Positions 1 through 64,000 of a stretch of DNA of 64,000 nucleotides are shown one piece after another (position 1 is the stretch's first letter; the number at the start of each line of letters is the position of its first letter). The translations under genes and the position numbers were made by a program. The notes beneath the pieces were generated by a model. That model ran no database searches. It had not been told where the DNA came from and saw only the letters and a program-made list of their open reading frames with translations. The stretch is from positions 59,116-123,115 of the forward strand of contig JAGXNO010000005.1 in the NCBI GenBank assembly GCA_019894975.1. The letters run 5' to 3'. Origin of the DNA: Promethearchaeota archaeon. Its GTDB lineage: Archaea; Asgardarchaeota; Lokiarchaeia; Sigyniarchaeales; SOKP01.

Positions 1-758
1 TCAAGTGCGCCCTGTAATATCCTTCCTCCTATGAAATACAAAAGGAACCCAATAGCGTTTAAAGCATAAGATTTTCTTAATACTCCAAAAGTTTTCCAGG
101 CAAGATATACAAAGATAAATGGAATTAATGCTAAGAATAACGGCATAAAAATGAAATTAAACAATAATCTCCCGAGAGGATATTCCCATGAACCAATTTT
201 CACAGTGATAATATTAGGGGATATACCATATTGGCTTGGAAAATCTGGATCCATAAAAAGCAGTTCAGATAACGATAATGAAAGAATTCCTATAACAACA
301 GGAACGATAACTAGGGCTAAACGAACTAGTAATTTAATGTTATTTTTATTTCTGAACCAATCTTCAACAGATTTACTTTTATCTTTGTTTTTTTCAATCT
401 GAGTATCTGGAGGAAATAATAATATTCCCAACACCCCAACAGCACAAGCAGTACCAACCCAGGTAAAAAATGTTGCTAATCGATAGTTAATCATTAAAAA
501 TTCTACTACTTCCGCCCCATTACCTACATCAAATAATTCTGGGCCGAAGAAATAATATATTATGAAAAATACTCTCGCAATCCCAAAACACAAAAAGAAC
601 AAACTAAAGAATAGCCAGTATATTTTTTTTGTTGTTCGAAACCTTATGAATAGGAAGTAGAAAAACAATAGAAAGAAATACCCGACGATTATAAAATATA
701 ACCCTAATTCGAGAGCGTCCCAAAACCCAAAATATTGAAAAGTATCTTGAAACAACAT
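1..758 (-). CDS. Multi-pass (about 7 TM) membrane protein of unknown function, 3' end runs off the window
   Basis: Not in the ORF track. Manual translation from ATG at 758: MLFQDTFQYFGFWDALELGLYFIIVGYFFLLFFYFLFIRFRTTKKIYWLFFSLFFLCFGIARVFF..., open to position 1 with repeated hydrophobic segments. Confidence 0.8.
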   Translation of the reverse strand, partial: MLFQDTFQYFGFWDALELGLYFIIVGYFFLLFFYFLFIRFRTTKKIYWLFFSLFFLCFGIARVFFIIYYFFGPELFDVGNGAEVVEFLMINYRLATFFTWVGTACAVGVLGILLFPPDTQIEKNKDKSKSVEDWFRNKNNIKLLVRLALVIVPVVIGILSLSLSELLFMDPDFPSQYGISPNIITVKIGSWEYPLGRLLFNFIFMPLFLALIPFIFVYLAWKTFGVLRKSYALNAIGFLLYFIGGRILQGAL

Positions 759-876
759 AATATATCATTCATTTTAATCATTTTAAATAATATTATTATC
801 TTTTAGTTGTATAAAAATTTATTTTAATTTTGATTTTAATCAAATACAAATATTATCAATTACTTTAAAAATCTAT

Positions 877-2364
877 ATGAAAATCGAGAATAGCATTGAG
901 ACGTTTAACTCATTAGTAAAACGTCGTGGGTTCATTTGGGGGCCATCCCCCGAAATTTATGGTGGATTTGCAGGATTTTATTCATACGGTCCGGCAGGGA
1001 TGGCTCTAAAGAATAATGTGTTAGATCTATTTAGACAGGAATGTCGTTATTTTGGTTTTGGGGAGGTTGAGTGCCCAACGGTCTTACCAAGTATCGTTTG
1101 GGAAGCTTCGGGGCACTTAGAAAGATTTATTGATCCTGTAATCAGATGTAATAAATGCAATACAATGTATCGGGCAGATAAATTTCTTCAAGAAAACCTT
1201 CCAAATCTTATGATTGATGGTTTATCATTTGAGGAAATGGAGAATTTAATTAAAAAACATGAATTAACTTGTCCTAAATGCGGTAATCCTTTCCAAAATA
1301 TTGAAGAATATAATTTGATGCTTAAAACATCTGTAGGAAACAATGTAACAGCATATTTACGACCTGAAACAGCTACTACAACATATTTACTCTTCAATCG
1401 ATTGGATCAAGATGCACGAAGACAATATCCTATTAAAGTCTACCAATTTGGTAAAGCTTATAGAAATGAGATCTCACCTAGACAAGGGGTTCTACGAATG
1501 AGATCTTTCGACCAATTCGAACTACAAATGTTTATCAGTAAAGAACAGGAAATGCAGTTTGAGGATTATGAAGAAGTGAAAAATATCAAACTACCCCTAT
1601 TAGACTGGAAACTTCAAGAAAAAGGAATAAATAAGCCTAAACTTATTTCTCTTGATACAGCTATAACAAATAAGACTCTTAAAAAACCTGCTTACGCCTA
1701 TTGCCTATACGTGGCGCATTACTTAACAACAATTTTGGATATTCCACAAGAATTAATTAGATTTAGACAACACTCAATTAATGAAAGAGCTCATTATGCC
1801 GACGATGCGTGGGATTTAGAAATTAAAACAAGACAATTTGGGTGGGTTGAGATATGTGGTATCCATGATAGAACTGATTATGATTTGAAACGGCATGCTG
1901 AATATTCGAAGCAGAATTTTGAAGTGCAAATGAGTTCTGATTCAAATGTCAAGGAAACACCTCAAGTTCTTGAGATTGCCTTTGGTATTGATAGAATTTT
2001 ATATTGTTTACTCGAAACTACTTTTAATGTTGATCAGGGAAGAATTATATTAAAATTGAATTCAAGATTGGCACCAAATACGGTAGCAGTATTTCCGCTT
2101 GTTCGGAATAAAGAGGATATCAAAATCTTGTCATTGAAGGTCCACAGAGAGTTATTAGAAAATCGAATAGGCTCTTTTTATGATTCTGCTGGATCTATAG
2201 GTAAAAGATATCGAAGACAGGATGAGATAGGTACAAAATGGTGTGTTACTATAGACTATGAGTCTTTAGAAGATAAAAAAGCTACCCTTAGAGATCGAGA
2301 TTCGATGGACCAATCTCGGATTGATATTTCAGATCTTTCAGAAATAATAAAAATGAAACAATGA
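877..2364 (+). CDS. glyS: Glycyl-tRNA synthetase, archaeal/eukaryotic alpha2 type
   Basis: RRGF..S.EIYGG..GFY.YGP.G N-terminus, YLRPETA, GKAYRNEISPRQGVLR motif 2, ERAHYA, SIGKRYRRQDEIG anticodon-binding domain. Confidence 0.96.
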   Translation: MKIENSIETFNSLVKRRGFIWGPSPEIYGGFAGFYSYGPAGMALKNNVLDLFRQECRYFGFGEVECPTVLPSIVWEASGHLERFIDPVIRCNKCNTMYRADKFLQENLPNLMIDGLSFEEMENLIKKHELTCPKCGNPFQNIEEYNLMLKTSVGNNVTAYLRPETATTTYLLFNRLDQDARRQYPIKVYQFGKAYRNEISPRQGVLRMRSFDQFELQMFISKEQEMQFEDYEEVKNIKLPLLDWKLQEKGINKPKLISLDTAITNKTLKKPAYAYCLYVAHYLTTILDIPQELIRFRQHSINERAHYADDAWDLEIKTRQFGWVEICGIHDRTDYDLKRHAEYSKQNFEVQMSSDSNVKETPQVLEIAFGIDRILYCLLETTFNVDQGRIILKLNSRLAPNTVAVFPLVRNKEDIKILSLKVHRELLENRIGSFYDSAGSIGKRYRRQDEIGTKWCVTIDYESLEDKKATLRDRDSMDQSRIDISDLSEIIKMKQ

Positions 2365-2501
2365 GAATAAATCCATATATTTTTGCTTAATATTCTGATC
2401 TTTTTGATCCTTTCAGAAAAAATTTTAAAGAGAAGGATTTTTTAAAAATATAATTTAAAAATTAAACTATTAATTAAAATATACGTCTTGTTTAATCTGA
2501 A

Positions 2502-5309
2502 ATGAGTTTTTTTAATTTCTTTACTATGGGAAAGAAAAGAAGGCTAAATAGAAAATATTCAACAGTTATATTCTCTATTTTCTTTATATTGATGTTTGGT
2601 CTTAGTTTTTTAAATTTTTATAACCCTTCAAATCACGATAATTATTCTAGTGATAGGATCAATGAGGTGGATGATAATTTATTTAATTATGACAATAATA
2701 ATCTAGAAACTGCCACGGATATATCCATGCTTCAAAATCCTTTTATTACAAATTTTGATGCATTGCGTAATTTTTTTATAAATAAGTTTGAATCAAGTTT
2801 AGATTTAGATATTCCTCTCTATTATCGGGAGGGAGATTCAAGTGGGATAATCATAGATGACACAATTTATTCAGAAGATAATTTACAGATGTATTATTCA
2901 TTGCTGCAATCGGAACTTAGCCCAACTGAAACTTTTGATACCTATTTAAAGTTGAAATCAACACCATTGTGGTATGAAGATGGGAATGGTCAGTATAATT
3001 ATGGTTTTGTAAAATCAATTGATAATTCCACAGGTCAAGTGAAGAATGATAATAGATATTTAATAGATAATGTATTGCCAATTTTTCTATTAATTGAAAA
3101 TATCGGAGATGGTATAGACGACATTTTAATAGACGGTAAGCATCCAAAAGATTCAATAGAAGAAATGTTTTACCTTATAAATTCTACTGATTTTTGGGAT
3201 GAAACTAATGATGGATTTATGAATTCGAATTCAACTATTAGTAGTAAATATTCGAAAAGTAATTTTTATGCCATTCTAGCAAATCTCCTGATTCATCGCA
3301 CATATGATCAGCTTGGTTTAAGCGGAGTTATAAAGGGTAGAGCTTATGACTTAGCAAATAAAACAATGTATGCGGTATCCAAAACAAATAATATGTGGGA
3401 TGCAACAGATAGGGCATTTTATCACAACGCGGATAGAAATTGGGCTACTTCAGGGCCAGGACAAAAATATTATCATTTAGATGTAAACGCCTTAGGGATT
3501 ATATCTCTATTAGAGTTTTGGGTCGGATCCGGGAAAGAAAACGATTCATCATTCTTATTAAAAGCAACTCAACTTTACAATAGTTTAGATAATAACTTAT
3601 GGAATAATATTGACAAACTATATCATAATGTATCTCAACCTAATTGGAATATAATTGATTTTGATTATGATCTTAATGCAAATGCTCTAATGATGAAAGC
3701 TTGTTTAAGATTCTTCCAACTTACGGGAAATATAACATACTATAATAGAGCTATTGAACTTTACGATACATTTGAAAACGATTTATATGATATTATAAAC
3801 AATGCTTATGATTTTTCCCTAACAGACAACAGTAAGAATTTCAACTCAAATTTAAAGCTCTTTGATGCCTATCTGGAAGCCTCTGAAACGTATAGTAGCA
3901 CATTATTAGATGCTAATTATAATTTAACAGCAACTATTCCTAATTTTGTTTTTAATCAAGACACTATGAATTTAACATCAGTGTATGCATTTGAAAAAAC
4001 AGAAACTTATTATAATCTTACAACAGAAACTTATCTTCCATTCACTACAAGATATAATATAACTGATGCGGATATAAATTATCTTTTTAAGTATCAAAAT
4101 GGAACATTCTTATATCAATTTGAACATCAGATTAATAATCCAGATGATTCACATACACTTATACATACTATAGAAGACACTTTGCCAATAGAAGATGGGT
4201 ATTACATATATATCTGGGCAAATAAATCATATTTTAGTGTAGGAAACACTCTAAAACGATTTAATGTATTTGGTGGTTTAATTAATGAGACAATTGAGGG
4301 TTTGGTCAGTTTATTATATCAAGGACCAATCGTAAATGTGTCTCTGCCCATTAATTATACTCGTAATGATAACTTAACTTTGATGACCTCTTTAGAGGGG
4401 AAAGATATTGTCAATTTTACGGCTCAAGAAGTAAATTTCACAGCAAATCCCGAATTAGATGAATTTACATATATTGACTTTAATCTTACTGCTAGACCCG
4501 GAGCTATTCCTGGTCCTAGTGAAATTGTTTTTAAAATTTATCAAGGTAATTTATTATATTTAGAAGTAAAGAAATTTATAGAAATTGGGTATTCGTTTGA
4601 TTATGAACATTTAATATACCAAAGTCTGGTTGTATCTGGAGAAAATATCCACGTGTATCTAGATCTAATCAATTTTTTACCTAACGCTACACAATCCTTA
4701 AACGTAAGTTTTACGGGAATAACTGAACCATCGATTGAACCATTTATCCAAGAGGAGACTCTAGATGAAAATGAGATTAGATCTGTTTCTTATTCTCTAC
4801 AAACTCTTGAAAACATTGTAAACGATACAATTAAAATTGAAATGAATGTTTTACAAAATACAACTCTCTATTATACTGATATACTATTCATCGAAATTAT
4901 ACCCAAATTTGAAATTCTTAGTGTTTCATTTCCAGTCGAGATTTCACAAGGAGCACCGGCCTATTTTATTAGTAATATTAAAAGTAATCTAGGAGATCCA
5001 GAGGGATTTTCTTTAATTCTTAACGGAAAAATTGTACAATCGAATATCGATGAGCTCATCCCGGGGGAAAATAGAATTGTAAAACGAATTATTCCTACAA
5101 ACAATCCATACGAATTTGGGGTAAAAGTATATGAGATAATTCTAGAGGATAGTGAAAATGAAGAAATAGCAAGATTTTATTTTAAAGTCAAAATAGAACT
5201 CTCTACATTTAATTTAGTCATATTTTATTTATTACCTTGTATCGTACCCATTGGAATAATTCTGTACTTCCTAAATAAACAAATAAAACATAATAAATTG
5301 AGAAGATGA
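2502..5309 (+). CDS. Large cell-surface glycoprotein: N-terminal TM/signal, six-hairpin glycosidase-like domain, beta-sandwich repeats, C-terminal TM
   Basis: Hydrophobic segments at both ends. Repeated LWD/FWD...GF/LY helical-hairpin motifs (e.g. LRFFQLTGNITYYNRAIELY) and many N-x-S/T sequons. Confidence 0.6.
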   Translation: MSFFNFFTMGKKRRLNRKYSTVIFSIFFILMFGLSFLNFYNPSNHDNYSSDRINEVDDNLFNYDNNNLETATDISMLQNPFITNFDALRNFFINKFESSLDLDIPLYYREGDSSGIIIDDTIYSEDNLQMYYSLLQSELSPTETFDTYLKLKSTPLWYEDGNGQYNYGFVKSIDNSTGQVKNDNRYLIDNVLPIFLLIENIGDGIDDILIDGKHPKDSIEEMFYLINSTDFWDETNDGFMNSNSTISSKYSKSNFYAILANLLIHRTYDQLGLSGVIKGRAYDLANKTMYAVSKTNNMWDATDRAFYHNADRNWATSGPGQKYYHLDVNALGIISLLEFWVGSGKENDSSFLLKATQLYNSLDNNLWNNIDKLYHNVSQPNWNIIDFDYDLNANALMMKACLRFFQLTGNITYYNRAIELYDTFENDLYDIINNAYDFSLTDNSKNFNSNLKLFDAYLEASETYSSTLLDANYNLTATIPNFVFNQDTMNLTSVYAFEKTETYYNLTTETYLPFTTRYNITDADINYLFKYQNGTFLYQFEHQINNPDDSHTLIHTIEDTLPIEDGYYIYIWANKSYFSVGNTLKRFNVFGGLINETIEGLVSLLYQGPIVNVSLPINYTRNDNLTLMTSLEGKDIVNFTAQEVNFTANPELDEFTYIDFNLTARPGAIPGPSEIVFKIYQGNLLYLEVKKFIEIGYSFDYEHLIYQSLVVSGENIHVYLDLINFLPNATQSLNVSFTGITEPSIEPFIQEETLDENEIRSVSYSLQTLENIVNDTIKIEMNVLQNTTLYYTDILFIEIIPKFEILSVSFPVEISQGAPAYFISNIKSNLGDPEGFSLILNGKIVQSNIDELIPGENRIVKRIIPTNNPYEFGVKVYEIILEDSENEEIARFYFKVKIELSTFNLVIFYLLPCIVPIGIILYFLNKQIKHNKLRR

Positions 5310-7009
5310 GATTAATGAGAACTAAAAGGCATTTCTACGTAGCACTAATTCTTTTTATCGTACTTAATGTTTCCCTAAGTGTTTATTTAATTCAAAACAG
5401 CGATTATTCAACAAGCAATAATAATTTAGATGATTTTTTTCAACCATATAACCCAAAGGTTTCAGATGGACCACCCTTATCCTATATTGCAATTGATCAA
5501 AATGCCACAACCATATATCGACTATTTGAATCTGTAAATTTTTCTATTGATACTTTCGGATATGATGTGGATCATACTCTTATTCAAATAGAGTTTTCTA
5601 ATGGTTCTATTATTGACTACGGCATGCAACAAACATCTACTAATGAGTATTCTTATGAATTTCAACCAAAGTATAATGCACCTTTAGGCTTTCAGAATGT
5701 AAGTTTTCTAATCTATAATATTACTCACACACTTCTAAACGCACACACAACCTTTACAAATTTTACCATAGTTACTAATTACATGGCAGTTACTAATAGT
5801 ACTGAATATTATATTGGGAATGATTTATACGCAGAATTAACTGTTAATAATTTTGGTTCTTACCAGTTTGGATGGAATGTTACAATTGTCAATAGCACAA
5901 TTGAATCTGAACAGGGAAATATGACTAACTTTGAACACAATGCAGTTCAGGTTACTTATAACATTAACAACGAGACCTTTCATTCCTTTGTAGATCAGAC
6001 TTTTTATATAAAACTAAATATGACAGATGAAATTTCTGGAAGAAAAGCTGCAGCTTATTTCCCATTTCAAGTTTTGAATTCAGAACCGATTATCGATATC
6101 GCCTCGATCATAATTTCACCAACAAGCGTGAAAAGGGCTGAAGATTGTGAGATTACATTGAATATAACTGATATAGAAGATCTCCCCCAAAATCTCGATG
6201 TTGATATGGACATCGAAGACCCTCTTGGAAACCTTGTTACTACAATTAACATTGACCATAATACAGAAAATAACTTTTCTAAAGTCTTTTCGATACCTGC
6301 TGGAAGAGCTCTTGGCAAATATAAATTAATCATTACCGCAGAAGATCAATCTGGAGGAATTGATTCATTCACAACATCTCTTACTGTAACCAATAATCTA
6401 CCCGAAATTCACAGTTATGAAATTAACGGATTGTCTTCGGATCAAGGATTATCAATATCATATGGAAATAATTTGATCTTTTCTTTTAATGTATCAGATG
6501 TTGAAGGAGTAGCTTATATCAAAGTGGCTCTTTTAGATGAAAATAATGAATGGTATAATATGACAAAAGATTATAACGGTATTGATACAGAAATAAAAAT
6601 ACGGACCGAAGAATTAATTACCGGTGTCTGGTATGTGTACATTTATGTTATTGATGATGATAGAGCAACTACAAGCCTTATTGATGATTATGATATGGCA
6701 CCTCAAGCAATAACAATTATTCCCGATACATTAAGCACTTACCTACCGTGGATAATTTTCATTATAGGGCTTATAATAGGGATTCTTGTAAGTATTGGGA
6801 TTGCCTCGAGACACTATAAGCTAAAAATGGGTGATCCTAAAACCAGATCATCCAAAAAGAAAGCTATTTCTTCTAAAAAAATAATAAAAAGAAAAGAAGA
6901 AAAAGAAGAGCAACCTGAAGAAATACAAGAAAAGGAAAAAATCGAAGAGGTAACACCAAAAAAAGAAGAAGAGGATGTTCCTAAACGAAAAATTAAAAGA
7001 AAATTATAA
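5306..7009 (+). CDS. Membrane-anchored surface protein with Ig-like domains and a charged cytoplasmic tail
   Basis: ATGA overlap with the upstream gene. N-terminal TM, beta-rich repeats (LGKYKLIITAED, GVWYVYIYVIDDD), C-terminal TM and a K/E-rich tail. Confidence 0.65.
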   Translation: MRLMRTKRHFYVALILFIVLNVSLSVYLIQNSDYSTSNNNLDDFFQPYNPKVSDGPPLSYIAIDQNATTIYRLFESVNFSIDTFGYDVDHTLIQIEFSNGSIIDYGMQQTSTNEYSYEFQPKYNAPLGFQNVSFLIYNITHTLLNAHTTFTNFTIVTNYMAVTNSTEYYIGNDLYAELTVNNFGSYQFGWNVTIVNSTIESEQGNMTNFEHNAVQVTYNINNETFHSFVDQTFYIKLNMTDEISGRKAAAYFPFQVLNSEPIIDIASIIISPTSVKRAEDCEITLNITDIEDLPQNLDVDMDIEDPLGNLVTTINIDHNTENNFSKVFSIPAGRALGKYKLIITAEDQSGGIDSFTTSLTVTNNLPEIHSYEINGLSSDQGLSISYGNNLIFSFNVSDVEGVAYIKVALLDENNEWYNMTKDYNGIDTEIKIRTEELITGVWYVYIYVIDDDRATTSLIDDYDMAPQAITIIPDTLSTYLPWIIFIIGLIIGILVSIGIASRHYKLKMGDPKTRSSKKKAISSKKIIKRKEEKEEQPEEIQEKEKIEEVTPKKEEEDVPKRKIKRKL

Positions 7010-7061
7010 ATATTAAAATTTTCCTTCTACTTATTTACTTAATTTCTAATTTATCAATTTC

Positions 7062-7973
7062 TTAATCTAAAACATCATAAAGTCGGTATTGAAATTTCCC
7101 TAATTTTCCCCCAAAATTACCTGCAGAAATTCGATTTACACCTGGAACTTTTACTGCTGCTTGAATTCCCAATTTCATCGCAGTTTTTATCGATTCTTCA
7201 GTTGCTCCATCCAAAATAATCTCATAAACACAGTTATCTCCTTCCTGTAAATTTGAATTTTCTATTTTGTCTTTTAGAGTAGGACAAAGGGGATCATTTG
7301 TAGATGCATTTAAAAAACTGTATTTTGATCCTACTTTTGATCCAGATCGTGCTATCCCCCCTGGAAAAGGAGCAATTACATTAGGTACATCTTTGATCGC
7401 GTCTATTGCCTTTTCAGCTGCTTCAAGAGCAGCATCTTGATTTTTCCCGATTATCAAGAAATTTCCCCCAGCTATTCCTTTTCCAACTTTTGCTATACTC
7501 TGAACGATGAATTCTCCTTCCATCACTGGAATTGACCATGCCTCAAACGGAAATTTACCCTCAACTTTTTCTTGATATCCATCCCCAAAAAATTTCAGGT
7601 TAGCTCCAATTTTTATTTCAAATTCTTTCACAGGGTCTAATGATCCATCCAATGCGTCGTAACATGCTGTTGTTGGGCATGTCAAGACACATTGTCCTAA
7701 CCGATTCATTACAACATTACTTACTTGATCTTTTTTGGTTTTGAAATACATAATAATAACCCCAGGACGTTTATCTGGAGTTTTATCAGGGGAAACAAAA
7801 ACATCAATACCAGCTTCAGCATCACAATGAATTGTCGATGTCCCATAACCTGTTGATACTAAAGCCGCAATTTTCGCCCATTTCTCGTTCTTAGCTGTGA
7901 TTAAAATGCGAGTAAAGAACCCACCAAACGCTTCCGCGAATGTATCTTCAATTTCTACACCATTTAATTCCAT
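7062..7973 (-). CDS. ftr: Formylmethanofuran-tetrahydromethanopterin N-formyltransferase
   Basis: MELNGVEIEDTFAEAF, RLGQCVLTCPTTA, PFPGGIARSGSKVGS, ISAGNFGGKLG. Confidence 0.96.
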   Translation of the reverse strand: MELNGVEIEDTFAEAFGGFFTRILITAKNEKWAKIAALVSTGYGTSTIHCDAEAGIDVFVSPDKTPDKRPGVIIMYFKTKKDQVSNVVMNRLGQCVLTCPTTACYDALDGSLDPVKEFEIKIGANLKFFGDGYQEKVEGKFPFEAWSIPVMEGEFIVQSIAKVGKGIAGGNFLIIGKNQDAALEAAEKAIDAIKDVPNVIAPFPGGIARSGSKVGSKYSFLNASTNDPLCPTLKDKIENSNLQEGDNCVYEIILDGATEESIKTAMKLGIQAAVKVPGVNRISAGNFGGKLGKFQYRLYDVLD

Positions 7974-8141
7974 TTTTATTCATACTCCTTCTATTTGATT
8001 ATTTAATAATAAAATTTTTAATTATCGTATGAGTAATAGAGTTCTATTTTATATAAAATTTTAAAAAAAAAATAAAAACCTTGAAAAATTGTAAGGAATT
8101 ATAATTTCAAATTAAAATTAAATTACAGAGATATAAGAAAA

Positions 8142-8978
8142 ATGAGCGAAAAAATACTTAAGATTGGAATTTTAAAGAATGGAACGATTGGATCTTCTTT
8201 ATTACTTGCTTTTTTAATTGATGAGCGTGCCGAGTCTACGAGAATTAATGTCTATGAAATTACTTCTGGTGCAAAAATGCATCCACCCGAGATGTGCACA
8301 AAAACTATGGAGGATTTACTAAAATGGAGTCCCGACTTGATAATAATGTCAAGTCCAAACGCAGCGTTACCAGGACCAAAAGCGACAAGAGAAATGGCAG
8401 GAACAATTCCAACTATTGTTATTTCTGATGCACCTGCTAAAAAAGCTGTTGAGGAAATTAAAGAAAAAAATATGGGTTATATTTTAGTAAATTGCGATAG
8501 TATGATCGGAGCACGTAGACCTTTTTTAGATCCAGTTGAAATGAGTATTTTCAATTCAGACTTATTAAAAGTCCTTGCTATAACGGGTGCTCTTCAAGTT
8601 ATTGCAGACGAATTAAATAAGGTAATTATGGAAATGTTAGATGGTAGAATACCTATTTTACCTCAAGTAATTGTAGACTCAACTATGGCAACTAATATTG
8701 CTAAATTTTCCAACGCATACGCCAGAGCAAAAGCGATTGCAGCATTTGAATTAGCTGCTTCTGTTTCAAAAGTAACCGGAAAAGCTTGTTTTCAACTTAA
8801 AGAGCGATCCGATTATATACCATTACTCGCCGCTGCGCATGAGATGATGAGAACAGCTGCAAAAATGTGTGATGAAGCAAGAGAAATCGAAAAAAGCAAT
8901 GATACCGTTATAAGAAGACCCCATCACGCTAAACAACAATTTCTTACAAAAATAGGATTATTTGATAAAGAACAATAA
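8142..8978 (+). CDS. mtd: F420-dependent methylene-H4MPT dehydrogenase
   Basis: IDERAE, SGAKM.P, SPNAALPGP, DSMIGARRPFLDPVEMSIFN, AHEMMR.AAK.CDEAREIEK.ND.V.R.PH. Confidence 0.95.
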   Translation: MSEKILKIGILKNGTIGSSLLLAFLIDERAESTRINVYEITSGAKMHPPEMCTKTMEDLLKWSPDLIIMSSPNAALPGPKATREMAGTIPTIVISDAPAKKAVEEIKEKNMGYILVNCDSMIGARRPFLDPVEMSIFNSDLLKVLAITGALQVIADELNKVIMEMLDGRIPILPQVIVDSTMATNIAKFSNAYARAKAIAAFELAASVSKVTGKACFQLKERSDYIPLLAAAHEMMRTAAKMCDEAREIEKSNDTVIRRPHHAKQQFLTKIGLFDKEQ

Positions 8979-9047
8979 CTATACCCCCCAGAAAATATAT
9001 AGTTTTAAAACTAATTTTTTTATCTCTACTTTTATAAATTGAAATAA

Positions 9048-10004
9048 TTAAAACTCAGAAGATTTAAGATATATTTGTAGATTATTGAAAATTTCTCCGT
9101 TTAAAGCACTTAATACTCCTGAGAATATTTCTGGTTGTTTACCTCTTGTAACAGCCATTAAAACCGCTCCATTGATAACTTCCTTTACTATTATCCAACA
9201 GTCTTCTGATTCATATACTACCGTTGACAACTTTAATGGTGAAAGATTCGATATATTTTGAAGTTCCATAATTTGTTGGTATAAATTATAGATATTCGAA
9301 TCCAAAGTTCCAATCTCAAATTTCATAAATTGCAAAGGTTTTGATTCAAATTTACCTAAAGTTGATGTAATTAGTAAACCATCAGGTTGGTTGAATAATA
9401 AAAACTCTGATAATGTAGTAAGTTTTAACTCATCTAGTAAATGACGTACTTTTCCCAATCGCTGCAAAGATAATGTACTTTTCTGGATCTCATAATCTAA
9501 AATTTCAATCAACCTATGTTGAGCACTTCCCTCCTTAACAGAAACTGGTGTGAACGAAATTTTATCCTTAAATTCACCATTTAAATTTTTAGATAATATT
9601 TCATAGAACTCATCTTCCTTAGATTCCTGTAAATCAATTTTATTCAATAAAACATAAGCTTGATCAATCTCAGGAGAGAATTCGAATAAATATTTTAGAA
9701 AATTATCAAAAATATCCCTAACTTCTGCATCTATAATTGCAGAATCCACCATGAATACTGCCGCAGTAACTTCAGAAAAAATGAGTTCTCGTTGGGATTC
9801 AGAAAAGTACCGTTCTAAATATCTTTCTTGGCCGCCTAAATCCCAAATTGATAACTCCAAAATCCCTCGAAATATAAAGTTTTCTCTAGAGACTCCTTTT
9901 GTAGGCTTCAAATTAAGAACTTTCATAAAGTTATATCCTAAGCAAGTAGTTCTCATTAAACTTGTTTTACCAGCACCAGCGGGGCCAAAAAGCAAGACTT
10001 TCAT
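9048..10004 (-). CDS. Rag/Gtr1-family GTPase with C-terminal roadblock-like domain
   Basis: GPAGAGKTS, L.PT, WDLGGQERYLERYFSESQRELIF (RagA-like), NKID. C-terminal FLLFNQPDGLLITST roadblock-like region. Confidence 0.85.
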   Translation of the reverse strand: MKVLLFGPAGAGKTSLMRTTCLGYNFMKVLNLKPTKGVSRENFIFRGILELSIWDLGGQERYLERYFSESQRELIFSEVTAAVFMVDSAIIDAEVRDIFDNFLKYLFEFSPEIDQAYVLLNKIDLQESKEDEFYEILSKNLNGEFKDKISFTPVSVKEGSAQHRLIEILDYEIQKSTLSLQRLGKVRHLLDELKLTTLSEFLLFNQPDGLLITSTLGKFESKPLQFMKFEIGTLDSNIYNLYQQIMELQNISNLSPLKLSTVVYESEDCWIIVKEVINGAVLMAVTRGKQPEIFSGVLSALNGEIFNNLQIYLKSSEF

Positions 10005-10262
10005 GTCTGATTCCTCTAAAATTTATTGTAACCTATACAATTTTTAGAATTTAACTAAAAAATCAATTCCTTAATATTATTTACTCTTAAATTAATTGAT
10101 TTTATATAATCTTTATAATTTTTTGTTTATTTAATTTTTTCTAATTCTTAAAAAGAGAATTAAGTTTAAAAGAAAATGATATTGTGACGATTCAATTAAA
10201 TATAATTTTTAATTTAACTAAATACAATTAACAAAATAATATTAAAAGGGATTAACATAAAA

Positions 10263-10790
10263 ATGGATCTATTAAAATACATACGTAATGTCCCTAATTT
10301 TCCAATAGAGGGCATACAATTCAAAGATATTACTACTCTGGCTAAAATTCATGAACCTTTTAAAGAATCATGTGATCAAATAATCGATCAGTTTAAAGAT
10401 AAAGGAATAACTAAAGTCACTGCTATTGAAGCAAGAGGGTATATTTGGGGTGGCGTGATAGCATATCAGTTAGGTGCGGGATTTATATTGATTCGAAAAC
10501 CTGGAAAGCTGCCTGCTGAGACTATAAGTGAAACATATGAACTTGAATACGGAACAGATACCATTGAAATGCACAGTGATGCTATAGAAAAAGGAGACAG
10601 AGTATTAGTTTTTGATGATTTGCTTGCAACTGGGGGTACAGCAAAAGCTGCATGTAAATTAGTTGAAAAAGCAGGTGGGGACGTAGTGGGTGTGGCATTT
10701 GTGATTGAATTAACGGGGAGCTTACATGGTCGAGAGAAATTAAGTAATTATAATGTCATTTCCTTAATTGAGATTCCCGTAGAAGAATAA
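10263..10790 (+). CDS. apt: Adenine phosphoribosyltransferase
   Basis: PNFPIEGIQFKDIT, EARG, RKPGKLP, YELEYG, VLVFDDLLATGGT. Confidence 0.95.
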   Translation: MDLLKYIRNVPNFPIEGIQFKDITTLAKIHEPFKESCDQIIDQFKDKGITKVTAIEARGYIWGGVIAYQLGAGFILIRKPGKLPAETISETYELEYGTDTIEMHSDAIEKGDRVLVFDDLLATGGTAKAACKLVEKAGGDVVGVAFVIELTGSLHGREKLSNYNVISLIEIPVEE

Positions 10791-10823
10791 AATGCTTAAT
10801 TAAAAAAGAGTAATGATATTTTT

Positions 10824-11822
10824 TTATATTTTTTCCAATTCCCCTGGAGTATAACCAAAAGTAGTAAAAAATCTTTGTTTCACTTGTTCTATGTTATACT
10901 GTTGAGTTTGAGCACCACTTGTTTCAACCACAAATGAACCAACAATCGCTCCTAGTCGACAAGAATCTATCAAAGTCATATTGAGTGTTAATCCTGTCAA
11001 AATTCCCGCACGATATCCATCTCCTGCTCCTGTTGTATCTTTGACTTCTATCGGAGAAGCAATAGGAATTTTCATGTTAAACATCTTATTTCGTTCATCT
11101 TTATAGAGTAATTGAGATCCCTCAGAACCCTTAGTTATTATAATTGCTCTGACATATCCTAGGATCGATTCTTCATCCAAATCAGATTTCTCCTTTATTT
11201 GATTTATTTCATGATTATTTCCAATTAAAATATCAGATCTTTTGAGTATTTTTAATAAACTCTCCTTTTGAAATAACGGGGTCACTTGACCGGGATCAAA
11301 TATGGAAGGTATACCCAAATCAAATAGTTGAATAGAGAAATTAGTCATGGCTTCGACACTCTGTGTTGAATTAATTGCAAATACGTACTCATTTGGTTGA
11401 GTAATTTTTTCACTTAGATCAAGATCTTTACATTTGTCTAAAGCCCCTCCATGAAAAATGATCATTTGATTAGCTTTTATATCATTAACAATATAACACG
11501 CGGCTGTGAAAAGATTATCATATTCTTCAACCATTAGGTCTATATTGTTAAATTTATTTATATGATCTTTATATCCCAATCTCTCAAAATCATTTCCAAC
11601 CGATCCAAATAAAGAAACTCTAGCTATACTTAAGAGTCCTAAATTATAAGCAATGTTCCCTGCAGTTCCTCCGAAAAATTGATGTCGACTATCTGCTGTT
11701 ACTGTACTTTGGTATTCTTCTTTATCATGATCAATAGACACTGCATTTATAAAATTTTCCTTAAACCCCATTATATAATCAAAAGCTAGAGAACCAAGAA
11801 TAAGAACTTTAGTTTTTTCCAT
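10824..11822 (-). CDS. PfkB/ribokinase-family kinase, probably a nucleoside (adenosine) kinase
   Basis: GSLAFD, FGGTAGNIAYNL, FDPGQ, DTTGAGDGYRAG. Lies between apt and mtnP. Confidence 0.85.
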   Translation of the reverse strand: MEKTKVLILGSLAFDYIMGFKENFINAVSIDHDKEEYQSTVTADSRHQFFGGTAGNIAYNLGLLSIARVSLFGSVGNDFERLGYKDHINKFNNIDLMVEEYDNLFTAACYIVNDIKANQMIIFHGGALDKCKDLDLSEKITQPNEYVFAINSTQSVEAMTNFSIQLFDLGIPSIFDPGQVTPLFQKESLLKILKRSDILIGNNHEINQIKEKSDLDEESILGYVRAIIITKGSEGSQLLYKDERNKMFNMKIPIASPIEVKDTTGAGDGYRAGILTGLTLNMTLIDSCRLGAIVGSFVVETSGAQTQQYNIEQVKQRFFTTFGYTPGELEKI

Positions 11823-11975
11823 GATAACTATAGCAAAATTTTAGTTTTATATTGTTTTAGTATTTCATCTTATATTAAAAATTCATATTTAATGGAATAA
11901 ATCTGAATTCTTCAAAATTGCAGAATTGAAAATAATTTATTAAATTTCAAGTATTATTATTTAAAAAAACTCTAA

Positions 11976-12737
11976 ATGGTGAATATTATAGTAAAAATAG
12001 GAATAATTGGTGGTTCGGGATTGGATAACCCGGATATTTTAAAGAATGCTAAAGATATAAAAGTTAAAACAGCATATGGAGAACCTACCTCTCCTCTAAA
12101 AATTGGAAAAATTCATGAAAAAGATGTAGTACTCATCGCAAGACACGGAAGAGAACATACTATACCTCCTACACAAGTAAATTATAGAGCTAATATACAA
12201 GCATTAAAAGATCAAGGTTGTACTCATATTTTAGCTACAACCGCATGTGGAAGCTTGAGAGAGCAAATTGGTAGAGGTGATTTCGTTATTCTTGACCAAT
12301 TTATTGACTTCACTAGACTCAGAAAAGTATCTTTTTATGAAGAATTTACCCCAGGAGATATGAAACATACCCCCATGGCATATCCCTATTCAGAAGAATT
12401 AAGAAATATCTTTATTGAAACCGCGAGAGAACTTAATCTTAAATATCATGAGAAAGGAACTGTTGTTACTATTGAAGGTCCAAGATTTTCAACAAGGGCA
12501 GAATCAGAGATGTTTAGGATATGGGGCGCAGATGTGATTAATATGAGTATTGCTTCTGAAACTATTTTAGCAAATGAAGCGGGTATCCCTTATGCTGCTG
12601 TAGGTTTAAGCACTGATTATGACTGCTGGAAAGACGACGAGGCTCCCGTTACTTGGGAAGAAATCTTAGAAATCTTTGAAAAAAATATCAACAATGTTAT
12701 CGTCTTACTCATAAATACCATTAGAAAAATAAAATAA
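11976..12737 (+). CDS. mtnP: 5'-methylthioadenosine phosphorylase
   Basis: IGIIGGSG, ARHGREHTIPP..VNYRANI.AL, IEGPRFSTRAES, STDYDCW. Confidence 0.93.
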   Translation: MVNIIVKIGIIGGSGLDNPDILKNAKDIKVKTAYGEPTSPLKIGKIHEKDVVLIARHGREHTIPPTQVNYRANIQALKDQGCTHILATTACGSLREQIGRGDFVILDQFIDFTRLRKVSFYEEFTPGDMKHTPMAYPYSEELRNIFIETARELNLKYHEKGTVVTIEGPRFSTRAESEMFRIWGADVINMSIASETILANEAGIPYAAVGLSTDYDCWKDDEAPVTWEEILEIFEKNINNVIVLLINTIRKIK

Positions 12738-12836
12738 CTTTTCTACTTTTAGGTAGTTTAATTTAAAAAAGTTATTATTTTTTAAACAGTTTCAAAATAT
12801 ATTCGAAGCTAAAAATATTCTTAGAGACTTTCAAAT

Positions 12837-14141
12837 ATGGTGACTATTTCTTTTCTCGGGGCTTGTAGAGAAGTCGGAAGAAGTGCGGTACTAGTAGAAT
12901 CCAAAAATGGTGCAAAATGCATGTTGGATTATGGGATTCGGTTTCGTGGAGAAGAAAGACTACCTAGCACGGCAAACATAGACAATTTAAAAGCGGTTGC
13001 TCTAACCCATTGTCATGTTGATCATTCAGGCGGTCTACCTTTATTATATAAAACTAAAAATGTTCCATTCTTCACAAATTCCATCTCTTTAGCCTTAACT
13101 GAAATCTTAATTAAGGACACGTTGAAAATATCAAAATACCCATATCCATTTGGGTACAGAGAATTAGATTCTTTAAAACAACATTCATATTTCCTCAAAA
13201 ATGGAATTCGACATAAAATTGATGATGATTTTTTTATAACATTCATTAATGCAGGCCATATTCCTGGAAGTGTTTCAATTTTATTAGACGTGGATGGTAA
13301 AAAAATATTGTATTCTGGTGATATAAACACACAAAATACCAATTTAGTTCAATCTGCTAATTATCTTGATATCCCCGAAATAGATACTCTGATTATGGAA
13401 TCTACATATGCTCTCCGAGAACATCCTCCAAGAGAACAACTTGAGAAAGAATTTATAGAAAAAGTAGTGAATATAACTGATAATGGAGGAACTGTTCTAA
13501 TTCCCGCTTTTGGGGTAGCTCGTTCGCAAGAAGCACTATTAATTTTGGAGAAATATAATTTTAAAGGGAAAATATTTATTGATGGACTCGCAAGAAAAAT
13601 ATCTATGTTATGTTTAGATTATCCAGATTTTATTAAAAATATAAAGATGCTTAGAAATGCTGTGAAAAAAGCACAGTTTGTATCCAGGGCTAAGACTAGA
13701 GCAAAAGTTAAAGAATCTAAGGGTGTAATTATATCTCCTTCGGGGATGCTTAAAGGAGGTGCCGCTATAGAATATGTGCAATCAATAATTAATGATCCTT
13801 CATCAGCAATTTATTTAGTAGGGTATCAAGTGGAGGGATCTCCCGGAAGAGGATTACTAGATAATGGAATTTTTGAATTTAAAGAATCTCGAAAAAATAG
13901 ACCCAAATTTGATTTGAGGATTAAAGCTCAATGTGATTATAATCATTTTGATTTTTCAAGTCATTCAGATAATTTTCATATTCACAATTATATTGAAAAT
14001 TTACAGTTTAAAAAAGATTCTAGCAGCGATATATTTTGCATTCACGGGGATAATAAATCAACAACAAGTTTAGCTGGTGAATTAGTTAATAAGCATTATA
14101 ATTCAGTTGCTCCTGAAACGGGAGAAATTTACCAAATTTAA
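12837..14141 (+). CDS. Metallo-beta-lactamase beta-CASP ribonuclease without KH domains (aCPSF2-like)
   Basis: LGACREVGRS, THCHVDHSG, AGHIPGS, MESTY, GYQVEGSPG, FSSHSD, IHGD. Confidence 0.88.
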   Translation: MVTISFLGACREVGRSAVLVESKNGAKCMLDYGIRFRGEERLPSTANIDNLKAVALTHCHVDHSGGLPLLYKTKNVPFFTNSISLALTEILIKDTLKISKYPYPFGYRELDSLKQHSYFLKNGIRHKIDDDFFITFINAGHIPGSVSILLDVDGKKILYSGDINTQNTNLVQSANYLDIPEIDTLIMESTYALREHPPREQLEKEFIEKVVNITDNGGTVLIPAFGVARSQEALLILEKYNFKGKIFIDGLARKISMLCLDYPDFIKNIKMLRNAVKKAQFVSRAKTRAKVKESKGVIISPSGMLKGGAAIEYVQSIINDPSSAIYLVGYQVEGSPGRGLLDNGIFEFKESRKNRPKFDLRIKAQCDYNHFDFSSHSDNFHIHNYIENLQFKKDSSSDIFCIHGDNKSTTSLAGELVNKHYNSVAPETGEIYQI

Positions 14142-14165
14142 ACTAAGTTCAATAAATTAGCAGAT

Positions 14166-15686
14166 TTAATTTTTTTGTAATTGATTTCTAATAACTATAT
14201 TACAGTTTTCTAGAAATAATTCGATTTTATCAACAGGGATCTTAGTGCCTGCTGCAGGAGGATGTCCTCCTCCTAATACATCTAAATTTGTTTGTTTACA
14301 TGCATCTTTAATAGCTTCAGAGAGATTAACCCCTTGATTAACTATTTTTTCATGAGCTCTTCCTGAAACTTTATATACTTCTTCATCAGTTCTTTTAGCT
14401 AGACCAAATATTGGTTTTGACTTATCTATACCTTTAATATTTCCGAAAATTAGCATAGAAGAAATAGTTCCGATTATACTTTCGGGAATTTTATCTTCCC
14501 CAAAAAAATATTGAATTGAATCCTTTTGTTGAATTTTCTCATTATCTTGAATCCAAGAGAGACTCTCAACTAGAGATTTTCTATAATCATTTTGAATTTT
14601 TTTTGACTGTTGATAAATCTCTTTTCTATCTCCCATCGCGATGGCAATTCCTAAAGAAGAATTGTGAGTTCGACCACATGCGTTCAAAAGGTTAGAAAAA
14701 TCTTTAGCATCATGAAGCTCTGAGTTGATAGATTCTTTTTTTAACAAATATCGATTAGCAATTAATTTTTTAATTATCTTATTAGGTTCTAAGTCTAATT
14801 TTATAGAAGCATATTCTATAATTGCCGAGGATATTTTTTGCTTCTCATCTTGATTCAATTCATTTAATGTTTTTACTCTACCTTCCGAATTTTCCATTAA
14901 AATCCCTTGAGTTTTAAGAAAAATTAAAGTTCTATTCGCATCCTTAGATAATCCCGGCAAATTAAAATCTGTTGAATAAGCAATAGCCTCATTTAAAGGT
15001 TTCAAACTGGGAAAATTCAAATCATTTACAACTTCTACTAAACCTAAATTACATGCATCTTCCAAGATTAAAGCGTTGAGTCCTAGAAACGATTTGTTTT
15101 CTCCTTGATTTTGAATATCACCTATTGCTCCAATGATTGCAATAGGTGACAAATCCATATTTTCTTGATTCAAACATTTAGCAAAATAATAACATAATCC
15201 TGCACCTGAAATTTCAGTACTACCATCAATTCCATAAAAATAAGGATTAATGTGCCAATTTAAAGTTTTTTCATGGATTTCGCCGATTTCTTTGATTTCT
15301 TCCTTATTAGAAATATTTTGAGGTATGTGGTGGTCTAATATTAAAAAAGAGTCAAAATTCTTTTCCTGAACTAATTTTTTGTGTAATTCTGAATATTGTC
15401 CACTCCCAAAATCCGAAAAGATTAAAAAATTTTTATATTTTTCAACTTTTTCTGATATTTTTGTAATTTCTTCTTTTTCTAATTGTCTGAGTACAGAAAT
15501 TTGAAAGGGAATTTTCTCCCGATATAGAGCTTTACCAAGGATTGCACCTGAACTTAACCCATCAGCATCAAGATGAGTATATATGTTAATGGGAGAATCC
15601 ATGGTTTTAATTTTATCAAAAAAGTAGATTTTAGCCTTGTTAAGATCATCAAGTAATTTCGTTAATTTTTCTTTATTTTTGTCCAT
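14166..15686 (-). CDS. recJ: DHH-family RecJ-like exonuclease (archaeal GAN/Cdc45 family)
   Basis: HLDADG, DFGSGQ, LDHH, AIIGAIGDIQ, LLNACGR, GGGHPPAAG. Confidence 0.88.
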   Translation of the reverse strand: MDKNKEKLTKLLDDLNKAKIYFFDKIKTMDSPINIYTHLDADGLSSGAILGKALYREKIPFQISVLRQLEKEEITKISEKVEKYKNFLIFSDFGSGQYSELHKKLVQEKNFDSFLILDHHIPQNISNKEEIKEIGEIHEKTLNWHINPYFYGIDGSTEISGAGLCYYFAKCLNQENMDLSPIAIIGAIGDIQNQGENKSFLGLNALILEDACNLGLVEVVNDLNFPSLKPLNEAIAYSTDFNLPGLSKDANRTLIFLKTQGILMENSEGRVKTLNELNQDEKQKISSAIIEYASIKLDLEPNKIIKKLIANRYLLKKESINSELHDAKDFSNLLNACGRTHNSSLGIAIAMGDRKEIYQQSKKIQNDYRKSLVESLSWIQDNEKIQQKDSIQYFFGEDKIPESIIGTISSMLIFGNIKGIDKSKPIFGLAKRTDEEVYKVSGRAHEKIVNQGVNLSEAIKDACKQTNLDVLGGGHPPAAGTKIPVDKIELFLENCNIVIRNQLQKN

Positions 15687-15800
15687 TTTTTTAAGTAATT
15701 AGATATTCATAAATTCAAAATTAAAACTACATTATAATAAGATATCAAAATTATAATAAATACTCAATTAAAAAAATTAATTTTACTAACGTGAAAATAA

Positions 15801-16796
15801 ATGCATCATATAAAAATTAATGAACTTGCCAGAAATATTGCAGATACAATAATCAACAATAAAGAAATCTATGGCGCTAATATTGTCAAATTAGCTAATG
15901 ATTCTACGATTCTAGATATGACAAAATCTTCATGGGAGGGAGGTAAACTAGTTGGGGAGATATGTATGGGCGGACTTGGCACTATAATATTTTCTCATTA
16001 TAATTTAGATGGGCATTTTATTCCAAGTCTTACGGTTCACACTTCAGAGCCCTTGATTTCATGTATGGCTTCTCAATTGGCAGGATGGAATGTGAAGTTG
16101 AAAAAAGAAGTAGAAAAAAATGGTGAATTGAAAAAAAAAGTTGTTTTCCAGTCATTGGGTTCAGGACCAGCTCGAGCTAAAAGCAGGGGGGAAAAGATCT
16201 TTGATGAAATTGAATACACAGATAGTTCTGATTGCGCAGTTATTGTTTTTGAAACAGCTAAATTACCAAACGAAGAAGTCATGAATATTATTGCTGATAA
16301 ATGCGGAGTTGAGACCAATCAAACATATGCTGTTTGTGCTCCAACTGCTTGTTTAACAGGATCTATTCAAGTAGCAGCAAGAATCGTTGAAACAGGAGTT
16401 CATAAATTGCATGAGATTAAATTCCCAATAGAATTAATTAGAGATGGGTACGGAACAACCACTATTGCTCCTATCGCAAAGGACGATCTAGGTGCAATGG
16501 GGCGTACTAACGATTCAATTAGCGCAGCAGGGATGACATATTATACTATCGATGCTGAAAAAGAAAAAGAAGAAGAATTATTTGCTCTTCTTAAAGAAGG
16601 TCCAGCTAATACGTCTTCTAGTTATGGAAAACCCTTTATTGAAACATTTAAAGAGGCTAATTATAACTTTTATGATATTGATCCAGGTCTATTTGCTCCA
16701 GCTACATATACCTTAACAAATATCAGAACTGGTAGAAGTATAACTGTTGGAAAAATAAATCATGAATTACTGAAGAAGTCCTATGGTTTATATTAA
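15801..16796 (+). CDS. mch: Methenyl-H4MPT cyclohydrolase
   Basis: EICMGGLG, CMASQLAGW, LGSGPARA, APTAC..GS.QVAARIVETG.HKL, MGRTND, FYDIDPGLFAPA. Confidence 0.95.
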   Translation: MHHIKINELARNIADTIINNKEIYGANIVKLANDSTILDMTKSSWEGGKLVGEICMGGLGTIIFSHYNLDGHFIPSLTVHTSEPLISCMASQLAGWNVKLKKEVEKNGELKKKVVFQSLGSGPARAKSRGEKIFDEIEYTDSSDCAVIVFETAKLPNEEVMNIIADKCGVETNQTYAVCAPTACLTGSIQVAARIVETGVHKLHEIKFPIELIRDGYGTTTIAPIAKDDLGAMGRTNDSISAAGMTYYTIDAEKEKEEELFALLKEGPANTSSSYGKPFIETFKEANYNFYDIDPGLFAPATYTLTNIRTGRSITVGKINHELLKKSYGLY

Positions 16797-16854
16797 ACAA
16801 AAAGAGAATCAGATAATTCTACTACTATATATTTTTTATTTTTAGTAAAAAAGA

Positions 16855-17994
16855 TTACATGTTAGTAAGTTCTTCTTGATATTTTAATATCTCACTTACC
16901 GAAATATCCCTATCAAAATTTATTTCCTGGTGTATTCCTAAATATGCACAGGCAATCTTTGCAGCAGCGGCAATTTCCGCTTTCTTAAGGGTGATTGAAT
17001 ATTCATCTTGTTGATTTTGATCTTCTTTATAATTATTCTCTTGGAAATTAGGATCATGAAGCCGGGAAGCTCTTTCGTTTTTCATTTCAAATAATAACGA
17101 AGCCATTTTATAAGCTACTTTAAACGGAAGTTGATTCTTAACAATTAAACGAATAATATTATTTACATCAAAATAATTTAGGGTTTCATATTTTGCACGT
17201 AGAAAACCCTTAAGATTTTCAGAGTCTTTTTCACATTCTATTTCAATCCAGTCATGAATTGCTAATTTCCTTCTAAAGTATATCAATTCCCAGTCAATAT
17301 CTAATTCCTTTAGAAACTCAAGTAATTTTGGATCATTAGCTTTTCTTGATTCTATAACAACGTAAAGCTGAAGACCATAATATTTGTGTTCTTGTTGAAG
17401 GAAAAACCCTCTTTGTTGCATAGATGCAAGAATTAATAACTTTATTGAAAAAATCTTATCAGAGACATTCTTTTTACTACAATTGAGGTAAATCACATTT
17501 CCTTCTTCACTGATATACTCACAATCTAAAAATCCGAGAATACTTTCTTTGTTTTCTGTAATAAATCTATTTAATCCCGTAAGAGTAGGTTTTACATCAA
17601 AACGAACTAAATCATTTTGCTCAATGGTAACATAATCATTATAATTACCCCCAATTGCGAGTTTAATAGCATTCAATTTAAATTCCTTATCCATCCCAAA
17701 AACTTTTTGAAAAGCCTCGTTTATGGGAAATACTTCCTCCTCTAGAATCTTTACATCCGCCATAGAACTCTCATATGGCTCCTGCTCGCTTAACATTTTA
17801 TTTAATAAAGGTGCTTCTGAAGCCTCTACTGTGATTTCATATGATTTAGCCAGATCTCTCCGAACTATACAGATAGATCGCTTTTTCTTATTGAATATTG
17901 AAAGTGAATTATTATCATTAAGCACTGCTCGAAACTTTTCAATAAATTTATCTTCAGTATTCTCTGGCCCTACTCTTCTTCTTCTAATATTCAA
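16855..17994 (-). CDS. Hypothetical protein
   Basis: 379-aa ORF with TTG start and no recognisable motif. Confidence 0.7.
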   Translation of the reverse strand: MNIRRRRVGPENTEDKFIEKFRAVLNDNNSLSIFNKKKRSICIVRRDLAKSYEITVEASEAPLLNKMLSEQEPYESSMADVKILEEEVFPINEAFQKVFGMDKEFKLNAIKLAIGGNYNDYVTIEQNDLVRFDVKPTLTGLNRFITENKESILGFLDCEYISEEGNVIYLNCSKKNVSDKIFSIKLLILASMQQRGFFLQQEHKYYGLQLYVVIESRKANDPKLLEFLKELDIDWELIYFRRKLAIHDWIEIECEKDSENLKGFLRAKYETLNYFDVNNIIRLIVKNQLPFKVAYKMASLLFEMKNERASRLHDPNFQENNYKEDQNQQDEYSITLKKAEIAAAAKIACAYLGIHQEINFDRDISVSEILKYQEELTNM

Positions 17995-18173
17995 TCAACT
18001 AGAAATTGTAAAAAATTCTTGATAGTTAATTTATCTATAAAATTTGTGTCTTAAATTCTTAACTAATAGAAATTATTAATCATAGTTATTTATCAAATAA
18101 TAAATATAAGAGCCATACTGCTCTATGATTTATTAAATTATCTTAATATTACAGTCCAAAATTAACGGATATC

Positions 18174-18353
18174 TTATTCTAATTCCTCTTCTAAGTAATA
18201 ATTATCATTCTTTTTTATATATATAGTCGTAGAGCCAAAATTATTTCGAACCGTATATTTATCTCCTTGGACATCTAAGATTTCGATTGAATATGATAAT
18301 CTTCTCTTATTCAAGATATCTTCTACAATTTTTTTTTCTTCCTTTGAATCCAT
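18174..18353 (-). CDS. Small hypothetical protein (59 aa)
   Basis: Manual translation MDSKEEKKIVEDILNKRRLSYSIEILDVQGDKYTVRNNFGSTTIYIKKNDNYYLEEELE*. Protein-like composition, just below the apparent ORF-track length cutoff. Confidence 0.7.
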   Translation of the reverse strand: MDSKEEKKIVEDILNKRRLSYSIEILDVQGDKYTVRNNFGSTTIYIKKNDNYYLEEELE

Positions 18354-18725
18354 AAATATAATTTATATTTTTAATCAAAAAAATTTTTCTATTTTCACCT
18401 TTGAGCAAATTTATTTTTGAAATTAGAAGGATCATTTCTTGCTCTAATTACTATTTATAATCCTCATATCATACACAAAATTGTAGGATTATGGTGAATA
18501 AACTTAAAAAAGACTTTCGATTGAATTAAATAAGTGGAAATATACTTCCTAAATGAATAAAGTAAGGCTCTAGATTGAAGAGTTTTTTTAGTAGGAAAAG
18601 GTTTGGGATTTTATTAAAAATTGGAGTTTTTTTTAATAATCAGTTTAATAAATAAATGAGGATTTAATTAAAGTATATATAAAGGAAAATTCTTTAACTG
18701 ATCGATCTCCCATTTCTGAAGCAAT

Positions 18726-19976
18726 ATGGTAAAACAAACGCTTGATATTGGATTTTTTACTAGTATGTATAGTCAAACTAATGGTACTGCACATGCCGTG
18801 CGATTCTTATCCGAAGCAATCGTAAAACATACAGGTCATACTGTACATGTTTATGCTCCTGGAATTCAAAAGCCAAAGGATATACCAAAGAACTTATGCC
18901 TTCACAATTTTTTCGGTGCTAAAATAGCACCAAAAACAGGATTAGTATTAAGCTTTCCTCTTCATAAATATTTTTTTTGCCAACATGATTATTTAGATGT
19001 AGCTCATATTCATACACACGCGACATTTGGGAGTATGGCAATAAACTGGTCAAAGTATATTGGAATACCGATGGCTGGTACTCATAACTCTCCTCTTTCT
19101 TTCTATACATCCCAATATATTCCGGTAATAGGTAAACTTCTTTCTAAAATGGATTGGGTTTGGAGATATGAAAGGCATATCTTGGATAAATATGATCTTG
19201 TATCAGTACCAACTAAATCAAAAAAAGACTTACTGAGGAAACGGAGATTTAAAGAACCTATTGTTTGCCTTTCAAACGGAATTCCTGATAAATATTTCGT
19301 TGATGTAAAAAAAAATGGAATTCGGGATAAGTATGATTTGGACAACAAAAAAATTCTTCTTTATGCTTCAAGACTTTCACCAGAAAAACACCAGTTAAGT
19401 ATAATCAAAATATTTAAAAAAATTCATAACGAGTACCCTGATTCACATCTTGTCTTAGTAGGCAGTGACGGACCATCTACTTCTCATGTTCAAAAGATTA
19501 TCAAGAAAAAACACTATAAAGAATTTGTTTCTTACCTCGGACGAGTACCTTTCCACGATTTGCTAAGACTTTTTAATACAGCCGATGTATCTTGCCTATG
19601 GTCATGGATAGAAGCGGAAGGATTAGTCCTATTAGAAAGTATGGCACAAGGAACCCCGTGCATAGGTTCTAATAGCATTGGAATTTCGGACGTAATTAGA
19701 CATGGAGAAACTGGCTATTTAAGTACAGATTTAGAAGATTTTAAGCAAAAAGTTATACATTTATTTAAAAATGATGATTTACGCTTGGAAATGGGTAAAA
19801 ATGCTAAAAGGGTTGCACAAAATTATAGAATGAGTAATGTAGCAAAAACTTGGGTTGAATTATACAAATTTATGATTAATGAGCTTTACCCGCTTAGATA
19901 TTATAATAAAGAAAGGAACGAGAGGGTTCGTTTAGTAAAAGAATTTATACATAAATTACCTATTGTTAATTTTTAA
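18726..19976 (+). CDS. GT4-family glycosyltransferase
   Basis: TNGT...V N-terminal motif, HIHTH, SRLSPEK, EAEGLVLLESMAQGTP (ExxGxxxxE). Confidence 0.88.
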   Translation: MVKQTLDIGFFTSMYSQTNGTAHAVRFLSEAIVKHTGHTVHVYAPGIQKPKDIPKNLCLHNFFGAKIAPKTGLVLSFPLHKYFFCQHDYLDVAHIHTHATFGSMAINWSKYIGIPMAGTHNSPLSFYTSQYIPVIGKLLSKMDWVWRYERHILDKYDLVSVPTKSKKDLLRKRRFKEPIVCLSNGIPDKYFVDVKKNGIRDKYDLDNKKILLYASRLSPEKHQLSIIKIFKKIHNEYPDSHLVLVGSDGPSTSHVQKIIKKKHYKEFVSYLGRVPFHDLLRLFNTADVSCLWSWIEAEGLVLLESMAQGTPCIGSNSIGISDVIRHGETGYLSTDLEDFKQKVIHLFKNDDLRLEMGKNAKRVAQNYRMSNVAKTWVELYKFMINELYPLRYYNKERNERVRLVKEFIHKLPIVNF

Positions 19977-19989
19977 ATTATATTATTTC

Positions 19990-20736
19990 TTAGAAATTAA
20001 GTTTATCCCTAATCTTATCCAATTTTAAATTACACTCTCTACATAAACTATACGGTTTATTATCTATTTGTTCAACAGCTTTAGAAAATTTCATTACACA
20101 GGAATTCTCCTCACAGTGGGGGGATCCAATTAAAATATGCCCTATTTCATGAATGATTTCCTTTAACACTCTCTGTTCAAAAAGTTTATCATCTCTCACT
20201 CTATCGTAAAATTCCTCTTTCAATTTAAGTGTAGATACAACACTACATCTATGTTTTAAATGCGTTTCGCCAAACATAAATACTATATTATCGTCACTAC
20301 TCGAGTAGATAGGAAGATCCGTAAGTAATATTATAATTCCTAGTTTTTCTTTTGTTCTTATATTTATTAGTTCCTGATAAAATTTATTTGTGGGGTGCGT
20401 AGATATCTTATCATTGATTTTTCTCATTTCTTTATGCTCTTTTTTAATACCTTTAGAAAAAAGGGCTTTTCCAAAATGAAATTGTCCTAAATTATTGATA
20501 CCAAAAAAGAAGGAGTCAAAAACTTGATTTAGCAGTGATTTAATTTGTTTAAACAGATTAGTATCAAAATCTGTATAGAACATAACCCCTAAATGGCATG
20601 GCAATATTAGTTTTTTAAGCTCCTCGTCTACTAAATCAAACTCCTCAGAATAAGAAATCCCTATTCTAGTTACAAGCTTTTTTAATTTTTCCTTATACTT
20701 TCGTATCTTTTGTTCATATTTTTGAAATTTAGCCAT
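19990..20736 (-). CDS. Archaemetzincin-family zinc metalloprotease (M54)
   Basis: KEIIHEIGHILIGSPHCEENSCVM.FS.....D.K...LC.EC metzincin motif with Cys4 site. Confidence 0.85.
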   Translation of the reverse strand: MAKFQKYEQKIRKYKEKLKKLVTRIGISYSEEFDLVDEELKKLILPCHLGVMFYTDFDTNLFKQIKSLLNQVFDSFFFGINNLGQFHFGKALFSKGIKKEHKEMRKINDKISTHPTNKFYQELINIRTKEKLGIIILLTDLPIYSSSDDNIVFMFGETHLKHRCSVVSTLKLKEEFYDRVRDDKLFEQRVLKEIIHEIGHILIGSPHCEENSCVMKFSKAVEQIDNKPYSLCRECNLKLDKIRDKLNF

Positions 20737-20885
20737 CTAATGTCAATAATTAATTATAATTTATCTAAATTAACCATTATCTTGAACTATAATGAGTTTG
20801 CCTTCATTAATAATAGGTATTTAAATCATAAATTATATTATAAAATAAATTATTTGATTTAGGATTGAAAATTTAACTTAGAATT

Positions 20886-21929
20886 ATGGGAGAAGATTCA
20901 CAGCATTTTGAAATAACGGATAATGGAAGTGAAGAACTAAAATCTGGTTCAAATGAAATGGAAGAGGATGCCAGAATTGTTAAAAAAGACGTGATTCCTC
21001 ACTTCTTTCCAACATATCGAATTAAAAGAAAATTATATCCTGTTCCAATAATTTTAGTTGTAGTAATTGCAGGTATCTTAGCGTATTTAACATATATTCA
21101 GGCAGGTGTTCAAGTAGACGGGGGATATTTTTCAGAAAGTGAGTATGGAGCAATTGGGGGGATAATCAATGGATTAATATATACTGTAATAGCTGCTTTC
21201 TCGGCTTTTATTATTATTTATATCATTAAAAAAAAAGGTGTCGGGGCTTTGATGTATATCTTTGGAATAGGGTTTGGGATGGTAACATTTTTTCAAACCT
21301 GGTTTTTTGGAGAAGTTATATTATTTATATTAATTTCGAGTTATCCTATATTATATATTTTACTTGACGTAGAACTTATCTTTTTTACAGCAGTATTTAC
21401 GGGTGTTATAATCTATAAATATTTTACTTCACAATCAATAAAAATTAAAAATTTTATAGTATTGTATATTGGGTTGCTTATTGGGGCTTCTATGGGAGTT
21501 TTAATGCCTCTTTGGACTACTATAGCCATATTAATAGGAATTTCCTTATGGGATATGTTTGCTGTTTTATATAAACATGGTCCCATAAAGCAATTAATTG
21601 ATTTGGTTTCTGAACCAGGAGAAGAAAGCAACATTTATTCTGAAGAAGAGTTAAAAGAAAGATTACAGACTGGAGAATATACATATGATACTTCTAAACT
21701 AGAAATTGGCATTGGTGACTTAGCCTTCTATAGTATGCTTACGTCCAGCGCTCTCGTTCAGACAAATAATGTAATAATTATGATTTTAACCTCTATAGCT
21801 ATTATAATTGGGACAGGAATAACGATAGCAGGTTTAAAAAGAAATAAAATTTTACCTGGGTTACCTATCTCGATCTTTTTGGGTATAGGAACTATGTTGT
21901 TATCCTGGTATATCTTTACAATTATTTAG
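20886..21929 (+). CDS. Presenilin-family GxGD intramembrane aspartyl protease (A22)
   Basis: About 9 TM segments. WDMFAVL..HGP (first Asp), GIGDLAFYSML (second Asp), LPGLPIS (PAL-like). Confidence 0.9.
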   Translation: MGEDSQHFEITDNGSEELKSGSNEMEEDARIVKKDVIPHFFPTYRIKRKLYPVPIILVVVIAGILAYLTYIQAGVQVDGGYFSESEYGAIGGIINGLIYTVIAAFSAFIIIYIIKKKGVGALMYIFGIGFGMVTFFQTWFFGEVILFILISSYPILYILLDVELIFFTAVFTGVIIYKYFTSQSIKIKNFIVLYIGLLIGASMGVLMPLWTTIAILIGISLWDMFAVLYKHGPIKQLIDLVSEPGEESNIYSEEELKERLQTGEYTYDTSKLEIGIGDLAFYSMLTSSALVQTNNVIIMILTSIAIIIGTGITIAGLKRNKILPGLPISIFLGIGTMLLSWYIFTII

Positions 21930-21999
21930 GAATGAGTTTAATTTTAAAATTTTCTTAATAATTTTAAAAAATTTATGCCCGTAAAGGAAGTGAACGTTT

Positions 22000-23187
22000 A
22001 TGGTTAATATCGATGACATCAGCACTATTGCTATAATCGGTACGGGGATTATGGGCCATGAGATTGCTCAAGTTGCTCTTATGGGGGGTTTTAAAACTGT
22101 TATTTTGAATGATTTATCTGCAGATATCATTAATAATGCTGAGAAAAAAATTAAAACTGGCTTGAAAAAGCTTGAATCTAAAGGAATATTAAATGAAGGA
22201 TATACTACCTCTAATTTAATGAATAGCCTGGTTAAAGAGGTTAACTTAGAAAAAGCCATTTATAATGCAGACTTTATAATTGAAGCAATTCCCGAAGTTA
22301 TGAAGCTTAAAAAAGCGCTTTTTAAGAAATTAGGAGAATTCTCTCCTGAACATGCTATTTTAGCTACAAATACGTCTACAATGAGCATTTCTGAGATAGC
22401 GTCAGCATCAAATAAACCTCATAAAGTCATTGGATGCCACTTCTTCACACCCATAGTTGTATTACGGTTAATTGAAATCATTAAAGGGAAAAAAACATCC
22501 GAAGATACCGTAGAAGTTGCTAAAGCTGTTTGTCAAAGGTTTCCAGCACTTCAAGGAAAACGATTTTTACCTATTCTCCAAAAGGAGAGTCCAGGTTTTA
22601 TTGTAAACCGCATAACGGGAGCAACATCTATTTATTTAAACTGGCTTCTTGAATTTTCGAGAAAGAAAGGAATACCTTTAGAAAAAATTGATGCTGATAC
22701 AGAATCTTTTGCTGAAATTGGACCGTTTGCAAAATTAGATCATCTCGGCCTCGATACAGTGTATAACGCTCTCAGCTATTTGGCAGAAGAGCTTTCACCT
22801 GAATTTGCTCCGGGAAAAACGTTAACAAGCTTAGTCAAGAATGGGCATCTTGGCTTAAAAACAGGGAAAGGTTTGTTTGATTGGAAAGAAGGGAACCCTA
22901 ATTTTAAGAAAAATGAAAAAGCAGGACTGTTTAATATTGACTTATTCATGGCTATTCAATTAAATGAGGGTTGTAGACTTCTTGAAGATAGGATCGTCTC
23001 GAGTTATAAATTAATAGATGATTCGATGATGACGGGAATGAACCTACCCGGACCTTTTGGCCCTGGAAAAAGGAACTATGAAAGATGGACACGATTGTTA
23101 GAAGAATTTGTAGAAAACACTGGTATTAACTATTTGAAACCCTGCAACTTAATGAAATCTGGTGGCTTTATTAAAATGAGAAAATGA
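22000..23187 (+). CDS. 3-hydroxyacyl-CoA dehydrogenase with duplicated C-terminal domain
   Basis: IIGTGIMG, IEAIPE, LATNTST, GCHFF.P, PGFIVNRI, G.LG.KTGKG. Confidence 0.88.
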   Translation: MVNIDDISTIAIIGTGIMGHEIAQVALMGGFKTVILNDLSADIINNAEKKIKTGLKKLESKGILNEGYTTSNLMNSLVKEVNLEKAIYNADFIIEAIPEVMKLKKALFKKLGEFSPEHAILATNTSTMSISEIASASNKPHKVIGCHFFTPIVVLRLIEIIKGKKTSEDTVEVAKAVCQRFPALQGKRFLPILQKESPGFIVNRITGATSIYLNWLLEFSRKKGIPLEKIDADTESFAEIGPFAKLDHLGLDTVYNALSYLAEELSPEFAPGKTLTSLVKNGHLGLKTGKGLFDWKEGNPNFKKNEKAGLFNIDLFMAIQLNEGCRLLEDRIVSSYKLIDDSMMTGMNLPGPFGPGKRNYERWTRLLEEFVENTGINYLKPCNLMKSGGFIKMRK

Positions 23188-23253
23188 TAAGGTTTCCATA
23201 AAGCTTTAATAAAACTTTTCATAACTTTATTAAAAAAAGGAGTAGCAGTCAGA

Positions 23254-24294
23254 ATGTCTTTTATAAATGGTCTTAAGATCTTCATTAAAAAACCTATTTA
23301 TGTATTGATTATGGGTTTGTTTATCGCAGCTTGGGTTTTAATATTATTTGGTTATACTATTTTTACGGTTCAAGGATATTATCTATTTCTTTTCTTCTTT
23401 ATTGGTATTTTAATGGGATTTACACTCCTCTTATTTTTTATTTCTTTCTTTAAACAAATTGAAAATATGAGTTATGTTTATATTATCATCATATTTTTTG
23501 TTTCAATACCACTTATCATAATTTTTAAAGGTGTTCTTAAATCTTTATACTTCCCTCTTTTAATTGGAAATCAATTGCTTACAGCGTTTTTTGCTTTTAA
23601 ATTATGTATGGATTCATCAATAAAAGTCGATAACTTTTTCTACAATGACGAAAAATCAAGAGGATTCACTAGACCGATAGAATTTATAATATTTGGAATA
23701 ATTGCTTTATCAGGTTTTATCTTGACATGGAATGTAATGCGTAGGTTAACTCCAGGTGCAGCACTAAGAAGTGCAAATGTCTTTAGAATTATATTTTGGA
23801 TTGATTTTATATTAATAATTATTGTATTAGTGAGAGTATTGATTACAAAGAGATTAGCAGCATATGTGACTTTATTTTTCCTATTAACTTTTTTCTATAT
23901 TCTCTATATTTTTATAGACATTATTGCGGGTATTTTATTCCCAGATACATTAAGCTTTGCATGGTATTTCTTTATATTTGACCTCGTTTTATTCATTTAT
24001 ATTATCGGTTCAATATTCGATAAGGTGGAATATTTAGAAACAAAATTCAAGATACTAACAGCTGAAACCATATCTTTGTTAGTAATTTTATTGAAATTAA
24101 TTGCCCAATTTTTCAAAATTATTCCAGAGATCCCCGGATTAAGAGTTGGTATTGATTATGTAAGGCTACAATTTGGATTACAAATATTTCTATTATGGAT
24201 GTTCATAATTTTTATCCTAATTTTTGGGATACATTCAATAGTTATGCATAAAGAAGGGGAAATTGACACCTCTGATATGGATGACAACTCATAA
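23254..24294 (+). CDS. Polytopic membrane protein of unknown function
   Basis: About 10 hydrophobic segments. GGAG SD-like motif upstream. Confidence 0.75.
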   Translation: MSFINGLKIFIKKPIYVLIMGLFIAAWVLILFGYTIFTVQGYYLFLFFFIGILMGFTLLLFFISFFKQIENMSYVYIIIIFFVSIPLIIIFKGVLKSLYFPLLIGNQLLTAFFAFKLCMDSSIKVDNFFYNDEKSRGFTRPIEFIIFGIIALSGFILTWNVMRRLTPGAALRSANVFRIIFWIDFILIIIVLVRVLITKRLAAYVTLFFLLTFFYILYIFIDIIAGILFPDTLSFAWYFFIFDLVLFIYIIGSIFDKVEYLETKFKILTAETISLLVILLKLIAQFFKIIPEIPGLRVGIDYVRLQFGLQIFLLWMFIIFILIFGIHSIVMHKEGEIDTSDMDDNS

Positions 24295-24365
24295 ATTATA
24301 GCATAATGATTTTTTAAATAAATTTAATTTATAATATTTGGAGTAAATTAGTATAATTCTTTATT

Positions 24366-24656
24366 ATGGCTAAAACAGAAAAAGGAATCAAAACGGGATT
24401 AGAGAAAATAATAGAATATTTCAATTCTAATCTTGAAGAGAACCACCCTATAGCAATTGCGAAAGTTGTGGAAGACACGGGCTTCTCTTGGAGTTTTATC
24501 AAAAAAACTTTGGCCAAGATAAAAGAAAATTATGATGGATTTCATTTTGAAAAGTCAGGAAATACTTGGATTACATGGAAAGACCGAGACCACATAATTA
24601 AGAAGTTAGATGAAACATGTTCTCGCTTATTAGAAGATTCTGATGATGAATGTTAG
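24366..24656 (+). CDS. Small winged-helix-like protein
   Basis: IAIAKVVEDTGFSWSFIKKTL resembles an HTH, followed by a beta-hairpin wing (FHFEKSGNTWITW). Confidence 0.5.
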   Translation: MAKTEKGIKTGLEKIIEYFNSNLEENHPIAIAKVVEDTGFSWSFIKKTLAKIKENYDGFHFEKSGNTWITWKDRDHIIKKLDETCSRLLEDSDDEC

Positions 24657-24803
24657 TATTTTATAAGAAATTATTAATTTAAATTCTTTTATACAAAGTC
24701 TCTTTCTCTTTTCTTTCACTCAATTTAATCCAATTTTCTTCTACAGGAGCATTTCAAAAAAAATAAAATAAATAATAAATATCTTAAAAATTTAGTTTTA
24801 GTA

Positions 24804-24825
24804 TTAGTGTGAATTTTCACACTAA
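24804..24825. promoter_or_regulatory. Perfect 10-bp inverted repeat abutting the frhB-like start codon (candidate operator or RNA hairpin)
   Basis: TTAGTGTGAA-TT-TTCACACTAA, followed directly by ATG at 24826. Confidence 0.55.
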
Positions 24826-25797
24826 ATGGAAAATAATGTTTGGTTAAATCAAATGAAAATTGAAAAATCAAGCCAAGATCTCGAGAATGAAGTAATTTAC
24901 TCTGGATTATGCATCCATTGTGGAAGTTGCAATGCATTTTGTCCACACATGGATTTTAACCAAGAAACTGGAGAAGCTTATGTGGTGGATGAATGTGCTG
25001 AAACGGTAGGACTTTGTTATAATGCATGTCCAAGAAGTTTTTTACCAATATCGGAAATTGAGCAAAAATTATTTGGAAAAACTCGTATTGATTTATCAGT
25101 AGGAGTTTATAATGACATAGTCCAAGTAAAATCCGGCAGCAAAGATGATATTTTATATAATCTTACTTTAGCCGCCTTTGAATCAGGAGTAGTTAAGCAT
25201 ATGGTCTTAAGTGAACCAAAAAGTAAAAAACCACCTGTAGCATTTCCTGTTGTAGTAGATAGTGCAAAAGATGCCAAGAAGTACATACCTAAAGCAACCA
25301 TGGATAATGCAGGACCTCTAATTACAGGTATTGGTCAAGCTTATAAGGATTACAAACGTGATATCGGAATAATTGCAAATCCATGTCATTTACAAGGATT
25401 AGCTAAAATTCTTACTAGTGATTTCAATACTGGAGCAGAGAGAACGTCATTAACTATCGCTTTTGCTTGTTCCTCAGGTGGAATGACAGGTTGTAAATAT
25501 TGTACCGACTTTTCTGGTGAATTTTCTGATATTTCCTATTCACCGTGGGGTGCTCCTAAAGGTTCTGGCGAAGCTTTTCTAATAATTCGAACTGAAGCTG
25601 GTCAAAAAGTTGTCGATGCTGCTGTGAAGAAGAAATTAATCGAAATTACTGACCCAAATCCAGATTTATCAGAAATGAAGAAATTTCTCAACAAGAAACG
25701 CAAAAAGAATTTCTTAACTCTTCTTGGAAAAGATTTAATCACCGCAAAATATTTAGATCTTAGCATCGATGAGTTAAAAGATATTCTTGAAGAATAA
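24826..25797 (+). CDS. Coenzyme F420 hydrogenase/dehydrogenase beta-subunit family protein (FrhB/FdhB-like)
   Basis: CIHCGSCNAFCP ferredoxin motif, CG/GLCYNACPR, PCH, GCKYCTDFSGEFSDIS, IIRTEAG. Confidence 0.8.
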   Translation: MENNVWLNQMKIEKSSQDLENEVIYSGLCIHCGSCNAFCPHMDFNQETGEAYVVDECAETVGLCYNACPRSFLPISEIEQKLFGKTRIDLSVGVYNDIVQVKSGSKDDILYNLTLAAFESGVVKHMVLSEPKSKKPPVAFPVVVDSAKDAKKYIPKATMDNAGPLITGIGQAYKDYKRDIGIIANPCHLQGLAKILTSDFNTGAERTSLTIAFACSSGGMTGCKYCTDFSGEFSDISYSPWGAPKGSGEAFLIIRTEAGQKVVDAAVKKKLIEITDPNPDLSEMKKFLNKKRKKNFLTLLGKDLITAKYLDLSIDELKDILEE

Positions 25798-25821
25798 ACT
25801 ATTTTTTATTTCTATTTCTTT

Positions 25822-26376
25822 TTACTTTTCTTTTTCAGCTTTTTGTTTTTCAAGAATTAGACGAGTTAAAGTTTCAAAAATTAGTCTGTTATTTTCACCA
25901 CTTTTAGATGATGTTTCAAAAAAATAATCCAATTTAAATTTCTCTTTGAATTCTTCTGCTTGTTCTGTCTCTACACTTCTCCGTACGTCAGCCAAGTCAA
26001 GCTTTTCTCCAACTAGGATAAAAGCAGGATTACTAGCATTTTCGTTAACAATATCATACCATTCAGTTAAACTATCAAAACTAGTACGTCTTGTAATGTC
26101 ATAACAAATAATACATCCACGCGCTCCTCTGGCATAATTCGGTAAGAAGAGCCGAAAACGTCTTTCACCCGCAAAATCCCAGATTTGTAATCTGCTGGGA
26201 GTATCGTCTACATCAACATCATAAGTCGCTAGATCGGTTCCAATAGTGATTTTCTGTGGAATAAACTGTCCTGTTGTTAATCTTTGAACCATTGTAGATT
26301 TACCCACACCCCCATCACCAACTATAACAACTTTGAAAAGCATTTTTTGCGTAGACATTATCCAGTTCTTACTCAA
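25822..26376 (-). CDS. Rab-like small GTPase (start may be ATG at 26358)
   Basis: FKVVIVGDGGVGKST, TIGTD, LQIWDFAGE, GEKLD, ETSSK. No C-terminal Cys. Confidence 0.9.
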   Translation of the reverse strand: MSKNWIMSTQKMLFKVVIVGDGGVGKSTMVQRLTTGQFIPQKITIGTDLATYDVDVDDTPSRLQIWDFAGERRFRLFLPNYARGARGCIICYDITRRTSFDSLTEWYDIVNENASNPAFILVGEKLDLADVRRSVETEQAEEFKEKFKLDYFFETSSKSGENNRLIFETLTRLILEKQKAEKEK

Positions 26377-26422
26377 GTTAAAAGAGTATTAATATTAATA
26401 TGTACAAGGGTTTTATAAATTT

Positions 26423-27298
26423 TTATTCAATATTTAATTGATTTCTTATTTTATTATTGAGAACTTTAAGATTTTCAAGAATAACCATTTGAGTATCCTT
26501 GGGCAATGGTTTAAGAACATTATCTAAATCTTTTTTATTAAAAAGATTAACCTCCCGATTATTAAAAAATAAGGAAATTCCAGCAGTAGCTGGCGAAATT
26601 ATGAAAATTAGATATAGTAAAAAAGAAACAACTAATGGATCTGAACCCGCACTTCCAGTTCCAGGCAGATTTAGTTGAACCCCAAGAAGAGGATCTTGAT
26701 CTAAAGTGAGGATTAAAATAGAATTTACAATGTTTAAGACAAGAAATATTAACAAATTGGTAATTAAAATTAATTTAAAATGTTTAATTTTTAGATAGGA
26801 AATCACAGATTCATGATCTTTAATAGGTTTTTTATCATTTCCACCGAAAATGATTTCTAATTTAGTATTTTCCCATAGATCAATGAAGATCCAAAAAAAT
26901 CCAAAGGTATATAAAAAAATAAACAACCAGTTAAAATAAGGGAAATATCTATCTATTATATGGGGATTATAAAGAGATTCCGCGCCTAACCAGAAAATTA
27001 GAATCAGTTGAAAGAGCGCAGAGAAAAATAATCGATTAGCATGCCTTTTTTCTAATCCGAGCGGATTATATACAACAGAAGGATTGTCAAATTTGGTTCT
27101 CCATTTGTTTATATTAATAATTCTAAAAAATATTGAAAATCCTAATGTTATAAGCGGAAATAGTAAGAGGGTGATATTCTCCCATACTTGAGTAATTACT
27201 AATAGAAACAGAAAACTAAATATAACTATATCCCGAATTACAGTTTCATTAATAAGATCTCTTATTGTTAGATAAAACTTATCACTATCTTCACTCAT
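26423..27298 (-). CDS. Membrane protein of unknown function
   Basis: About 6 hydrophobic segments. Confidence 0.7.
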   Translation of the reverse strand: MSEDSDKFYLTIRDLINETVIRDIVIFSFLFLLVITQVWENITLLLFPLITLGFSIFFRIININKWRTKFDNPSVVYNPLGLEKRHANRLFFSALFQLILIFWLGAESLYNPHIIDRYFPYFNWLFIFLYTFGFFWIFIDLWENTKLEIIFGGNDKKPIKDHESVISYLKIKHFKLILITNLLIFLVLNIVNSILILTLDQDPLLGVQLNLPGTGSAGSDPLVVSFLLYLIFIISPATAGISLFFNNREVNLFNKKDLDNVLKPLPKDTQMVILENLKVLNNKIRNQLNIE

Positions 27299-27385
27299 TT
27301 TTTAATTAAAAGCAATCTTAATAATTAAACTTTTATGATTATATGTTTTGAATGATCTACTCCTTGCTATTAAGTAAATCAGAAT

Positions 27386-27498
27386 TAGGTTAACCTATAC
27401 TTATCTCTTGTTCTTAACACTAAAAATTTAAATTTCTCACACTATTTTATTCTACAACATACCTCTTGCACATTTAATCGTGTTAAGATGGTGTAGAA
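27386..27498. promoter_or_regulatory. Palindrome and alternative stem-loops in the gcvT leader/divergent promoter region
   Basis: TAGGTTAACCTA (27386-27397). TCTTAACAC (27412-27420) is the exact complement of GTGTTAAGA (27480-27488). Imperfect hairpin 27450-27498. Confidence 0.4.
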
Positions 27499-27501
27499 AA
27501 A

Positions 27502-28599
27502 GTGAAAAGTGAAAAACTCAAAGGTAAAAAAACACCCCTTTACGATATTCATCGTAAACTCGGTGGTCGCATGGTAGAATTTTCTGGATGGTTAATGCCC
27601 GTTCAATATGAGAGTATTATTAAGGAACATGAAGCTGTTCGGTCTAATGCGGGAATATTTGATGTATCACACATGGGTGAATTTTTGCTTAAAGGCAGGG
27701 ATATAATCTCGTTTCTCCAATATATCATGATAAACGATTTAAAACTATTGGAGCTATCAAAGGGTCAATATTCTTGCATGTGTTACAAAAATGGGACCGT
27801 GGTTGATGATTTAATGTATTATGAAGAGAAGGAAGATCTCTTTAGAATGATCGTCAATGCTGGAAATATTGAGAAGGATTTTCAATGGCTAAATCAGCAT
27901 ATTATGGAACAAGATGTGAAAGTTCAAAATCTTTCTTCCGAACGTGGGCGTTTAGCATTTCAAGGGCCTAAAACTGATGATCTTCTCCAACCCCTTGTGG
28001 ATATTGAATTATCTAATATTAAAAGATTCTATTTTAGGCATTGTAATCTTAATAATATCCCAATATTTATAGCTAGAACGGGTTATACTGGAGAAAAAGG
28101 GTTTGAAATTTCGTTTGATATTAGTTATTCAGAAGAAATTTGGGATAGTTTGGTGAGCACTGGAGCAAAACCTGCTGGTTTAGGAGCAAGAGATTCGTTA
28201 AGGTTAGAAGCGTGTTATTCTTTATATGGCCATGAAATAAATGATTCAATAACTCCAATTGAAGCAGGATTAAGTTGGTTAGTAAAACCTAAGGAAGGTA
28301 TAGATTATATTGGTAAAGAAATTCTTATGAAACAGAAATCTAAGGGCACAAAAAGAATTCTAGTTGGTCTCGATTTAATAGATAAGGGAATTATTAGAGA
28401 AAATTATAATATTTTCAAAGATGGAGAAGAGATTGGATATGTAACATCTGGAGGTTTTTCACCTACCCTCAAAAAAACAATTGGCCTTGGATTGGTAAAA
28501 ACACAACATAAAAATGTTGGAACTGAAATAGAAATCGAGATCCGAGGAAAATTTTTAAAGGGGAAAATTGTTGAGACACCATTTTATCGGAATGTATAA
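27502..28599 (+). CDS. gcvT: Glycine cleavage system T protein (aminomethyltransferase)
   Basis: KTPLY..H..LGG.MVEF.GW.MPVQY, FDVSHMGE, ARTGYTGEKGFEI, GLGARDSLRLEA. Confidence 0.96.
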   Translation: MKSEKLKGKKTPLYDIHRKLGGRMVEFSGWLMPVQYESIIKEHEAVRSNAGIFDVSHMGEFLLKGRDIISFLQYIMINDLKLLELSKGQYSCMCYKNGTVVDDLMYYEEKEDLFRMIVNAGNIEKDFQWLNQHIMEQDVKVQNLSSERGRLAFQGPKTDDLLQPLVDIELSNIKRFYFRHCNLNNIPIFIARTGYTGEKGFEISFDISYSEEIWDSLVSTGAKPAGLGARDSLRLEACYSLYGHEINDSITPIEAGLSWLVKPKEGIDYIGKEILMKQKSKGTKRILVGLDLIDKGIIRENYNIFKDGEEIGYVTSGGFSPTLKKTIGLGLVKTQHKNVGTEIEIEIRGKFLKGKIVETPFYRNV

Positions 28600-28633
28600 G
28601 TGAGAAAATATCTAAGAGAAAAAGTGAAATATA

Positions 28634-29029
28634 ATGAGTTATAAATTTCCTAGTGATATAAATTATACAATGACTCATGAGTGGGTAGAGCTTCAGAATA
28701 GTATTGCTACAGTTGGTATAACGGATTATGCCCAGCATCAATTGGGAGATATTGTTTTTGTGGAACTTCCCGAAATAGGGATGGTATTAGAGAAAGAAAG
28801 TCATGCTGGTGAAATAGAGTCAGTAAAAGCTGTAGGGGATATAATAATGCCATTATCAGGAGAAATCGTTGAGGTAAATGAAAAACTTGCTGAAAACCCA
28901 GAGCTTGTTAATTCATCTCCCTTTGGGGACGGTTGGATGATAAAGATTAATATTTCACATGCAAGTGAAATTGATGAACTTATATCTGTAGAAAAATATA
29001 AAGAATTTGTTAAATCAGAAGAACAATAA
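28634..29029 (+). CDS. gcvH: Glycine cleavage system H protein
   Basis: HEWV, VGITDYAQ.QLGDIVFVELP, lipoyl-Lys IESVKA, NSSPFGDGW. Confidence 0.96.
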   Translation: MSYKFPSDINYTMTHEWVELQNSIATVGITDYAQHQLGDIVFVELPEIGMVLEKESHAGEIESVKAVGDIIMPLSGEIVEVNEKLAENPELVNSSPFGDGWMIKINISHASEIDELISVEKYKEFVKSEEQ

Positions 29030-29087
29030 TATTTTTTTTTCTTTATTTGTTAATTGTTGTTATTATAAACTTGAGTTGAGAAATTAA

Positions 29088-30431
29088 GTGGATTTTGTAC
29101 CTCATGATAAAAAAACTATAGCTGAAATGTTAAGCGTAATTGGGGTAAATGATATAGATGAATTATTCCAGGATATCCCTAATGATTTGATAAAAGAAAA
29201 ATTAAATCTACCCCAAGGATTATCTGAACCTGATCTTCTTAGACACATGGAAAAAATTTCAAAACGTAATAAAACCTATTCTAGTGCTTTCATTGGCGCT
29301 GGATGTTACTTTCATTATATCCCCTCTGTTGTTAATTTTGTTATCTCTAGATCTGAGTTCTATACCTCTTATACTCCTTATCAAGCTGAAGCTAGTCAGG
29401 GATATTTACAAGCTATTTATGAATACCAAACGATAATATCAAAACTTACTCAAATGGATATAGCTAATGCTAGTATGTATGATGGCTCTACCGCTCTTGC
29501 TGAAGCTGCTATTATGGCAACATTAATTACAAACAAACAAACCATTTTAATGCTGGAAGGAATTCACCCTGAATATGTTGAGGTTGTTAAAACTTATTGT
29601 TGGGGTCAAGATATTGCTTTTGAAGAAGTGTCTGAAGATAAAATAATGAAACGATTAAATGAAAACGTGGCAGCATTTCTATTCCAGAGTCCTAATTTCT
29701 TTGGAGATGTTGAAGACGTATCAGATTTAGTAGAAAAAGTCAGAAAAAAAGCACCAAATTGTTTGCTTATCCAAGCAATGACTGATCCCACTTGCCTTGG
29801 AGTTATTAATCCACCAGGATTGACAGATGTTGATATCTTTGTAGCAGAAGGACAATCTTTTGGTATAAGTCCATCATTCGGGGGACCAGGATTAGGAATC
29901 TTTACCGCTAAAAAGAAATTCTTAAGAAAAATACCCGGAAGGTTAATTGGAAAAACCAAAGAGATTAACGGGACACGAGAAGGATTCATCTTAACCTTAC
30001 AAGCTCGGGAACAACACATTCGACGTGAAAAAGCTAGTTCAAATATATGCACAAATCAAGCACTATGCTCACTTGCCGCGTTAGTGTATTTACTATCAAT
30101 GGGAAAAACTGGCCTAAAAGAGATTGCATCTCAAAATTTTCAAAAAGCTCATTATCTTAAATCTGAATTGAGTAAAATTCCGGGTTATAAAATCTTAAAT
30201 ACTAAACCCACATACAATGAATTTTTACTTAGTTGTCTTAATGTTGATTTACTTATTTATCAATGTAAGCAAAGAAACTTACTTCCGCCTCTTAATATAT
30301 CAAAATACTATCCCAAAATGAAAAATATTGCTTTAGTGTGCGTAACTGAAATGAATTCTAGAGAATCAATTGAAAATTTTTTACAAGCAGCTCAAGAAGC
30401 AATAACTAATACAAAGGAGGGAGAAAAGTAA
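29088..30431 (+). CDS. gcvPA: Glycine dehydrogenase subunit 1
   Basis: FIGAGCY.HYIP, EFYTSYTPYQAEASQG, NASMYDG, REQHIRREKASSNICTNQ. Confidence 0.96.
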   Translation: MDFVPHDKKTIAEMLSVIGVNDIDELFQDIPNDLIKEKLNLPQGLSEPDLLRHMEKISKRNKTYSSAFIGAGCYFHYIPSVVNFVISRSEFYTSYTPYQAEASQGYLQAIYEYQTIISKLTQMDIANASMYDGSTALAEAAIMATLITNKQTILMLEGIHPEYVEVVKTYCWGQDIAFEEVSEDKIMKRLNENVAAFLFQSPNFFGDVEDVSDLVEKVRKKAPNCLLIQAMTDPTCLGVINPPGLTDVDIFVAEGQSFGISPSFGGPGLGIFTAKKKFLRKIPGRLIGKTKEINGTREGFILTLQAREQHIRREKASSNICTNQALCSLAALVYLLSMGKTGLKEIASQNFQKAHYLKSELSKIPGYKILNTKPTYNEFLLSCLNVDLLIYQCKQRNLLPPLNISKYYPKMKNIALVCVTEMNSRESIENFLQAAQEAITNTKEGEK

Positions 30432-31867
30432 TGACATCTAATATAAAATTAATCTTTGAAAAAGGAATCGAGGAAGAGCTATATAATTATGTTCCAAAAA
30501 TGGATATTGACAGTACAGATCTAAATGAAATTATTCCCAAATCTCTTCAAAGAAATGATATATCTATTCCAAATGTTCCAGAAATTGAAATTGTTCGTCA
30601 TTTCGTGAATTTAAGTAATAAAAACTATGGTGTAGATACGGGGATTTATCCATTAGGCTCATGTACGATGAAATATAACCCAAAAATTAGTGAAACTATT
30701 GAAAGAATGCCGGGATACAGTCAAATTCATCCTTTACAAGATGAAAATCAAGGCTCCATCGAAGTATTGCATAATATATCAAAATTGTTAGGAGAAATAA
30801 CGGGAATGGACGGATTTACTCTTCAACCCGCCGCAGGTGCTCATGGAGAATTAGTAGGATTATTAATTATGAAAAAGTATTTTGAAGATAAGGGAATTAT
30901 TAAAGATAAAATAATTATCCCTGATTCCGCTCACGGGACTAATCCTGCATCAGCAAGAATGGCGGGTTTTTCGATCATCGAACTAAAATCAAATGACCAA
31001 GGAGAAGTTCCAATTGACCATTTAGAATATGCTATGAAGGATGGTGATGTTGCGGGAATAATGTTAACAAATCCTAATACTCTTGGTGTTTTTGACAGAC
31101 AAATTAAGGTTATTACTAAGGTTGTTCACGATAATGGGGGTTTATGCTATTATGACGGAGCAAATCTAAATCCAATGTTAGGCATATGTCGTCCTAGAGA
31201 TATGGGATTTGATATTGTGCATCTTAATTTACATAAAACGTTCGCAACACCTCATGGAGGTGGTGGTCCAGGATCAGGTCCCATTGGTGTAATAAATGAC
31301 CTAAGTCCATATCTTCCTGAACCATGTATTATTTCTACTGAAAATGGTTTGGTTTGTAGGCAGTCTAATAATAAATCAATTGGCCGAATTAAGGCTTTTT
31401 GGGGTAATTTTGGAATTATAGTTCGAGCTTACGCCTATATTTTAGCATTAGGATCTGAAGGTCTAAAAAGAGTAGGTCAAATGGCTGTTTTAAATGCCAA
31501 TTATCTACGAGTATTATTAAAGAAGAAATATTTCCTACCCTTTAATCGAATCTGTCAACATGAGTTTATAATTTCTGACCGAAATATGCCTAATAACGTT
31601 ACAACTGAAGATATTGCTAAAAGAATTCTCGACTTTGGAATATATGCTCCCACTATTTATTTTCCTCTCGTTGTACAAGGAGCCATAATGATTGAACCTA
31701 CTGAGACTGAGTCAAAAGTTTCATTAGATTATTTCGTTGAAATAATGGAAAAAATCTATAATGAAGCTGAATCTGATCCTGAAAAAGTAAGAAATTCACC
31801 TCACAATACTCCAATAAAACGCTTAGATGCAGTTATTGCTGCTAGAAAGCCTGTATTACATGATTAA
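30431..31867 (+). CDS. gcvPB: Glycine dehydrogenase subunit 2
   Basis: PLGSCTMKYNP, QPAAGAHGE, SAHGTNPASA, HLNLHKTFATPHGGGGPG. GGAGG SD and TAATG stop/start overlap. Confidence 0.96.
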   Translation: MTSNIKLIFEKGIEEELYNYVPKMDIDSTDLNEIIPKSLQRNDISIPNVPEIEIVRHFVNLSNKNYGVDTGIYPLGSCTMKYNPKISETIERMPGYSQIHPLQDENQGSIEVLHNISKLLGEITGMDGFTLQPAAGAHGELVGLLIMKKYFEDKGIIKDKIIIPDSAHGTNPASARMAGFSIIELKSNDQGEVPIDHLEYAMKDGDVAGIMLTNPNTLGVFDRQIKVITKVVHDNGGLCYYDGANLNPMLGICRPRDMGFDIVHLNLHKTFATPHGGGGPGSGPIGVINDLSPYLPEPCIISTENGLVCRQSNNKSIGRIKAFWGNFGIIVRAYAYILALGSEGLKRVGQMAVLNANYLRVLLKKKYFLPFNRICQHEFIISDRNMPNNVTTEDIAKRILDFGIYAPTIYFPLVVQGAIMIEPTETESKVSLDYFVEIMEKIYNEAESDPEKVRNSPHNTPIKRLDAVIAARKPVLHD

Positions 31868-31966
31868 TATCAACAATTAATAAAATTGTAATACTCTTTG
31901 GCAATATAAAAAATAAAAAAACTAATTTTTATAAGACTTAGTTAATCAGAATGTTGGTGTACAAAA

Positions 31967-33928
31967 ATAAATTACTTAACCCTTTTTCCGTATGACAAAT
32001 TTCGAAAAGATCAAGAAAGAATTATTAAGCAAATTGAATTAGATTCAAAACTAAAGAAGAATATTTTACTAGTAGCACCCAATGGTACTGGTAAGACTGT
32101 TATCGCTTTAAGCGGACTACTTCCATTAGCCTATGAAAAGAATCTAAAGATTATATATTGCTGTCGCACCCATACACAAAACCGGAGAATTATAAAAGAA
32201 TTAACTAAAATTTCTCAAGTTATGGTGAAAAACAACCATTCTGACAAATTAAATGGATTATCAATTAGAGGGAGAAACGAGATGTGTTTAAATGAAACAT
32301 TGTTAACACTAAAATTAAACCCTAAGGAATCAATGTCTGTTTGTAAAGACTTAAGACAAAATAGAAATTGCCGTTATTTCTCAAATTTATTAAAGAAAAA
32401 AGGAGAACTTGATAGTGCTATTTCACTTGATCCAGAATTATTTAATAAACCAATTGATGCCGAAGAACTAATTAGTTTTTGTAGGGATAAAAGTTTTTGT
32501 CCATATTTCTTGAGTAAATTTCTATTGAAAGATGTGAAGGTAATTATATGTAATTATCAATGGATCTTCAATCCAGATATTAAAAATGTGTTTCTACAAC
32601 TTATTGATCAGGAACTCAATGATTGTATTCTAATTCTTGACGAGTGTCATAATGTAATCGATATAGCAACAGAGGTTAATTCAGATAGATTAACACCTTA
32701 TCTATTAAGACTTTGTTTAAAAGATCTTGAAATGTATAGGGCCCCCAATATCATGCAAGAATTTACTTCACTTATTCTAGATCTATTAAATGATAAAAAA
32801 CTTAATTCAAATCTTGGGGAAGAAGAACTAGATCCCACTAAATATCTCAAATATATTATTGAAAAACTAAATTTTAGAGATTTAAATGAGTTTAAGAACT
32901 TAATTCAAGATATTCAAGAATTTAGTGTTGCCATTCATGAAGAAAAGTTAGCTAATGGTCAGATTTCTAGAGATTATTTAGGATCTCTTTCTGATTTTTG
33001 GACCAAATGGTTGAAGACCTTCAATTTGGATAACTATTTTTATTGTTTTAATAATATAGAAAGGAAAGGGAGAAAATCGATTTCCGTTGAAATTGTTGCA
33101 TTAGATCCAAGAGAAATTGTAATTCCAATTTTAAAATCAGTATATACCTCCTTAAGCCTTTCTGGAACAGTGAATCCATATATCTATAATAATTTAATGG
33201 GATTGAATGAGAGTGGTAAGAGTTATAGGGGAATCATAACTGACTCCCCTTTCCAAAAGAAAAATATCAAAGTAGTTATAACTGAAGGCGTTGATACAAA
33301 AAGAGAAAATAGGACTCCTTTTATGTTCAAAAAAATGATTGGTAAAATTAATGAAGTATTAAGTTGCACTCCTGCCAATGTTGGTATTTTTTGTGCCTCC
33401 TATCAAATTCTCAGGGGACTCTTTACAAATGGAATTAGTAATATTGCAAAAAGTAACAACAAGAAACTACTCATGGAAGAACCGGGGTTATCATCTTCAC
33501 AAAATAATGCAATGATAGAGGAATTTAAAGCTTTAGCATCTAATGGTGGTGCGGTATTACTTGGGGTGTGCGGGGGAAGAAATTCCGAAGGAGAAGATTA
33601 TCCTGGAGATTATATGAATTCTGTAGTAATCGCAGGATTTCCTTATCATTTACCTTCACCTCGAGTTGAAGCAAAAATAAAATATTATGACAAAGTATTT
33701 AAAAAACAAGGATGGAATTTTGCCTACCTTTATCCTGCTATTCAAAGAGCTAACCAAGCTTCTGGTCGTCCAATAAGAAAGATTACTGATAAAGGAGCTA
33801 TAATTTTTATGGATAGCCGTTTTAAAACAAAGTATAAATGGATTTCCGAATGGCTTAGAGAAGAACTAGAAATTATTCCCGATAAACCCCAAGCTCTAAT
33901 TCAGAATTTAGGCAAATTTTGGAGTTAA
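31967..33928 (+). CDS. xpd: XPD/Rad3-family Fe-S DNA helicase (start uncertain, upstream of the tracked 32222)
   Basis: The frame is open from 31946 and encodes the Q-motif FPYDKFRKDQ and Walker A APNGTGKT before the first in-frame ATG. Four Fe-S Cys, DECH, SGT, SEGEDY, QASGRPIR. Confidence 0.88.
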   Translation: MNYLTLFPYDKFRKDQERIIKQIELDSKLKKNILLVAPNGTGKTVIALSGLLPLAYEKNLKIIYCCRTHTQNRRIIKELTKISQVMVKNNHSDKLNGLSIRGRNEMCLNETLLTLKLNPKESMSVCKDLRQNRNCRYFSNLLKKKGELDSAISLDPELFNKPIDAEELISFCRDKSFCPYFLSKFLLKDVKVIICNYQWIFNPDIKNVFLQLIDQELNDCILILDECHNVIDIATEVNSDRLTPYLLRLCLKDLEMYRAPNIMQEFTSLILDLLNDKKLNSNLGEEELDPTKYLKYIIEKLNFRDLNEFKNLIQDIQEFSVAIHEEKLANGQISRDYLGSLSDFWTKWLKTFNLDNYFYCFNNIERKGRKSISVEIVALDPREIVIPILKSVYTSLSLSGTVNPYIYNNLMGLNESGKSYRGIITDSPFQKKNIKVVITEGVDTKRENRTPFMFKKMIGKINEVLSCTPANVGIFCASYQILRGLFTNGISNIAKSNNKKLLMEEPGLSSSQNNAMIEEFKALASNGGAVLLGVCGGRNSEGEDYPGDYMNSVVIAGFPYHLPSPRVEAKIKYYDKVFKKQGWNFAYLYPAIQRANQASGRPIRKITDKGAIIFMDSRFKTKYKWISEWLREELEIIPDKPQALIQNLGKFWS

Positions 33929-33939
33929 TATTTGTATGG

Positions 33940-35724
33940 TTAGATCTCTAGTATTTTAGAATAGAGCTTAAATAACTTTTGTGAGACTATTTTCCATCGA
34001 AAGTTTTTTTCTACTCGTTTATAACAATTTTCTTTAATTTTTTGGTAAAAATTTGCATCTAATAAGACCAATGATTTAAGAATATCATCAGGAATTTGAT
34101 TAACCATATTAAGAGTTTTCTGTTCATAAATAGAGTCTTTTTCTATTGCTTTTTTTGATATTTCGGATAAAAGGAATAAGGAAACTAAGGCATCAGCAAA
34201 TTGGGAGGGATTGTCTTTTTCAATTAATATACCCGTACCAATTTCCGAAAAGTTTCTGATATCTATTATCGTTTCTTGAAATCCCCCTACTCGTGTAGCA
34301 ATAATAGGGAGCTTTGATGACATTGCCTCTAAAGCTATAATGCCAAAAGGTTCCCACCTTGAAAGTGCACAATAAACATCAGCAGAAATATGTGCTAAAT
34401 GAAAAATATCCTTAGCGACTCCAAATATTATACGAAGGTTATTGGGATACTTCTCTACAATTTGAGCATAAGATGTAATTTCAGCTAAACTATAATCAGT
34501 TGGTAAAATTAGAAAAAGGAATTTTGCATTCGGGATTTTTTTAATTACTTCAGGAATTGCTTCAAAAATGGTTTCAAAACCTTTTTGATGTGAAATCCTC
34601 CCCGTAGTAATAACTAAAGGACCTGAATCATCAAATGCTCTTATATTACCATTCTTAATGAATTGATTACCATTTGAAATGTTATTTATAGCATTAAGAA
34701 TTTTTTCAGACCGAATAAGGGGACTTTTATCTAAATGAGCGATTTTATGAGTTAATAGGTATCGTTTCAAATGATCTGAAGTAATTTTCTTATCGGGGAT
34801 AATATCGAATATCCCTCTTATATCTTCTCCATGCTTATCTACAACTTCTTGATAAATTTCATAGTAATTCCAATCACACCCATCCCAAATAAAATCGGAT
34901 TTAAATTCTATTAAGTCATTTCCACAGTTTGGGATTATATCTGATATAAGATAGGATTGACTTACAGTAGTAACTATATCACAAACAACAGCACCAATCT
35001 TTTCTACCGTTGGTATTTGACCCATTTCATTAGATTGACATAACTCGAAAATCTCACTAAAAGACGATAACCTATAACCCTCTTTACGAAGTATTTTAAT
35101 CGGGGTTTGATTAATACCGCACCAATTGTAAAAATTGAAATCATATCGGGGCCATGTTAATAAATGGATTGTAATTAACGAATGAACATCGAGACCATTT
35201 TTGAATAAGACTTGTTTAATTCCGATAAAAGGTATAACCACATGATAGTCATGTAGATGTACTATGGAGGGTAGATCTTTTCTTCTATTATCAATAATGT
35301 ATTCAATATAGCATCGCATTCCGATACTAAATAAACAGATCTTTCCACTAAGCGTATCTGGATCATAAACTGAAGGATCATCCAAAAATCTCCTTGTAAA
35401 CTGATTTTCTCCTGTTAATAATATGATATTTACATCATCAATGCAAGATTTATAAAATCCAATATTATAATTACTTTCGGAGCCATTAGCTCCAAAACTA
35501 AGGGGATTAATCTGTCCAACGCAATTGAAAGGTAATTTTTCCCACACTTGCTTCTTTTGGAGGATATCTAGTTGACCATGGGATGGAATAAAGACCGTAA
35601 TTTTAAAATGTTCAGCAAGATTTCTTGCTTGATTAGCAGGTACTTCTCCTAAACCCCCTACTTTAATGATTCCCGCATATTCAAATGTAAATATCCAAAT
35701 ATTTTCTTTTAGGCCACTCACCAT
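33940..35724 (-). CDS. glgA: Glycogen synthase (GT5)
   Basis: KVGGLGEV, HLHDYH, TTVS, GRI..QKG, SRWEPFGIIALEAM. Confidence 0.85.
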   Translation of the reverse strand: MVSGLKENIWIFTFEYAGIIKVGGLGEVPANQARNLAEHFKITVFIPSHGQLDILQKKQVWEKLPFNCVGQINPLSFGANGSESNYNIGFYKSCIDDVNIILLTGENQFTRRFLDDPSVYDPDTLSGKICLFSIGMRCYIEYIIDNRRKDLPSIVHLHDYHVVIPFIGIKQVLFKNGLDVHSLITIHLLTWPRYDFNFYNWCGINQTPIKILRKEGYRLSSFSEIFELCQSNEMGQIPTVEKIGAVVCDIVTTVSQSYLISDIIPNCGNDLIEFKSDFIWDGCDWNYYEIYQEVVDKHGEDIRGIFDIIPDKKITSDHLKRYLLTHKIAHLDKSPLIRSEKILNAINNISNGNQFIKNGNIRAFDDSGPLVITTGRISHQKGFETIFEAIPEVIKKIPNAKFLFLILPTDYSLAEITSYAQIVEKYPNNLRIIFGVAKDIFHLAHISADVYCALSRWEPFGIIALEAMSSKLPIIATRVGGFQETIIDIRNFSEIGTGILIEKDNPSQFADALVSLFLLSEISKKAIEKDSIYEQKTLNMVNQIPDDILKSLVLLDANFYQKIKENCYKRVEKNFRWKIVSQKLFKLYSKILEI

Positions 35725-35958
35725 GTTTCAAATCTTTTTTAAACTCCGTTTAAAACAAAAGATCACAATAAATGCAAGACAATGTAATCTAAAACTTTAA
35801 AAAAAGAATTTTATTAAAACTTAATTAAAATTCCATTATTTGATTGAAATATAACAAAAAATAAATATTTTGATGGAAATAATAAAACCTAATAAATTTA
35901 ATTTATTACAAAGCAAATAATTAGTAAATTATTGGAAAAAGAAGGGGTGTTATATAGT

Positions 35959-36333
35959 ATGGTCGATATAGAAGTGATAGACACAGGGGCTCCAAAAGCG
36001 GGACCCTATAATCTTGGTATTAAAGCAGGAAATCTTATTTTTATTTCAGGGCAGGTTATGGATCCTGAAGCGGAAGGAGTTAAAGAGCAAACATTAACAG
36101 CGTTAGGAAAAATTAAAAACATTTTAGAGGTTGCCGGAGCAAGAGTTTCTGATATCGTCAAAACAACCATTTATCTTAAAAATATGTCAGATTTTAAAGA
36201 AGTGAATATAATTTATAAGGAATTTTTTATACAAAATGGAGTACAAGAAAAATTCCCCGCAAGAACAACTGTAGAAGCTGCTTGTCCTCTTCCGGGGGGA
36301 TTGATTGAAATCGATGCTATAGCAGCTCTTTAG
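35959..36333 (+). CDS. ridA: RidA/YjgF-family enamine/imine deaminase
   Basis: AP.AGPY, FISGQ, VKTTIYL.NM.DF..VN, FPARTTV, IEIDAIA. ATG 35959 follows the SD-like GGGGTG. Confidence 0.88.
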   Translation: MVDIEVIDTGAPKAGPYNLGIKAGNLIFISGQVMDPEAEGVKEQTLTALGKIKNILEVAGARVSDIVKTTIYLKNMSDFKEVNIIYKEFFIQNGVQEKFPARTTVEAACPLPGGLIEIDAIAAL

Positions 36334-36435
36334 AAAACACATATACTCTATGAATAAAAATCGGACTAGAAATATCTTATATTTTTCTTATTATATTTTA
36401 AATTAAAAATAAAGAAGAAATAATGAAGGATAATA

Positions 36436-36717
36436 ATGAAAAACAAATATATTATAATTGATTCAAAGGATAATTGTGCCACCGCTCTTGAGGATATTCC
36501 TCAAGGTACAAAAATAAATCTTACAGATAAGTTTTTAAAAATCCATCATAGAATTCCATTAGGCCATAAATTTGCCATCAACAATATCAAAAATGAGGAT
36601 TATATAGTAAAGTATGGTGAAATTATAGGAATTGCAACCGAAAATATAGACGAGGGTGATTGGATTCATATTCATAATATTAAAAGTACTTATTTAGAGG
36701 TGAAAAAGGATGGATGA
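36436..36717 (+). CDS. UxaA-family dehydratase small (SAF-domain) subunit
   Basis: DNCATAL..I, IPLGHKFA, IVKYGE.IG.A...I..GDWIH.HN. Confidence 0.88.
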   Translation: MKNKYIIIDSKDNCATALEDIPQGTKINLTDKFLKIHHRIPLGHKFAINNIKNEDYIVKYGEIIGIATENIDEGDWIHIHNIKSTYLEVKKDG

Positions 36718-37834
36718 AGGATTTTTAGGATATCCCCGTTCTAATGGTTCAGTTGGTATTCGTAATAAAATAATGGTTGTATCTTCAGTGGTTTGTGCGA
36801 ATACCGTAGTTCGGAGAGTTGCTGAAAAAATAGATAATGCAATAGCAATTACGCATCCTTATGGATGTGGTCAATGGGCAATAAGTTATTCAAATACGTT
36901 TAATATTTTAGCTGGTCTTGCAAGTAATCCAAATGTTTATGGGGCTCTTGTTATTGGATTGGGATGTGAAACTCTTTTTAGCAATCGTTTGGCTGATAAA
37001 ATAAAAGAATCAAATAAACCAGTGGATTCCTTTAATATACAGGACGTTAAAGGCGGTACTATAGGCGCAATTGAGAAAGGTGTAAGTATTTGCAAAAAAT
37101 TTGATAAAGAAGCAACGGAGATAAAACGAGAATTCTTTGATTTTTCGCACATTACTTTAGGTTTAGAGTGCGGTGGGAGCGATTCTACATCGGGTATTGC
37201 TGCAAATCCATCACTTGGGATTGTATCTGATAAGGTAGTAAACTTAGGAGGAACAAGTATCCTTCCAGAAATGGCAGAATGGGCTGGAGCAGAACATTTG
37301 TTAAGTAAAAGGGCAATAAATGAAGAAGTTGCTAAAGAAATTATTAGCCTTTTTAAAGGAAGAAAATTTGAAAACCGGTCTCCTGGAAATGTAGAGGGTG
37401 GTCTAAGTACACCTGAAGAGAAATCATTAGGGAATATTGCTAAAGGGGGAAAAGCTACCATACAGGGTGTTATTCAATATGCGGAAAAACCAAAAGGAAA
37501 AGGATTATGGTTACTAGTAGAACCCGGATTAGACGTTGTGTCCATGACTGCTCTTGCTGCAGCGGGGGCTAATATAATTGTTTTTACAACTGGTCGTGGG
37601 ACGCCATTTGGAAGCCCAATAGCACCAGTAATTAAAATCTGTGGAAACCCGAAAACATGTGATTATATGGCAAACAACATCGATATAGATGCAAGTCAAA
37701 TTATAACGAATGGTAAATCAATAGAAGAGGTTTCAGATTCGTTATGGAAAAAACTAGTAGATGTTTGTAATGGAGAAAAAACCATTACTGAAAAATTAGG
37801 ATTTGAAGAAGATATTGGCATTTGGCGAGCATAG
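36710..37834 (+). CDS. UxaA-family dehydratase large subunit (altronate/galactarate dehydratase or sulfolactate sulfo-lyase type)
   Basis: GY.R.NG.VGIRN, HPYGCG, IGLGCE, ECGGSD..SG..ANP, SPGN..GGLST.EEKSLG, FTTGRG. SD GAGGTGA at 36697-36703. Confidence 0.9.
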   Translation: MDEGFLGYPRSNGSVGIRNKIMVVSSVVCANTVVRRVAEKIDNAIAITHPYGCGQWAISYSNTFNILAGLASNPNVYGALVIGLGCETLFSNRLADKIKESNKPVDSFNIQDVKGGTIGAIEKGVSICKKFDKEATEIKREFFDFSHITLGLECGGSDSTSGIAANPSLGIVSDKVVNLGGTSILPEMAEWAGAEHLLSKRAINEEVAKEIISLFKGRKFENRSPGNVEGGLSTPEEKSLGNIAKGGKATIQGVIQYAEKPKGKGLWLLVEPGLDVVSMTALAAAGANIIVFTTGRGTPFGSPIAPVIKICGNPKTCDYMANNIDIDASQIITNGKSIEEVSDSLWKKLVDVCNGEKTITEKLGFEEDIGIWRA

Positions 37835-37921
37835 TGATTTCTTCTAATTTTAAATATTTATAAGGTAATTTTAATGATCAAATAAAAGAAATGTAAAAAC
37901 TAAAGAAAATAGTTAAACATT

Positions 37922-39112
37922 ATGTGTGACACATATGTAGCACTTGGAACTGCTACTTTAGATAAAAGTGTTATTATTGGTAAAAATTCTGATAGAAAGA
38001 TTTCAGAAGCTCAATTAATTACTTACAATCCTCTTAAAAAATATTCAAAAGGGGAGGATCTAGAATGTACTTATATATCGATACCACAAGTTTCTGAAAC
38101 TAACGCTGTTATTCTTTCAAAACCTTATTGGATATGGGGGGCTGAAATGGGGGCTAATGAGTACGGTGTTGTAATTGGAAATGAGGCTCTAGCAACGAGG
38201 GAACCATTAAAAGATGTAGGATTAATAGGAATGGATCTTTTAAGATTAGGTCTTGAACGGGGTAAAACTGCAAAGAATTCAATGAATATAATAATTGAAT
38301 TAATTGAGAAATTCGGTCAAGGTGGACCTCACTTTCAAGATGGTGGAAATTATCATAATTCATTTATAATCGCAGATTCTAATGAAGCTTACGTATTGGA
38401 AACAGCAGGAGAGTGGTGGATATTGGAGAAAGTAAAAGATTACCGATCAATATCCAATAACATTTCTATTAGAGGAAAAGGTGATTTAAGAAGGGATGGT
38501 ATTATTCAACATGCGATAGAGCAAAATTATTGTAAAGATGATAATGACTTTGATTTTGCTTCTACATTTGCATCAGTACATCCTTTCCCAGATTATATTG
38601 AATGTTCTAAAGGTCAATTAAAAAAAAAAAAGGGAGAAATAACTCCCACTTTAATGATGAGTTTTCTTAGAGAGCATGGGGAAAACATATGTAGACACAA
38701 AAGGAAGGATATAACAACTAGTTCTCAGGTATCTCATATTCGAAAAGAAAATAAAAAATCTATTCATTGGTTTACTGGAAGCAGCTTAACATGTTTAAGT
38801 ATTTTTAAACCCTATGCATTTCCAATTGAAGATCAAAAAACTCTCGAATCAGAATCATATTCTGAAATCGACTCTAACTGGTTTTGGAACAGACATTTGG
38901 AAAAAATTAAGCCATTTATCTCAAAACCTAATAAAGAGAATCCCGAAAGGGACGCTTATCGTAATTTACTAAGAAGTGTTGAAAATAATTTAATCCTGAA
39001 GATTAATGAAATTTTAGCTAAAGAAAATGATATCTCAGAAAAAGAAACTCTTAATAAAATTATATCCCTTAACCAAGAAGCATGGGAACGGTCTGAAAAG
39101 TTGATTAGCTAA
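37922..39112 (+). CDS. Peptidase C69 family (secernin/dipeptidase-like Ntn hydrolase)
   Basis: N-terminal nucleophile MCDT, GKNSDR, SKPYWIWGAEMGANEYGVVIGNEA, GMDLLRLGLER. Confidence 0.9.
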   Translation: MCDTYVALGTATLDKSVIIGKNSDRKISEAQLITYNPLKKYSKGEDLECTYISIPQVSETNAVILSKPYWIWGAEMGANEYGVVIGNEALATREPLKDVGLIGMDLLRLGLERGKTAKNSMNIIIELIEKFGQGGPHFQDGGNYHNSFIIADSNEAYVLETAGEWWILEKVKDYRSISNNISIRGKGDLRRDGIIQHAIEQNYCKDDNDFDFASTFASVHPFPDYIECSKGQLKKKKGEITPTLMMSFLREHGENICRHKRKDITTSSQVSHIRKENKKSIHWFTGSSLTCLSIFKPYAFPIEDQKTLESESYSEIDSNWFWNRHLEKIKPFISKPNKENPERDAYRNLLRSVENNLILKINEILAKENDISEKETLNKIISLNQEAWERSEKLIS

Positions 39113-39193
39113 ATGGTTCTAAAATCCTTTTTTTAATAAAACTTAATAGTTTAAGAGTATTTCTTCTTTTAATATATTACAACAAAATATTCA

Positions 39194-39499
39194 TTGATTA
39201 TTCAGATGTCTCAGAGTAAGTTAGATCTTTTAGGTATGGAAGGAGTTATTTCAAATTATAAAAGAGGACGCCATACAGTCCACCAGAAACACTGCATATT
39301 AGTTTTCTCGAATATCAAAAACAGAAAAGATGCAAATCGGCTTATTGGTAGAACCGTAGTTTGGATAAGTTCATCCGGCAAGGAATTAAAAGGTAAAATT
39401 ACGCGAGCTCACGGTAATAGTGGTGCTGTAAGATCCCACTTTAAAAAAGCAGGAGTTCCTGGGCAAGCTCTTGGACAAAAAATTAAAATAATAAAATAA
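39194..39499 (+). CDS. rpl35ae: 50S ribosomal protein L35Ae
   Basis: GVISNYKRG, LIGRTVVW, GKITRAHGNSGAVR..F...PGQALG. Confidence 0.93.
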   Translation: MIIQMSQSKLDLLGMEGVISNYKRGRHTVHQKHCILVFSNIKNRKDANRLIGRTVVWISSSGKELKGKITRAHGNSGAVRSHFKKAGVPGQALGQKIKIIK

Positions 39500-39902
39500 C
39501 TAAAAAGACCTTTTACTGTGTTTTAAGATTAATTATTTTAAATTTCTGTTATTTTATAAGTAACAACCTCTTAAATGCTTACAATTAATAAATAATTATC
39601 AAGGTTGGATTAATCATTTTTTGTATTTTTCAAAATTGGGGATACAATAATAAAGATTCTGTTTTAATCTACAATTATAATTTGATGGAACGAGGTAGAA
39701 ATTTACCATGGCACGATGTTTTCGCTGATCCATATGGATAATTCAAGAATACAGTTTCTAATTTATGACTCCTATTTCTTATATCTGGATATTACATGAT
39801 ACATAGATAACATTTTCTTTTTTTATTTTTGGATTTTGTACTAGGTTTGTAAAGTGATTTGTTAAGAATTTTGAATTTATTGGTTGGGTTTAAATTTTAA
39901 TA

Positions 39903-41927
39903 ATGTCAGATCAAATTTGCCGATTTTGTCAAAGGTATGTTCAGTTGTCTTACTATTGTGAAGAATGCGGTGCTAATTGTTGTTCTGACTGTTTACACGA
40001 AAAAAAAGTTGACTTCTATGTATGTCAAGATTGTAATTCAAAAAATATAGAAATTTTTGATTCAGAAAAGAAGAAAGTATGTAAAGATTGCGGTCATGAA
40101 AACATAATAAAGATACATCAACCACTAAAATCATGTCCAAAATGTGGATCTCATAAAATTATTAATATATATGAAAAAAAGGAAGATTTAGAAAAAGAAT
40201 TCTTAGAATTGATTAAAAATTCTCGATTATTTATAAGCCCCCTGAGGGAAGCTTTAGATGAGTTACTTGTTCTTCAAACAGACTTAAAAAAGGCAAGAGA
40301 TCCCCCTATTAGATGCTATCATTTTCCAAAAATGGAATCAGATCTATTAGCTCTTTTTAAATTGTTTGCTTATGTGCAAAATACATTATTTGATAAAGTT
40401 AATGCACACTTTCATCAAATTGTTTTATATAAAGAATATTTTTTTGATATTTATGCTCAACCAAATTCAAATATAACTATTATAGAGGGTATCTTTGAGA
40501 ATCTTTTAAGGAGTTATAATTCTATCAATGATTTTATATCTAATAATGTGAAAACGTTTAAAGATAGTATAGCTTCTTTTGAAACTAATCTTAATTTCAT
40601 AGATAAAATCAGTCATTATTTTTCAACATATAAGAAATTAATAAATCTAGCTGATAGAGAAAAGCCTGTTTATGCAATCTATGCTAAACTAGCAAATGGT
40701 CTGGACACAGATGATAAATATAAAAAAGATAGAGGAATTTTATTTATTACTAATTTAGACTTATCTTTTGTTCATGAATATGGTATGAGAAAGAAAAAAC
40801 AAGCACTTATCTTTAAGGCTCCTGTTCAAGATTTAATAAGGATCAAAGAAAAAGGAAAAGTCTTCAAAAAATTATACATTGAGTTTGAGTATGGAAAATA
40901 TGAATTTACATTACCTGCTAATTCTCTTTCTAGAGTTATAGAATATATTCTTCTGGCAAGAACTTTTGATGAATCTACAGTTTTTGATAGTAAGTCAGCA
41001 AATAACCTTCAAAGAGTTAATATCGATTTAACTGAATTAGAAAATTTCATCGAAGAATGCATTAATTCATTTTTTAGCTTAAAATGCCAATATAATAATA
41101 GTTCTCAACAAGTTAACCAATATAATCAAATATTTCCCCAAGGGGTTAATACACCTTTAAACCAGATTCAAAGTTCAATGACCCAAGTAAATAATCATGG
41201 GTTTCCATATCAACAACCAAATTCAGGGCAATTTAGAGTTAATCAACCGATCTTACAAAATCAAAATCCTCAACATCTTCAATATACTTCACCTGTTGCT
41301 CCAAATCAAATTCCCCCAGGATCAAATGACTACTTTAACTCCTTAAATCAATATCAAAAGCCTAACTCCCAACCTAGTAAATTTTTTCAACAAAACTTCA
41401 TTAACCCAAATAGATTTCAAAATTATAATCCTCAAGAAATTACCAACAATTATGGGGAAATTCTAGATGTTAATCAAAGAGAACTTCAGCAAAGAAATTT
41501 AAATTACCCCCAAGGCTACTATGCTCAATTTCCAAATCAAATTAACCCAAATTCATTAAATGAAAATAATAATTTCCAAGAATTTAACAGAAATCACCTA
41601 TCTGATTTATTTGATCCAAATAACACCCTAATACAACATTCTTATAATCATAAGAGAAAATTATTTAAATTAGATCGAGAAAAACAAGAAAAAATGCTCG
41701 AATTAGAAAGAGATAGGTACAGTCTTAAAGCAACATTAAAAAAACTTGAAAAAAAATTTGATGATGGTTCAATATCAGAATCAGAATACTTCAAAGCATA
41801 CAGAAACTTAAATAAGGAAGTTTATCTCATCGAGAATAAAATTCAAAAATTGCAGCAACGTTTAGAAGAACTAGAATCTCTTAAACAAAATAGTAGGAGT
41901 TTTGATAATAAAGGATTCTATACTTAG
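39903..41927 (+). CDS. Multidomain protein: Cys-rich Zn fingers, helical region, PH/GRAM-like domain, Q/N-rich region, steadiness-box-like C-terminus
   Basis: Six CxxC pairs in the first ~80 aa. GILFITNLDLSF...PVQDL..I...G...KKLYIEF PH-like pattern. C-terminal LEKKFDDGSISESEYFKAYRNLNKEVY. Confidence 0.6.
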   Translation: MSDQICRFCQRYVQLSYYCEECGANCCSDCLHEKKVDFYVCQDCNSKNIEIFDSEKKKVCKDCGHENIIKIHQPLKSCPKCGSHKIINIYEKKEDLEKEFLELIKNSRLFISPLREALDELLVLQTDLKKARDPPIRCYHFPKMESDLLALFKLFAYVQNTLFDKVNAHFHQIVLYKEYFFDIYAQPNSNITIIEGIFENLLRSYNSINDFISNNVKTFKDSIASFETNLNFIDKISHYFSTYKKLINLADREKPVYAIYAKLANGLDTDDKYKKDRGILFITNLDLSFVHEYGMRKKKQALIFKAPVQDLIRIKEKGKVFKKLYIEFEYGKYEFTLPANSLSRVIEYILLARTFDESTVFDSKSANNLQRVNIDLTELENFIEECINSFFSLKCQYNNSSQQVNQYNQIFPQGVNTPLNQIQSSMTQVNNHGFPYQQPNSGQFRVNQPILQNQNPQHLQYTSPVAPNQIPPGSNDYFNSLNQYQKPNSQPSKFFQQNFINPNRFQNYNPQEITNNYGEILDVNQRELQQRNLNYPQGYYAQFPNQINPNSLNENNNFQEFNRNHLSDLFDPNNTLIQHSYNHKRKLFKLDREKQEKMLELERDRYSLKATLKKLEKKFDDGSISESEYFKAYRNLNKEVYLIENKIQKLQQRLEELESLKQNSRSFDNKGFYT

Positions 41928-42009
41928 ATCTTTATTCGCGCATAATTTATGCAGATTTTGCATTTTAATCGTAATCTAAGTTTATATTCTTATAAGTGTT
42001 TTAGATAAT

Positions 42010-43029
42010 ATGGAAAGTCCCTCTACTTCTATTGTAGGAAGTTGGCCTTTAAGCCATTGCACTGAAAATATGGAAAGGATTTTTAATGATTTAATTCAAA
42101 TTGGTATCGATTTTCCATGTTATCCTCAATTAAATTCTATGATTTCTCAATTTTTATCCCCATTGACAGAAGAAATTTCCCCCTTAGAAGAAATTAACAA
42201 CAAATTTTATTTATCAGATGACTTCAAAATCCCGAAAAACCCAATAGCTTTAGAATATGGAAAATTCATTAAAAATTTTTTTGACAAACACCCAGAACTG
42301 TTAAAACAAGTTAAGGGAACTAAAGCCTGTTTAACCGGACCAATAACTTTAGCTGCTGAAATAATCTTGAAAGGTGATGTAGCGAAGGGATTAAAAGCCA
42401 GAATCTTTACAGAACCTAGAGCAATAATGGTGGATTGGATTGTAGAAAAATTAGCAGAAATTATGAAACAAGTAGGAAAAGAGTATAATAAAATGGGTAT
42501 AGATATAATTTCTATGGATGAACCTCTTTTGGGTGTTTTAATAGGAAGAAAAGTATTATTTCATTCTGAAGATTTCATTTTAGAAATTCTAAATAAATCC
42601 ATTTCAGAAATTAAATCTTTATCATCGATTCATGTGTGTGGCAGAATTAGTCCTAAATGCCGTGATATACTCCTTCAAACTAACGTGAACATATTAGACC
42701 ATGAATTTAGAACAAACGAGGAAAATTTTGATATTTTTCAAAAAGAGCATCTTACAAATAATGATAAAATATTAGCTTTAGGAACAGTTAAATCTAAGTT
42801 TTTGCCAGTAGAAGGATATGAAATCAATGATTATGTTGAAGGAATAGACTCTCTTGAAGCTTATATTCGAAAAGCTTTTAAACAATACGGTAAGGAAAAT
42901 TTAATCATTAAACCCGATTGTGGCTTCAATGCTATTAAAAACATGTTTGATGATGAGAATTTCGCTTACGAGATTACTCTTAGAAAAGTAAAAAACATGG
43001 TACTTGCTTTGAAAAGAATTATAAAATAG
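42010..43029 (+). CDS. Core (single-barrel) MetE-like methionine synthase
   Basis: SIVGSWP, KACLTGPITLA, MDEP. Zn ligands HVC...E...PDCG. Confidence 0.75.
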   Translation: MESPSTSIVGSWPLSHCTENMERIFNDLIQIGIDFPCYPQLNSMISQFLSPLTEEISPLEEINNKFYLSDDFKIPKNPIALEYGKFIKNFFDKHPELLKQVKGTKACLTGPITLAAEIILKGDVAKGLKARIFTEPRAIMVDWIVEKLAEIMKQVGKEYNKMGIDIISMDEPLLGVLIGRKVLFHSEDFILEILNKSISEIKSLSSIHVCGRISPKCRDILLQTNVNILDHEFRTNEENFDIFQKEHLTNNDKILALGTVKSKFLPVEGYEINDYVEGIDSLEAYIRKAFKQYGKENLIIKPDCGFNAIKNMFDDENFAYEITLRKVKNMVLALKRIIK

Positions 43030-43128
43030 GTTAAAAAACCCTTTCCCAAAAATAATTTACAACTCTCTATGCTCTTTAAAAAATTTGACGATAATTAGCA
43101 AAAAATAAAAAATCTTTATGAGAAAAGG

Positions 43129-43782
43129 TTAACTTTGTAGTTCTTTACGAAGTTTTTCAATCTCATCCTGAAGTTTTTCTTTAGATTTAACTCCAACTTC
43201 TTCTTCAAATTCTTCTCCGTATTCAGGGATATACTGCAAGTCATCTGAGGGGGCTTCTGGCATAGTTCCACCCTGATCGAGCAACATCTCTGTTTCTAAT
43301 TGATTTAGTTCATCTGTTACATCAATTGCAAGATCAATTTCCGGATCACCCGCTAAAATATCTGCTGCTTCCTCTATTTCTGCGACATAAGCTTCAGAAT
43401 CTTCAGCAATTTCCGCAACTTTAGCAGGAGAGGCTTTAGTGGCTATGTATTCTAATTCATCGCGTATCCCACTAAAAATGTCTCCAGTTGCAGAGATTAG
43501 TTGTCCCTCTTCAATTGCTTGAATTTGACGCTCTATCTTACCTCTAATGTTAGTTGTTCTATCAACTTTCGCATTATATGATTTATATTGAATGAGATAA
43601 TTTTTTGCTCGACCTTTTTCACCACGCTTTAATGCAATCTTCGCATTTTTACGACTTATTTCAGCTCGTTTACTGTAATTCCTATTTATAACATTTAATC
43701 TGTGTATGTGTCCCTTAGCCTTAGAAATCAAATCATCTTTCTCTTTTCCTTTACGTGGAAATAGCTTCTTTTTCAGACCCAT
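43129..43782 (-). CDS. ESCRT-III subunit, Snf7 (Vps20/32/60) family
   Basis: Basic N-terminal helical hairpin (AKIALKRGEKGRAKNYL...GKIERQIQAIE), acidic C-terminal half, DELNQLE, MIM2-like MPEAP. Confidence 0.8.
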   Translation of the reverse strand: MGLKKKLFPRKGKEKDDLISKAKGHIHRLNVINRNYSKRAEISRKNAKIALKRGEKGRAKNYLIQYKSYNAKVDRTTNIRGKIERQIQAIEEGQLISATGDIFSGIRDELEYIATKASPAKVAEIAEDSEAYVAEIEEAADILAGDPEIDLAIDVTDELNQLETEMLLDQGGTMPEAPSDDLQYIPEYGEEFEEEVGVKSKEKLQDEIEKLRKELQS

Positions 43783-43938
43783 TTTAGTTCTACACTATTT
43801 AGTAGTATTTATAATAATTTACTATATTATGAATAATATGAACTACTAATTTAAAAATTTAATAATAAACTAATACATTATAATAAAATAATTTCTATAA
43901 AAAAACTTTCATAGTCCAAAGTCTACGATTTTCTTGTC

Positions 43939-45054
43939 ATGAAAAAAATCATCTTAAATTTCGAAAAGAAGCAAGATAATTTTAAAGAATTCGTTCAAGA
44001 GGCATTTAATAAAGACATTCTGAATTTTTTAATATCAAATAATACATTTTCTGAGTTTAAAAAGATTGAACGAATTAACCTCTATTCAAAAGATCTTGAT
44101 CTTCCCGCGAATTTCTACATAACTGATAATAGAGAGGAGCTAAAAGAATTACTAACTGATATAAAATTTTCAAAACATTCTATTGGATTTTTTAAAGAAT
44201 TAAAATCAAAGGATGACGAGAAAGAAGTAATAGACCTTTCCAGAACGAAACAAGTTGATTTTATAATTGTATCCGCAAAAGACTGGAAGATTATCCCATT
44301 TGAGAATATTATCGCTGAAATGCACAAGTCCGATACTGATTTAATTGCTGCAGTAAGTGACGTTGATGAAGCTGAATTAATGTTAAAAACTTTAGAAATT
44401 GGTGTGGATGGAGTACTTTTAACACCGAAAAATGTGAATGATATAATTCAGCTAAAAAACCTTATACACCCCTCTTTTCAAATTGAACTTTTAAAAGCAA
44501 AAGTAATTACTATTGAAACTATCCCTGAAGCAGAAAGAGTTTGTGTAGATACTACGTCACTTCTTAGTATAGGAGAGGGGCTTCTGGTGGGTTCTACTGC
44601 CGCAGGATTTTGTCTCGTTCATTCTGAAACATTCGAAACACAATTTGTAGCATCTAGACCGTTCAGAGTTAATGCTGGAGACGTTTCTGCTTATATATTG
44701 GTACCTGATGATAATCCAGACGCAATATATCGTACTAAATATCTGAGTGAATTGAAAGGTGGGGACAGAGTACTAGCAGTTTCTAATAAAGGTGATGTCA
44801 GAATTGTATCAGTAGGAAGAGTAAAAATTGAAACACGGCCAATGTTAAGATTTGAATTGGAATGTGTCAGAGATGATATTAAAATAAAATTAAGCTGTAT
44901 TTGTCAAAACGCCGAGACAATTCGCTTAGTAGGAGGAAATGGTAAAGCGGTATCGGTAGTTGATATTAAGATCGGTGATGAGGTTTTAGTTCACATTGGT
45001 CCCGGAGCAACGCATTTCGGAACACCTATAAAAGAGACGATAATTGAAAAATAA
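43939..45054 (+). CDS. 3-dehydroquinate synthase II (archaeal type)
   Basis: DWKIIPFEN, LEIGVDGV, RVCVDT..LL..GEGLLVGS, RPFRVNAG, QNAETIRL. Confidence 0.92.
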   Translation: MKKIILNFEKKQDNFKEFVQEAFNKDILNFLISNNTFSEFKKIERINLYSKDLDLPANFYITDNREELKELLTDIKFSKHSIGFFKELKSKDDEKEVIDLSRTKQVDFIIVSAKDWKIIPFENIIAEMHKSDTDLIAAVSDVDEAELMLKTLEIGVDGVLLTPKNVNDIIQLKNLIHPSFQIELLKAKVITIETIPEAERVCVDTTSLLSIGEGLLVGSTAAGFCLVHSETFETQFVASRPFRVNAGDVSAYILVPDDNPDAIYRTKYLSELKGGDRVLAVSNKGDVRIVSVGRVKIETRPMLRFELECVRDDIKIKLSCICQNAETIRLVGGNGKAVSVVDIKIGDEVLVHIGPGATHFGTPIKETIIEK

Positions 45055-45073
45055 AAAGAATAGGATTAATTTT

Positions 45074-46201
45074 TTAAACATTCCCTTCTTTGAATAAGGG
45101 AATTATTTCCTCACTAATTATTCTTGAAGCATCCCAGTAAGTAAATGGAGCATTTTTACTTGAAGCACCATTAGTAGAAGAAAATATAAAATGATTAGCA
45201 CCCGCTTCGATATATATTCTAATTCTTTTTATAATATCTTCTTTTGTTCCAATCATTACACTCTCACGTATTAGATCATCTGGAATATCCTCCACTAAAG
45301 GCTGTAATTTTCTCATATCGAAACTTATAACATCATCTCTATCAATTTTTAGAATATTAAGCTCTTCACTTTTATGCCCGGTAGCTTCTAGATAAATTTC
45401 TTCATATTCCTCTTTCCAATATCCTAATTCCTTTATTCTTTGAGGATTTGTAAGCATTTCATATTTATTTCCTTGTATCCTCTGATTGATTTTATTTGGA
45501 TCATCATTGATAAAGGTAAATTGAAATACACCAAATGAAAATTTATCCAAATCCCTTCCCACATCATTCATTGCATTAACAATTTGTTGTTTTTTAGTGG
45601 TATAGGTTTTGGAATCAATTCCAACAGGCGCCCACCCATCAGCAATTTCACCAGTCAGCTTTAATGTTTTTGGTGAGTTTGCTCCTATCCATATCGGAAT
45701 ATCTGACACTGGTTTAGGTAGTAAATTCGCATTTTTAGCATTGTAGTGTTGCCCCTTAAATGAGACATTTTTTCCTTCATTCCAGAATGACTTCATGTAG
45801 TTAATAGATTCCCTCATTTTGGAAAGAGCACGGTCGGACGCTATGCCATATGCCTTTAAATTCATCGCTTCTCCTGCTCCTATCCCCAATATTAAATTTC
45901 CTTCAGTAAGGTGGTTAATAGAAGTGCACAACTGTGCTAGGACCGCAGGATGTATTCTATGAGGATCTGTCACTGCAGTTCCAAAAGATTTATCTTTAAC
46001 TAATTCTGCCATTGCCCCAAATAATGCCCAAGGACTTAAATAATCGTCAACTAAGGTACCACCCATACCAGATAGGTGATCGGGAAGCCATAAAGAATCC
46101 CAATTTTCTTTACTTGCAGCAATAACCTTTTTTCGAAAAAAATCATAAGAATGTAAAAAATATAGTTGCTGACCAAATTTTATCTCACTCATGTTTATCA
46201 C
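45074..46201 (-). CDS. LLM-class (probably F420-dependent) oxidoreductase
   Basis: WLPDH, GTAVTDPHRIHPAVLAQ, LGIGAGEAMNL, PIWIGA, GEIADGW. Confidence 0.88.
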   Translation of the reverse strand: MINMSEIKFGQQLYFLHSYDFFRKKVIAASKENWDSLWLPDHLSGMGGTLVDDYLSPWALFGAMAELVKDKSFGTAVTDPHRIHPAVLAQLCTSINHLTEGNLILGIGAGEAMNLKAYGIASDRALSKMRESINYMKSFWNEGKNVSFKGQHYNAKNANLLPKPVSDIPIWIGANSPKTLKLTGEIADGWAPVGIDSKTYTTKKQQIVNAMNDVGRDLDKFSFGVFQFTFINDDPNKINQRIQGNKYEMLTNPQRIKELGYWKEEYEEIYLEATGHKSEELNILKIDRDDVISFDMRKLQPLVEDIPDDLIRESVMIGTKEDIIKRIRIYIEAGANHFIFSSTNGASSKNAPFTYWDASRIISEEIIPLFKEGNV

Positions 46202-46299
46202 GCGAAAACCATATAGATAATGTTAACAAATAGTACATAGTTTTAAAAATTCATTCTTTATTGAATTATTATATAGCAAATTAATACTAAACAAGAACT

Positions 46300-47577
46300 A
46301 TGACAACATTCTGGGCTCCTTTGATCCATATTTATCAGCCACCATCACAAGAGCTTAGTATCTTAAAATTAATAGATAAAGAATGTTACAAACCTTTATT
46401 TACCTTATTTGAAGAATTTGAGGATGTCAAATTTAGCTTAAATATAAGTGGTGTGCTGATTGAGCTATTGTATGAATTTGGCTTATCAGATACTATGGAT
46501 TTATTAAAGAACTTAGTATCTGAAAGTAAAATTGAAATTGTTGGGACTGCTAAATATCATCCTATCCTTCCCTTAATACCTGAAAAAGAAGTACAATATC
46601 AAATCCAGATGAATGAAGAAGTCAATCGAAGAGAATTTGGCAGATGGGAAAGGAAAGGGTTTTTCCCCCCAGAATTGGCTATTTCTGGAAGAGTTGCTAA
46701 ATATATTCGTCAATTAGGATATAAATGGGTTGTTGTGAGTGGTATTGCCTGTCCTGAGGAGTGGTCATATAACAAGATCTATACTTCTCCTAATGGTCTT
46801 CAGTTATTTTTTAGAGATGATATCCTAAGTAATAAAATATCTTTTAAGAATATCTCAGCAAATGAATATGTGAATACTATTAAAGAGATATTTCAACCAA
46901 TAGAAGTTTCAAAGTCAAAGTCTAACATTGAAATTGATAAGTTCATCATAACGGCTATGGATGGGGAGACGTTTGGACATCATATCAAAAATTATGAGAA
47001 AACCTTCTTAAAAAAAGTCTTAGATCAGATTAATAATGAAGAAAATATTCAAACTTTTTTTATTTCAGAATTGGATCAGCACTTTCCATTAAGCAGTAAA
47101 AAAATAATTCCACTTGAATCAAGTTGGAGTACAACTTATGAAGATATTCAGGCAGGGATTCCTTATCCATTATGGAAACATCCTGAAAATAAAATACATA
47201 AATATTATTGGAAACTCATGAAAAGTCTTAATAACCTAATGAATTTAGCTGACAAGATCGATATAAAAACAGACTGGGAGGTTGAAAATTACTATAACAC
47301 TGCTAGATATTTTTATAATCGTGGGATCTATTCTTGTCCTACGTGGTGGTCAAACCCACATAACAAAACGTGGAGTCCAAACCTTATTTATAAGGGAATA
47401 GAATTACTTATGCGAGCGGCCCTTAATGCTCAGATGGCATTGGTATACTATGGAGAATCTGACAGAAGTGATGGATATTATGATTCTATCTCGTTATATC
47501 ATAGTTTACTTTTAATGGAGTTATCAACTATCTCAAAAAAGAATATAAAAAAAATAAATGAGAGCAATAATGAATAA
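46300..47577 (+). CDS. Glycoside hydrolase family 57 protein
   Basis: HIYQPP, YHPILPL, FFPPELA (nucleophile Glu), AMDGETFGHH (acid/base Asp). Confidence 0.88.
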   Translation: MTTFWAPLIHIYQPPSQELSILKLIDKECYKPLFTLFEEFEDVKFSLNISGVLIELLYEFGLSDTMDLLKNLVSESKIEIVGTAKYHPILPLIPEKEVQYQIQMNEEVNRREFGRWERKGFFPPELAISGRVAKYIRQLGYKWVVVSGIACPEEWSYNKIYTSPNGLQLFFRDDILSNKISFKNISANEYVNTIKEIFQPIEVSKSKSNIEIDKFIITAMDGETFGHHIKNYEKTFLKKVLDQINNEENIQTFFISELDQHFPLSSKKIIPLESSWSTTYEDIQAGIPYPLWKHPENKIHKYYWKLMKSLNNLMNLADKIDIKTDWEVENYYNTARYFYNRGIYSCPTWWSNPHNKTWSPNLIYKGIELLMRAALNAQMALVYYGESDRSDGYYDSISLYHSLLLMELSTISKKNIKKINESNNE

Positions 47578-47579
47578 TG

Positions 47580-47941
47580 TTATTTATTCACTGTAATTAA
47601 ATCATTTATTATATCACTCCACTGATCTAAATGCCTGACAAACCATGCAACAGAAGTTCTTTTATCCGTTTTTTAAACATTTTTTTTAGCATACTAATTT
47701 CATACTAAAACTTCATGTCTTTAATACTATCTATGTATCTATTCAATTATTCTTTCATAATATTATTTTCCCCACTTTAAAGTTGCATCTCTTTGTGCCA
47801 TAATATTATTTTTGTTTGCCACGTTCGAGGTTGAAATTGAGTAATTGGAAAAAAATCCGTTTTTAAATTAATGCAAGACATCGGAACACGGTCAGGTTTC
47901 TCGAAGTGAAAAGCTCTTCTAACCCTCTCCTTACAATTCAT
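47580..47941 (-). pseudogene. Decayed uroporphyrinogen-decarboxylase/MtaA-family methyltransferase gene
   Basis: MNCKERVRRAFHFEKPDRVP matches the family N-terminus but stops after 54 aa (TAA at 47779-47777). Downstream fragments (YYERIIE*IH, IINDLI) resemble C-terminal motifs. Confidence 0.6.
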
Positions 47942-48092
47942 AAAATCTCAATTGATTTTAATTATTAATTAAAGTTAAAAATATAAACATAAATTATTTA
48001 ATACCTAGTTTATATATTAAACCAAATATAATTTTAACATAGATTTGAACTATAGTTCAGTGATAATTAAATTTTAATGCAACTGATAAAAA

Positions 48093-49169
48093 ATGTCTCG
48101 AGAAAACACAAAAAAAATTAAATACTGTGTATATTGTGGTGTTGACGTCGCAAAAAATAAAACTTATTGCCCAAACTGTGGTAAATTAGTTGTAAAACTA
48201 AAAGAAGGTGAACAACAAGCAAAACAACATATTACTCCTAAACCTGATACCATGAAAAAGGTCGATATATCACGAAAATGCCCTGGTTGTGGGTCAGTTA
48301 TCACCTCAACAATCTTAGATCAATGTCCTATATGTAACGCAGCTTTAGAAAAAATTCCAGAGGCTCAAAAAGTTGCAATCAAAAAAAAACCTGCATTTAT
48401 ATTTACAAATAAAAAATTGCGGCCTGAACAAAACTTTATCCTTAAAAAGGATGAATGGAATTTAAAGGAAGGTATAAATGTCTTCAGTACATGTGTGTAT
48501 ATTTATATAATATCCTTTTTTCTTATCTATTTCTTTTTAGTTTTTCAAGGAGACGGTGATTCTATTGACCAAACGATTCAAATGTTTATAATAAGCCAAA
48601 TTCCTGAAGTTTTAATTGCTATCTATCCCATATATTATGTAATATCTAAGAATCACAGTTATACTAAACTAGGATTTGAAAGGGATCCTAAGAAGGTTCT
48701 TAAAGCGGTGGTTATTGGTTTAGTAGGGGCTTTTAGTTTATTATTATTAAACCTTCTTTATAATACTTTGATAAGCTCTTTAGCAGACATAGGATTAGAT
48801 TTTTTTGGTATGGAAGTAGATTTAATTTTACAAAACCAGGTTATACAAAATGCTGATCTCATCTGGGTAATTTTACTTGTAATTTTAATCGCTCTTGGAG
48901 CAGCTTCACTTGAAATTGTGTACCGAGGCGTTTTGCATAATGCATTGAAACAGAGATTTCGTAATGAAATTTATGTAATTCTTATAGTTGCATTAGTTTA
49001 TTCGGTTTTCATGGTGTTGATTTATCCAAATCCAACATTCTTTCTCTTGAATTTCTTGGGATTTGTAATTTTAGGAATAATATGGGAGGTATCTAATGGT
49101 AATATTTATAGCACCCTAATAGCGAGTGTTTTGTATAGCATTCTGCCGATTATTCTAATCCTTTTTTAA
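48093..49169 (+). CDS. Zinc-ribbon plus CPBP (Abi/CAAX protease-like) membrane protein with degenerate catalytic motifs
   Basis: Four CxxC pairs at the N-terminus and about 7 TM segments. LEIVYRG replaces EExxxR, and the conserved His residues are absent. Confidence 0.7.
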   Translation: MSRENTKKIKYCVYCGVDVAKNKTYCPNCGKLVVKLKEGEQQAKQHITPKPDTMKKVDISRKCPGCGSVITSTILDQCPICNAALEKIPEAQKVAIKKKPAFIFTNKKLRPEQNFILKKDEWNLKEGINVFSTCVYIYIISFFLIYFFLVFQGDGDSIDQTIQMFIISQIPEVLIAIYPIYYVISKNHSYTKLGFERDPKKVLKAVVIGLVGAFSLLLLNLLYNTLISSLADIGLDFFGMEVDLILQNQVIQNADLIWVILLVILIALGAASLEIVYRGVLHNALKQRFRNEIYVILIVALVYSVFMVLIYPNPTFFLLNFLGFVILGIIWEVSNGNIYSTLIASVLYSILPIILILF

Positions 49170-49297
49170 TCTAAATCTTACATTTCCTTCTTAATATAAA
49201 ATTTTAAATTATTGAAAAATCAATAATCTCTAGTATATTTTTTAATTACTACATTTATTTTAATACGGGAAATGTAGGTTAAGTAGGAGTAAGAAGA

Positions 49298-50008
49298 TTG
49301 AGTAAAACATTTTATAGAAATAAGGGTTCTAAAGATAATCTGGTCCTCAGTATTGCTGGTGTTCATGGGATTGGTAAAACAACTGTCTTCAATCTTCTTA
49401 AGAAAATACTAAAGGATAATAATAAGTTTAAATTTTTTCCCGAACGATATGTAAAAAAACCCCCCTTTCCATTTGGATCTTCTGATAAACAGATTGGTTT
49501 TCGAAGTGAAATTCATTTTCTTCAACAACTCATTAAGAGAAATCAAAATATTGTAAATTTTGATAATAATTACAACGGAAGAATAATAATATTAGATAGA
49601 ACACCTTTATGTGTTTTAGTTTATTCTAAGAGTTTAAATTTAAAAGAGAAAGATTTTGCTCTAATTTTAGACACATATAATTCTATTAAATGGAAGGAGG
49701 ATTATATTATCTATTTAACTGCCGAAGCAGATACTATATTAAAGAGAATAACACAAAGAGGTTCACTCGATAAAATGAGAAAAGAGTGGAATGAAGATGA
49801 TAAAAACTATCTACTCACCATTGTATCTTATTATAAACAATTCTTATCAACCAAGACCAAAATTTTTCCAATAAACACCAATGATCTGACTTCGGATGAG
49901 GTAGTTATTGAAATTAAAAACATTATTACGAATTTATCAGATTATACTTTCGAAAAACTAGAGCAATCTTCCACTACTCAAATGAATCTAGATGAGTATC
50001 TAAAATAG
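49298..50008 (+). CDS. Deoxynucleoside/thymidylate kinase-family P-loop kinase
   Basis: IAGVHGIGKTT, PE, ILDRT, IYL.A....LKRI..RG. Confidence 0.75.
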   Translation: MSKTFYRNKGSKDNLVLSIAGVHGIGKTTVFNLLKKILKDNNKFKFFPERYVKKPPFPFGSSDKQIGFRSEIHFLQQLIKRNQNIVNFDNNYNGRIIILDRTPLCVLVYSKSLNLKEKDFALILDTYNSIKWKEDYIIYLTAEADTILKRITQRGSLDKMRKEWNEDDKNYLLTIVSYYKQFLSTKTKIFPINTNDLTSDEVVIEIKNIITNLSDYTFEKLEQSSTTQMNLDEYLK

Positions 50009-50105
50009 AATAAAGAAAAAATATATTAAAATAGTCTTTCTATTTATTATTAAATCTTAAAATAAAATCTTGTTTAAATCAAATTATCTTATAGAGGATT
50101 AACAT

Positions 50106-51068
50106 ATGTCGATGATTACTGATGATATCAGAGTAAAAATTATGTATGTATTAAAAGATGAAGAGGATAAAACTGATTTAGAAAATTTAGCAGTCTTATC
50201 TCGAGTAGGCATGAAAGAAGCGACAGCCACTTCTTCAGATTTAGATGCAGATGCAACATCCGCGTCTAGTACAGCTTTGATTGATTTAGGATTAAGATTA
50301 AATCAGGCTACAGATCATGGAGCGTTAACCGAAATAATTTTACATAATTCATCTGGGTATTGTATATTAGTTGCTATCAATGATGAATATATCGTATTTG
50401 GTGGATTAAGAGCTGTTGTTCGAATAGGATTTTATTTAGGGTATTTACGAGAATTGGCAAGAAAGCTAAATAGATTAATTTCTGGGGATCAAGAAACAGA
50501 AATGATGCTTTCTTTAGAGACGTCAGAACTGGAGAAAATTGAGAGACAAAAAATGGAGGAAGAGGCTGCAACCATAAAAAAACCTTCAGTTGAACAAGAT
50601 AAGGCAGCCCTAGATGATTTATTAGGATTCTTGGATGACTGGGAAAAACAAGGAGAATCTTTTGAAGAACTAGAATCCGAGGTAGAGAGTAATGTTGTTT
50701 CTATTCCTAAATCCATCGGACTTAGCATTGAACATGAAGTGAAAGAAACAGTAGATATTGCTCCTCCTCAAGCAGAAGAAAGTACCTCTGTTAAATCTCA
50801 AACACAATTTAAAGTTTATGATGATGAGGTTCCTCCTATTGCATTAGATGATTACACTCCAATGGAAATTGAGGATGAAATAACTTCTGATCAAAGTTCA
50901 CAAATAGAAGAACAACCTGAATTACCCTCCTTAGAAGAATTGGCTCCACCTGATTTTGATATAGAAACTTCTGCTTCTGAATACGATACGGAATATGTCC
51001 TGGAGAAGGAGTCCAGCACTTTAGGAAGTGTACTTAAGGATCTAGGCTGGGATCAGGAAGAAGATTAA
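50106..51068 (+). CDS. Roadblock/LC7-like domain protein with long acidic disordered tail
   Basis: LAVLSRVG..., GALTEIILHNSSGYCILVAINDEYIV roadblock pattern. The C-terminal ~190 aa are D/E/P/S-rich. Confidence 0.7.
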   Translation: MSMITDDIRVKIMYVLKDEEDKTDLENLAVLSRVGMKEATATSSDLDADATSASSTALIDLGLRLNQATDHGALTEIILHNSSGYCILVAINDEYIVFGGLRAVVRIGFYLGYLRELARKLNRLISGDQETEMMLSLETSELEKIERQKMEEEAATIKKPSVEQDKAALDDLLGFLDDWEKQGESFEELESEVESNVVSIPKSIGLSIEHEVKETVDIAPPQAEESTSVKSQTQFKVYDDEVPPIALDDYTPMEIEDEITSDQSSQIEEQPELPSLEELAPPDFDIETSASEYDTEYVLEKESSTLGSVLKDLGWDQEED

Positions 51069-51214
51069 ATAGGTTATTATTAAAAAATTAGAAAAACCGT
51101 ATTAGCCTAAGTTCTATATCTCAAAATAAATTTTACTTCTACCAATTTTATAAATGCATTTTGGGGCAAAATCAATAAAATACTAAATCAATGATTTACT
51201 ACATTCAATTATAA

Positions 51215-52573
51215 ATGATTTTTGACAAAATTTTACAAATCTATGATAAATATTATATCTGTTCTCATTGTTTAGGTCGGATGTTTTCCCTACTTGCTTC
51301 ACAAACAACAAATCAGAAGAGGGGAGAGTCCTTATTACTTTCGTTAACTATGGAAAATCATAGAGCATTTTTATCAAACAATAATCAAGAACAAGAAACA
51401 TCAATTATCAATTTAAAATTATTAGCAGAGAAGGCAAAATTTTTACCTGCTCAAAGTGTTTTAAAAATTGAAGGAATAGAATTTAAGATAGCTAATATTG
51501 ACCAACCTTGCTATTTATGTAATAATATATTTTTAGATATTGAACCCTATGGAAAAGAAGGTGTTGCTTTCCTTGCAGAAATTGAATTCAATAATTTTCT
51601 AATTGGTTCAACCCCAGAATCTCAAATAATAAACCGGGAAGATAGGTTTAAATCAGAATTTGGATTAATAGAAGCTGAATCTTTCAAAAGCCATTTTAAT
51701 CGCGTAGTGGGTAAATCATTAACTTATAAGCTTAATAAACCTCCTGAATTCAATAATCCTGACTTGTTAATAATTTACCACATTGGTTATGACTCATTTA
51801 ATATCAAGCTCACAATAAAATCTCTGTTTATCTTCGGGAGATACAATAAATTAATGAGAGGAATCCCCCAAACTCATTGGTACTGCCAAAAATGCATGGG
51901 AAAAGGATGTGAATTATGTAATTTTACGGGAAAACAATATTTAATAAGTGTGGAAGAACTAGTTAATCCAGAATTTATGAAAGAATCTCATGCTACGGAT
52001 TCTAAATTTCATGGTGCAGGAAGAGAAGACATAGATGTGAGGATGCTCGGACGAGGGAGACCATTCATCCTCGAATTAAGAAATCCTAAAATTCGTAAAT
52101 TAGATTTATTAAAGATAGAAAGCAAAACTAATAAAGGAAATAAGAAGAGAGTTAGGATTCAGAATCTCAGATATAGCAATAAAAAAGAGGTGATTAACCT
52201 TAAATCCGAAGCAAAGAATACTAGAAAAGTCTATAAGTCATTAGTACTGTCTGATGGTAAGCTATCCAAAGAAGAATTTAACGTAAAATTACGTGAGTTA
52301 AAATCTAGCATTGAGGATCAAGAAATACACCAAAGAACCCCGAATAGGGTTTCACATCGTCGTGCTGACAAAATTAGAGGAAAATTGGTTTATAAAATAG
52401 ACGGTAAGTATGTTAAACCCAATTTATTTGAATTTAAAATCCAAACTCAAGGAGGAACCTATATAAAGGAACTAATTAACGGTGATAATGGAAGAACTTC
52501 TCCCTCTTTTTCAGAGGTTTTTAAAATGCCTCTATTGTGTAAAGAATTAGATGTTTTAGAAATCTTAATCTAA
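51215..52573 (+). CDS. pus10: tRNA pseudouridine(54/55) synthase Pus10
   Basis: C.HCLGRMF, GRYNKL.RGIPQT.W, FHGAGREDIDVRMLG.GRPF, QRTP.RVSHRRAD, GGTYIKELI.GD.GRT.PS. Confidence 0.95.
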   Translation: MIFDKILQIYDKYYICSHCLGRMFSLLASQTTNQKRGESLLLSLTMENHRAFLSNNNQEQETSIINLKLLAEKAKFLPAQSVLKIEGIEFKIANIDQPCYLCNNIFLDIEPYGKEGVAFLAEIEFNNFLIGSTPESQIINREDRFKSEFGLIEAESFKSHFNRVVGKSLTYKLNKPPEFNNPDLLIIYHIGYDSFNIKLTIKSLFIFGRYNKLMRGIPQTHWYCQKCMGKGCELCNFTGKQYLISVEELVNPEFMKESHATDSKFHGAGREDIDVRMLGRGRPFILELRNPKIRKLDLLKIESKTNKGNKKRVRIQNLRYSNKKEVINLKSEAKNTRKVYKSLVLSDGKLSKEEFNVKLRELKSSIEDQEIHQRTPNRVSHRRADKIRGKLVYKIDGKYVKPNLFEFKIQTQGGTYIKELINGDNGRTSPSFSEVFKMPLLCKELDVLEILI

Positions 52574-52687
52574 AGTTGATAGAAATTAATTCAATTCCAT
52601 AAAATCAAAAAATAAATAAACTATTATACATATTTCTACTAAATAAATTGATTTATATTCATAGTACCAATTAAAAACACGAGCTGG

Positions 52688-52999
52688 TTGACTATCGTAA
52701 AACACCGCGGTTATAGAAAAAAAACTAGACAGAAACACAGGAAAAATGTTCGCGATAGAGGCTTAGGTTCAATCGAGAAATATTTAATTGATTATGATGT
52801 CAATGATAAGGTAGATATTATAACTGATCCCTCACAACATAAACGAGGGATGCCAAATCGTAGATATCACGGGCGCACGGGTACAGTTACAGGCCAAAGG
52901 GGCCGTTGTTATTTAGTAGAGGTAAAATTAGGAAATTCAACCAAGACTCTTATAGTTGGTAAAGAACACCTTAGATTAAATCCTGTTTCTGTAAAATAA
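52688..52999 (+). CDS. rpl21e: 50S ribosomal protein L21e
   Basis: GYRKKTR, DKVDI..DPS.HK.GMP.RRYHGRTG.V, EHL. Confidence 0.95.
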   Translation: MTIVKHRGYRKKTRQKHRKNVRDRGLGSIEKYLIDYDVNDKVDIITDPSQHKRGMPNRRYHGRTGTVTGQRGRCYLVEVKLGNSTKTLIVGKEHLRLNPVSVK

Positions 53000-53018
53000 A
53001 ATAGAAATCAATATAGGA

Positions 53019-53390
53019 ATGATTATGTCTGGAAGAAAAAAAGACGAAAGAGCGGTTTCAATCCCTGAAGTGAAAGAAATAATGGAATATGTAAAGGAAC
53101 AAATGGAAGAAATCGATAAAGAGGAGGGAATGTCGCATTTTCAAGAAATTACATATAATTATGTGAATCGATTTGCGAAAACAGATGTTAAAAAAGCAAA
53201 AAAAATCACAGACTTTCTACAAAAGAAATACGAGATTGAAGAAATTTACGCGATTAATATCGTAAATATTGATCCACAAACAGTTCCAGAGCTTCGTATA
53301 ATATTAGAAAAATCATTTACTGGCAAAACCTTCAATGATAAGCAACTTGAAATTATCATCCAAGAAATAGAAGAAATTAAATCCTCTTAG
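53019..53390 (+). CDS. rpoF: RNA polymerase subunit Rpo4 (RpoF)
   Basis: VSIPEVKEI, Q.ITYNY..RF, AINIVNI.P.T..ELR.IL. Conserved position after rpl21e. Confidence 0.88.
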   Translation: MIMSGRKKDERAVSIPEVKEIMEYVKEQMEEIDKEEGMSHFQEITYNYVNRFAKTDVKKAKKITDFLQKKYEIEEIYAINIVNIDPQTVPELRIILEKSFTGKTFNDKQLEIIIQEIEEIKSS

Positions 53391-53520
53391 TTTTGATCGA
53401 AGAATTTATAAATCTATGTTGTTTTAAGTCTAATGAGCACTCCAACTCATTAGGTAGTTTATAAAAATAAAATTTTTGAAATGTATTTCGGAAAAGTAAA
53501 AATTAGAGTTATTAGTAATA

Positions 53521-54162
53521 ATGGAAAGAAGAGATCGATACAGAGGTCCTCCTCGGAGAAGAGGTTATCAAAGTGGTCCCAAAAAGAAAAAGCAATTTAT
53601 AAAAAAATTTCGGGAAATTGTAGTCTTAGATCTTCTTTTCCATGGCCATCCCGAAGAAGATAGACCCAGTTGGTCAAAATCTCCGCTAGCCCAGGTTCTT
53701 ACCTTTCCGGATTTTGTTCTTTATGAAGTTAAAATGAACAAAAATTCTTCTATTCGAGTCCAAGAGAAAAAAACTTATGAGGAATTTATAAACGAACACG
53801 AATTAGGAGAAGTCGTGAAGAAGATTGATTTTAATGACTTAACTAGCACGTCAAAAGCTTTAATTCAACCAATTCTGGAAAAAGAAGTTTTAGACTTCGA
53901 GGAGGAATTTATCAACTTCTTTAATAACTCTCCCTCAATTACCCCTCGGATGCATGCTTTAAAATTATTGCCCGGAATAGGCCAAAAACATATGTGGGAG
54001 ATTCTTGAAGCAAGAGATCGGCAAAAATTTGTAACATTTCAAGACATTGCGGATAGAACAAGCATTTCAAACCCCGCAAAACTTATTGCTCAAAGAGTTA
54101 TTAAAGAACTCCAACGAGATGTAAAATATTACCTTTTCAGTAAAACTCAAAAATATGAATAA
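53521..54162 (+). CDS. DUF655 putative RNA-binding protein
   Basis: VVLD.L.HG, FINFFN.S..IT.RMH.L.LLPGIG.K, F..F.DI..R. Conserved gene order rpoF-DUF655-rsmA. Confidence 0.9.
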   Translation: MERRDRYRGPPRRRGYQSGPKKKKQFIKKFREIVVLDLLFHGHPEEDRPSWSKSPLAQVLTFPDFVLYEVKMNKNSSIRVQEKKTYEEFINEHELGEVVKKIDFNDLTSTSKALIQPILEKEVLDFEEEFINFFNNSPSITPRMHALKLLPGIGQKHMWEILEARDRQKFVTFQDIADRTSISNPAKLIAQRVIKELQRDVKYYLFSKTQKYE

Positions 54163-54167
54163 ATAAG

Positions 54168-55004
54168 ATGGATTTTAAAGCTCTGCAACGAATATTTAAT
54201 CAATTGGATTTCAAACCAAAAAAACATCTTGGTCAAAATTTTATAATTGATACAAATATTATACACAAAATTATTAACTTATCCGACATTTCCCGCGAGG
54301 ACGTTGTCTTAGAAATCGGACCAGGATTCGGTAGTCTTACAGATTTATTAGTAGAAAAAGCCAAGAAAGTATATGCCGTTGAAGTTGATCCTGTTCTTAG
54401 CAAATATCTTGAAGAAAAATACTCAATTCATAATAACATTGAAATTATTCCCGATGATATCTTAAAAGCTGAAATACCTCTTCATACTAAAGTTGTATCT
54501 AATATTCCCTACAAGATAACTGGACCTATTTTAGAAACCATATTTTATAAAAAAAATCCCCCTCAAGGGATATTAACCATTGAAAATAGTATAGCTGTAA
54601 GATTATTTTTGTCACAAAATTACAAAAATTTATCCAGAATTAGTATTGGGTTAAATACTTTTATGAAACCAATATCTAAATATGTAATCCCCCGAGCTAG
54701 TTTTTATCCAATTCCAAAAATAGACCTTGCTCTTATCAAACTTATTCCTAAGGAAAATTTAGATCCTAGTTTGCATGAGCAAGAATCAATAAAATTGTAT
54801 TTAAAGCTCATTGCGGGCATTATGCCATATAAAAATAAAAACATTGTGAATGCTTTACATCTTTTTTTCAAAGTTAACAAGAATAAAACTTTTACCAAAG
54901 AAAAAATCCGAAAATTGTTACAACAAAACAACTTTGAAAATGAGAAATTATTCAATTACAAAATCGATGAATTTGTTGAATTAAGCAAAATTTTTTCAAC
55001 CTGA
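54168..55004 (+). CDS. rsmA: 16S rRNA adenine dimethyltransferase KsgA/Dim1
   Basis: KKHLGQNF, VLEIGPG.G.LT, VVSNIPY.IT, FYP.PKID. Confidence 0.94.
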   Translation: MDFKALQRIFNQLDFKPKKHLGQNFIIDTNIIHKIINLSDISREDVVLEIGPGFGSLTDLLVEKAKKVYAVEVDPVLSKYLEEKYSIHNNIEIIPDDILKAEIPLHTKVVSNIPYKITGPILETIFYKKNPPQGILTIENSIAVRLFLSQNYKNLSRISIGLNTFMKPISKYVIPRASFYPIPKIDLALIKLIPKENLDPSLHEQESIKLYLKLIAGIMPYKNKNIVNALHLFFKVNKNKTFTKEKIRKLLQQNNFENEKLFNYKIDEFVELSKIFST

Positions 55005-55025
55005 CCTAACATTACAGAGGTTTCG

Positions 55026-55718
55026 ATTACAATTAAAAACATACCCGATCCTTTAATTCAATGCGACTTTGAAAATGTATACTATCCCTCAGATGACTCA
55101 TATTTATTGATTGATTACTTTAGAAGAAATATTGATAATACTTTTTTTGATAGGATTAAATTAGAAGATATTGACACCATATTAGATATGGGTACCGGAA
55201 CGGGTATTATCGCTATTTTCTTACAGCATTTTAAATCCCTTAATTCAAATTTCAATCCTAGAATATTTGCTTCTGATATTCTGAAAGAATCAATTAAATG
55301 TGCTAAAAATAATGAAAGGTTAAATCAAAGCAGCAGCAAAATTATCTATTTACAATCAGACCTTTTTCTTTCTTTCCCTAAATCCTTGAGATCAACATTT
55401 AATATCATTATTTTTAATCCCCCTTATTTACCCTCTTTACCTAAAATTGAAGAACAATTACCTAAAAAGAAAATTGATCATAGTTGGGATGGAGGTCTCA
55501 AAGGGATTGAAATAATAATTGATTTTCTTAAAGATGTCAAGAATTTCCTAAATTTAAATAAAGCCCATTACATCTATTTTATTAGTTCTAATAGATGCAA
55601 ATTAGATGAACTAGAAACTCAAATTATAAATCTTGGATTTAAGCATGAAAAATTAGAAAAAACCCATATATTCTTTGAAGATATAATACTAAACCGATTA
55701 CAATACATCCCTGGTTAA
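55026..55718 (+). CDS. HemK2/Mtq2-family release-factor glutamine methyltransferase (start uncertain, upstream of the tracked 55107)
   Basis: The family N-terminal motif VYYPSDDSYLL lies upstream of the tracked TTG. LDMGTGTG, SDLF, FNPPYLP, WDGG..G. Confidence 0.85.
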   Translation: MTIKNIPDPLIQCDFENVYYPSDDSYLLIDYFRRNIDNTFFDRIKLEDIDTILDMGTGTGIIAIFLQHFKSLNSNFNPRIFASDILKESIKCAKNNERLNQSSSKIIYLQSDLFLSFPKSLRSTFNIIIFNPPYLPSLPKIEEQLPKKKIDHSWDGGLKGIEIIIDFLKDVKNFLNLNKAHYIYFISSNRCKLDELETQIINLGFKHEKLEKTHIFFEDIILNRLQYIPG

Positions 55719-56995
55719 AAAGGTCTTCGATTTCTTCGTTTTTCTAAAAGCGATATACCGTCCAAGTGTAAATTCCTAGTAAGATTATTTAAAAGAAGAT
55801 TAACTTCATGTTGTTTAAAAACAGCACGTTTATGCGCTTCAATTTGAGGAATAGGTAACCCGTAGTGTTCATTTAAGCCCGATATTGGAAGTAAAATTGA
55901 AGAAATTAAATCTGCTTTTTCAGAAGCTTTTTCAATAGAATCTTGTTCATCCATGAAAAATTCAATTCTACAAGGCATATCAAATTTAGTTGTTTTAAGA
56001 TAAAATGCATAAAAATCTAGAGGGAAATAATAAGGTATTTCCTTTTTTATCCCCGTATCTCTTATTTTATCGATTTCTCTTTTACAATTAAAGATGCAGC
56101 TTCTTTCAGACTTTTTCAGTAGTCTGTTAAATAAATCAATATCAGAGAAATAACCAATAATTTCTCTATAGTTTAATTTAATAAAATCACTTAATTTTGA
56201 GTAACTTGGTTTTAGTAATTGAATTGATTCACATAGAAGATTAGCTAGTGCCGAAGTTCTTGTATCTTTAATTGAACCAATTAGGATAATCCCCCTTTCT
56301 TTACAATTTGTGTATAATTTATGATATTCTTTCAATAACCTATCATATTTTTTCGATATTTCAGGATCTTTGGAAAATAATAGATTTATTGGCATAATGA
56401 CAATAGAGCCGTCTATTATTATGAAATCAATGTTATCCGATCTATTTATCATTTCATTAAGTAAATTGATTTCAATATATGTCATATCCATAGAAACATT
56501 GGTATCAACAGTATTTTCATCCCGATTAAAAAAACTTCCTTGAACGAAGTAATTATTAAAACCCGTTAAGTCTGGAAAATATTCGATATTTGCTATATGA
56601 CTTTCCTTGAAATAATATTTTACAGCAATTGCCTTCAAGAATGAAAAATCTACATTCATGAATCTCTTTGTTACTGAACTACCATCAACACTTACCACAT
56701 TTAAACCTCTTAAATTTGCGGAGGTGACCGATTTCTTTATACAAGTCTCTTTAATATAGAACTTAGGGTATTTAATGAAGTCTGTAAAATATAATCCTTC
56801 TAAATTATCCAGTATGACGTTTGTGAATGATTTTTTTAATTGCTCAACATCAAAGAATTCTTTAGCAATTACTTTTAGGTCTTTTAGTAAGATCTCTTCT
56901 TTTGTTGATCCAAAAGTACTCTTTAGCGTCCTTCTATCCTTAGAACCCGGTAATTTGCCATTATTAAGTCTGATTGGGTTTTCTCTTATTGTCAT
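55715..56995 (-). CDS. nurA: NurA-domain nuclease
   Basis: VSVDGS, YIE, IIDGSI, GSIKD, YGLP.PQIEAHKRA, C-terminal RR.RRPF. Confidence 0.8.
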   Translation of the reverse strand: MTIRENPIRLNNGKLPGSKDRRTLKSTFGSTKEEILLKDLKVIAKEFFDVEQLKKSFTNVILDNLEGLYFTDFIKYPKFYIKETCIKKSVTSANLRGLNVVSVDGSSVTKRFMNVDFSFLKAIAVKYYFKESHIANIEYFPDLTGFNNYFVQGSFFNRDENTVDTNVSMDMTYIEINLLNEMINRSDNIDFIIIDGSIVIMPINLLFSKDPEISKKYDRLLKEYHKLYTNCKERGIILIGSIKDTRTSALANLLCESIQLLKPSYSKLSDFIKLNYREIIGYFSDIDLFNRLLKKSERSCIFNCKREIDKIRDTGIKKEIPYYFPLDFYAFYLKTTKFDMPCRIEFFMDEQDSIEKASEKADLISSILLPISGLNEHYGLPIPQIEAHKRAVFKQHEVNLLLNNLTRNLHLDGISLLEKRRNRRPF

Positions 56996-57089
56996 TAAGA
57001 GAACTTAAAAATGGAGTTAATAATAATAATAATGAGATATATAATTTTTTGATTTTTTGGATTAAAATAAAATCGTGTTTTAGTATATC

Positions 57090-57731
57090 ATGGTTGTACA
57101 ATTAGGAAAAAATCCTTGGTTGTTAATAGGGCTGATTTTTATAGAAGCTCTTTTTGTACTTGCCCCCGCATTCATATCTAGTAAAATTGAGAAAAAGTCT
57201 TTTAAAGAATTATTATCAGAGATGGGATTTCGGAAAAATGAAGATATTTACATAAAAATCATAGTAGGGTTAAATATCGGCATTATCTTTTTCTTTTTTG
57301 GGGATCTTCTCATCCTATTTATTAGAAATATAATTATAGAAAATATATTTGGTTCTAGATTTATACAAGAAGGGCAAGAAGGAGCAATCACTACTATGCC
57401 AATTCAACCAAATGTAATTCAAATAATTATACTTATTCTGTTACAAATAATTATAATAGGTCCATGCGAGGAGGCTTTTTTTAGGGGTTTTCTTATTAAT
57501 AAAATTAAATCCAATGTAAAGATCCCTTATTTAATAACAATCTCATCGATCATTTTCGCATTTTATCATGTTCCCCCTTTTTTAGTGCCTTTGACAACGA
57601 TCATTACTTATTTTGGATATTACTTTATATTTGGTGTATTATTAGCATTGATTTTTATATACTTTGATTATTCTTTAATCCCATGTACAATAACTCACTC
57701 TTTATTTAACATTCTTCTTCTGTTGATTTGA
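57090..57731 (+). CDS. CPBP-family (Rce1/Abi-like) intramembrane glutamic protease
   Basis: Intact EEAFFRG, FAFYH and HSLFN motifs. Confidence 0.88.
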   Translation: MVVQLGKNPWLLIGLIFIEALFVLAPAFISSKIEKKSFKELLSEMGFRKNEDIYIKIIVGLNIGIIFFFFGDLLILFIRNIIIENIFGSRFIQEGQEGAITTMPIQPNVIQIIILILLQIIIIGPCEEAFFRGFLINKIKSNVKIPYLITISSIIFAFYHVPPFLVPLTTIITYFGYYFIFGVLLALIFIYFDYSLIPCTITHSLFNILLLLI

Positions 57732-57877
57732 TTTGTGTTATATATGAGATAATAAATTTTAAATAAACAAAAATTAATTAATATTAGGTCTATTAATATC
57801 ATAAAGCTATGATTAAGCTTTTAAAATTGCAATACTCCTAAAACCTTAGAGCAGAGCTCAAGGCGTGTTAACCGTTA

Positions 57878-58402
57878 ATGAGAATGACAGAATACGATTT
57901 CACATTTAAATTAATGATGTTAGGGGATGCTTCAGTGGGTAAAACATCACTGACTCTTAGATATATCTCAGGATACTTTATGCAAGATTTAAAACTAACT
58001 TTAGGTGTTGATTTCTATTCTAAAACAACACAATACAACAGTAAAACTATTAAATTACAAATCTGGGACTTTGGTGGTGAAGAACGATTCAGATTTCTAC
58101 TTTCTCAATACAGTAAAGGAGCAAATGGAGCCTTCTTCTTATATGATATAACAAATCCTATGAGTCTAGAACATTTACCTGATTGGACACAAATCGTGAG
58201 AGAGAACGCGGGAGATATCCCTATAATGCTTATCGGTTCAAAAAAAGATCTAGATGAATTTCGAGCAGTTCCACGCGAAGAAGGGATACAAGCTGCAAAA
58301 AAATACAATTTAGCTTCATTTCTTGAATTATCTTCTAAAACTGGGGAAAATGTCGAGAAAGCTTTTGATGTTTTGAATGAATTCCTTTTTGAGGATTATT
58401 AG
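57878..58402 (+). CDS. Rab-like small GTPase
   Basis: FKLMMLGDASVGKTSL, TLGVDF, LQIWDFGGEERFR, GSKKD, ELSSKTGENV. No C-terminal Cys. Confidence 0.92.
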   Translation: MRMTEYDFTFKLMMLGDASVGKTSLTLRYISGYFMQDLKLTLGVDFYSKTTQYNSKTIKLQIWDFGGEERFRFLLSQYSKGANGAFFLYDITNPMSLEHLPDWTQIVRENAGDIPIMLIGSKKDLDEFRAVPREEGIQAAKKYNLASFLELSSKTGENVEKAFDVLNEFLFEDY

Positions 58403-58493
58403 TACCTTATTATTTCTTGCCTTATATCAAATTTTAATGACTTTACAGATTATAATAAAATAATTTAAATTCAATAAGATGAAAGGGAATAAT

Positions 58494-59018
58494 ATGAACA
58501 ATGAAGAACCACCAAGACCTGCTGGAATAGATATAAAAATTAACGCACCTCAAATAGATACTGTCGACATTTATGATAACCACATTAATTTAAACGATCT
58601 TCTTAACGACTTTAATGGTGTTTTAATAGATTTTTTTCGAGGAAACTGGTGAAGTCATTGCAAGAAACATTTAAAACTATTGACAGAGAATTTATCAGAA
58701 TTTAAAAAACGTAAAATAAAACTTCTATCAATTGCAAGCGATAGTGCTAGGTTATTGAAATTATTTAAAGAAGACAACAATTTTGAAGTCGATATGATAT
58801 CTGATCGCGGTGCAAAAATAGCTAAAGAATATGGTGTTTACTGGTATGCTCCTGGAGGAGGAAAAGACTATAAAATAAAGCAGGCTGTTCCAAGTAAATT
58901 TTTAATTAATAAAGATGGGATTATTGTATGGAAATATATTGGTAAAGATAAAACTGATAGACCTTCCATTGAAATGATGACATCTATTATTGATAAGTAT
59001 ATTCAAAATCCCAATTAA
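58494..59018 (+). CDS. Peroxiredoxin-like (AhpC/TSA) selenoprotein with UxxC active site
   Basis: One frame from ATG 58494 (alternative ATG 58479) to TAA 59016-59018 with a single TGA at 58650-58652 in FFRGNW-U-SHC. Downstream Prx-like motifs ISD...IAKEYGV and PSKFLINKDG.IVW.YIG..DRP. SECIS-like hairpin follows. Confidence 0.9.
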
Positions 59019-59070
59019 GGATGAATCATCTGTGAAAAAACGAGACAGGTGAGGACACCCCTGTGTGGGG
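59010..59070 (+). promoter_or_regulatory. Eukaryote-type SECIS element in the 3' UTR
   Basis: ATGAA (59021-25) and GGAC (59053-56) form the tandem G.A core. 8-bp stem TCATCTGT/ACAGGTGA, A-rich loop GAAAAAACGAG, lower pairing CCCA..AGG/CCT..TGGG. Confidence 0.85.
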
Positions 59071-59075
59071 GGGGA

Positions 59076-59098
59076 TTTTATTTCTTTTTCTTTTTTTT
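59076..59098 (+). terminator. Oligo-T tract, probable archaeal terminator after the SECIS
   Basis: TTTTATTTCTTTTTCTTTTTTTT directly after the hairpin. Confidence 0.5.
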
Positions 59099-59169
59099 AA
59101 AAAATTCTTGTAGTTAATTTTTTATTTACTATTTTATATGTAATGTTCAAAAATTAGTATACAACATTT

Positions 59170-60828
59170 GTGAAGTTTATGTTTAATCGAGCGTTTACAA
59201 AGTTTTTAGATAAGAAACCATTAAAGGAAGAACTATATCCATATCTGTATTCTATTGCATTTAAGGAACTTGGAAAACCCAAAAAGGAGACTAAAAATGA
59301 ACCAATTAGATGTAAAAACTGTGAAGCCGTTTTTACTGATATAAAATTAATTCAAGAAGACCCTCAAAAAGGTTCTTATTATGTTTGTGAATATTGTGGG
59401 ACAATCAATAAAATAGACAAGTCTAAGATTGAGAAGAACCTCCCAAATGATATAGATTTTATTTTAATAGAAGCTTTAAAAAAAGGCTCTAAAAAAGAAG
59501 AAAAAATCACGAAAGTAGACATTACTGAAGGAGATCTTTATTTATCTGTAATAGATATCTCTGGTAGCATGAGTGGTGCTAAAATTGAAGCTGTTAAGAA
59601 ATCGCTAATTCAAACCTTAAAGGATTTCAAAATTAATTCACCCACAACAAAATATATTTTAATAGCATTTGAAAGCTCGGTCTACTATTATTTAAGACAT
59701 GATCAAAATCCCTTTAAGTATCATGGCGATTTATTATTTTCGTTAGAAAGTATGAAAGAACGATTAAAAAAATCTACCAAGAAGGACAGGTTCTTAGGTT
59801 CTATCGGAGAATTTGCAGATGGTTGGATAAAGAGGGTTGAAAGCCTAACATCAATGGATATGACCGCATTAGGCCCAGCATTATATTTTGCTATTAATAC
59901 TTTTGAAATATTCAACTATACCGGAAGAACTACGTTGCTGACTGATGGTATAGCAAACACAGGAATTGGGAATTTATCTGGTACCAGTTCTGGAGCTAAA
60001 AAATTCTATGAAAACATGGCAGAATTATGTAATCAAAATAATATCATTGTTGATGTTGTGGGGGTATCTGGCTCTGGAGACAACAATGAAATGGGGCTTC
60101 AAACGTTAGGAAAACTTACCGATAAAACGGGAGGAACCCTATACTTAATATCAAGCGAAGAAATGGAGACAATATTCTCCGAACTCAGGCAAATGAAATA
60201 TGTAGGAAAAGATGTCAAAGTAAAGATCATAGTTCCCCCAAGTATTAATATTGCGAACATTACTGGTGCTTTCAGTTCAAAAGGTGCATTTAAAGGTTCT
60301 GAAATAAATTTAGGGGCAATTACAGAAGATCGAGAATTATTCTTAGAATTAGAATCCCCTGAAGGTAAAGTTGAGAAAGAAGAAGTTCCTGTCCAACTTC
60401 AAGTGGAATATATTGATAATGAAGGTCATAAAAGAATGAGAGTTATTACTGATAAAGTAAAGGTTACTACTGATGAAAATGAATTTATATCCCAATATGA
60501 CCAGAAATTTAACGTTGTAATGAATATTCAAAGAGCTGGAGGCGGGTATTATGCTGGAAAAACTAAAGAATCAAAGGAAAAGTTAAGAAGCTTAAGACGT
60601 AAGATTTCAGGTGAAATGAATTATAGGAACTCATCAGGTTTGGGTATTATTGGACATTCTTTTTCTGCAGGATTAGCTTATCTAGATGATGAACTTGAAG
60701 AGATTGATATGGAAGAAAAAAAAGCAGCTCAAGCACCTACGCAAAGCTATTGGGCCGTAAAGGGTCAAAAAAGAGCAAGAACGTCTCTTAATACTATGAA
60801 GAAGCGTAGGGAAAAGAAGAAAAAATAG
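59170..60828 (+). CDS. Sec23/Sec24-like protein: zinc finger, vWA (trunk) domain, beta-sandwich and helical tail
   Basis: PIRCKNCEA...YYVCEYCGTIN zinc finger. IDISGSM, TALGPAL and LLTDG.AN.GIG vWA motifs. QLQVEYIDNEGHKRMRVIT resembles the Sec23/24 beta-barrel end. Confidence 0.75.
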   Translation: MKFMFNRAFTKFLDKKPLKEELYPYLYSIAFKELGKPKKETKNEPIRCKNCEAVFTDIKLIQEDPQKGSYYVCEYCGTINKIDKSKIEKNLPNDIDFILIEALKKGSKKEEKITKVDITEGDLYLSVIDISGSMSGAKIEAVKKSLIQTLKDFKINSPTTKYILIAFESSVYYYLRHDQNPFKYHGDLLFSLESMKERLKKSTKKDRFLGSIGEFADGWIKRVESLTSMDMTALGPALYFAINTFEIFNYTGRTTLLTDGIANTGIGNLSGTSSGAKKFYENMAELCNQNNIIVDVVGVSGSGDNNEMGLQTLGKLTDKTGGTLYLISSEEMETIFSELRQMKYVGKDVKVKIIVPPSINIANITGAFSSKGAFKGSEINLGAITEDRELFLELESPEGKVEKEEVPVQLQVEYIDNEGHKRMRVITDKVKVTTDENEFISQYDQKFNVVMNIQRAGGGYYAGKTKESKEKLRSLRRKISGEMNYRNSSGLGIIGHSFSAGLAYLDDELEEIDMEEKKAAQAPTQSYWAVKGQKRARTSLNTMKKRREKKKK

Positions 60829-60893
60829 TAAAAAATTCCTTTTTTAATTTATTTTGTATTAAAATTTAGTTATAGTTAATGAGATATTAGCTT

Positions 60894-61919
60894 TTAATCA
60901 ATCTCAAGAATGGCCCTTCCAACAAATTTAGCTTTTTCTAGCTCCTCAAATACTTCATTTATTTCTGAGAGTTTTGCTATTCTACCTATATGAGTTTTTA
61001 CTTTACCATCTGCAGCTAACTGAATTAATTCTCTCATTTCTTGGACGTTTCCAACTAGAGATCCGATGATATGAAACCCTCTCAATATAAAACCAAATGG
61101 ATTTATTGAAAATGAACCTTCACTTAAAGCGGGTAATGCTACTGCTACTAATACTCCTCCACGCTTGAGTAATTTCAAACCGAGTTCAAAACCAGCTAAT
61201 TTTGATGAAAATACTATACTTGCATTCACACCATTAAATTGTTCCTTCACTATTTTTACCGCTTCACTCACATCTACAGCTAAATCTGCACCCATTTTTT
61301 TTATAAATTCTAATTTCTCAGGGCCAATATCAACTCCAATGACTTTATATCCGAGGGCTTTTGCTATCTGAATTCCATAATGACCAAGACCTCCTGCAGC
61401 TCCAACAATAGCTACAGTTTTCCCTGCTTGAATTCCAAATTTCGCAAGCTTTTTGATTGCACTATACGCAGTTAAACCAGCACAGGCTAATGGTACTTCA
61501 TTATTTTCGATTTCGTCAGGTAGTTTTACTAGAGCTTTCGCCCATACTACAAAATATTCAGCAAATACGCCCTGTAATTGTATCCTGCGTTGACAAAGCA
61601 TAGGTTTACCAGCAAGGCAATACTCACACGCACCACACCAATATGCTCCCGCAGTTCCTCCTAAACCTAATATAACTCTGTCTCCCTTCTTCACAAATTC
61701 CTCAGATCCAGGACCTAATTCTTCTACTATTCCTATAGCTTCATGTCCCAATGGAAATGGTGTCGGAACTTTTACCCAATCCCCTTTCACCATATGTAAA
61801 TCCGAATGGCATACACCCACGGTAGATATTTTAACTAATGCTTCCTCATGTCCCGGAGATGGTTTAGGTACATCTTTTATAGTAATTTCTCCAATTTTTT
61901 CAACTATTGCTGCACGCAT
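60894..61919 (-). CDS. Zinc-dependent alcohol dehydrogenase (AdhP-like)
   Basis: GVCHSDLH, LGHE, CGACEYC....MLC, CAGLTAY, GAAGGLG. Confidence 0.92.
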   Translation of the reverse strand: MRAAIVEKIGEITIKDVPKPSPGHEEALVKISTVGVCHSDLHMVKGDWVKVPTPFPLGHEAIGIVEELGPGSEEFVKKGDRVILGLGGTAGAYWCGACEYCLAGKPMLCQRRIQLQGVFAEYFVVWAKALVKLPDEIENNEVPLACAGLTAYSAIKKLAKFGIQAGKTVAIVGAAGGLGHYGIQIAKALGYKVIGVDIGPEKLEFIKKMGADLAVDVSEAVKIVKEQFNGVNASIVFSSKLAGFELGLKLLKRGGVLVAVALPALSEGSFSINPFGFILRGFHIIGSLVGNVQEMRELIQLAADGKVKTHIGRIAKLSEINEVFEELEKAKFVGRAILEID

Positions 61920-62048
61920 TTTAATTCTTTCCTTTCATGTTATTCAAAACTACATCAATTTCTTATTTTTTTAAAATGTAATCTGTTTTAAAATTATTTA
62001 CTTTCCATTAAAAAAAAGAAGGAACTGACTAGTGGTTTAAAAGCAACA

Positions 62049-62876
62049 TTATCCGTTGCGTTCAAATATACCTTGAATCACAACGATTCGTTCTTCTTTA
62101 AGATTCCTGACAATATTCCTCCATTTTGTAGAAATATCTAAGACAAATAGTCCAGGACTAATTGGTCGAGGTTTTTCTGACCGAGGTTTAGTTCTCGCGC
62201 GTTCAATTCCTTCAAGTATTTTTTTTGTGTCATCCTTCCATGAAAGCTGCTTAAATCCACTCTCATTAATGAGTCTTTGAAGATCATCAGCCGAGAGTAG
62301 AAAACTTATATCATGACTATTCGCCCATATTACGGGGTAGTGTACAGGTGATTTTATGCCAATACAAACAGTATTGATTGCTAAACACCCTTTCGGGCGA
62401 AGAACACGACTGATCTGTGAAAATAGACGACCTTTATTTTCAATATTCATTAAAACATGTTGTATAAACGCAACATCAAAGACTTCATCATTAAAAGGCA
62501 TTTCCAATGCATTTCCTTGCTGAATTTTTATTTTATTTCTTAATCCAATATGATCATTGATAAGTTCCGCCGCCTGACAATATTCTTTTGAAAGATCAAG
62601 CCCAGTAACATGACACCCAAATCCAGAAGCTAATTTCCTCGCAGGACCACCAATCCCTGATCCAACATCAAGTACTTTCATTTTCTCATTAAGCTTTACT
62701 TTTTGGGCAAGTTCTAATGTTGCTGCACTTCCACGGAGATGAAGCTCATCAATTGGAGCAAAAGCCTCCTTGATTAATTCTGCTGTATTAAGTGTCTCCT
62801 TTTGTAATGCTGCCAGAATTTTATCGCTGAGATCTTTTTGTCCATATTGATTATTTATAGCGTCTTCATAATCCAT
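62049..62876 (-). CDS. Class I SAM-dependent methyltransferase (sarcosine/dimethylglycine N-methyltransferase-like)
   Basis: DELHLRG..AT, VLDVGSGIGGPAR, GNALEMPF, MNIENK, RVLRP.G. Confidence 0.8.
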   Translation of the reverse strand: MDYEDAINNQYGQKDLSDKILAALQKETLNTAELIKEAFAPIDELHLRGSAATLELAQKVKLNEKMKVLDVGSGIGGPARKLASGFGCHVTGLDLSKEYCQAAELINDHIGLRNKIKIQQGNALEMPFNDEVFDVAFIQHVLMNIENKGRLFSQISRVLRPKGCLAINTVCIGIKSPVHYPVIWANSHDISFLLSADDLQRLINESGFKQLSWKDDTKKILEGIERARTKPRSEKPRPISPGLFVLDISTKWRNIVRNLKEERIVVIQGIFERNG

Positions 62877-62961
62877 AATAATTCAAATCCTTCTTTCTTT
62901 AAAAGTTATAACTTCGATACTACAATTATTTAATTTACTTGTACCATAGTAATATAGTGAG

Positions 62962-64000
62962 ATGTCGTTTTCAGAAAGCGAGATTAAGGATATTTTAAGA
63001 TATTACGATATCGGTTCATTAATTAAATTCAGTGGAAAATTAGAGGATGGATTTCAGAGTGAAAATTTTCATATTTTAACCGAAAATGGGGATTTTGTTG
63101 TCAGGGTTTTATATGATACCGAAAAAAACATAAAGACTTGTATGAGAATATATGAATATTTGGCTAAGCATGGAGTTAAAACTCCAGCTCCTATGAACAC
63201 TAAAGAAAAAAGGCTCTTTCTGTCATATAAAGAGCAGTTTGTCGTTATTCAATCTTTTCTGGAAGGAAGCGATCTCTCTGATGACACAAAAATAAATCAA
63301 TTACTAGGTTTCTTCGGAAAAGAATTGGGCAAAATTCATACTATTTCAAAAAAAATGGTAGATGAGTTTGGAAAAGAGATTTTCGTAAGGGATGAAGATA
63401 CAATAGCTAGTCTTAGAAATATGGCAAGTAGATATCCGATAAAGGACGATTATATTAATAAACAATATCAGGAATGGGAGATGGAAATCGAACATCTACC
63501 TGTTCACTTGTTAACTAAAGCTGTTATCCATGGGGATGTTGGTCCAAAGGACTTTTTCTTCAAGGATGACGTTTATACTGGAATAATCGATTTTAATGCA
63601 GCAGGATACGACTACCTACTCTTCGATATAGCTCCAATGATGATGTATTGCGGATTATCTTATCCGAAAAAAATTGATGATTATGTACGATTCGTTCGCG
63701 CCTATTTAGAGGAGTCTCCTATCAAAAAGGAAGAATTCAAATGGCTATCTACAATTCTTAAGACCAGGTGGTTGGTCCAAATATTCTTTCATCAGTATAG
63801 GTATGTAAAGGGAATAATAAGAGGGTTAGATTCAGGTAAAAGAGAAGAAAATCTTCAGGGAGTTAAAGATGGAAAGCACTTCCTAAAAATATTAGAAAAA
63901 GAGGATCCTTTATTAAATGTAAATTGGAAACAAGAACAACGTGAATTGCATGTTGATTTAATGGGGAACGTTCAAATGGAAGTGTTAACACGGATTATAG
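62962..64000 (+). CDS. Aminoglycoside phosphotransferase/homoserine kinase type II-like phosphotransferase, 3' end runs off the window
   Basis: Not in the ORF track. MSFSESEIKDILRYYDIG...GFQSENF...FVVR, LGKIH, IHGDVGPKD, GIIDF, LFDIA. No stop before the window end. Confidence 0.8.
   Translation, partial: MSFSESEIKDILRYYDIGSLIKFSGKLEDGFQSENFHILTENGDFVVRVLYDTEKNIKTCMRIYEYLAKHGVKTPAPMNTKEKRLFLSYKEQFVVIQSFLEGSDLSDDTKINQLLGFFGKELGKIHTISKKMVDEFGKEIFVRDEDTIASLRNMASRYPIKDDYINKQYQEWEMEIEHLPVHLLTKAVIHGDVGPKDFFFKDDVYTGIIDFNAAGYDYLLFDIAPMMMYCGLSYPKKIDDYVRFVRAYLEESPIKKEEFKWLSTILKTRWLVQIFFHQYRYVKGIIRGLDSGKREENLQGVKDGKHFLKILEKEDPLLNVNWKQEQRELHVDLMGNVQMEVLTRII

Follow-up and report, generated by a model that had tools for sequence, protein, structure and literature searches.

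The intact open reading frame at 39903..41927 (+) of the window, by which we mean the whole 64,000-nucleotide stretch of Promethearchaeota archaeon DNA analysed here, encodes a 674-amino-acid Lokiarchaeial orthologue of the Asgard protein Znr_CC_PH_SB (asCOG cog.011556). It is most likely a membrane-proximal ESCRT adaptor, with a probability of roughly 0.7. We describe its domain architecture, orthology, distribution and gene linkage, from which we infer the adaptor function. An ESCRT adaptor is what a sequence-only reading of the same DNA had proposed; the domain calls and a conserved linkage to snf7 support that interpretation as a predicted function, one that has already been published for Znr_CC_PH_SB, and this gene does not represent a new type of system. 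What is added here is a quantified Snf7 linkage, the contrast with the Vps28-paired UEV-Vps23 proteins, and an order-restricted Q/N-rich linker with two conserved motifs.

Identity of the gene and its family

Znr_CC_PH_SB, also written Znr_PH_CC_SB, was named by Makarova et al. (mBio 2024, PMC10936438), whose passages on the family describe a likely Asgard ESCRT-I component that does not occur in eukaryotes. The architecture had likewise not been recognised from eukaryotes when only the letters were read, and the two views agree. The same passages list As_004-p_01543 as the Lokiarchaeum GC14_75 member of cog.011556, and by gene order we infer that this is Lokiarch_16740, which a 2018 listing gives as the Vps23 homologue, with Lokiarch_16760 as the Vps20/60 homologue.

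The window protein has every feature by which the family is recognised, namely three Zn modules, a helical region followed by a PH domain, and a C-terminal steadiness box. The order of genes around it (C69 peptidase, L35Ae, Znr_CC_PH_SB, MetE, Vps20, DHQS, Mer) is that of Table S2 of PMC10936438. Identity, coverage and gene order together make it an orthologue of the Lokiarchaeum GC14_75 protein. As far as that protein is set out in PMC10936438, the two agree in architecture, from the three Zn modules through the helical region and the PH domain to the steadiness box, and in their neighbours, with L35Ae upstream and MetE and Vps20 downstream; we see no essential difference between these orthologues from two Loki-type genomes. 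Full-length homologues numbered 263. Among them LCGC14_0616310 (650 aa), which carries the UniRef name 'SB domain-containing protein', is 62% identical to the window protein over 100% coverage.

A more distant relative has been studied in the laboratory. The Thorarchaeota 'SB' protein used in the yeast two-hybrid work of Hatano et al. (Nat Commun 2022, PMC9192718) is ThorAB25_08990, which we find to belong to the same family and to have the same domain order as the window protein. Steadiness-box proteins have been reported to interact with Vps28 and Vps22. As regards headpiece assembly with Vps28 and a Vps37-like subunit, what is in print is the two-hybrid work on the Thorarchaeota member and text on Loki.

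C-terminal hairpin and steadiness box

The C-terminal helical hairpin that had been noticed from the sequence exists in the AF2 model, where it is built from helices 582-620 and 626-669 (41649..41924, +). Its best Pfam match is Vps23_core (PF09454), the steadiness-box model, with residues 592-649 (41676-41849, +) aligned to profile positions 7-64 of 64 at E 0.0025 and 18.2 bits for the whole protein, and at E 1.3e-4 and 22.4 bits when the last 100 aa were searched alone. Scores of 18.2-22.4 bits fall under the curated gathering cut-off of 26.8 bits; since canonical Asgard UEV-Vps23 proteins themselves reach only 22.2-29.5 bits, low scores of this kind are usual for the steadiness boxes of Asgard archaea. 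Vps23_core was matched in 34 of the 38 family members scanned (best E 3.6e-5). When a family profile was searched against the PDB, the top match was 2p22_A (yeast Vps23, ESCRT-I core), with the hairpins aligned in register, and two more Vps23 C-terminal entries stood among the 11 matches. The profile also retrieved canonical Asgard proteins with UEV and Vps23_core at E 4e-6 from 1.84 billion representatives, and UEV-Vps23 at E 1.7e-13 to 8e-9 when single genomes were searched.

The hairpin had been proposed to be of the kind shared by Vps23, Vps28 and Vps37. The Vps23 part of that proposal stands as a sub-threshold top match; similarity of the C-terminus to the Vps28 and Vps37 hairpins was not detected. 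A fold search (VIA), for its part, failed to bear out ESCRT-I similarity and returned generic helical hairpins only: a designed TM hairpin, LipC, CT398, Asgard ESCRT-IIIB and CHMP2A/3. The modelled fold of the hairpin is thus not discriminating, and for this reason the steadiness-box call is carried by the sub-threshold sequence profiles. SHOCT (PF09851), named earlier as an alternative identity of this region, was not among the Pfam matches of the last 100 aa, even with the E limit relaxed to 10, nor among those of the 38 scanned members at E up to 0.1. The CdvA Pfam model gave a weaker, second-tier match on the hairpin (E 0.013-0.023), and an NCBIfam search yielded nothing useful.

Eukaryotic and Asgard Vps23/TSG101 resemble the window protein in placing a Vps23_core-type hairpin at the C-terminus after a low-complexity linker. 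The window protein, however, lacks both the UEV domain and the long coiled-coil stalk; where the UEV would stand, it carries Zn fingers together with a helical and a PH domain.

Linkage to Snf7 and contrast with canonical Vps23

The Snf7-family gene seen two genes away on first reading was confirmed. Located at 43129..43782 (-), it is the second gene downstream and encodes a Vps20-type ESCRT-III protein (Pfam Snf7, E 8.9e-11), the orthologue of Lokiarch_16760 and the genome's sole Snf7 Pfam match at E <=0.01; its identity draws also on Table S2 of PMC10936438 and Supplementary Data 1 of PMC9192718. It is convergent with the adaptor gene, so the two are not co-transcribed. Between them sits a MetE-like methyltransferase gene (42010..43029, +), which occurs in some genera and is missing from others, and which we do not consider part of the system.

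The linkage extends well beyond the window. Of 131 genomes, 117 have the adaptor and Vps20-type Snf7 genes on a single contig, and in 115 of these 117 the two are separated by no more than 5 kb, with a median gap of 1146 bp. They are directly adjacent in all 33 genomes of one genus (g12; median gap 52 bp), and a Snf7 gene lies within 250-2300 bp of the adaptor gene in four of five distant Asgard families. Synteny with snf7, suggested earlier as a check, is therefore conserved across Asgard genomes. The Thorarchaeota relative follows the same pattern, with ThorAB25_08990 adjoining the ESCRT-III gene ThorAB25_09000 (PMC9192718).

Linkage to Vps28 presents a different picture. Vps28 and Vps22 are encoded elsewhere in the window genome. 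Pfam searches of that genome showed four short E2-like UQ_con ORFs and turned up neither a UEV nor a second Vps23_core match; the adaptor protein itself has no Pfam match to UEV or UQ_con. As the only detectable steadiness-box protein, the window adaptor probably also takes over the role of the canonical UEV-Vps23 that the genome lacks. In other Asgard lineages the canonical protein coexists with the adaptor and pairs with Vps28: four distant genomes have Vps28 directly after the UEV-Vps23 gene, two of them with EAP30 as well, and wherever canonical UEV-Vps23 exists it is that gene, and not the adaptor gene, which shares an operon with Vps28 and Vps22. Tight phyletic co-occurrence of the adaptor family with Vps28 was not found. 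Among the 89 genomes of families f31-f33, 84 encode the adaptor and only 10 gave a Pfam VPS28 match; in families f13, f15 and f16 Vps28 is nearly universal and the adaptor nearly absent.

This distribution speaks for a rival reading in which the protein would belong to a separate, CdvA-like module and not to an ESCRT-I in the eukaryotic sense, with the PH domain replacing the PRC barrel as membrane anchor and the hairpin recruiting the neighbouring ESCRT-III directly or via Vps22, bypassing Vps28. The adaptor gene is linked to Snf7 and not to Vps28, and sits beside Snf7 genes in the four distant genomes that keep UEV-Vps23 with Vps28; the family is common in f31-f33, where Vps28 mostly goes undetected. 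By locus tags, the Thorarchaeota member adjoins ESCRT3A, Vps4, Vps25 and Vps22. Crenarchaeal CdvA is likewise a membrane-binding adaptor with an SB/CdvA-type hairpin and a gene beside ESCRT-III, and homology of the SB and CdvA hairpins has been proposed (10.1101/2023.07.25.550441, and in the relevant passages of PMC10936438); the second-tier CdvA match on the hairpin counts on the same side. CdvA, however, contains a PRC barrel and contacts the winged helix of CdvB through its E3B peptide; the window protein lacks the barrel, and its match to the CdvA model is weak (E 0.023), with Vps23_core scoring above CdvA in nearly all family members. In the published two-hybrid text an SB protein is reported to interact with Vps28 as well as Vps22, and the window genome has a Vps28 for which there is no other SB partner. 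We regard the CdvA-like alternative as possible but unlikely, and continue to favour the ESCRT adaptor.

N-terminal zinc module

Residues 1-88 (39903..40166, +) form a Zn-binding module with three predicted Zn sites. The six CxxC pairs reported for the N-terminus are indeed there, at residues 6, 19, 27, 41, 60 and 78, and all 12 of their cysteines are invariant among 29 diverse homologues. The AF2 model of the N-terminus is all-beta with a pLDDT of 86. A family profile of this region matched RING and B-box entries at E 2e-4 to 1e-3 and also Zn ribbons. A single-sequence PDB search returned weak Zn-ribbon matches only. Structure matches were weak (VIA, Z <=4.5).

The RING and B-box matches raise the prospect that the N-terminal eight-Cys unit is a cross-brace of RING/B-box type, in which case the protein would act chiefly as a ubiquitin E3 ligase tethered to membranes, or as a ligase-like regulator, with ESCRT components as its targets. 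The profile matches include RNF4 (E 1.8e-4), RING1B (7e-4 to 6e-3), RNF123, TRIM21, COP1 and BRE1 among RING proteins, and TRIM2 (2.5e-4) and KAP1 (1e-3) among B-box proteins; RING, B-box and ZZ domains also head the VIA results, and PGAP labels some relatives 'B-box zinc finger protein'. RING, CC and PH are among the domains drawn for Asgard ESCRT-I-like proteins according to the legend of Supplementary Figure 8 of PMC9192718, and in vitro the steadiness box of Vps23 is a substrate for ubiquitination by Asgard RING E3s (10.1101/2023.07.25.550441). Yet every one of the structure matches has Z <5, the all-beta model lacks the central helix of a RING, the RING His ligand is missing, and the sole Foldseek match is a zinc ribbon (the Rpb2 C-terminus, E 0.04). 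The N-terminal region is also taken as three Zn ribbons in the passages of PMC10936438 on the family. We consider a ligase identity very improbable.

Helical and PH domains

Three long helices follow (residues 89-132, 144-181 and 191-247; 40167..40652, +; AF2 pLDDT 83-95). This three-helix region, 89-247, is the 'CC' of the family name, and its last helix continues into the PH domain. The PH-fold domain (GRAM/GLUE-like; residues about 251-360, 40653..40982, +) was identified by Foldseek, VIA and conservation, and in the AF2 model comprises a beta sandwich with a C-terminal helix (255-354). It encloses the beta-rich segment at 40730-40960 that had been suspected of a GRAM/PH-like pattern. The modelled domain superposes on the Lam6 PH-like domain (Z 12.9, rmsd 2.6 over 108 aa), the MTMR2 PH-GRAM domain (Z 12.7) and the EAP45 GLUE domain (Z 10.7, rmsd 2.9, 94/99 aa) in VIA; with matches of Z 10.7-12.9 the middle domain is a PH fold. 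Across 29 diverse members it conserves a GxLxxT strand and basic clusters at K297-K299, K317/K319 and K322-K323, and Pfam PH_SLA1 and bPH_3 were matched in relatives. Two further helices (363-371 and 377-408; 40983..41114, +) follow it in the AF2 model.

A DH-PH RhoGEF reading of the helical and PH region was considered and is not favoured. DH-PH entries lead the Foldseek results (E 1.7e-5), with an rmsd of about 20 A; in VIA they also come first, with Z 11-13.4 over 127-208 aligned residues at rmsd 3.3-13.8. Superposition is limited to the PH domain and some of the helices, there are three helices and not a DH bundle, and no RhoGEF Pfam match was found. We treat the modelled region as an instance of the common arrangement in which a helix runs into a PH domain.

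A likeness to yeast Vps36 of ESCRT-II, in which a GRAM-like PH fold and zinc fingers likewise occur in one protein, had been drawn from the sequence and holds in part. Both kinds of domain are present and GLUE is matched, although Lam6 and the MTMR2 GRAM domain fit slightly better than the EAP45 GLUE; the fingers, however, lie at the N-terminus, whereas those of the yeast protein interrupt its PH domain, and unlike Vps36 the window protein has no Pfam match to the EAP30 winged helix.

Q/N-rich linker

Between the folded parts and the hairpin lies a disordered Q/N/P/Y-rich linker of 178 aa (residues 405-582; 41115..41648, +), delimited by an AF2 pLDDT <50 and by composition. It is 38% Q+N and 54% QNPY, against 11% and 18% in the remainder of the protein, and 9% of its residues are charged. 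At 39 Q+N per 100-aa window it is the maximum of the genome (2310 ORFs of at least 200 aa), in which only four ORFs reach 30; the other three are one coiled coil and two NosD beta-helix proteins. Since the ORF is the genome extreme and the other high-Q+N ORFs are not disordered tracts, an origin as a by-product of 30% GC was rejected. The sequence-only reading had called the linker prion-like: a long, disordered, Q/N-rich and charge-poor tract is present, and 'prion-like' describes its composition only.

Mean identity of homologues to the window protein is 0.30 in the linker, compared with 0.62-0.77 in the folded parts, and two conserved motifs stand out in homologue set A1. Motif 1, FFxQNxxxPNRxQNY (41382..41426, +), has invariant F494, Q497, Q506 and N507, and motif 2, NHLSDLF (41592..41612, +), has invariant H565 and F570. 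The long Q/N linker was found only in the order to which the window genome belongs. The linker of ThorAB25_08990 is short, judged by analogy with a relative from family f31 (L035), which has about 50 aa in place of 178 and lacks the Q/N tract and both motifs. A literature search for earlier descriptions of the Q/N linker returned nothing specific, and the passages of PMC10936438 on the family carry no comment on it or its two motifs and no quantified Snf7 linkage.

Discussion

The domain calls hold and the linkage to snf7 is strongly conserved, and what the sequence-only reading had itself set down as evidence to the contrary was consequently not found. The suggestion that the hairpin is a generic or SHOCT-like coiled coil, on a Zn-finger/PH scaffold unrelated to ESCRT whose proximity to snf7 is a historical accident, has behind it a fold that fits many unrelated helical hairpins (Z about 10-11), a family-profile match to a DUF4062+TIR protein (P0255) with a similar terminal hairpin, a weak SHOCT match (E 0.006) in one small relative and the Vps23_core score under its cut-off, but is scarcely credible in view of the Snf7 linkage in 115 of 117 genomes and in distant families, the recurrence of Vps23_core as the top Pfam match with no SHOCT for the window protein, the profile bridge to bona fide UEV-Vps23 proteins and the published two-hybrid interaction of a family member (PMC9192718).

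As an ESCRT adaptor, the protein would sit on an anionic membrane surface through its PH domain and the conserved Lys/Arg clusters thereof, while the N-terminal three-zinc module may recognise cargo or another protein, perhaps one related to ubiquitin. The Vps23-type steadiness-box hairpin would dock to other ESCRT subunits, Vps28 and/or Vps22, and this docking could nucleate the Vps20-type ESCRT-III encoded by the neighbouring gene. The 178-aa Q/N linker would serve as a flexible tether with two short docking motifs, and it may promote clustering. We offer with little confidence the further conjecture that Asgard archaea have two separate steadiness-box modules, one a UEV-Vps23/Vps28/Vps22 operon and the other an ESCRT-III-coupled PH/Zn nucleator of CdvA-like character, and that the Lokiarchaeial order has in addition acquired the prion-like Q/N linker, whose two conserved motifs would serve for docking and which would cluster the adaptor in condensate-like membrane assemblies.

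Znr_CC_PH_SB is relevant to the evolutionary assembly of the ESCRT pathway of eukaryotes, in that the combination of a PH domain and zinc fingers with an ESCRT-I-type assembly hairpin on the same chain is Asgard-specific. The Snf7 linkage, the contrast with Vps23 and the linker motifs may be of use to specialists, as handles for binding and localisation work in cultured Lokiarchaeia.

Domain architecture of the candidate ESCRT adaptor

The candidate adaptor is encoded by an intact open reading frame of 674 aa (39903-41927, + strand) in DNA of approximately 30% GC. The sequence-only reading had described six CxxC pairs, a beta-rich domain, a Q/N/P/Y-rich region and a C-terminal hairpin in this protein, and all four were recovered: the pairs at residues 6, 19, 27, 41, 60 and 78, the beta-rich domain and the hairpin where they had been placed, and the Q/N/P/Y-rich region at residues 405-582 (38% Q+N, 54% QNPY). 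An AF2 model, generated from an alignment of 38 family members, consists of an all-beta Zn module (residues 1-88), three long helices (89-132, 144-181 and 191-247), a seven-strand sandwich with a helix (255-354), two more helices reaching residue 408, a disordered linker (405-582; pLDDT <50) and a helical hairpin (582-620 and 626-669).

All 12 cysteines of the Zn module are invariant in 29 diverse homologues, with the spacing C-x2-C-x9-C-x2-C-x4-C-x2-C-x10-C-x2-C in the first part and C-x2-C-x14-C-x2-C in the second. A family profile of residues 1-95 matches RING fingers and B-boxes (E 1.8e-4 to 1e-3) and, at the last pair, zinc ribbons. When modeled separately, the module is again all-beta (pLDDT 86); its sole Foldseek match is a zinc ribbon (E 0.04), and VIA returned weak RING, B-box and ZZ rows, every Z being <=4.5. 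It has been named 'three Zn ribbons' by Makarova et al. (PMC10936438), 'RING' in a figure legend of Hatano et al. (PMC9192718) and 'B-box' by PGAP annotation.

Residues 237-360 were firmly placed in the PH fold by Foldseek and VIA-align, with matches to the PH-like/GRAM domain of Lam6 (Z 12.9, rmsd 2.6, 108 aa), the PH-GRAM domain of MTMR2 (Z 12.7), the PH domain of TBC1D23 and the GLUE domain of EAP45 (Z 10.7, rmsd 2.9, 94/99 aa). A GRAM-type GxLxxT strand and the basic clusters K297-K299, K317/K319 and K322-K323 are kept in 29 members from several Asgard families, a pattern that would be compatible with anionic membrane binding. The unit formed by the helices and the PH domain (40167-40982, residues 89-360) also resembles the DH-PH unit of the Rho GEFs Trio, Dbs and AKAP13 (Z 11-13). 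The helices were not taken for a DH domain, since only the PH domain and some of the helical region account for these scores, and the likeness probably reflects a common arrangement and not homology.

Charged residues make up 9% of the linker; the remainder of the protein contains 31% charged residues, 11% Q+N and 18% QNPY. Of the 2310 ORFs in the 3.9-Mb assembly with 200 aa or more, the adaptor has the highest Q+N count in a 100-aa stretch (39), which argues against AT-rich codon drift as the sole source of the tract. Four ORFs reach at least 30 Q+N per 100 aa; besides the adaptor, these encode two NosD-type beta-helix proteins and a coiled-coil protein. Second in Q/N richness among the genome's ORFs is locus L046 (contig C98:122259-123095), which encodes a 278-aa Q-rich coiled coil with an above-threshold match to the ATG16 coiled-coil Pfam family (E 3.8e-10). 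Across the 38-member alignment, the folded parts share a mean identity of 0.61-0.77 with the window protein and the linker one of 0.30. Linker length is 125-263 aa within the window's order and 15-50 aa in four distant families. Two conserved islands, FFxQNxxxPNRxQNY (residues 494-508) and NHLSDLF (564-570), persist across most genera in the window's family, with both gone from the sister family and beyond; they may serve as docking motifs.

The C-terminal hairpin is a probable steadiness box

The top Pfam match for the hairpin is Vps23_core, both in the whole protein (E 0.0025, 18.2 bits) and in the last 100 aa alone (E 1.3e-4, 22.4 bits). The match spans the profile end-to-end (7-64 of 64), with scores under the Pfam cut-off of 26.8 bits. 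The family profile also finds canonical UEV-Vps23 genes in four distant Asgard genomes, and since their products themselves score only 22.2-29.5 bits, the sub-threshold score of the adaptor is normal for Asgard steadiness boxes. Vps23_core was matched in 34/38 family members (best E 3.6e-5) and CdvA in 4/38, while SHOCT and Mod_r were absent from the Pfam families listed for these 38. Among 11 PDB matches of the family profile, the best was the yeast Vps23 ESCRT-I core (2p22_A, E 0.23), with the hairpin in register, and two others were Vps23 C-terminal entries. Against 1.84 billion representatives, the profile retrieved only 170 proteins, including UEV+Vps23_core proteins such as P0270 (E 4e-6), whose own Vps23_core score exceeds the cut-off. 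A fold search with the hairpin was non-discriminating.

The last 60 residues of P0255, a defence-type protein of 395 aa with DUF4062 and TIR_2, match the family hairpin profile (E 1e-7); the motif therefore occurs beyond ESCRT contexts too. P0223 (222 aa) lacks the Zn fingers and the helical domain and consists of a PH domain of bacterial type (bPH_3) with a Vps23_core-like hairpin; it is possibly a minimal PH-SB form related to the family.

The family has been published

The adaptor is an orthologue within the Znr_CC_PH_SB family (cog.011556). All homologues listed for it come from Loki-type (Promethearchaeota) MAGs, and LCGC14_0616310 (650 aa; UniRef 'SB domain-containing protein') shares 62% identity with it at full coverage. 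Makarova et al. (PMC10936438) describe Znr_CC_PH_SB as a likely ESCRT-I component whose PH domain is expected to be membrane-associated, and their Table S2 includes a Lokiarchaeum GC14_75 member (1953 nt). The GC14_75 order given there is RidA, deacylase, C69 dipeptidase, L35Ae, Znr_CC_PH_SB, MetE, Vps20 (minus strand), 3-dehydroquinate synthase and Mer, and the window has the same order from the C69 peptidase onward. A 2018 review named Lokiarch_16740 a Vps23 homologue and Lokiarch_16760 a Vps20/Vps60 homologue; from this two-gene spacing, Lokiarch_16740 would be the GC14_75 Znr_CC_PH_SB gene. Lu et al. used cog.011556 as their 'Steadiness/Vps23 box' family.

In Hatano et al. 2022 (PMC9192718), ThorAB25_08990 is the 'SB' protein in the list of sequences used. 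It has the Zn, PH and SB architecture of the adaptor, and its gene adjoins ThorAB25_09000 (ESCRT3A), 09010 (Vps4), 09020 (Vps25) and 09030 (Vps22). Yeast two-hybrid assays in that study found that steadiness-box proteins interact with Vps28 and with Vps22, and the legend of its Supplementary Figure 8 refers to Asgard ESCRT-I-like proteins with RING, CC and PH domains. The sequence-only reading of an ESCRT adaptor is supported, and its novelty is low, the family, its architecture and its ESCRT reading having been published before.

Distribution and linkage to Snf7

The family profile has matches in 297/400 genomes of the phylum, including 129/134 of the window's family and 13/14 of a sister family. 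Five distant families have single ORFs of 500-620 aa to which the N-terminal, middle and steadiness-box regions of the profile all align, and these ORFs thus have the adaptor architecture with a short linker. The family does not track Vps28 phyletically: in families f13, f15 and f16, Vps28 is near-universal and the adaptor family almost missing, and in the Thor-like families f31-f33 the adaptor family occurs in 84/89 genomes and Pfam VPS28 was detected in 10/89.

As the sequence-only reading had noted, a Snf7-family gene (43129-43782, - strand; Pfam E 8.9e-11) is the second gene downstream of the adaptor. Our linkage figures are a new quantification. Among 131 genomes listed with matches to both, the two genes share a contig in 117, and the gap is <=5 kb in 115 of these (median 1146 bp, about one intervening MetE-like gene, as in the window). 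The two exceptions among the 117 are G135 (8.6 kb) and G188 (180 kb); in the latter the genes lie on a single contig (C1: 442011-443981 and 623717-624361), and no other genome of the window's genus has such a separation, which is presumably due to rearrangement. A Snf7 gene also lies 250-2300 bp from the adaptor homologue in 4/5 distant families.

Most genera of the family have the MetE-like gene (42010-43029, + strand) between the pair. Genus g12 lacks it, its adaptor and Snf7 genes being convergent immediate neighbours in 33/33 genomes (median gap 52 bp), and so do five genomes from the window's own genus, in which both ESCRT genes likewise abut. The pattern suggests that the MetE-like gene was inserted between two ancestrally adjacent genes.

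ESCRT complement and proposed role

The window genome (95% complete) encodes Vps28 (217 aa, contig C44), Vps22 and four short E2-like ORFs; neither a UEV Pfam match nor a second Vps23_core match besides the adaptor was found in it. Locus L049 on contig C66 (1061-3430, + strand) encodes a 790-aa protein with winged-helix repeats (PCI, DDRGK and E3_UFM1_ligase Pfam matches) and a C-terminal Vps28_C-like segment (22.8 bits), of the kind that Makarova et al. (PMC10936438) report as multidomain Vps28_C proteins of Lokiarchaeia.

Architecture, orthology, distribution and gene linkage are direct observations, and the role of the adaptor can be read in two ways. Rather than an ESCRT-I subunit proper, it could be a separate CdvA-like, ESCRT-III-proximal adaptor, which is somewhat favoured by the synteny in lineages that also have canonical Vps23: the distant genomes with a Snf7-linked adaptor homologue carry a canonical UEV-Vps23 followed by Vps28, with EAP30/Vps22 too in two. 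As an ESCRT adaptor, the protein would sit on the membrane through its PH domain and basic patch, hold a partner through its Zn module and use the Q/N linker as a flexible tether, and its hairpin would dock on Vps28 and/or Vps22, upstream of the adjoining Vps20-type ESCRT-III.

Follow-up and report, generated by a model that had tools for sequence, protein, structure and literature searches.

A probable Prx-like selenoprotein gene with a lokiSECIS at its 3′ end in a Promethearchaeota genome

Background

The locus described here raises the question whether a TGA codon, placed inside the redox box of an archaeal gene, ends translation or is read as selenocysteine (Sec), and which RNA signal would direct such a reading. 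The window, that is, the whole stretch of DNA analyzed, has a length of 64,000 nucleotides and belongs to a Promethearchaeota MAG (Lokiarchaeota, Loki-type Asgard). An earlier note, made from the sequence alone, had proposed a UGA-recoded selenoperoxiredoxin with a eukaryote-type SECIS at 58494-59070. We read the region as a Prx-like (PrxL) selenoprotein gene whose UGA is read as Sec under the direction of a downstream lokiSECIS, and a probability of about 0.95 is given to this reading. The open frame, the protein domain, the conservation of the UGA, the machinery genes and an RNA motif with covariation were observed, and each of them is presented below.

Coding frame

The 112-aa ORF listed for this region (58680-59018) was found to be the C-terminal tail of a longer gene, as the earlier note had said. 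The same frame is open from an ATG at 58494 and is interrupted by a single in-frame TGA; readthrough gives a product of 174 aa, and translation with U at the TGA gives FFRGNW-U-SHC, with the TGA at the first position of a thioredoxin-type CxxC box. The features of the coding part are as follows.

58494-59018, plus strand: CDS of the PrxL selenoprotein, 174 aa plus TAA, with conserved start ATG 58494
58479-58481, plus strand: alternative in-frame ATG of the ORF list, which would add MKGNN (5 residues)
58650-58652, plus strand: UGA probably decoded as selenocysteine (U53), with which the UxxC redox box begins
58659-58661, plus strand: codon of Cys56, putative resolving Cys of U-S-H-C; the protein has no further Cys
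59016-59018, plus strand: TAA stop codon, seen in the sequence; helix I and AUGA flank the internal loop in which it lies

The ATG at 58479 was considered as a start and rejected. The orthologues lack this Met and conserve one directly before (N/D/E)EEPPRP, and by this comparison it is probably not the start of the PrxL CDS. One Pfam domain, AhpC-TSA (PF00578, E 2.7e-22), covers residues 17-146 and spans the TGA.

The upstream neighbor (57878-58402, plus strand) encodes a Ras-family small GTPase (PF00071, E 4e-46), and the downstream neighbor (59170-60828, plus strand) encodes a protein in which the trunk and beta-sandwich domains of Sec23/Sec24 are recognized. Ras-family GTPases and Sec23/Sec24-like proteins are eukaryote-signature proteins which are typical of Asgard archaea.

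Conservation of the UGA codon

Orthologues were found in 42 of the 53 genomes of the genus with an identity of 66-91%, and the codon in the U column is TGA in 30/30 orthologues despite the saturation of synonymous sites (dS about 1.3-1.5). The dN/dS ratio is 0.15 over the 45 codons upstream of the UGA and 0.08 downstream; judged by these ratios, the part of PrxL upstream of the UGA is under purifying selection, and loss of conservation in this N-terminal part had been named beforehand as a sign against the gene. Because the AhpC-TSA domain crosses the TGA, the TGA is kept throughout the orthologues and the upstream codons are constrained, the region is taken as a single coding sequence.

In a wider survey of 400 genomes of the phylum a homologue is present in 102, and every close homologue has one or two in-frame TGAs; homologues free of TGA were only distant ones of other families, at E about 1e-11 to 1e-15. 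The earlier note had suggested an alignment with AhpC/TSA homologues to see whether Cys occupies the TGA position, and this is the case in one distant Asgard homologue (L110), which shows FYRGGWCPNC with Cys in the Sec column. The true Prx relatives L106/L107 show YPADFSTPC at the active site.

The main alternative for this part of the evidence is that the TGA is a true stop, leaving a pseudogene or two small ORFs (57 aa and 112 aa) with an incidental hairpin behind them. Standard gene calling does yield a product of 112 aa at this locus, and most public records agree with it, their calls having 112-117 aa and the names ‘peroxiredoxin family’ or ‘redoxin domain’; such a truncation had been foreseen for standard pipelines, and other public entries have a W at the TGA. 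However, one domain runs across the supposed stop, the upstream part has a low dN/dS, more than 100 homologues from 16 genera invariably carry TGA at the catalytic position, and Sec machinery and a SECIS are both present (see below), and hence very little weight is left to a true stop.

Some further observations were made on the homologues. Many relatives (L043, L047, L049, L052 and L064; for example G177:C3:11176-12434) carry a one-Sec PrxL gene and, about 200 nt behind it, a two-Sec UxxU paralogue, and both of these tandem copies have a SECIS of their own; in the genome of the window the two-Sec copy lies on another contig, C92. The order-level relatives L111, L112 and L113 have PrxL homologues with U in NFFRG(H/S)Y-U-VPC. 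One relative genome, G138, is a single contig of 6.04 Mb.

Protein fold and redox box

The AF2 model of the protein has a pLDDT of 88.7 and places U53 just before helix 54-65, at its N-terminus. The best fold match in PDB was Bcp4 (3hjp) with TM 0.82/0.90. This Sulfolobus protein belongs to the BCP/PrxQ peroxiredoxins, with which the overall fold is shared and a sequence match of E 5e-11 was obtained. Cys56 also falls in the column of the peroxidatic Cys of Bcp4, whereas Sec takes the place of the Thr. In a single pairwise HMMER alignment with 3hjp, the catalytic Arg, that of KRSVFVID, lies opposite the invariant Pro133. With ResA/TlpA (4nmu; sequence match E 6e-10) a W-C-x-x-C type box at the start of a helix is common, whereas by overall fold and Pfam score the window protein is closer to AhpC/TSA, and, unlike in ResA/TlpA, no signal peptide or membrane anchor was found in it.

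The term ‘selenoperoxiredoxin’ goes too far. The peroxiredoxin signature PxxxT/SxxC is absent and RGNW-U-SH-C stands in its place. Because this signature is lost, Sec lies at the Thr position and Cys56 is the only Cys in 174 aa, the protein is assigned to the Prx-like (PrxL) class with a thioredoxin-type redox box and not to the canonical selenoperoxiredoxins.

The SECIS hairpin

The hairpin elements proposed in the earlier note, namely AUGAA, an 8-bp stem, an A-rich loop, GGAC and then poly-T, were all seen in the sequence at the positions given below, the SECIS starting 371 nt downstream of the UGA at 58650 and its AUGA 2 nt after the TAA.

59021-59024, plus strand: AUGA of the predicted kink-turn core, kept without change in 8 further elements of this genome and in 29 orthologues
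59025-59033, plus strand: helix II, 5′ strand, 9 positions, the first being A.G
59034-59044, plus strand: apical loop of 11 nt, GAAAAAACGAG, with G as first base, six A and the end AG
59045-59053, plus strand: helix II, 3′ strand
59054-59056, plus strand: GA of the core plus a conserved C, within GGAC 59053-59056
59081-59098, plus strand: oligo-T tract seen in the sequence, a T-run being found behind the element in orthologues too

Helix II has 8 standard pairs (59026-59033 with 59045-59052) plus A.G at 59025/59053. In the (G/A)AC segment the A and C are invariant in the 8 other elements of the genome and the first base is G or A. The UGA within AUGA is in frame with the CDS and serves as the actual stop codon in 6 of the 30 orthologues. 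The oligo-T tract is likely an archaeal transcription terminator.

The published features of a lokiSECIS are found here: AUGA before the stem, a stem of 9 positions, a loop of 11 nt which is A-rich and ends in AG, GAC after the stem and a position 2 nt past the TAA. There are two deviations, a G instead of A as first loop base and A.G at the first stem position, and both of these positions vary among accepted elements. The proposal of a eukaryote-like SECIS of the AUGA...GA type in 3′ position is thereby borne out, and the hairpin itself is conserved (AUGA in all 29 orthologues, with compensatory changes in helix II given below).

A pattern scan of the genome for SECIS gave 58 matches, which are mostly chance, and about 10 of them have an A-run loop. 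These A-run elements sit behind HdrA, a VhuD-type gene and two PrxL paralogues, among others; in the two paralogues, which have one and two TGAs, the SECIS lies 18-24 nt after each stop. A covariance model (R1) was built from 8 other elements of the genome, which had been picked by a pattern that demands pairing, with the element at 59021 left out. Its sole match in the 64-kb window was 59015-59063 (39.8 bits, E 1.9e-7), the next best scoring 12.4 bits, so that a Loki SECIS model of the kind suggested in the earlier note finds only the predicted site. No match to the Rfam SECIS families was obtained in the whole window at the gathering score, nor in 58900-59200 at E up to 10; permissive Rfam matches to SNORD41 and STnc100 (E about 1) were discarded as chance.

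It may be argued that this 3′ structure is only a terminator or an mRNA-stabilizing hairpin and that recoding is directed by something else, as a GC-rich hairpin followed by oligo-T stands at the end of the element and no Rfam SECIS family is matched. Against this, the invariant AUGA, the A-run loop and (G/A)AC are common to the elements behind HdrA, VhuD-type and PrxL paralogue genes, no other conserved structure was found between the UGA and the stop, and an oligo-T run alone is generally considered sufficient for transcription termination in archaea. A role as terminator or stabilizer only is accordingly regarded as hardly credible, and the lokiSECIS remains the preferred signal.

Three side observations concern elements elsewhere. 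R1 gave an extra match of 36.5 bits at G000:C93:20536-20585 (-), which was missed by the fixed-length pattern and which folds into the three-helix layout described in the next section. At G000:C87:80117-80151 (-) a lokiSECIS lies 7 nt past a 169-aa ORF (L029) with an adjacent TGA pair, ..HAD-U-U-AD.., and this ORF is outside the five classic Loki selenoprotein families. In the 3′ regions of L111, L112 and L113 the AUGA...GA core is absent; to the eye, the L113 region resembles a basal helix with an A-rich-loop hairpin and a further side hairpin, and this family may have a different SECIS form.

A predicted three-helix junction around the hairpin

The hairpin was found to lie inside a larger fold with the following parts.

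59003-59084, plus strand: whole SECIS element as a predicted three-helix junction (model R2, MFE fold)
59005-59012, plus strand: helix I, 5′ strand, AAAAUCCC, inside the codons Q-N-P (MFE, covariation)
59058-59071, plus strand: helix III, GC-rich side hairpin, CCCCU-GUGU-GGGGG (MFE, RNAalifold)
59072-59079, plus strand: helix I, 3′ strand, GGGAUUUU (MFE, covariation)

Two details of the earlier note had to be corrected by this fold. The lower helix does not overlap the stop codon, as its 5′ strand lies in the last codons Q-N-P and the stop falls in the internal loop, and the element does not end at 59070, as the 3′ strand runs on to 59079.

For 59003-59082 the junction is both the MFE and the centroid structure (-25.2 kcal/mol, z -2.25). 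A first fold of 59010-59100 had given z about 0 and a misleading MFE, because one strand of helix I, the 5′ one, was cut off by that range. Folded singly, most of the 29 orthologues likewise have the junction layout as their MFE structure, and it is seen in 9-10 of 10 elements of the genome which stand behind different genes and have unrelated helix I sequences; helix III is present in 9-10/10 of these elements, 1-3 nt after GAC. The 5′ and 3′ flanks of one and the same element pair more stably than flanks taken from different elements (mean -7.8 vs -4.6 kcal/mol; p about 1e-4 by permutation, some of the compared elements being related). On a plain MAFFT alignment RNAalifold recovered helices II and III, and helix I was missed owing to a wrong alignment of the 3′ side in six sequences.

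A covariance model of all three helices (R2) was built from 17 orthologues with the window sequence left out, and it matches the window element with 70.3 bits and E 2e-13 over model positions 1-84. It also matches the non-PrxL elements of the genome at full length, and full-length matches were obtained in 60 of 61 genomes of the family and in 13/13 genera, including one genus where the PrxL query matched nothing. Compensatory changes were counted in 9/9 pairs of helix I, 8/8 of helix II and 3/4 of helix III in a 54-sequence alignment, which was fitted to R2 and carries the known bias towards the model.

In a sister genus the CDS stops before it reaches helix I; there the helix belongs to the 3′ UTR and changes in a paired manner (for example CCCGU/ACGGG and CUUCCAA/UUGGAAG). 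Helix I varied there and yet paired, and is therefore constrained as RNA. Read from the codons, the C-terminal N-P-N of the window protein is encoded by helix I.

That the Loki-type SECIS forms a three-way junction and not just a kink-turn hairpin, with helices I and III as functional parts of the signal, is put forward as a tentative and still rather doubtful proposal.

Selenocysteine machinery and genetic code

The Sec machinery, whose search had been recommended along with the prediction, was found in the genome: tRNA-Sec (62.6 bits; called tRNA-SeC with anticodon TCA by ARAGORN), SepSecS (E 9e-116) adjoining it, EFSec/SelB (248 bits) on the same contig as these two, a PSTK-like gene (E 5e-36 over full length; 125 bits vs an NCBIfam cut-off of 290), and two adjacent SelD copies with one in-frame TGA each (G000:C108:10686-12773 (-)). 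The gene is concluded to encode selenocysteine, as had been claimed, because the TGA is kept despite saturation, Cys stands at its place in a distant homologue and the machinery is present.

A general reading of TGA as Trp or Gly (code 4 or 25), to which some public predictions with W at the TGA on short contigs could point, can practically be dismissed, because TGA is an ordinary stop which ends 248/1881 long ORFs of the genome (13%) and also some of the orthologues themselves (the six named above), in-frame TGAs occur only where redox proteins with a SECIS behind them have Cys positions, and a tRNA-Sec with anticodon TCA and its synthesis genes are present. The full-length public predictions (P0002-P0030) show GNWWSHCK, or WWxxW for two-Sec forms, and the W at the Sec position is evidently a TGA translated as Trp on short contigs.

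Proposed mechanism

In the Sec reading, the UGA at 58650 would be decoded by Sec-tRNA(Sec) with anticodon UCA, which the Sec-specific elongation factor of archaea would bring to the ribosome. Recoding would be directed by the lokiSECIS through its predicted AUGA/GA core of tandem G.A pairs, the 9-position helix II and the 11-nt A-rich loop. Helix I would close the junction by pairing the last sense codons with the bases just before the oligo-U terminator, and, as the T tract follows directly behind helix I, the SECIS may make up essentially the whole 3′ UTR. The stop codon would lie in the internal loop, with 3 nt separating it from helix I on its 5′ side and 2 nt from AUGA on its 3′ side. From this position we infer that a terminating ribosome must unfold the signal, and that the signal would have to form again by the time another ribosome arrives at the UGA, 371 nt upstream. 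Helices I and III are a possible docking site of an Asgard SECIS-binding factor. In the mature protein, Sec53 is most likely the nucleophile which attacks the substrate, and Cys56 would resolve the intermediate into a selenenylsulfide.

Relation to known selenoproteins and SECIS elements

The earlier note had held this class to be probably known from Lokiarchaeota, and two papers agree with it (PMC4989117, PMC11227280). PrxL selenoproteins with lokiSECIS were described in Lokiarchaeota by Mariotti et al. in 2016, who defined the element by AUGA, a 9-bp stem, an 11-nt loop and GA (or AA) near the CDS end, with a loop that starts with A's and has an ultraconserved final G, usually preceded by A (PMC4989117). 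Their elements are likewise reported in that text to be without a Rfam SECIS match, and the overlap of SECIS and CDS and the use of the UGA of AUGA as stop codon have both been published before. The PrxL.2 genes of PMC4989117 share with the window gene the AhpC/TSA-type protein with Sec at the first redox-box Cys and no other Cys, and the same hairpin behind the stop with an AUGA that is in frame and sometimes is the stop codon. The text of that paper describes a single stem-loop, whereas the window hairpin lies within a three-helix junction which reaches into the last codons.

Prx-like selenoproteins were reported by Huang et al. in 2024 in 43.2% of Sec-using Asgard genomes (PMC11227280). The window element agrees in every point with their type I eSECIS-like model, which has a GA_[G/A]A core with an upper stem of 7-15 bp and a loop of 8-20 nt. 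Family-specific lower-stem features are reported there for frhA and selD and not for prxL, and a mention of the side hairpin was not found in the text portions covered (PMC11227280). With the eukaryotic type I SECIS (Rfam SECIS_1) the window element shares the 3′ location, the AUGA...GA non-Watson-Crick core, the unpaired apical A's and the order of helix I, internal loop and helix II; it differs by an extra side hairpin 3′ of the internal loop and by touching the stop codon. In the literature covered, no SBP2 is known in Asgard archaea.

The gene family and its signal were thus published in 2016 and 2024, and the window gene adds little biology beyond them. The three-helix architecture was not found in the main-text portions covered of PMC4989117 and PMC11227280 or in a full-text search; within these bounds the three-helix model is the sole part of the finding that may be new, and its priority is uncertain.

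Meaning of the finding

The truncated or Trp-translated public entries hide the catalytic residue of this gene and of many orthologues. A fuller model of the Asgard SECIS, one that includes helix I and the side hairpin and is backed by covariation, could improve selenoprotein finders, and the three-helix model gives concrete mutants for asking what recognizes the SECIS in organisms without SBP2. If this model is true, RNA structure would determine the C-terminal N-P-(N/K) of the protein, and the signal would be melted by each ribosome that terminates.
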